35,858 nucleotides of DNA from positions 1 to 35,858 of the forward strand of contig QPMI01000264.1 of the NCBI GenBank assembly GCA_004431415.1, written 5' to 3'. The first letter of the stretch is position 1, and the number at the start of each line of letters is the position of its first letter. Made by a program: the position numbers and the translations under genes. Below are positions 1 to 35,858 of this stretch, piece after piece. This DNA is from Cyanophora paradoxa CCMP329 (Eukaryota > Plantae > Glaucophyta). Below the pieces are notes generated by a model. That model was given only the letters and a program-made list of their open reading frames with translations, was not told the origin of the DNA and ran no database searches.

Positions 1-1913
1 ACGGCGAGGGCGAAGATGCCGGCGATGCGCTGGAAGCGCGCCATGTCGCTGTTGCTGCTCCGCGCCTGCGGCCGGTCCAGAGCCATGTGGATCTGTCGCA
101 GCGGCAGTAGAGGTTAGGAGGGCGCGAGAAGCGAGCGAGCGAGCGAGAAGGAGGCGGGCGGGCGGGCGACTGACTGACTGACCATGCGGGCGGCGATGGT
201 GTCGTTGCCGGTGGCGGTGACGAGGGCGCGGGCCGAGCCCTGGACGGCCAGCGTCCCGGCCAGCGCCACGTTCTTCGACTCGAGGGGGCTGTCGTCCGTG
301 CACTCCTTGCAGCGGCCCTGAGGCGTCCCGATCCCCGTGAACAGGGCCATGTCCACCTGCGTGGGAGCGAGCGAGAGGATCCTTGCTTGAAGGCGCGAGC
401 GAGCGAGCGAGCGAGCGAGCGGGGAAGGGCACCTTGAAGTCGGTGCAGTCGACGATGCGGCAGTCGGCGGGGATTCGGTCGCCCGCCTCCAGGAGGATCA
501 AATCCCCAGGCACGAGCTCCGCCGCGTGCACGCGGCTCCGCGCGCCCTCGCGCACGACCTGCGCCCACTGCGCCCGACCGCCCGCCCGCGCGTCGGCTGC
601 CGCCCGGCCCGGCCCGGCCCGGCCCGGCCCGCGACGCGGCACGGACCTGGGGAATGATATTCGAGTAGAGAGAGCCGCCGATGGGCCGGATGTTGAGCGT
701 GACGTCGCTGCGCGGCCGCGTTCAGGCGGGGCGGGGCGGGGCGGGGAGGGCGGGCGGGCGGGGTACCAGACGGCGATGAGCACGAGGAGGCCGATGGCGA
801 TCCCCAGAGCCTCCTTGTCCGAATCCAGTCCGTAGAGAACTGCGCGGGGCGTCGCGCCGATCCGGGCTTCAAGCGCAGCGCAGCCCGCACCGAACGAGAA
901 GCAGGCGCAGATCCAGTAGAGACCGCAATACCCGCTGAAGAGGCCCTTGAGGTACGGCAGTAGCCCGAAGAAACGTCGCGGCAGCGATATGGCGTTCTTG
1001 CCCTGCGGCCGCGCGCGGTCGGCAGGGGCGGCCGGCCGCCAAACTCGCAACTGGCGCGCGCACCCGCTTTGCGAGCTCTTCATGCGCCCTAATCTCTGTT
1101 AGGCCGCGCTCCGACTGCGTGTTGAAGCGTTCCTGCGCAGAAACCACAGTGAGCGATCGGTCGCTTGCTAGCACGGGCTCCGGACTGGTGCGGCGCGAAC
1201 CTCCAGTACTTCTAACCTAACTTGGTGAGAGTCCTGCGCGGCGCAGCGCACGTCAGGACGCTGAAAGACGCGCGGCGCGAGCCCCCCGCCGAAGCGCACG
1301 TTGTCGCCGTATTCTGTGCTATCCGCGTTGAGCCCGACCTTCTGTCTTTCCAGGGCGGCGCGCATTTTGATTGCTGCCTCCCTGAAGTGCGAGCGAAGCT
1401 ACGGAAAAGCGGATAGCCGATCAGCGAACGCCTCTTTGCTGACGGAAGGCGGGAATGCTGCACCTGGAGACTCTCCCATCCTACCGAGTGTTTTGAGCTC
1501 TTATCAATGAGGTGATCTGCGCATAACACCCAACGCGGCGTCAGCGGTCTGGCGTCAGAGCCAAAACGCCCGCTGACCTGAAGATTCGACGCTTGTCCTG
1601 CCGGCTTTCCCCGCTGGATCCCACGCTAAGGAGCCGAAAACAAGCAGTTCATCAGCAGAAAGACGCAGAGAAAACGTATGCGCCACGAAGCGCGAGGTGG
1701 CAACCGAAAGGCCGGCGGACCGTGATCGAGTGTCTTCGGGGTCATGCGGTCGAGTCCAGATAAAGCTGCAGCTCCTCTTCGGATCTCGAAAGAGGATGAC
1801 CGACGGCCGGGGCCGACATGTGCATCGAAGGAGAGCCGGGCGCCGATGTCTGTGGCTACGATTCCGCTGGTTGCGGCCGGCATTGGTCTGGAGCCGCTGG
1901 TTGCGGCCGACAT
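1..1913 (-). CDS. P-type ATPase, Na+/K+-ATPase alpha-like (P2C-like), 5' part; multi-exon, continues beyond window start
   Basis: Spliced exons read KHSVGWESLQ/ERFNTQSERGLTEIRAHEELAKR/GKNAISLP...KGLFSGYCGLYWICACFSF (cation-ATPase N-terminus and M1). They continue VVREGARSRVHAAELVPGDLILLEAGDRIPADCRIV and VDMALFTGIGTPQGRCKECTDDSPLESKNVALAGTLAVQGSARALVTATGNDTIAARM (A-domain, colinear with Na,K-ATPase VDNSSLTGESEPQTR...PLETRN...TGDRT). The start ATG at 1913 is tentative. Confidence 0.88.
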
Positions 1914-2816
1914 GGTCCAAGGCGCTGGGCAAGAAAGGGAGGCTCGGAGGCCCCTTCTTGGCTAGCTAGCTATGCAAGGTCGCCGCTTCGTTGGGGGGGT
2001 ACGCGCTGATGTGAATTTTCGTGACTCTGTTTTTATGCGCCCTATTGCGCGCGTCAGGCGTCCGCCTTGACGCTTGCGCGCGATATGCGATGCCGCAATG
2101 CCGCAGTGATCATGCAGCCTGGCAGCTGCAGCCTGCAGGTTAACGTTGGATAAGTGGAATAAGCGTGCATGACATGATGCGCATGCGCGCGCAGCGCTAG
2201 CGCTAGCCGCCATTGTATACCGGCCCCGACAATGATTAGCCTTGCGCGAGGAGTCGCCGAGGACGCCTTTTTGGCGCGGCTCTCTGGCGACTCCCTGCGG
2301 GCTGTCCCTTGAAGAAAGGGTCATGATCAAGCCATGATCAGAAGCACCAGGTGGCAGGCGCGCATTATTGCCAATGTTTGCCATCAGGCTAGGTCTAGAT
2401 CTACACCTCTACGGAAGGACGCGGCTTGGACGCCCTCCTAAGCGTGTGCGATCGCGAGCGCCCTTAGCTAGCGCTTTGATAGGCGCCATGCGAGCAGCCT
2501 GCGCTCTATAGCTAGGCCTTAAGCCTGCATCTATAGCTGCGCATGCGCGGAAGAAACAGTAGATCAAATTTCAGAGGGGGGCGACTGCACCTGGCTAAAT
2601 CTAGACTGCATCCTCAATAGCCTGCAGCTGCCGACATGCGTCGACGTCGCGAAATGAAGCTTCAGGGGAGCTGTGCTAGGCTCCAACTTCCATCAGCTTC
2701 AAAACGGGGGGCCGTTAGCTAAATAAAGGGGCGTTAGATCTAGAAGAGATCTAGATCGACATGCATTAATTATATATAAAATTCAGTCGACGGGAACGGG
2801 CGAGCGCGGACCGGGC

Positions 2817-3696
2817 TCATGCGCGCCTCCGGCCCTCCGGCCGCGCCGAGGGCCGGGCGAGCTCGAGGAGGTCGAGGGCGGCGTCATACAGCTTCACGAA
2901 GAGCGGCTGCGCGAGGGCCGCCGCGGCGTAGAAGAGCCGGAAGGGAGCGCTTGGGCTTCCGCCAAGGGCGCAAGGGAGGACGAGGAGCGAGTGGTGGTCC
3001 ACCTGCTTGAAGAGTGAGGATCCGGACGGGCCATGGCCAACGTGAACAGGGGCCGATCGATATCGCGAGGCCCAGCGGGACGCACATGCTCGCAAATGAG
3101 CGCCAGGCCCCCGGGTTTCTCCCTCTTGAACCGCAGCCATACCACGAGCGGGAACGTGAATCGCGGGGCCAGCTCACGCAGGGCGCGCAGCGGAACGAGA
3201 GCCGGGCCCGGGCGAAGTTGTAGGTTACACCAGACCACGGCGCGCTCGCGCTTCGCGTCGATCACTGTCTCCACGAAGTCGACCTGCAGAAAATGGATGA
3301 GGCCACAACGCGTGCGTATATGGGCGTCGACATCCGAGCCAACCTCACCTCGTAGTCCAAGACCGCCGTGCCGAATCGGTACGCTGCAGCGAAGAACGTG
3401 AATACAGACGCGTCGGTCGCGGCGGAGCAGCGCTCCCGAAGACCGCGGCCGCAAACCGCTGTCGGTTTGTACGAAAACCGCAAACCGCAATAGAGCGCGC
3501 GGCGGCCGCGGGAGCGCGCGAAGAAGGTAAAGATAGACACGTCCTCGGCGAAGCACCGCTCCACGAGCTCCCGCTGGATCGACCTGCCCCGCGCTCCTTC
3601 AAAAAGAACGTACGCGGGGCGATCTTGGGACGCGAACCTGTCCTTGCCCGTCACGCCGCGGATCACCGCGTGGATGCTCTCCTCCGTAACCTCCAT
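2817..3696 (-). CDS. Small NTF2/SnoaL-like fold protein (about 5 exons)
   Basis: GT-AG joins give MEVTEESIHAVIRGVTGKDR/SIQRELVERCFAEDVSIFTFFARSRGRRALYC/AYRFGTAVLDYE/VDFVETVIDAKRERAVVWCNLQLR...FPLVVWLRFKR...LICEH/VDHHS... The pattern (ERxFxxDxxF, beta-rich core, terminal IxxHxD) is typical of NTF2-like proteins. The family call is by eye. Confidence 0.6.
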
Positions 3697-3778
3697 CCCC
3701 GGGAGCGATTAAGGCTCCTCAGCTCATACAGCCGAGCAAGGGTACACTCTCCCCGATCGGCCTCAAGAACGGGGTCGA
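3697..3778. promoter_or_regulatory. Putative bidirectional promoter (82 bp between divergent start codons)
   Basis: Head-to-head ATGs at 3696 (-) and 3779 (+). No specific promoter motif was identified. Confidence 0.5.
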
Positions 3779-5426
3779 ATGGCGCTGGAGGCGGTCCACG
3801 CGAACCCTCTGGAAGCAATCGACGAGGATGCCGTGCCCCGCGGCGGTCCTCGGCTCACGCTCGAGGACGTCTGCTCGGCGCTGGATGCTCTGGTCGTTAG
3901 TTACTTCAGCGCCTACGACCGCGCGCTCGACTGCCAGTCGCGGCTCGTCAAGGCCATCTCGAGGGTGAGTTGGCAGCGTTCCCCGCCCCTCCAGCCCACG
4001 CTTGCCGCAGGGGCACTGGAGCCTGGCAAAGGCGAAGTATTCCATGGGCCCGCGCGCAATCACGGCGGTGCACTACGACAACAACATGTTCGCCTCGGTC
4101 AGGATAAGAGTGTACGCGCCTCCTTTCCCCGCTGCGCGCGAGCCTCCGTCATCACCGCCTCCTGACCGCAGGGAGTGCGACTGCCCCCACGAGGAGGACT
4201 GGTCGCAAAGGCGCGGCGAGAAGACTTGCATCTCACGGGCAGCCGGCCTCTCCGGGGCGGACCTCGAACGCATCGACGGGGAAGCGGGCAGCGTGCACCA
4301 CGCTATGCGGCGGTTGGGCGGCGCGGGCCTCGACACGGCCTCGAGCCCCGACGTCGTGTACGACAACCAGAGCGACGACGCGGCCGTACAGGAGCCCGGG
4401 ATCGGACAGCTGGCGAGCGGCATCCGGAAGAGCCTGAGCATGGGCAATGGGATCAGCTCGATCCGCGGCTCCCTCGCGAAGGCGGTCGGATCCCTGCGCA
4501 TGCGGAGGCCGGGAAGCTCCAATTCGTTGCGCGAAGCGGGGGCGGCGGCGGCCTGCGGCAGCGGTGCGGAGGAGGACGAGCGCGCAGCCGCTTACTCAGC
4601 GTCGAAGGGGAAGCAGCGGCGGCCGCAGCGGTCCGAGGTGCCGCCGCCGCCACCGCCCCGCTCCTCTCGCACAGCTTACCCGCCGATGCGCGGCGCAGGG
4701 CCTCGAGCTTCGGGACAGCCGCCCGCGCAGCGGGTCGAGCGACTCACGGCTGCCGGTCAAGCCGTCGGACCCGCCGCCGCACCACCGCCTCAACGCGGGG
4801 ACCCTCACAGAGCACGCGGCGAAGGGCAAGGACAGCAACGAGGGTCCGCCCGCCCTCGCCAGCGCCCCGCCCCTGCGCCCCCACGATGTCGACGGGGCCC
4901 GGCGCAGTCACGCCGCTTCTGGCGGAGCGCATCCTGACGAACATGGAGTCACGCGCCCTTTCGCACGTGCGGCGCCCGCGTACCCCGGCTCCGAACGCGC
5001 GTGCCCCCCTCGAGCCCCTCCCCCGCAGTGCGACTCGGAGCTGGACGAGTTCGATTCGAGCCGTCCGAGTCCCTCCCGGCGGGACCCCCTGCTCTGGTAC
5101 CCCCCCCCGGCTGCCCCGCCGCGCGCCCTTTGTCCCCCTCCCCCCCTTTGACCGCCTGACGGCCCGCCAGGTTCGGCGTGCTGGTCTCGCCCCACCTGCG
5201 GACGGCTCAGCAGGAGTTCAAGGGCGGTGCGGCCCTTCCCCTCCCATCCCATCCCTGATTGTGATAGGCCCTTACTAAAAGTTTCGGGGCGGGGCCGGCA
5301 GCGGTGGAGATTGCTGTGGAGCTGGCGGACGCGCGGCACCACATGGAGGCCGACTGCCGCCTCTACGCCCGCCTCCTCGCCACCAAGGCCGAACTCCTCC
5401 ACGAGCCCCTCGTCGACCTCTCCTAG
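3779..5426 (+). CDS. CCDC115: Vacuolar ATPase assembly factor CCDC115/Vma22 family, multi-exon
   Basis: N-terminal LDALVVSYFSAYDRALDCQSRLVKAISR/GHWSLAKAKYSMG...YDNNMFA and C-terminal DPLLW/FGVLVSPHLRTAQQEFKG/AVEIAVELA match the two conserved Vma22/CCDC115 blocks. Stop TAG at 5424-5426. Confidence 0.88.
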
Positions 5427-6105
5427 CCGACCGGCCGGCTATAGCTAGAGCCGACCGGCCGCCCCCGTCCTCGATATCGACATCCCTCGAATTCGCGCCC
5501 GCCCCGCGCGCCCTTTCGAGCGCTAGCTCCGCCTTCTTTTCCCCTTCGCCCCCGGATTCGTCGCACCCAGGAACCTAGTAGGGTCCGTACTAGTGCTAGA
5601 ACTTCTTACGTATACGTTAAATTTAACAACGAACTCGACTTTTCTGGGGCGCTAGCACTACGGCAGCCGGCCTAGAATATCGATCGATTGCCGCGGCGCG
5701 CGCACGCGCGCGCCGCTGGGCCGCGGGCCGGCGAGCTAGTTACTGAGTGCTAGCGCTAGCGCTCCCCGCGCGCGGCGCCCGGCCGAGCCCGCGGCCGGCC
5801 GCTCCCGGAGTCCAGCGCGCGCTAGCGCTAGCTGCGCAAGCATGCGCAGCGCCGCGGCGCCGCGTCGGCGTGCGGCGTGGCCTGCGCCTCGCCGCGACTC
5901 TAGATCTAGCTCTAGATCTAGATCGGCAGATCCCGGCGCCAGCTGCATGCAGGCTGCATGCGCAGCCGTCGATCTGCCAGCTCATTGCCCCTATTTTGGG
6001 GTCGGCCGGGCAGGGGGTACTCGGTAGAGAAGTGTAGTTCTCTGGCGAACTTGGCAAGGCTGTAGCTGGCTCTCCCCGCGGCTTCGGCCGATCAGCGCAG
6101 CAGCG

Positions 6106-9100
6106 ATGGGTGGGGCACAAGGCAAGACGACGCCCTCGTCGCCTACGATGCTGCGCAGCAACGAGCAGGCCACAAGGGAGGCGATAGCACAGGCCCGCGC
6201 CCATCTCGATGAGATCAACGCAAAAGCGAATCGACGGAGCTCGGGGGCTCAGGAGGAGGCAACTCCACGATCGCCCTCGAAACCTGCTGTCCCAACTTCC
6301 TCCACAGTCGGAGCCAACCAGGCGGCTGCCGTACGACAGGCTCTCGCAAAAGTCAACAATACCTTGCACGACACCTTTGAGTCGAGCTCATCGACCAAGG
6401 ACGTCGTGGGCAGCGCGGCTATCATGCCAGCTGTCCCGACCGCATCTCAGCCCGCTCTCCGCAAATCGTCCCTCAGCTCCCAGATCATGCCTTCGGGAAG
6501 CACCACGGGCCCTTCGTCCACCGGCAAAACCTCCGCCGCCCTTGCCCCTCGTTCGTCCCTCCGAGCCCGATAGAGACATTCGATCTCACCGTCCGCCCCC
6601 GCGCAGCGCCCGAACCGGGTCTCGTTTACACATGGGGCTCGGGCGAGGCGGTGGGAGTTGGAGACGAGATGGAGGTCTCGACCCCGGCGGTTCTCGCGAC
6701 GCTCGAGCAAGAACACGGAGTGAAGACCGTGTCGCGGGTCGCCGCGGGGCCCAACTTCACGCTCTTCCTCTCTCCCGAAGGCAGGCTCTACTCTTGCGGG
6801 AACAACGACGACGGCCAGCTCGGCGTGGGGGACGAGCAGCCGCGGTCGGTCCCGACGTTCGTCGTCTTTCCCGCCGGCGTCTCCATCGCCCGCATCGCGT
6901 GCGGCTACTGCCATGCAGGTAAAAGCTTCCCCCGAGCGAGCGAACGCCGCCGCGCCGACGCGTCTGACCTGCCGAATTCGAACGCCGCAGCCGCGTGCGA
7001 CACTCGTGGCGTCGCGTATACGTGGGGCAGCGGCCTCATGGGGCGCCTGGGCACGGGAAGCGAGAAGGTCCACCCGAACCCGACGCGGATCGATTCCCTC
7101 GCCGCGGCGGGCGCCTTCGTGAGCAATGTCGCCTGCGGCCAGTACAACACGGGCTTTGTGTGCGTTCAAGTGCAGCTGCCGGGCGCGCCGCCTCGCCTCA
7201 CGCGCCGCGCGGCAGCACGGACGACGGGAGGCTCTTCGTGACTGGCTCGAACGACTCAGGGCAGCTCGGCCTCGGGGACTCGAACCCGCGGCTGACGCCG
7301 ACCCTCGTCCCGGCCCTCTCCCGCGTCGCTCAGGCGCGCGCGACGCTTCCGCGGCCTCCCGCGCCCTCCATCGTTGAGCTGAGCTTCCGTCCTTCGCAGG
7401 TCTCCTTCGGGGACCGGCACGTACTCGTGCTGGACGACGCGGGGCGCGTGCGGGCGGCCGGCGACAACGAGTTCGGGCAGCTCGGCATCCGCTCGGGTGA
7501 CACGGAGACGCGGCACGCCTTCGAGGAGCTGCCCAAGTTCACGGGCGCCTCGGCGGCCGCGCGGGCCGTGCAGGTGGCCTGCGGCGAGCGGCACAGCTCC
7601 GTGGTGGCCGCCGACGGCGGCCTCTACACCTTTGGGCACTGGGAGTCGTGCCAGCTCGGCAACCTCGTCAACTCGGACGCGCACGTGCCGACGCAGGTCG
7701 CCGCGCTGTCCGGCAAGCCCGTCGCCGCGACGGCCGTCGGGCCCTCCAACTCGCTCGCCGTCCTCGACGACGGCTCGGTCTGGTCCTGGGGCTACAGCAT
7801 CGACCAGCCGATCCCGAAGCCCGTCCCGTTCGACGACGGCCCGTTCGTTCAGGCGGCCGCCGTCGGCGCCGCGCACTTCGCCGCGATCACGAAGCGGACG
7901 GACGAGGTCGTGGAGTTCCCGTGGAGCGAGCACGACGCGGAGGTGCACTCGGGCCAGGAGCAGGCCGAGGACGCGCTCGTGCCCGTCCCCGCCCTCCGCG
8001 GCAAGAAGCTGGTCCAGCTCGACGCGCGCTTCACGCACTTCGGCGCCGTCACGGCCGCCGGCGAGCTCTACCTCTGGGGCCAGAACGACGACGGGCAGCT
8101 GGGGATGGACGAGGAGGAGGGCAGCCGCGAGGACCGGGCCGCCCCCACGCTGCTGCGCTCGCTCCGGGAGTCCGGGGCCCGCGTGGTCGCCGTCTCCTGC
8201 GGCTACGTGCACACGGCGTGCGTTACGGACGACGGCGGCCTCTGGACGTGGGGCCAGGGCCTCATGGGCCGCCTCGGCCACGGCGACGAGCGGGACCGGA
8301 GCAAGCCGGAGCGCGTGCGGGCGCTGGTGGACCTGCGGGAGCGCGCGGCGCGGCCGGCCTGCGGGCAGTACATGACGCTCTGCGTCTCCGAGTCGGGCAA
8401 GACCTTCCGCTGCGGCGTGGGCATCGGCGACCAGAACGTGCGCGGCGCGGAGCAGAGCGGCGCGGGCGCGCCGCGCCGCGCTTCGTTTCTGACAAAGCTC
8501 GCTCGCAGCCGGCGCTGGCGATGGCGCAGGTGGGCGGGGGCCTCGCCGGCAAGCGGGCGCGGGAGGCGGCGTGCGGGGACCGCCACTGCGCCGTGCTGGC
8601 CGACGACGGGGCGGTCTACACGTGGGGCGACGGCGACACGGGCGCCCTGGGCCACGGCGACGCGGAGCACAAGGGCGCGCCCAAGGCCGTCGAGGGCGCG
8701 CTCAAGGGCAAGCGCGTCCTCTCCGTCGCCTGCGGCGAGCGCCACACGGTTCGCCCCCCCGCCCGCCCTTGTTCTGCCGTCCTCTGCCTTAGGGCTGCGC
8801 GCTGACGGGGCGCCCGCCCTTCCTTTCGTTCAGATCGTGGCGACGGAGGGCGGGGAGGTGTACGCCTGGGGATGCGCCGACACGGGCCAGCTCGGAAACG
8901 GCGACTCGGACGCGCGCGACGTCCCCGCCCCGCGCCTCGTACCCCTCCCCAAGGGCGGCCCCAAGGTGCGAACGGAGCGAAGCGCGCCGCGTACCCCCCC
9001 CTCCCCCTTCCCGCATCTGAGCGGGCCCCCGCTCAGATGAAGACCGTGCTGGCGGGCCCCGTGGTGGCCGCCGCGCTGGACGAGAAGGGCGGGCTCTGGG

Positions 9101-12100
9101 CCTGGGGCCAGGGCATCGGCGAGGCCGGCCGCCCACTCCACCTCGGGCCCTTCCAGGGCCGCGCCTGTACCCACGCCGCGGTCTCCTCCGACCGCTTCCT
9201 CGCCGTCGTCTCCCCGTGAGCCCCGTACCCCCCACCTACCCACCCTCCTAGGAGCCTCCTTTCCCCCGCGCCCCCTTCCCCCGGGGCCGGGGGATCCCCC
9301 TTCCTTCCCTCCCCTCCCCTTCTCTCTCTCTCTTCCCCTCCCCCCCCCCCCCCTCCCCTTCTCTCTCCCCCCTCTTTTTCAATTGTACATTCGCCCCTCT
9401 TGAATGAAATCTAGGATTCTAAGCGGGGGCGGGCCGGCGGGAGTCTAATGCCGGGTCGCGGGATAGGCGCGGCGGAGGCGGAGAGGCGGAGGCGGGGCGG
9501 GCGGCAGAGGGGCGCGACTCGCCCGGCGAGCACCTCCGCCGCGCTGCGTCCCAGTGGGCCGCCCAGGGTGCCTTGGACGGCGGGGAGGCGTGGGCCTGGG
9601 ACCCGGCGGCCCGGGAGCTGCTGCGGGGCGAGAGGGGCGATAGGCACGGGGGGCCCCGCACGCGCAAGTGGCGGAGCGTCGCCCTTGCCGCCGGCATCGC
9701 GCTGGCGTTCCTCTTTCGTGTACGCCGCCGCGCGGCGCGCCGCGCGGTCGGGATCCCCAGCGGCTGGGTCCCGCCCCCGATGGCCCCCGTAGTCCTCGCC
9801 CCGGCCGAGCCCGAGCCCGAGGCCAAGGCGGGCGACGCCGTTACCCCCCCGCGGGGGGCGGACTCCGCATCCGCATCCGGGGGGGCGGGGGAGGGCGCAG
9901 CGGACGAGGCCGACCCCTTCGCCGTCGAAGAGGAGCAGGGGTGCGTGCGCGGGGAGGGCGGGGAGGGCGGGGCCAAGCTAAGAGAAAGCTCGAATGGGGC
10001 TAGAACGAACGGGCCCGAAAGAGCTCAACCTAGCTCAAGATTAGGCTCTTCGGCCTGCAGGCTGGAGGCTCTCGAGCTTGGCTAGAACTTAGCCTAGCAG
10101 CTCAGTGGCTTGAATTAGGCTCTTACAACGCGGCGGGGCCGGGGGCAGGCTGGAGGCGGGCGCGCCGCCGCGGACCGCGTCGTCAGAGGCGCGGGCGGCG
10201 GAACGGGATCGGCTCCTGCGGGACCCCGAGGAGGTCTCCGACGCCGGGTACGTGCACTTCAAATGAATTCCAACTACCGATCACGAACTATATATAAGCT
10301 TAAGATCTAGATGCTTAAGCTTGTTAATCATACCTTCCATTCGCAGAGAGTCTGTGTACGACGAGGAGGAGGAGGAAGCCAAGGGGCTCCCCGAGCAGAC
10401 GGACATCCCCGAGGAGATCGCGGGCGGAGCGGGCGGCGGCGGGGCCAAGCCCAAGAAGCGAAGAGCGAAGGGCAAGGGCAAGGGCAAGGCGCGGGCGGCG
10501 GAGGTGGTGAACGACAAGGAGGAGGAGGGGGCGGTAAGGCGGGGGGCGGGAGGCCTGGCCCGGACTCCACCGGCCCAAGCGGCAGCGGCGGCCCGAGCGG
10601 AGTCGGCGGTAAAGAAGGGTGAGGAGGAGGAGGGGGGGGCGAGGCGGGCGACCCCAGCTAGGACGCCCCCCTCCCAGGCGGCGGCTCCAGCAGCTTCGTC
10701 CGCTCCGTCCCCGTCCCCCGCCCCGGCCCCGGCCCCGGCCCCGGGGGCCGGCCCGGGATCGGCCCCGGCGTCCCCTCCCCCCGACCTGCGGGACTTCCCC
10801 CCCCCGGAGCCGACGCCCCCGCCCCCTCCGCCGCCCTTCGAGCTGAGGATCCCCCCGACGCCCCCGCCGGCCGCCTCCGCCTCGCCCGTGCCGCCCAAGC
10901 CGCCCCGCGAGCGGCGCTTCCCCTCCGTGCCGGGCCCCCCCGTCGCGCTCCCCGTGCCCACCGGCGGCTCCGCGCCGCCCCCGCCCGACACGGCGGCCGG
11001 CCCGCGGCTCGTGCAGACGAGCCCGTACCCGTACGCCGTCTACGCATCCGCTCGGGGCACCGGCGACGGCGGCGCCGCGCCGCTGGACCCCGAGGCGTCT
11101 TGGGACCGCTGGCCCGAAAACGGGGGCGAAGGGAACGACTTCAGCGCCCCGCCCTCACGCGGCGCCGAGGCGGCGGAATCGGCGGAATTGGCGGCGGCGG
11201 GACCCGATCCGGAGGCGCCGGCCCCCGTCGTCCACATCGTCGTCTGCCAGGCACGAGCTCGCCCTACCCCTCTTCTTTTTTTCTTCGTTTTCTACTTCTT
11301 CTAAGCGGGGGGGGCGGGCGGCAGGGCTTCGCCCCGGAGCACCCCAGCGACGGCGTGCCGCCCCCGCGCATCGCGTACCTCGAGGTACGTATACGGTAAA
11401 GTGGCTACTAAACCGGTACCCCTCCTCCCGACTAAAACGCGTACCCCCCCAACATCAGATGGCTGCGCGGGACCGGGACGGGCAGCCAGCGACGGTGGCG
11501 GACGCGCGGGGGTACGTGGCCGGGAAGCTCCTCTGCCCGGAGCGCGCCCTCCTGTTCTACTCCCGCTGCGCCCCGGTCCGTTCTATTTATAGAACGAGCG
11601 AACGAAGCATCGCGTACCCTTCTTAGAACCCCGTCAGATTGCGGACACGGCGTTTCTGATCCGGGGCCCCCCGACGGCGCCGGCGCGGCCGCCCCCGCTC
11701 GCCGCGTACCTCGCGACGGGCCACGGGGACCCGTACCGCCTCCCGGACGCCTTCGTACCCCCTTACCCCCCTTCTGTACCCCCCCTGGAGGGGGCGGCCC
11801 CCGCGCGGGATTGGACGGCCGAGCTGGTCGCCCTCCGCACCGACTTCGACGTATCCCCCCTCGTCCGCGGCGAGCGGTGCGCCCTCGCGCGGCGAAACCC
11901 CTATATAATAAAAAGAAGAAGACCTAGAGCCATCTAAAACTAAGAACGAACTAATTCATCTAACAACAACTCTTACTTAGAAGACATAGAGCCACGATGA
12001 GATGAGAGTCACTCATTAACTAGGCGATTCTGCTCTGCTCGCGCCTTGTTCGTCCTAAACTCAGCAAACTCAGCTAAACTTCGCCCCGCGCAGGTTCTTC

Positions 12101-15100
12101 CGGCGGCTGCACGCCCTCCGCCGCGACTTCGTCGACGCCGCCTCGGCCGCCGCGCTGCTCGCCGAGGCGGGGCGCGCGCCGCCCCTCCCGCCCCCCGCCG
12201 CCGCCGCCCTCCCGGAGGCCTCGCACGGCCTGGGGCCCGCGGGGCCCGCCGGCGGTCCCGTGTTCCTCCTCTCCGGTCTTCTCCTGCTTCGGATCGGTTC
12301 AGGAGGAGGCAACCATAGTGCCAAAGACCACCTGGGTTCGGCTCTGGACGGGGAGGAAGAGGCCGGCAAGGCGGCGGCCCTGGAGGCGAGGCTCGCCGCC
12401 TTCCTGCAGCCCCAGTGGGGCCTGTTCGCCCCCCTCTGCTGCTGCGTGGACGCGCTGGGGGTACGCTACCTCGCGACGGCGCTGGCGCCCCCCGGGGCGG
12501 TGCTCGAGGCCGGGAGCTTCGACTTCGGCGTCAGCGGGGCGCCCTCGCGCGGGGCCGCGACGGACCCGCTGGTCACGGAGCTCGCCCGCCGCCTCTGCCA
12601 CGCGCTGTTCTTGGATCCCTCCCCGTCCCTCGTGCCCGACCCGGGGCGGCTCTTCGGCCTCCCGGCCCCCGCCGGGCCTCTCCCGCCCCTCGCCCGCGTC
12701 TACGCCGCGGCCCCCGCGGCCCCAGCCGGCTCCGAGGGGGTCGTACTACCCCCCCGCGCCCACTTCCTGCTGGGGGCGGGGGCCCTGGGGGTACCCGACG
12801 TTGCCTTCCACGCAGCTATCCCGGACGCGGCAGGCCGGGGCGGGGAGCGCGCACCCGGCTGCTACCTCCGCCCCGAGCTCCTGGCCGCTGTCGCGCGCCG
12901 CCGCGCCGCCGCGCGGGACGCGGCGGGGGTACCGGAGGCCCTTCCGATGCGGGGACCGGAGCCCCTCGCGGCGGCGGCCTCGGAGATGCCGGCGCCGTCT
13001 TTCGCCGCAGTGGACCCGATCGTGTCCCGAGCCGTGCGGGCCGGTGCGTCCGTCCGCCCCTCCTCCCTCCAGACCCAAAGCTTAGCCCGGCCCCTACGCA
13101 GCGGTGGAGGCGGGACCGGCGCCCGCGCCCGCGCTGGAGGCGGGACCGGCGCCCGCGCCCGCGCTGGCGACGGCGCCCCGTCCCGCGGCGGCGGCGGCGC
13201 GCCGGCGCCCGTGCGGTGCGACGTCTGCCGGAGGGACATCGACGGGGCCGAGTGGTACTCGTACCCCAAGCGCGCCTACGACGTCTGCGCCGAATGCTTC
13301 TCGGTACCCCCCCGGCATTCATCTCTTCCCCCCCCCCTCCTTTCCTTGAGCGGCGGCCGCGCGCAGGGCCCCGCGGAACTGGACTACCCCCGAGAACTCC
13401 TCTCCGTGCGGCGAGCGGCGGCCGAGGCGCCTCCGCCGCCTCCCGCAGGCACCGGCGCGGCGGCGCCTCTGGCAACAGCGCGCGGCGGAGCGGCGCAGGC
13501 CGCTCCTCCTCCTCCTACGGACCCGACGGCCCTTCTTGAACCCGTCTCGGTGGAGGCTTGGAGCCGCCGGCTCGACGAGCCGGGAGAGCTCGCCCCGCCC
13601 GGCCGGGGGCCCCGGGCCCGCGGCCCTGGCCCGCGCCGCGCCGACCGCGCCGCGGTCTGCCGCCTGGCGATGCACGCGTACGGTCCCGTGCTCTCGGCCC
13701 TCGCGGCGGCGCTGGCGGCCTCGGAGCGGCCGCCGGCGACGGGGGCGTCCCTCGTCGCCGCCCTCCACGCGTGCGCCCTCCCCTCTACTTTAGCTTATTC
13801 CTTCATAAACGCTCAAAGAACAGCTTCTTGAAGGCTGGAACTACAGCTCCTCTCCTCTAGTTCTTCCTTCTGACTCTTCCTTCGTTCGCAGGGCGGGGCT
13901 GCCTGCGCGGGCGCTGGGGCGGCTGTGCGGGGCCCTCGGGCGGGACGCCGCCTCCGCCCTCCGCACCGTGCGTCCCCAAAGACTGCAAAGGATTAAAGAC
14001 TGTAGAAGCGCCCCAACTAAATGCTAAAGACTAAATGTGCCACAACTAGGCGCTCGGCGCCAGCCAAATGCTAAATGTACCTCCGCCTCCCCGCCCGCCG
14101 CGCCCGGCGCCCCGCCCCGCCCCGTCAGCTGAGGCGGCCCGCCTCCCCGCCCCCCCCCCCCGCGCGCAGCGGCACGTGCGGGAGCTGTGCCTGGTGGAGA
14201 TGGCGGCCCGCGCCGCCCGCAAGCTCGTGCGCCCCGCCCCGCCCCTCCCCGCCCTAGTATTAGAAGCCCTAGCCTTAGCAGTCCGGCTATAGCTAGCGAG
14301 TGCCTTATCCGCCCCGCCGCCCCTGATTCTGACTCGGCTGCTGCTCCACCTGAGCCGCCAGCACACGCGGGGGCGCAGCTGATGCTAGAATACAGGCCAA
14401 AACTAGACTCGAAGACTAGGCTTAGAGACAACGGCGCCCTCCCCCGCCCCCTCAAGGCTGACTCCGCTGCTCTGCCCCTCCCCAGCCCGCCCCTAGCCTT
14501 AGACGCCCTAGCCTCAGAAGACCGGCTATAACTAGCTAGCTAGTGCCTTATCCGCGCGCTAGTGCCTAGTGCCCCTGATCATTCGGATTCTCACTATGAT
14601 TCTGACTCGGCTGCTCTGCCCCGCAGCTGCTGCGGGGCCTGCGGGCGACGGCGGACCGGGCGGCGGCCGACGGGCGGGCGGCGCGCACGGCGGCCGCGCG
14701 CCTCCTCAGCGACCTCCTCCGGGGCGCCCTCGGGGGGAGCCCCGCCTGGCAGGTCCGCCCTAGATCTAGACCCTCTATCCTGGGTCCTAGATCGTGCCCC
14801 CGCCTGGCATGCCCGCCCCGCGCGCTTTCACAAGAGCTTCGTCCTCTAAAGCTTCTAGATCTAGACCCTAGTAGCGCCCAGCGTCGAATTCGAATGCGGC
14901 AGCATCATCCTCGAGGCTCCTCACCTCGGGGCGCAGTTCGTGGCGGAGGCGGTCGCCCGCAAGTTCGACCACGCCCTCTCCGAGGAGGCGCGCCCCCTCC
15001 CATTCCCGCCCTCCCTGTGTCTTCCCCCTCCCTGTGGGGCGGGGCGGGGCGCTTCCCCTCGCAGACCTCTACTCGCTCGCTCGAGCTCCGCGCCCATCCC

Positions 15101-17659
15101 TTCTTCCTCTGGCCCCTCCGCTCTCCCTCTTTCCTCTTACGATGCGGATAAGAACCTCATAATGCTGACTGACGGCTGCCGCCGATTCCGGTCCCTTGCT
15201 CTCGTTTCTCTTCCTCGCTCTGACCCCTCGTCCTCGTCCTCGCAGGAGCTGGGCCTGCTGGCGCGCTGCCCCGCCGTGCTCCTCGCCGCCCTCCTCCGCC
15301 TCGCCCGCCTCCGCCTCCGCGACCACGAGGTCCGCCCCCTTGCCCTCGTCCTTTCCCGGGCCGGGCCGGGCTAGCGCTAGCCGGGCTAGCGCTCCTGCTG
15401 GGCTGGCACCGCCAGCGGGCGCGGCTAGGACGCGGCTAGGCGCGGGTGGCGCGCGGGGCCGGACTCGTACTGGGCGCCGCCAGCGTCTCAGCTGAGCTAG
15501 GCTGTCCTTTCCCGGGCCGGGCCGGGCCGGGCTAGGAGCCGGTCTAGGCGGGGCTGGCGCGCCTGGCTGGACTGGCACCGCCACCGGGCTGGCTGCTAGC
15601 CGGACTGGACTGGACTGCTTCCCGGGCCGGGCCGGGCTAGTGCGCGGGGCCGGACTGGCACCGCCACCGGGCGCGGCTAGGGGGCACGGCTTGGCTGGAG
15701 ACGGCGCGGCCTAAGGCTAGGCCAGGCTAAGCCGTGCCAGGCCAGGCTAGGCTTATCTTCCCTGGCCACGGGCTGGACCGGGCCGGGCTAGCGCGCCTAG
15801 ATCCTCCCTCTCTTCTCCTCCGCCTCGAGGAGGTCCGCAACCGGCGCCCTTGTCTTTTCCTGGGCTAGCGCGCAGGGCTGGACTGGCACCGCCACCGGGC
15901 GCGGCTAGAGGGCGCGTCTTGGCCGGAGAGGGCACTCGCTGAGCGGGGCTAGCGCGCCTAGATCTTCCCTCCTCTACCCTTCTCCCACTTCGTCTCACCG
16001 GTACCGGTGCCCCCCGCAGGCCTTCCTCTCCTCCTCGTCGCCGGCGCGGCGCGTGGCCCCCGAGGACGTCGGCTCCGTCGGCGTCGTCGCCAAGTGGCCC
16101 TGGCCCGCCGCCCTCCCGGGGCCCAGCGACGCACTCCAGGCCCGTGCACGCCCACTCCCGCCCCTCCTCTAGATCTTCTCTTTATAACTCTTCTTTCTTG
16201 CGCTTTTAAAACGATCCACATAGATGTGATATCACACTTGCGTTCTCTGACCTTGTCTCTTACGTGTACCTTGCACGTGCACTTGCAACTCTTCTGGAAT
16301 AGAAACGCTTAGTTTGCTGTACTCCTTGCTTGGCGCCCTTGTTCCCTCCTCTCATACCCTTGCCCTGCCCTCTCTCACCCTTGTCCTCCTTCCTTCCTTC
16401 TTTCCCTCGAGCAGAAGGCGCGGCGTATGGAGCTCAGGGCCTGGGAAGCCCTCCTTGCCTCCGCGGGCCGCCGCCCCGACGGCGCGCCCCTCGCCGGGGG
16501 CCCGCCGCCCGCCCCGCGCCCCCCGCCCGCCTCCGCCGCCTCCCGCCGCGAGGCCGCCGCCGCATTCTACGCGTGCGTGGACGTACCCCGCTCCCCTTCC
16601 CCCCGGAGCGATTTTTTCGAGCTTCGTTCGCAGGGAGGCGGTGGCTGCGCACGAGGAGGCGTACGGAAAAGATGCACCCGAGGTCGTACCCGCCCTCCTC
16701 GAGGCCGCCGCCGCCGCCGAGCTACGGTAACCCCCCCCCCCTCACCCTTCTCCCCCCCCCCCCCCCCCCACCCCTCCTCACTGGCGGGCAGCGCGGTGGC
16801 GGCGGCGACGGCGGGCACGGGATCGTCGTGGGACGCCGAGTGGGGGCCCTTCTTCCGGTGCCCGCGTACCCCCTTCCCCTCCCCATCCCCTTCCCTTCCC
16901 TCTGAGCCGCGCCCGCGAGCGCAGGCACCCGCTGTTCACGGCGGTACCCGGGGCCGGCTCCCCGCAGGGCGTCGAGGCGCCCCGGAGGCAGGCGGCGGAG
17001 CTATACGCGCGGGCGCTCGCGCTCCGCCTCGGCGCCCGGGCGGGGCCCCGCCGACCCCGCCGCCGTCGCCTGCCTCGCCGGCCTCAGCCGCACCGCGGGC
17101 TTCGAGGAGCTGGTCGAGGCCTCGCCGGGTCGCACCTCCGGCCGCGCCGCCGCCCTCGAGCTGCGCCTCAAATACGCCGAGGCAAGCTATTTCCTTACTT
17201 CTTAGATCAAATCTCCTCTAAGGACTTCGTTCGCATTCGCAGCGGGCGGTGAGCATGGCCGAGGCGTGCCACGGGGCGCGGCACCCGCGGACGGCCCTCG
17301 CCTACGCGAACCACGCCGCCGCGCTCCTCGCCGCCGCCGGCTCCGACTCGGGGGCCTGGGGACGAGCCGCCGGCCTCGCCCGCCGCGCCGTGCAGCTCCT
17401 GACGGCCGCCCGCGGATTGGAGGCCATGCGGGCCGCAGTAGCCGGGCGCCCGACCTTTTCAGCTCCTCCGCAGCCTCCCGATCGCGAGCCGCTCCCGTGG
17501 GACCTCGAGGGCGGCTCGGCCTACTTCGGAGAGGCCTCCGCGGGGGCCGCCCGGGCCGCCTGGGAGCTGTACCGCAAGGCGGAGATGGGGCGGCGGGCGG
17601 CGGAGGGCCGCGGGCCGGGCGAGGCCCCCACGCTCGACGAGCTCCTGGGGAACCTTTAG
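6106..17659 (+). CDS. Very large multi-exon gene: RCC1-repeat region (6.6-9.2 kb) + Pro/Ala-rich linker + Clu (clustered mitochondria)-family domain with partial ZZ finger + C-terminal TPR-like repeats
   Basis: RCC1 repeats include LYSCGNNDDGQLG, VAYTWGSGLMGRLG, VACGERHS and VSCGYVHTA. Clu hallmarks are RDWTAE, LHALRRDFVDAA, PLCCCVDALGVRYLA, YLRPELL, LHARGL..RALGRL and LVEMAARAARKL. CDVC...YDVCAEC lies at ~13217-13300, and TPR-like HPRTALAYANHA is near the end. The two halves are linked in frame by predicted intron 9216-9466. One apparent frameshift near 13175-13185 is probably a homopolymer error. Each half is high confidence; the single-gene model is moderate. Confidence 0.7.
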
Positions 17660-18808
17660 GGCCTGCGTTTATGTATCCCATTACATCAGCTACCCCCTCG
17701 CTCCTCTTCATATTACTCGCTCCTCTTCATATTTATATTGTTCACGCTGATCGAAGCCTTTCTTTCAATTGGAATCGAATTCGAATTATTCGAAGTACGG
17801 CCCGGCGTACACCGTCGCATTTTCACCGCGCGCAAGAAATCAAACTTCTCTTTTAATTCGAATCGAATCATGGTTCAACGGTTATTCGAATCTCACCGCG
17901 GCCGAGCCCGTGACGACCCCCCGCCTTTAACGAAGCCACATCATAGCGCCGCGGCCGCTAAGTATAGCTTACTAAGAAGCTTAGCATTGCGTAGCTCAGT
18001 AATTTAATTTCAGATCCAGAAACTTGCAATTGAAAGCAGCCTGACAGTCGAGCTTGATTAATCATCTTGAGAATTCGAGGCCGTGGTTTTCTTCAAGCTT
18101 GACTCACTGAGTCGTAATCATGATCAGTGATTCCGAAGTTCGACTCATTTATGTGAACTCGACCACGCCATGCCATGATGGCAAGGATCTAGATCTAAAG
18201 CCTCGGATTTGGAGCCTTTGAACCTACTGGGCCACTCATAGAGGCCAGACCTCTTACACCCACTGGCCCGGACCCACTGGGTTTTGAACCTACTGGCCTA
18301 TGGATCCGGACCTCTCAGGAGTCTTACACTCAAGCCCTCGGGCGGGCCGGGGCCGGGCCGGGCCAGGTCTGATCATGATTGGATTGATAATGACGTCGAA
18401 AGCCTTGAAGGCTTAAGGGCAAGGCGAGGCTCGGGGCCTAGGCTAGGCCTCAATTGGATTCGTTATTCATTCAATTCATTATTCTCCGCGGCCGAGGCTC
18501 AAGATTAGCTTCCTTCCCTTCAGAATCCGCTCTAAAGAATATTAGAATAGGTTGATATAAATATTGCTGTTACAATACGAGCTATACGCTGCCAGGCTGC
18601 TATTGTACTATACGTATCCTGCGCCCTCAACTCGACGGGGCGGTTGAGGTTGCGACGTCGACGCACTCGGCGGCGAAGGAGGCGCGGAGGGCGGCGGGGT
18701 CCGGTCGAGGCCGCGCCCTTCCTTTCAGAATCGAATATACTTCCTGCCTTTCAGAATCGAGCATACAGCTAAGAGGTTGATATTACTATCATAGTATTAC
18801 ACTACAAG

Positions 18809-21574
18809 CTACAAGCTGCCACATCCTGCGCCCTCAACGCACTGGGCGGCGAAGGAGGCGCGGAGGGCGGCGGGGTCGAGGCCGCGCCCGATGAAGACCA
18901 TGCGGCACTCGCGGCGCTCGCCCTCGCGCCAGGGGTGCGCCTCCTCCCCGATCTCAAAGAGCGCGTGCACTCCCTGCGCGCGCGCGGGGGCGATGAGTGC
19001 GAGGCTTAAGCCAAACTTCCAAGGCCCCCCCACCCCAAAGAGGGCGCTCCTTAAAGAAAGAAAGAGGGCGCTCCTTCTAGCTTCGAAGCTTTATCAAACT
19101 AACACAACGAGCTGGACTTTCATTGATATACTCAGACCGGGCTCGCCTGGAACACGAAGCGGCCCTCGCGGCCGGCGAAGGCCACGACGCCCTTGCAGCG
19201 CCACACCTGCGATCGGGTGGGCGGCGGCTGGGAGGGCGGGCGGGCGAGAGAGGCGGCGGGCGAGAGAAAAGAGGCGGCGAGAGTGGCGGCTAGGCCTGGC
19301 CGTCTATGGCCAAGAGAGCTCGAAGCTTGAAACGTTTAAGCTCAATGCCTTTACGAGGCTTGTAATTAAGATGCCTCGTTGTGACATGATCACGGGCCTC
19401 AGTGCCGGGGGGCGCCTCCCAGAGGGTCCGCCCCTTTTAATGAAAGGCGCCCTTATAATTAAGAAGAAGCTTAAGAAGCCTCACATTAGCATCTTAAGAA
19501 GCTTAAGCTCGGCGCCATTAAGAAGCTTAAAATGCCTTACGGACCTCGGTGCAGGGGGGCGCCTAGGGGAGGGGCGGAGGGGCGGCTGGGCCCAGCCTTC
19601 TATGATTTAGGGAGGTGCCGGATCTAGACGGACCTCGGTGCCTCAAATTATATCTCAAGCTTGAAGCGTTTAAGCTAAGCGCTTTTTGAAAGCTGTCACG
19701 GACCTCGGTGCCCGGCGGCGCCTCCCACAGGGTCCGCCCCAGCCACCGCTCCAGCGCCTCGGGTCCCGCCGCCGGGCCCGGGTGCACCTGGGGCCGGTCT
19801 TCAGCTGGAGCCGAGCGCGCGCATTCGAAAGATCGAAGAAGCGTGTTGGCTAAGGCTTGAGATTGGTAAACATGTCAGCAAGAATTATGTTGGCCAAGGT
19901 TTAAGATTTGAGGCGCCTTGAGCTTCTGAAGGGCGCCTTTCTTGAAGGTCAAGCTGAAGGGGTACGGCTGCGCACGACGGAGACGGCCCGGACGCCCGAG
20001 TCGTGCACGTGCGGTGCGGGGCCCCGCGCCAGGTCCGCGTCGACCTGCGCGGCCCGGGCTCGAATCCGGGCGGGGCCGCTTTTTAAAGAAAGGGGACGCG
20101 GCGGGCCTCGATGGCGCGCTTGGCGTCGAAGGCGCGAATGTCGAGCACGAAGTCCAGGTCCACCTGCCGGGTACGCGTTCTTTCGAGAAAAAGAGGGGGG
20201 GTACGGGGCGCGCCTTGGACCGCTCGGTGACGAGCAGGGACGCGGTCGGGTTGATCCCCCTCAAGCGCGCCTCCACCCCCGACAGCTGCCCGGCGGCGCG
20301 GGATCAATTTGCGAGCTTTTTGAACCTGCGCGGGGCGGGGCGGGGCGGGGCGGGGCCGGCGCGCGCGCCTCCGTTGGTGTCACGAGGTCCGCCTTGTTGA
20401 GCAGGATGCGGTCCGCAAAGGCGACCTGCCCGGATTCGAACCGGAGCTCGAGGGGGGGGGGGAAGGGGGTACGGGCAGCACCTGCCGGGCGCACTCGTTA
20501 ACGGCCCCGTCGGGCTTCGCCTCGTCGAGGTGCTGGGGCGCGTGCTTCGCGTCTGCGGACACCGGTACCCCGGGGCGTCAGAACCGGGGAGACCTAGGGG
20601 GGTACGCGATGGTGGGGGGCGGGGGCGGGACTCGGGAGTACCGCAGAGGGTCACGATGCCGTCCAGGTACACGGGGCTCTGCGGCGGGAGGGGGGGGGGA
20701 TTGTGGGCGGGGTACGGGCGAAGAAAGCTAGCTCGAGGGGGGTACGCCTGCCTCGAGGGCGTCGTCGACCCAGAAGACGCTGGCGACGGGCCCCGGGTCC
20801 GCGAGCCCCGTCGTCTCCACCTGAGGAGGGGGGGATGATGCGTGCGCTGGAGGGGTACAGGGGGCCCAAACGCGTGGGGTCCGCGTGCGCACGAGGATGT
20901 AGTCGAACAGATCCCGCTTCTCCATGATGCGCTCGATCGTCACAACGAGATCATCCCTGCACGACCGCCACCATCGCTCCTCGACTCGCCCCGCCCCAGC
21001 CCACCCCGCGGCGCGCACCGGACGGAGCAGCAGATGCAGCCTGGCGTGTGCGCGAGCGAGCGCGCGGTCACGATCAGGCGGCGCGCGCGGAGCGAGCGCC
21101 CCGCATCGACCGCGCGGACCGTTGTTGAGCTCGTAGCACTCTTCGAAGATTTCGCCGTTGGCGCCCCGCACGAGGGCGTCTTCGATGCCGGCCTCCGCCC
21201 CGAACTCATTCAGGATGACCGCCACGCGCTTCCCGTGCTTCTCCGTCAGGATGTAGTTCAGCTGCCGGCGCGCGGCGGAGTCGGCGGCGTCAGCGGCGCG
21301 CGCGCGGCCAGCCGCGGGGATCGGCGGACCAGGGTCGTCTTGCCGGCGCCCAGGAAACCTGCGGGGCGCGCCGCGGAGGTGCACGCTTAAGCTCTGCGAC
21401 GGCGTGCGACGGGGGAAGCCCGCTACGGGCCGCGCGGGCCGGGTCGTGAACACGAGCGCACCGGTGACGATCTGCAGCGCACGGCGTGAGCGGCGCTCAC
21501 TTAAACAGAGCGTGTCGATGACTTGCTCGCACCGTGACCGGCACTTTCTTGCCGGTGCTGTCCGGCTCCTCCAT
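18809..21574 (-). CDS. ZNG1: CobW/COG0523 (G3E family) zinc-chaperone GTPase, CBWD/ZNG1-like; many exons
   Basis: [93 protein letters not shown], and the CobW_C block WRCKGVV...VFQGVH...[10 protein letters not shown]. Confidence 0.95.
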
Positions 21575-21800
21575 CGTTCTTGCACTGTACCCGTCTGTGT
21601 GGCTTGCCACTCTAGCTGAGCGAGCGGATCGCAGTTTAAAGTGTGCATCTTGATCCAAAAGCTCTCTTTAGGCCCGCAGGTGGCAGATCCGCAGCGAACG
21701 GCCGTCGCGGCTTGCAGTTGTTGCTCGCGCGAGCACGGCGACCGGGCAACTGGCGGCGCGAGTTGCCGCGAGAGCTAGGCGAACCGCCCTGCGGCCTGGC
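21575..21800. promoter_or_regulatory. Putative bidirectional promoter between CobW-like gene and DUS1
   Basis: Head-to-head ATGs at 21574 (-) and 21801 (+), with 226 bp between them. Confidence 0.5.
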
Positions 21801-23857
21801 ATGGCGCCGGTTATCCAGCCAATCCAGGCGCCCTCGGGGGCGCGCAACGACGTGGCCTTCGCTCTCTACGAGAAGATAGGCAACCCGAAGCACATTTGCG
21901 CACCGATGGTGCGCTCTGGCGGCGGCGAATCGCGATTAGGGCGCAGAGCGATCGAATCTCGGCGCAGGTGGATCAGAGCGAGCTTGCCTTCCGCATGCTC
22001 ACGCGCCGGTACGGTGTGGACCTCTGCTACACTCCGATGCTGCACAGGTCGGACCCCGCGCTCCGCCCCGCGGCCCTCCGCCCGAGGTTCACACGCGGCC
22101 CCCGCGCGCGCGGCCCTTGCCTCGCGCAGCGTCCTGTTCGCGAAGGAAGAAGCGTACAGGAAAGAGTTCTTCTCGACCATCCCGGAAGATAGGCCCCTCG
22201 CAGTCCAGGCGCGCCCCGCCCCGCCCCGGCCCGCCGGCGCCGTCAGCGACGTGCCGCGGCCGCGCTGACCTCGCCCCCGCCCTCGCCCTCGCCCCGCGCG
22301 CGCAGTTCTGCGCCAACGACCCTGCCGCGCTCCTGCAGGCGGCCTCGCTCGTGGCGGACAGCTGCGACGCCGTCGACATCAACCTGGGTCCGCTCTAGAT
22401 CTCGCTCCGGCCCTGGCTCTCCGCCTAGGCCTGATCTCCGCCTGCGGCCCGAGAGCTCTAGATCCCCGACTGCGGCGCTAGATCTCCAACCCCGGCTCTA
22501 AAGCCGAGCCGAGCCGGGGCGGCCTGCAGGCTGCCCGCAGGGGATCGCGCGGCGCGGGCACTACGGCGCATTCCTCCTGGAAGAGCCGGAGCTCGTCCAC
22601 GACCTGGGTTCGAATCCCCGCGCGGACGATTCTTGACCGAGCCGCCGACCGGTACCCCCCGCAGTCTCCACGCTGAGCCGGAACCTGCCCGTACCCGTCT
22701 GGGCCAAGATTCGCATCCTTAGCTCTGGCCTCCAGAAGACCATCCAGTTCGCCCAGGCAAGCCTCGTACCACCGACCCGCTGTCCGCGTACCCCCCTCAC
22801 GGGGCGGGCCGGCCGGGGTAGATGCTGGAGCGCGCGGGGGCCCAGTTGATCGCGGTGCACGGGCGAACGAAGGAACAGAAGGGACCCACCTCGGGTACCG
22901 CGGACTGGGACGGCGCGCTCCCCCCCCCCCCCCCCCCCGCCCCTCCCCCCCCTGACTTGGAGCGCAGCGATTCGCATCGTAAGGGAGCACGTCTCTGTAC
23001 CCGTCATCGCGAACGGCTCGGTGCGCCCACTCTTTTGCCTGCTTGTGTTCATCGGCGGCAAGTAAACTGAAGCTCACATTGGATCGCGCGCGCCACGCAA
23101 GGTGCACTCGTATGAGGACGTTACGGCCTGCCTCGGCCGCACGGGCGCCGTGGGGGTCATGGCCGCCGGTGCGGCCGCCCCGCACCGCAGCGCCTAGCCT
23201 TCTCCCTCGTGAAATTATATGACTTTTTCTCCCTCAATCTTTCTTGTAGAGGGCCTGCTGGAGAACCCGGCACTCTTCTCGGGGGAGGATGTACCCAAGC
23301 TCCGCCTCGCCAGCGAGTACCTGGACGTGCGCGCAGTACCCCCCCGGCAGATCAGATCAGATGAAATCTGATCTGATTTTATCTGATCTGATCTGAGCGG
23401 GCAGCTCGCGGAGGAGCACGGGACGCCGGTGGGCATGGTCCGCGCGCATCTCTTCCGGATGTACGGCACCTCGGCCCTCGCCGCGGTGCGTCCTCGGATC
23501 TGATCTGAGCTGTCTGATCTGATCTGAACTGATCTGATCTGATCTGATCTGATTCGATCCGCAGGCGCCCGACCTGCGGGACGCGCTGGCGGCCGCCCTG
23601 ACCCTCCCCGCGCTTCGTTCGCACTGGGCGGAGCTCTGCGCCCGCTTCCCGGAGGGCCTGCCCCGCGGGCCCCTGCCCTCCCAGGCGCGCCCTGTAAGCC
23701 CAGCCGAGCCGAGCCGGGCTAAGCTGAGCCTCAGGTGCACGCGGCGGCGGCGGCGCGGATCGCGGCGGCGGAGCGGCAGGCGAAGGCGCGCCAGGAGGCG
23801 GAGGAGGCGCTTCTGGACGGGGGCGGGCTCTTCGGGGGGTTGGCCGGGCCCGACTGA
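21801..23857 (+). CDS. DUS1: tRNA-dihydrouridine synthase 1-like, multi-exon
   Basis: [82 protein letters not shown]...[25 protein letters not shown]: the Dus1 signature motifs in order. Confidence 0.95.
23348..23555. repeat. (ATCTG)n/(CAGAT)n pentanucleotide microsatellites in two consecutive DUS1 introns
   Basis: cagatcagatcagatgaaatctgatctg... at 23348-23396 and gatctgatctg... at 23497-23555. Confidence 0.9.
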
Positions 23858-24165
23858 GGGACGGCGCACGGGGCCCGGTAATCGAGCGTCTGCAGTGGGG
23901 GCCTGTTCTTTCGCGGCTTGGAGACGAACGTTCTTTCACTCGTGCTGGAGTTCGGCCCCTTAGCCTCTTCCGCCCCCCCCCCCCCCTCCCCCCCCCGGGG
24001 CCGGCCCACCCATCCAGCCCCGGCCGGCCCGCGCGCTGGCCCGAGCGCGGTCGCTGTCGGCCCCTGTCGCTCAATTTGATTCGATCCAGTACAGCTTTGG
24101 CAGAGACTGGCCCGTGGTTTTCTCTCATTCCGAGTCCTCTTCAAGGCTTCTTCTCTCGAGCCTGC

Positions 24166-24192
24166 TCTAGATCTAGATCTAGATCTAGATCT
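24166..24192. repeat. (AGATCT)n self-complementary hexamer array
   Basis: tctagatctagatctagatctagatct; a similar tract occurs at ~5899-5923. Confidence 0.9.
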
Positions 24193-25003
24193 GTTCTCTC
24201 TCTCCTTCCCAAGCTTGTCAAGGGAGACCCCGCCAACCTCGCCACGGCCAGGCTGATGAGAGATACATTTATTTGCATTTATTCAAGCAAGTGTCTTCCC
24301 ACAAGTTCCCACTTGGTTATGCGATTTATCTTTCATGACGCCGATTGCGCATGCAAGCCCAGCTTCGAATTCATGTGCATCGACGGCGATTTCGAATTCG
24401 ACAAAGATGAATCGATATCCGCCTTGAAATTCGAGGGCGCATGCGCGGGCTCGTACAGCACGATGAAAGGCCGCAGATGCGATGTTTTCGAATTTACAGC
24501 CCGAGTTTGCGTTTGAAATTAATAGGCGGCGGCTTTCATTACACGCCGAGTGGAACGGATTCATAGAGACTAGTACTGGGAGCGATTCCGAGCGAATGAA
24601 GTGAGCTTCGGAATTCCGAATTCGAACTTCGGAAGTTCGCGATTCGACCGTCGATCGGGAACAGCCGCACTGCGGCGGCAGCCTGAGCTGCAGCCTGCAG
24701 CCTACACTGGTACAGCCTGCAGCCTGCAGCCTGCAGGCTGCGCTGCTGCGCATGCGCATGCGGTTTCTATATATCTCTCATGAATCATGATACATAAATT
24801 TAAATTTCCGATCGCCGTTGAACCAGTGCGGCAGTGCCGTCTCGGCGTGCACGGCGTGCGCGTGCGCGTGTTATAGAAATTCAACGGCACGAATTATGTG
24901 ACCGTTGTGACGTACATGCACGTGCCGCGGTGACGCAACATTGTGTACCTTACAGACTGTCGTTTCGATTTTCCGCAATGTGTGTTATAGTATCAACTTA
25001 TAG

Positions 25004-25172
25004 AGAGCCTTCTCATCGCTTCGGCGACCGCCAGGCCCTGGTACCGAGTACTCCGGGGCAATCGCTAGCGCGAACCGTCGGACGACGGACGCGGCGCCGG
25101 CGATCGCTTAAAAAAGGCCCCGGCCCGATCCGAGCCCATGGCCGGCGGGCATAGTGAACATAGTGCCAAAAT
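25004..25172. mobile_element. Diverged isolated copy of the left end (TIR + subterminal region) of the 26137-31249 element
   Basis: Ungapped match to 26137-26305 over 169 bp with 8 substitutions counted by eye. Sequence further inside and the outer flank are unrelated. Confidence 0.9.
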
Positions 25173-26854
25173 GTCGCCCCGTAGGCTCGAAGTCGACGGT
25201 CGACGTCGACCGTCGACGACGAGTCGACGACTTCGAAATTCGAATTCACGTCGACTTTGGTAACATGAAACCACCGATGATTGGTCAGCAGGCCACTCTA
25301 CCCGAAACCGACGGTCTACTTACTGTAAACGTGAGACCTCCGGCAGCACTTAATATTCAGCGCTATTAATATTCGGCGTAGGCTCATGCACGGCGCCGAA
25401 TATTTAAAATTTAAACTGCCAGAATTGTGCAGATGTATGGGAAAAAATCGATTACTATACCCGCCACCGAGGCTGACTGGCTGTGTTCCCGAAAATATGA
25501 TGCCGACGAACCACAATGTCGGCTCATTTTTCGGATTTTGCCGAAATTATTTTTCGGGTTTTGCATGTTTTACGTATCCCGGTACCGGCCTACTACCGGG
25601 TTCCGGGGTACGTGTACATAAATCGGTTATAAATTTCGATTAATATTAACGCGTATACGGCGTACTAATATATATCATAGTATATACGTACCGGAGTTCG
25701 TCAGCTCCGGTCCAGCCTCCGGAGCTAGCGCTCGATAGCGAGGCCCGGCCCGCCCGGGGGCCGGAGCTCGAATTAGTGCGTTCCGGAGCTTGTTGTTGCG
25801 GAGTTTAAAGCCTCAAAGGAATCAATTGCAATGGAAGTTATTAACCAATTTGAGCTGAAAGTTCCAGATGCATGCAATGATTATAGAACATACCTTCGGG
25901 CAATTGCAAGAAATTCCGATTCATCTGCGAACACATAGGGTTCAGAGCGTAATTGGTCGGGCTCAAGACTCGAGAGTCGAGTCTATGCGCGGGGCAGATC
26001 TAGCGATCCAATTGAATAGAGAATCTCTATGCGAGCAAGCTCGCAGCGCTACGGGAGGCGGGCACGCACTGCAGGCGTTGGCGTTGGCTGGTGCGACGAA
26101 CTTGAAGCAGCTCCTGCGCAAGCGATCGCCGGTCAGAGAGCCTTCTCATCGCTCCGGCGATCGCTAGGCCCTGGTACCGAGTACTCCGGGGCGATCGCCA
26201 GCGCGAACCGTCGGACGACGGACGCGGCGCCGGCGATCGCTTGAAAAAGGCCCCGGCCAGATCCGAGCCCACGGCCGGCGGGCATAGTGAACATAGTGCC
26301 AAAATTTCGCTCCGAAAACACGCTTTTTAGAAGGATCGGAAGAAAGCGCGCCCAGGCAGGTCCGAGGGGCGGTTCCGGGACGTACCTACTGACTCAGAGC
26401 TGCTTGCGCTGGGCCCGCCGGGCGACGCCATGGTTGAGAGATCGAATCCCTGCGCGCCGCCTTACAGCGGCCGAGGAAGGGGCGACGGCTGCAGAATTCG
26501 ATGATGTGAACCTCGGACAAGCGAAAGCGTGTAGCTAGCGCGCCGCCGGCGCCGCGGGTGAGCCGATGAAGCGAGCGATGTGTACTCCTCGCGTGCGCGG
26601 GCGCGGCGAAGTCGCCTGCGGGGCGGGCGTGGCGCCGCGGGGCTGAGCACGGCGCGCGCGCTGCGAAGCGCTATGCGCGAGCTTTGCGCGAGCTTTGCGT
26701 CGACGCCGCGCGCCTCACTTTCGAAGGTCGGGGTACCCCCCGACTCATTCCCCCTAAACTTGGGGGCTCGGTGGCTTAAAAGCGAAGGCTCTGGGGTACA
26801 TCGACGAAATTTGACTTGCTCCACAAAATTGCAAGGCGCTCAAGAACTCTACGC

Positions 26855-29800
26855 TCACTGGAAGTTCAACTGCGGCCCTACAAACTGCTTGCACCGCTCC
26901 ACTAGCTCATCTAGTCTACCTGGGTCAGCAAACCGATCCTCCTCGGCCACTAGCGGCTTGCGGAACCATTCTTTCGCAACCGCAACAAATGGTGCGCAGT
27001 CCATTGGGCTGCGCTGGTGGTGCCCGGCGCATACCACCCGACCCCATCGAGGCGAGAAAAGAATCTCGAGCACGCGGTCAGCTCGGCATCTTGCCTTGAA
27101 GATGGAGCCAGCGGTCGTGTGGAAGGTCATATCATGCACAGGCTCCGAGAGCTGAAGGAGGGCCTGCACTAATGCAGCGGCGTGACTCTTGATGGTGACT
27201 CTGCTCGTGATATATATGAGCTCGAGGCAATCAGCAAGAGTGGTTACTGATATCCATGGACAGAAAAAAGGAAACCACAAGTAGAAAAAGGAAGAGGCGC
27301 ACGGCCAGTGGTCCCACTCGAGATTGGTGAAGCCCCGGAGGATAACCATTGTTGCCTCCGGTGTTGTTCCCGGTACATCAAGCCGGTGCACTTGACTGGA
27401 GACGCTGCAGCGCGCGGCACCTTGCGTGGCCGTGCACTCCAGTGCACCGTCGTTTGGCGGTAGGCGAGCCAGCTTCTCGACGTACGCACGTGCTGCGGGG
27501 CTCGCTGCCCTCGCGTCCCGTATCGCGGTTGCGACCACGGCGATGCTCCCCCGTACCGATCTGGAGCCTCCTTCCTCCCGTGACATTGCAGGGAACCAGT
27601 GCAGTTTCGCCTTCAGGGTATTGCTCAGCGCGTTGAAGTATCGGTTCTCGGTGTTCGCCACGCTGCGACGCGCCAAGTCAGAGCACGTTCAGCGGGAGAA
27701 GGAAATAAGAAGGAAAAGAAACAAAGGAAAAGAAAGAAAAGAGAAGGGGGTACGCGGACCGTCTGTACAAGCAGGACAGGATGGGTGTCGGAATAGGCCG
27801 CTCAGGTGTGCCTAGCCATAGAGGCTTGTTTCGCCTCGTGTATGGCGGAGGCACATACGCCTCAACATCGATGTCCACATCGACCAATTGTCCCGCGCCG
27901 TTTGGCTGAGTTTCTCGTGAGCTTGAGCATTTGCGATAACCGTTGCTCGTACCTGTTGGACTTTCCGTGTAGTTCTCCTGTATGCCGTCGCGCCGAGTTC
28001 GTCCACCTCGGGTACTCCTCTCCAGAGTCGTTGCCCCCATTCAGCATCCGGTGTGTTAGAACATCTGACTTGGAGCCCATCTGTTCCAGCACTGCAGCCA
28101 CTTGCTTCAGAGCCTGAAAGCTGTTCTCCGCTGCGCGACCTGTACCGTATTTCTCCTGCACCGGAATTAGAGTTCAGTAACCCCTTCTGTGGCGTCGTCT
28201 TCGTACCCTCGCACGCACCGCCAGCTCTGGCTTCATGCGCAGCCGGGTGAAGAGCTCGTTCGCCGGCGCTTCGTGGTGGAGAACGGCAGGGTTTCCCATT
28301 GCCTCGTGGCACGCCTGTGGAGAACGGCAGGGTACGCGCATCAGCTCCACGTGTCGGGGGGGGGGGGTACGCGTAGCGAAGGGGGAGGGGGGTTGGAGGG
28401 GGGGGTAGTCGAACCTCCATTGGACTTGGCGCCTGTTCGGGAGCCGGGCCTGGGTCTTGACCTGCTTGCCGCGCGGCCTCCCACGCTGCTCGCGCCCGCC
28501 TTGCGTTGCCGTGCTCCTCGTCGTCGAATGCCTTGGCTAGATCTACAAGGCCTTTGAATATGAGCTGGTTGGCAATTGTCGCCCACCGCCGAAAACGCGA
28601 TTTGCGGACAAGGTCTGAGAAGATAATGCCGACTGATATGCTGCTTGCCGGCCCTGCAAGAAGGCGAAGAAGCTCCTTGCCGCTCTTCCGAACAGCCTGC
28701 AGGACCTGCACATCGCTTGCAATCTTGCCGCCACGACCGACATCCCTGTTGCCTCCGTACGCGTTGCACTTCCGAAGAAGCTTCTTCACCTCCGGGTACG
28801 ACACGAGATCGTCCTGCGCCTTGCGCTTCCGCCCTTTCCCACGTGGCAACTCTTCCACCAACGCGGCCTCTGCAGCTGCTGCTGCAAGCTCCACACATGC
28901 ATGAAGCCTGCGTCGCCATTGGTAAGAAAAAAAACTTTACCCCCCCCCGCCCCCCCCCCCCCCCCCGGATGCATACCACAGCTGGAGTGATTCGCCTTCC
29001 CGTGTCTGCTGCTGTGCTGCGTGCACTGATTGAGCGAGACTGCGGAACTGGCCCTTCATTTCTTCCTTCGTGCCAAGGTACATTGCTTGCTGGCTGAGCC
29101 CGAGAGTCGCTTGCATACGCAGAAGGTTGATTTCAGACTGTCCGTTTGTGACCTAATATAAAATTAAGAACATGTTACGAAAAGACAGAGCATGAAAGCA
29201 TCGTGCACCTCCATGAAAGCATTTGCAAGACCTTGTGCCCGTGCAGGCTCACGGTCCAACTCAGCGTCTCCTGGCCGCAGGGCCAGAAGCTGTGTGAGCA
29301 CAGCAGCAGCTGAGCGGATCTCGCCATCATCAGGGGCTGCATCACATTTCGGTTTTCAAAATAGAATGCAGTGATTTGAAGGGACGTACTGTAGAAATCG
29401 AGTGATGAATTGCTCGATCGCCCGTAGAAGAACACCTCTATCCAGAGCGATAGGAACATCTTCGATTCAACAGCGTATGATCGTTTGTCATCGCTAGTAC
29501 TTGTGTCATCCTTGCCCTCCTGAAAGTCCAGAGACAAGATGACCTGACCGGGCAGCAAGTAAGCAGAAGAAGCACGAGGCAAGCTGGCATGGACACGTGC
29601 CAGATCTATCTCTCGCAGTCGTCTCTCACGGATGTAGATCTTGTTGGTATAGAAGCTCGTCACCCGGGCCTTTAGCCAGTCGTAGTGCCTGGCTCGAAGG
29701 TCCGTATCCACTGCAAACTCACCGTGCGCCCCTGGCACGCCAAGGCCCAGAAATGCACACTGTGCCTGCAGTGAGTGCCGTGCTTCAACTGGCCAAGATA

Positions 29801-31015
29801 GATAGATGCTTACGTCCATATCAATGAGCTCATCGAGTTGAGAAGAGCTTGAGGTATCTTCCTTGTCGCCAGCAGCTATATCAGCATCTGGATGAGGGTC
29901 GGGACCGGTGCGCTGAAGGCTTGGCGATTCGAGTGCGACCTAAATGCAGTATCTCATGGCGAATCTCAAGCTAAAGAAGATCGAGGACGCACAGTGCTCA
30001 TGAAGTGCTTCAGAGCATGGAGATCCTCCAGTGTCCGTGTCCGGTTCTTTGCTGGTTCACCTCGAAACTGCAACCGACAAGCGTTCGCCTGAGCTTGCCG
30101 AGCCGCTTCTGTCACCTGGATAAGTTGGTCTTAGATTCCATTCGATCAATTCTTTGAGCTGCAGAGCACCTCATCAAGCCAATCAACACAACTCTGAAAT
30201 TTGGGGCCTCGAAACGCTCCCTTTGTGCCCACAAACAGGTTGCGCAGTGCACGCAAGCATCTGGCAGGGGGCAGGTCGACGATGATGTCCTCCACATAAT
30301 GCACTTGGGGGTCCAGATCTGCAAACATGATAAGACAAAGAGGCGGCGTGCAGATTTCACAGAGAAACGCACAGATCTCGAAGGGTGCATGTGCTTGTCG
30401 CCTTCTGCCAGCGCCACCAGCGTCGCCGCCCGCTGCGCCGTCCAGGGCGCCACCCGCCGCGCCGCCTCCCGTGCCGCCTCCCGCGCCGCCTCCCGCGCCG
30501 CCTCCCGCGCCGCCTCCCGCGCCGCCTCCCGCGCCGCGCACCGGGCCGGGGGAGGGGAGGGACAGGGCCGGGGGGGGGGCGGGCCCGGGGGAGGGGCGGG
30601 GCCGGGGGAGGGACGGGCCCGGGGGAGGGGCGGGGCCGGGGGAGGGGGGGGCGGGGGGAGGGGCGGCCCGGGGGAGGGGCGGGCCCGGGGGAGGGGCGGG
30701 CCCGGGGGAGGGCGGGGCCGGGGGAGGGGGGGGGCGGGGGGAGGGGCGGGCCCGGGGGAGGGGCGGGCCCGGGGGAGGGGCGGGCCCGGGGGGAGGGGCG
30801 GGGCCGGGGGAGGGACGGGCCCGGGGGAGGGGCGGCCCGGGGGAGGGACGGGCCCGGGGGAGGGGCGGGGCCGGGGGAGGGGCGGGGCCCGGGGGAGGGG
30901 GAGGGGCGGGGACAAGCTCAAGGCCGGAGCCGCCCCCGAGGCCGCCCACGAGGCCACCACCCGCCGCGCGGCCCGCCAGAAGGGGGTTGGGAGATGAGCT
31001 GGAGGTCCACTCCAT
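26855..31015 (-). CDS. Element-encoded protein of roughly 1,100 aa, 13 predicted introns; Pro/Gly-repeat N-terminus, basic NLS-like KGRKRK, C-terminal HNH-like motifs
   Basis: Predicted donors at 30372, 30169, 29992, 29813, 29600 (GC), 29389, 29208, 28976, 28414, 28206, 27952, 27759 and 27302 each pair with a YAG acceptor in matching phase. They give a continuous frame apart from one homopolymer indel near 28010, where copy 2 has the extra G. The start codon is tentative (alternatives at 31053 and 31070). Confidence 0.75.
30461..30912. repeat. 12-nt (GCCGCCTCCCGC)n array followed by ~17-18-nt G-rich minisatellite (CCCGGGGGAGGGGCGGG-like)
   Basis: Directly visible at ~30461-30536 and ~30541-30912. 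The repeats recur from ~35700 to the window end in copy 2. Confidence 0.92.
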
Positions 31016-31401
31016 CTCTTCCTCCCCAAAGAGTGTGCTCCTGGGGTCGACATGCTGCGCAGTCGGGCATAAGACACCGAAAAGCAGCGATCGCTTGGCC
31101 AATGAGAAGGCGGTGGACGTCAAGCCCGCGGCGACCGTTAGAACTGAGAACCCAGAAGCGATCGCCGGCCCAGCAGCTCTTTGTTAGAGGTCGGACTCGC
31201 TGGGTATGGCGCCGAACACAAAGCGATCGCCGAGCAATGAGAAGGCTCTATGCGCGGGGCAGATCTAGCGATCCAATTGAATAGAGAATCTCTATGCGAG
31301 CAAGCTCGCAGCGCTACGGGAGGCGGGCACGCACTGCAGGCGTTGGCGTTGGCTGGTGCGACGAACTTGAAGCAGCTCCTGCGCAAGCGATCGCCGGTCA
31401 G

Positions 31402-34400
31402 AGAGCCTTCTCATCGCTCCGGCGATCGCTAGGCCCTGGTACCGAGTACTCCGGGGCGATCGCCAGCGCGAACCGTCGGACGACGGACGCGGCGCCGGCG
31501 ATCGCTTGAAAAAGGCCCCGGCCAGATCCGAGCCCACGGCCGGCGGGCATAGTGAACATAGTGCCAAAATTTCGCTCCGAAAACACGCTTTTTAGAAGGA
31601 TCGGAAGAAAGCGCGCCCAGGCAGGTCCGAGGGGCGGTTCCGGGACGTACCTACTGACTCAGAGCTGCTTGCGCTGGGCCCGCCGGGCGACGCCATGGTT
31701 GAGAGATCGAATCCTGCGCGCCGCCTTACAGCGGCCGAGGAAGGGGCGACGGCTGCAGAATTCGATGATGTGAACCTCGGACAAGCGAAAGCGTGTAGCT
31801 AGCGCGCCGCCGGCGCCGCGGGTGAGCCGATGAAGCGAGCGATGTGTACTCCTCGCGTGCGCGGGCGCGGCGAAGTCGCCTGCGGGGCGGGCGTGGCGCC
31901 GCGGGGCTGAGCACGGCGCGCGCGCTGCGAAGCGCTATGCGCGAGCTTTGCGCGAGCTTTGCGTCGACGCCGCGCGCCTCACTTTCGAAGGTCGGGTACC
32001 CCCCGACTCATTCCCCCTAACTTGGGGGCTCGGTGGCTTAAAAGCGAAGGCTCTGGGGTACATCGACGAAATTTGACTTGCTCCACAAAATTGCAAGGCG
32101 CTCAAGAACTCTACGCTCACTGGAAGTTCAACTGCGGCCCTACAAACTGCTTGCACCGCTCCACTAGCTCATCTAGTCTACCTGGGTCAGCAAACCGATC
32201 CTCCTCGGCCACTAGCGGCTTGCGGAACCATTCTTTCGCAACCGCAACAAATGGTGCGCAGTCCATTGGGCTGCGCTGGTGGTGCCCGGCGCATACCACC
32301 CGACCCATCGAGGCGAGAAAAGAATCTCGAGCACGCGGTCAGCTCGGCATCTTGCCTTGAAGATGGAGCCAGCGGTCGTGTGGAAGGTCATATCATGCAC
32401 AGGCTCCGAGAGCTGAAGGAGGGCCTGCACTAATGCAGCGGCGTGACTCTTGATGGTGACTCTGCTCGTGATATATATGAGCTCGAGGCAATCAGCAAGA
32501 GTGGTTACTGATATCCATGGACAGAAAAAAGGAAACCACAAGTAGAAAAAGGAAGAGGCGCACGGCCAGTGGTCCCACTCGAGATTGGTGAAGCCCCGGA
32601 GGATAACCATTGTTGCCTCCGGTGTTGTTCCCGGTACATCAAGCCGGTGCACTTGACTGGAGACGCTGCAGCGCGCGGCACCTTGCGTGGCCGTGCACTC
32701 CAGTGCACCGTCGTTTGGCGGTAGGCGAGCCAGCTTCTCGACGTACGCACGTGCTGCGGGGCTCGCTGCCCTCGCGTCCCGTATCGCGGTTGCGACCACG
32801 GCGATGCTCCCCGTACCGATCTGGAGCCTCCTTCCTCCCGTGACATTGCAGGGAACCAGTGCAGTTTCGCCTTCAGGGTATTGCTCAGCGCGTTGAAGTA
32901 TCGGTTCTCGGTGTTCGCCACGCTGCGACGCGCCCAAGTCAGAGCACGTTCAGCGGAGAAGGAAATAAGAAGGAAAAGAAACAAAGGAAAAGAAAGAAAA
33001 GAGAAGGGGGGTACGCGGACCGTCTGTACAAGCAGGACAGGATGGGTGTCGGAATAGGCCGCTCAGGTGTGCCTAGCCATAGAGCTTGTTTCGCCTCGTG
33101 TATGGCGGAGGCACATACGCCTCAACATCGATGTCCACATCGACCAATTGTCCCGCGCCGTTTGGCTGAGTTTCTCGTGAGCTTGAGCATTTGCGATAAC
33201 CGTTGCTCGTACCTGTTGGACTTTCCGTGTAGTTCTCCTGTATGCCGTCGCGCCGAGTTCGTCCACCTCGGGGTACTCCTCTCCAGAGTCGTTGCCCCCA
33301 TTCAGCATCGGTGTGTTAGAACATCTGACTTGGAGCCCATCTGTTCCAGCACTGCAGCCACTTGCTTCAGAGCCTGAAAGCTGTTCTCCGCTGCGCGACC
33401 TGTACCGTATTTCTCCTGCACCGGAATTAGAGTTCAGTAACCCCTTCTGTGGCGTCGTCTTCGTACCCTCGCACGCACCGCCAGCTCTGGCTTCATGCGG
33501 CAGCCGGGTGAGAAGCTCGTTCGCCGGCGCTTCGTGGTGGAGAACGGCAGGTTTCCCATTGCCTCGTGGCACGCCTGTGGAGAACGGCAGGGTACGCGCA
33601 TCAGCTCCACGTGTCGGGGGGGGGGGGGGTACGCGTAGCGAAGGGGGAGGGGGGTTGGAGGGGGGGTAGTCGAACCTCCATTGGACTTGGCGCCTGTTCG
33701 GGAGCCGGGCCTGGGTCTTGACCTGCTTGCCGCGCGGCCTCCCACGCTGCTCGCGCCGCCTTGCGTTGCCGTGCTCCTCGTCGTCGAATGCCTTGGCTAG
33801 ATCTACAAGGCCTTTGAATATGAGCTGGTTGCAATTGTCGCCCACCGCCGAAAACGCGATTTGCGGACAAGGTCTGAGAAGATAATGCCGACTGATATGC
33901 TGCTTGCGGCCCTGCAAGAAGGCGAAGAAGCTCCTTGCCGCTCTTCCGAACAGCCTGCAGGACCTGCACATCGCTTGCAATCTTGCCGCCACGACCGACA
34001 TCCCTGTTGCCTCCGTACGCGTTGCACTTCCGAAGAAGCTTCTTCACCTCCGGGTACGACACGAGATCGTCCTGCGCCTTGCGCTTCCGCCCTTTCCCAC
34101 GTGGCAACTCTTCCACCAACGCGGCCTCTGCAGCTGCTGCTGCAAGCTCCACACATGCATGAAGCCTGCGTCGCCATTGGTAAGAAAAAAACTTTACCCC
34201 CCCTCCGCCCCCCCCCCCCCCGGATGCAACCACAGCTGGAGTGATTCGCCTTCCCGTGTCTGCTTGCTGTGCTGCGTGCACTGATGAGCGAGACTGCGGA
34301 ACTGGCCCTCATTTCTTCCTTCGTGCCAAGGTACATTGCTTGCTGGCTGAGCCCGAGAGTCGCTTGCATACGCAGAAGGTTGATTTCAGACTGTCCGTTG

Positions 34401-35858
34401 TGACCTAATATAAATTAAGAACATGTTACGAAGACAGAGCATGAAAGCATCGTGCACCTCCATGAAAGCATTTGCAAGACCTTGTGCCCGTGCAGGCTCA
34501 CGGTCCAACTCAGCGTCTCCTGGCCGCAGGGCCAGAAGCTGTGTGAGCACAGCAGCAGCTGAGCGGATCTCGCCATCATCAGGGGCTGCATCACATTTCG
34601 GTTTTCAAAATAGAATGCAGTGATTTGAAGGGGACGTACTGTAGAAATCGAGTGATGAATTGCTCGATCGCCCGTAGAAGAACACCTCTATCCAGAGCGA
34701 TAGGAACATCTTCGATTCAACAGCGTATGATCGTTTGTCATCGCTAGTACTTGTGTCATCCTTGCCCTCCTGAAAGTCCAGAGACAAGATGACCTGACCG
34801 GGCAGCAAGTAAGCAGAAGAAGCACGAGGCAAGCTGGCATGGACACGTGCCAGATCTATCTCTCGCAGTCGTCTCTCACGGATGTAGATCTTGTTGGTAT
34901 AGAAGCTCGTCACCCGGGCCTTTAGCCAGTCGTAGTGCCTGGCTCGAAGGTCCGTATCCACTGCAAACTCACCGTGCGCCCCTGGCACGCCAAGGCCCAG
35001 AAATGCACACTGTGCCTGCAGTGAGTGCCGTGCTTCAACTGGCCAAGAAGATAGATGCTTACGTCCATATCAATGAGCTCATCGAGTTGAGAAGCTTGAG
35101 GTATCTTCCTTGTCGCCAGCAGCTATATCAGCATCTGGATGAGGGTCGGGACCGGTGCGCTGAAGGCTTGGCGATTCGAGTGCGACCTAAATGCAGTATC
35201 TCATGGCGAATCTCAAGCTAAAGAAGATCGAGGACGCACAGTGCTCATGAAGTGCTTCAGAGCATGGAGATCCTCCAGTGTCCGTGTCCGGTTCTTTGCT
35301 GGTTCACCTCGAAACTGCAACCGACAAGCGTTCGCCTGAGCTTGCCGAGCCGCTTCTGTCACCTGGATAAGTTGGTCTTAGATTCCATTCGATCAATTCT
35401 TTGAGCTGCAGAGCACCTCATCAAGCCAATCAACACAACTCTGAAATTTGGGGCCTCGAAACGCTCCCTTTGTGCCCACAAACAGGTTGCGCAGTGCACG
35501 CAAGCATCTGGCAGGGGGCAGGTCGACGATGATGTCCTCCACATAATGCACTTGGGGGTCCAGATCTGCAAACATGATAAGACAAAGAGGCGGCGTGCAG
35601 ATTTCACAGAGAAACGCACAGATCTCGAAGGTGTGCATGCTTGTCGCCTTCTGCCAGCGCCACCAGCGTCGCCGCCGCTGCGCCGTCCAGGGCGCCACCC
35701 GCCGCGCGCCTCCCGTGCCGCTCCCGCGCCGCCTCCCGCGCCGCCTCCCGCGCCGCCTCCCCGCGCCGCCTCCCGCGCCGCGCACCGGGCCGGGGGAGGG
35801 GGAGGGACAGGGCCGGGGGGGGGGGCGGGCCCGGGGGAGGGCGGGCCGGGGGGAGGGG
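31402..35858 (-). mobile_element. TIR-bounded element copy 2 (truncated by window end)
   Basis: The left TIR starts at 31402, and the sequence is colinear with 26137 to ~30610. Confidence 0.8.
32117..35858 (-). CDS. Second copy of the element-encoded gene, 5'-incomplete, with many apparent frameshifts (sequencing error or pseudogene)
   Basis: Same exons as 26855 to ~30610 (e.g. LEWDHWP, RVVCAGHHQ, stop at 32117), but multiple single-base indels, mostly in homopolymers. Confidence 0.65.

Follow-up and report, generated by a model that had tools for sequence, protein, structure and literature searches.

We detected a head-to-tail array at the end of the window, a 35,858-nucleotide stretch of Cyanophora paradoxa CCMP329 DNA (contig QPMI01000264.1, positions 1-35,858). 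Self-comparison revealed a tandem repeat with a period of 5265 bp, in which positions 25982-31246 recur from 31247 to the end of the window and a 150-bp spacer is counted in the unit (Table 1). The two copies differ by small indels only, nearly all of a single base and mostly in homopolymers; these are of the type produced by long-read error, so the copies are effectively identical. An earlier note on this DNA had already recognised two near-identical copies, but did not count the spacer as family sequence: contig depth over the spacer is at least that over the left end, and because the two match, the spacer belongs to the repeat family. The first spacer copy (25985-26134) holds one GCGATCGC motif (26122) as well as a 44-nt exon, and a contig of unique DNA terminates inside it at 26010. 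Near-identical proteins, at 99% over the aligned stretch, are present among the EukProt EP00741 models of Cyanophora paradoxa, and the titles and abstracts returned by a title-level search on this alga and its transposons describe no such element.

Table 1. Features of the array and its left flank, in window coordinates.
Feature	Position	Strand	Remarks
Orphan left-end fragment	25002-25181	+	180 bp; 94% identical; without spacer
Spacer S, first copy	25985-26134	.	150 bp; left side abuts unique host DNA; high-copy
44-nt coding exon in spacer	26070-26113	-	this copy faces host DNA; RNA loose end at 26070
272-nt GT-AG intron	26114-26385	-	spans left inverted repeat; RNA joint 26112-26385 in X15 and X17
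Left inverted repeat	26137-26165	+	orphan end has two further bases in common, from 26135
Leader exons	26386-26615	-	left subterminal region; ATG 26431; acceptor 26616
3' UTR and poly(A) site	26803-26854	-	poly(A) near 26803; X17 loose end made of adapter and T run
Gene body	26855-31054	-	14 exons, 13 introns
C-terminal Cys/His-rich domain	26858-27450	-	D-H-W and C-x-x-H-H, conserved in three lineages
Body introns 1-5 by coordinate	27201-27302, 27663-27759, 27906-27952, 28156-28218, 28315-28414	-	
Body introns 6-9 by coordinate	28908-28976, 29153-29208, 29337-29389, 29544-29600	-	29544-29600 is GC-AG
Body introns 10-13 by coordinate	29760-29813, 29940-29992, 30116-30169, 30319-30372	-	
Exon array, Pro/Gly-rich linker	30457-30900	-	GC-rich 12-bp and ~17-bp repeats
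Right inverted repeat	31222-31249	-	inside predicted 280-nt intron 31055-31334
Second unit	31247-35858	.	truncated by window end
Spacer S, second copy	31250-31399	.	exon 31335-31378 within, feeding gene copy 1
First coding exon of gene copy 1	31651-31696	-	ATG 31696, inside left end of copy 2

The earlier note had described terminal inverted repeats of about 29 bp, subterminal motif clusters and an orphan end, all of which were borne out. The repeats, of 28 and 29 bp, are identical in 27 of 29 columns with one mismatch and one gap, and their alignment score of 24 compares with a maximum of 18 across 5000 random pairs. The ends of the unit contain seven GCGATCGC octamers, compared with a single one in the first 24.9 kb of the window; three of the left end fall, along with the left inverted repeat, within the intron at 26114-26385, and those at the right end lie at 31087, 31158 and 31223. 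The orphan fragment was recovered in short-read contigs of two DNA runs (X1 and X3) as a single-copy joint. The last six bases of the right end also occur just after this fragment, at 25183-25188, possibly by chance.

The body of the single gene in the array is extensively spliced. Its introns are documented by 11 listed RNA joints and one further joint from adjoining RNA pieces, with 30319-30372 placed by its conserved position in a homologue, so that 12 of the 13 phase-consistent introns read by the earlier note are fixed by RNA and the last by the homologue. The same note's single spliced gene in the interior is indeed spliced, but the frame of copy 1 closes only after the addition of a G missing behind 28009, a base that is present in copy 2 and in all four runs. 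In both RNA body contigs, exon 28415-28907 is 25 nt short, with which the frame would end early. In the leader, the 5' UTR is interrupted by a 62-nt GT-AG intron at 26450-26511 (RNA joint 26432-26511, with a loose end at 26616).

RNA splice joints place the start of the coding sequence beyond the right inverted repeat, and not between the repeats as the earlier note had it. In a contig of run X15, the donor at 26069, in the spacer, is spliced to an exon that agrees with the exon start at 31054 in 14 of its first 17 bases, and this acceptor-preceded start is the best match in the whole window for those 17 bases. Since the contig diverges past them, it derives from a sister subfamily; the splice from the linking spacer over the right inverted repeat is carried only by contigs of such a subfamily, and none of the run contigs links leader to body for exactly the present one. 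Applied to the array, the sister-subfamily splice sites give an ATG at 31696, exons of 46 and 44 nt and an intron over the right inverted repeat, and the resulting cross-joint model has a frame of 1,143 aa with 15 coding introns that ends at 26855 (joining in frame by chance alone would occur in one case in three). Because the start codon and two coding exons sit in the neighbouring copy's end and spacer, both inverted repeats fall in introns and the frame is whole only across a head-to-tail joint. In a lone copy between its inverted repeats, the gene start is downstream of the gene end and faces outward. The protein would thus apparently require joined copies, though a lone copy could use the in-frame ATG at 31015 given some other driving promoter.

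Contig depth suggests that the array is part of a larger family. We aligned contigs of two DNA runs (X1, X3) and two probable RNA runs (X15, X17) on 25200-30450, a range that ends before the long GC array and so before the right end. Depth was 25 (X1) and 104 (X3) in the unique flank and 317-382 (X1) and 2780-2880 (X3) in the gene body, and these rough ratios correspond to about 13-15 copies of the body in X1 and about 27 in X3, an approximately twofold difference between public runs. The body assembles as collapsed, bubble-free contigs. The element ends are far deeper than the body, polymorphic, and common to subfamilies that differ by many substitutions, and a joint of 27058 to 30363 marks a 1,967-bp internal-deletion derivative at about 7 (X1) and 24 (X3) copies. 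The excess of conserved ends over body, the subfamilies and the derivative, the usual sign of ends mobilised in trans, together suggest termini that act in cis and are worked on by a trans-acting protein.

The joint of right end to spacer was present in contigs of all four runs (X1, X3, X15 and X17). The joint of host to spacer has single-copy depth in both DNA runs, and its position coincides exactly with the right-end/spacer boundary. A spacer-spacer joint, found in one run only, equals the filled site minus the unit bounded by the inverted repeats, with two bases lost and one gained, and can be read as an excision with a small footprint or as stacked ends. We found no target-site duplication, of 3 bp or otherwise, at any joint examined (the array joints and the orphan end); TC stands on the 5' side in four of five joints, the orphan end lacking it. 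We observed no dispersed insertion for which both flanks are present.

Relatives of the gene are few. A profile of the C-terminal half detected nine proteins against 1.84 billion representatives: six are C. paradoxa models, belonging to the present family and to a second family at 61-65% identity, and the other three are exons of a single Logan contig, L001, which comes from another sequencing run. Several models of the present family are neighbours on one contig, and the second family lies on four other contigs; these neighbouring models suggest arrays in two of the three lineages, and contig names suggest that some arrays are pieces of few loci. Word searches returned only Cyanophora fragments and L001, and the representatives contained no relatives beyond these lineages. 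The L001 homologue is unbroken, with 46% identity over 849 residues, and has all 13 body introns at the identical codon and phase; across the three lineages the whole gene is kept at 46-65% identity. Because the intron positions are retained while only 41 of 144 four-fold sites are identical to L001, the gene is old and under purifying selection, and not a fresh capture.

The protein represents a new family, which is old, under strong conservation and without known relatives. Sequence searches were run exon by exon or through database fragments, and profile searches with the C-terminal half. Scans of Pfam, PHROGs, NCBIfam, PADLOC and PDB sequences with exons or fragments gave nothing significant, all ESM Atlas matches were below 0.9, and contigs of viral, metagenome and prokaryote origin gave no match, nor did Rfam and hammerhead patterns. 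Phage tblastn matches amounted to noise, two of them lying antisense to the annotated gene, and two AlphaFold models, with a pLDDT of 36, were unusable for fold searches. The window protein lacks reverse transcriptase (RT), HUH, Walker A and GIY-YIG patterns, and has no conserved serine-recombinase pattern. Of the R..HxxR..H/W..Y set of Cryptons and other tyrosine recombinase elements, one HxxR is conserved, but the window protein has no counterpart to the His and Tyr that follow in L001; a Sola-like first Asp was ruled out, the residue being Glu in L001. The exons contained no motif or family match for a transposase, recombinase, RT, HUH protein or helicase, and the earlier note's statement that no such enzyme can be recognised is upheld by both the family scans and the patterns.

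The C-terminal 160 residues of the protein retain six Cys, D-H-W and C-x-x-H-H (model numbering C744 to C891), and the D-H and CxxHH are kept about 60 aa apart in the three lineages, with an endonuclease VII profile probability of 0.3%. By its motifs, the domain could fit a His-Me nuclease with a long insertion, and a Ulp1-type protease less well: an H-W and a Cys 70 aa later recall Ulp1 and are conserved, the oxyanion Gln is not, and the protein has no Ulp1/C48 match in Pfam or PDB. From 902 aa, a YraN profile picks a PD-(D/E)xK-like middle stretch (P 0.085, probability below 3%), the Lys of which is replaced by Arg in L001. Neither the endonuclease VII nor the YraN test was significant, and they lend no support to the nuclease-like cargo proposed earlier; a metal-binding hydrolase domain is the most that can be claimed for the C-terminus from its residues. 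The accompanying comparison with Fanzor holds as an analogy only, because there is no RuvC/TnpB resemblance, with no family match to RuvC plus zinc ribbon in Pfam, NCBIfam or PDB.

With moderate confidence, we read the unit as a non-autonomous terminal inverted repeat (TIR) element that carries one ancient transposon-borne accessory gene and is moved in trans, through ends common to both, by the cut-and-paste transposase of another element, most likely one of the PIF/Harbinger (PHIS) group of this genome. The selfish multi-copy element with an orphan gene and no transposase that the earlier note described stands, and its non-autonomous cargo option is the best reading. What the analysis establishes is the element ends, the array joint, the multi-copy state, the deleted derivative, the fact of splicing and a long history of purifying selection acting on the gene. 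Beyond these, a promoter and first exons in one copy's left end may fire across the left inverted repeat, the linking spacer and the next copy's right inverted repeat; if only joined copies make protein, there would be selection for trains. The spacer-spacer joint of one run may be an excision footprint. The protein might bind the GCGATCGC clusters, or chromatin, and help the family evade silencing as VANC and KIU do for Vandal, with the Cys/His domain conceivably acting as a metal-binding hydrolase.

Several observations weigh against this reading. There is no target-site duplication at any joint, no dispersed insertion with both flanks was observed, and the 25-nt shortfall of the RNA body contigs would truncate the protein; spacer depth equals or exceeds that of the left end, with which a larger unit agrees equally well. 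In exons and flanks, no transposase or Myb gene was found in or adjoining the array, and a candidate helper gene from a high-depth RNA contig joined at 26101 was rejected, not being in frame with the leader exon.

The element does not show the full set of membership characters of any family. It shares with the PIF/Harbinger elements HarbingerS and PHISTA short TIRs, non-autonomous derivatives and an extra conserved gene, and some of their relatives lack a target duplication (PMC12730594). The duplications made by Harbinger relatives measure 0, 2 or 3 bp, and extra genes occur in several of these elements (PMC12730594). The present unit has no transposase or Myb gene, so that within this group it could only be a non-autonomous partner; no 3-bp duplication stands at the array joints or the orphan end, and its extra gene is an orphan that is alone in the element and split across the copy joint. 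VANC of Vandal and Kaonashi (KIU) of MULEs are likewise transposon-borne accessory proteins with short motifs clustered in non-coding DNA (PMC13317346), and the weak H-W...C spacing seen here recalls the Ulp1 domain, but there is no sequence match to Ulp1 models, the TIR element is of another type, and an anti-silencing role would be a guess.

A different possibility, which we regard as unlikely though worth serious consideration, is that the whole 5265-bp unit (spacer, left end, body and right end) is an autonomous element of an undescribed group, with its only gene circularly permuted and complete only within a circle or a tandem, the joint spliced out and the 1,143-aa protein a new transposase or recombinase. 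Such an element would multiply via circles or concatemers in which the joint restores the split gene, as IS1111 circles create a promoter. The exact position of the host joint where right end meets spacer, the TC on the 5' side of four of five joints, the lack of duplication and a spacer as abundant as the left end all accord with this, as do the retention of the whole gene in three lineages with arrays suggested in two, and the absence of any other relative among the 1.84 billion representatives. Against it, no catalytic motif was shown in the protein, and the orphan end has neither spacer nor TC.

Known elements of comparable behaviour resemble the unit only in part. IS1111/IS110 elements also have subterminal inverted repeats, no duplication and expression dependent on joined ends (PMC11187229), but the present element is eukaryotic, spliced and without a DEDD recombinase, and its joint restores a reading frame through introns and not a -35/-10 promoter. 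Penelope-like elements form partial tandems, with one copy preceding the next, and retain introns (PMC8557442), whereas here there is no RT, GIY-YIG or hammerhead core. Replitrons, none of which are reported from glaucophytes, share the single gene, the lack of a helicase and an algal host (PMC10288648), but the present element has no HUH motif and its terminal repeats are inverted, not direct.

We consider it improbable that the unit is a non-autonomous Helitron2/Helentron with one inverted repeat terminal, the other 150 bp inside, RepHel supplied in trans and the gene as cargo. Asymmetric inverted repeats (as these are if the spacer is counted), tandem copies, stacked ends and a lack of duplication are Helitron2 traits (PMC5148889). 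However, the inner repeat is offset by 150 bp here, further than the 20-50 bp of FoHeli, and there is no RepHel and no significant terminal hairpin, the spacer hairpins scoring no higher than those of shuffled sequence (z 0.2 to -0.9). There is also no T/T target, neither homologue has an HUH or Walker A pattern, and a 29-bp inverted repeat with motif clusters resembles a DDE end.

Could the array instead be a tandemly amplified host gene, with old transposon ends in its first introns, whose copy number changes by unequal crossing-over and not by transposition? We find this very unlikely. The near-identical arrayed copies, the intronic position of both inverted repeats, the lack of a dispersed insertion with both flanks and the chance that some arrays are pieces of few loci would all suit it, but a deletion derivative that keeps both ends tells against it, as do the orphan end, the divergence among the end subfamilies, the presence of a second family on four further contigs and the joint to unique host DNA at the edge of the spacer. 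A duplication created by assembly at the contig end, for which only the read-type indels of copy 2 speak, is hardly credible and already largely refuted by the right-end/spacer joint in four of four runs and a body at 13-27 times single-copy depth.

On the reading we prefer, what is new here is a transposon passenger with an orphan gene assembled at the junction, a view that rests on the ends, the deletion derivative, the lack of any catalytic family in the protein and a cross-joint model of 1,143 aa in frame. The protein would be either an accessory factor of a new kind, for instance one that counters silencing, or a new transposase. Both main readings make the expression of a eukaryotic transposon gene dependent on its neighbour, with the two element ends hidden in introns. 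If true, tandem trains would have a direct selective basis, and junction-activated bacterial IS elements would have a eukaryotic counterpart. Because copy number varies about twofold from one public run to the other, the activity of the family may be testable in culture.

The homologue of the orphan gene on L001, a Logan contig from run SRR31724264, is full-length (L001:1-3338), and its 13 introns are the same as those of the orphan gene; GCGATCGC is absent from L001:1-3338. Short-read contigs revealed assembly slips in copy 1 of the element at window positions 27672, 28009, 28205, 29380 and 28393-28398; the slip at 28009 interrupts the reading frame and accounts for truncated public gene models. 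Within the exon at 28415-28907, both RNA contigs carry 25 nt fewer than the DNA, along with a G>A change at 28695 that is seen in neither DNA run, discrepancies that may reflect a strain difference, editing, alternative splicing or an alignment artefact.

The divergent pair of host genes in the window, encoding a Dus tRNA-dihydrouridine synthase (a one-exon Pfam match) and a CobW-type GTPase, has numerous short introns.

Other genes in the window, with positions and strands
Gene	Window positions	Strand	Arrangement
Dus tRNA-dihydrouridine synthase	21979-23860	+	divergent pair
CobW-type GTPase	20300-21600	-	divergent pair
RCC1-repeat protein	6995-9040	+	

Other repeats and joints were detected in and around the element. 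In a 1,846-nt RNA contig, at 10-16 times the depth of the gene, unrelated sequence is joined, unspliced, to the spacer's final 34 bases and the left end (window 26101-26282). Brief matches to other multi-copy sequence, seen as loose ends and a 29116-30166 joint, lie at 29085-29116 and 30166-30211 and possibly represent another family member. A short repeat at 25457-25520, present in about ten variant contigs, sits within flank that is single-copy elsewhere. The last six bases of the element's right end recur one base past the orphan left end (25182-25188), so the two together may form a complete 187-bp mini-element that lacks a target duplication.
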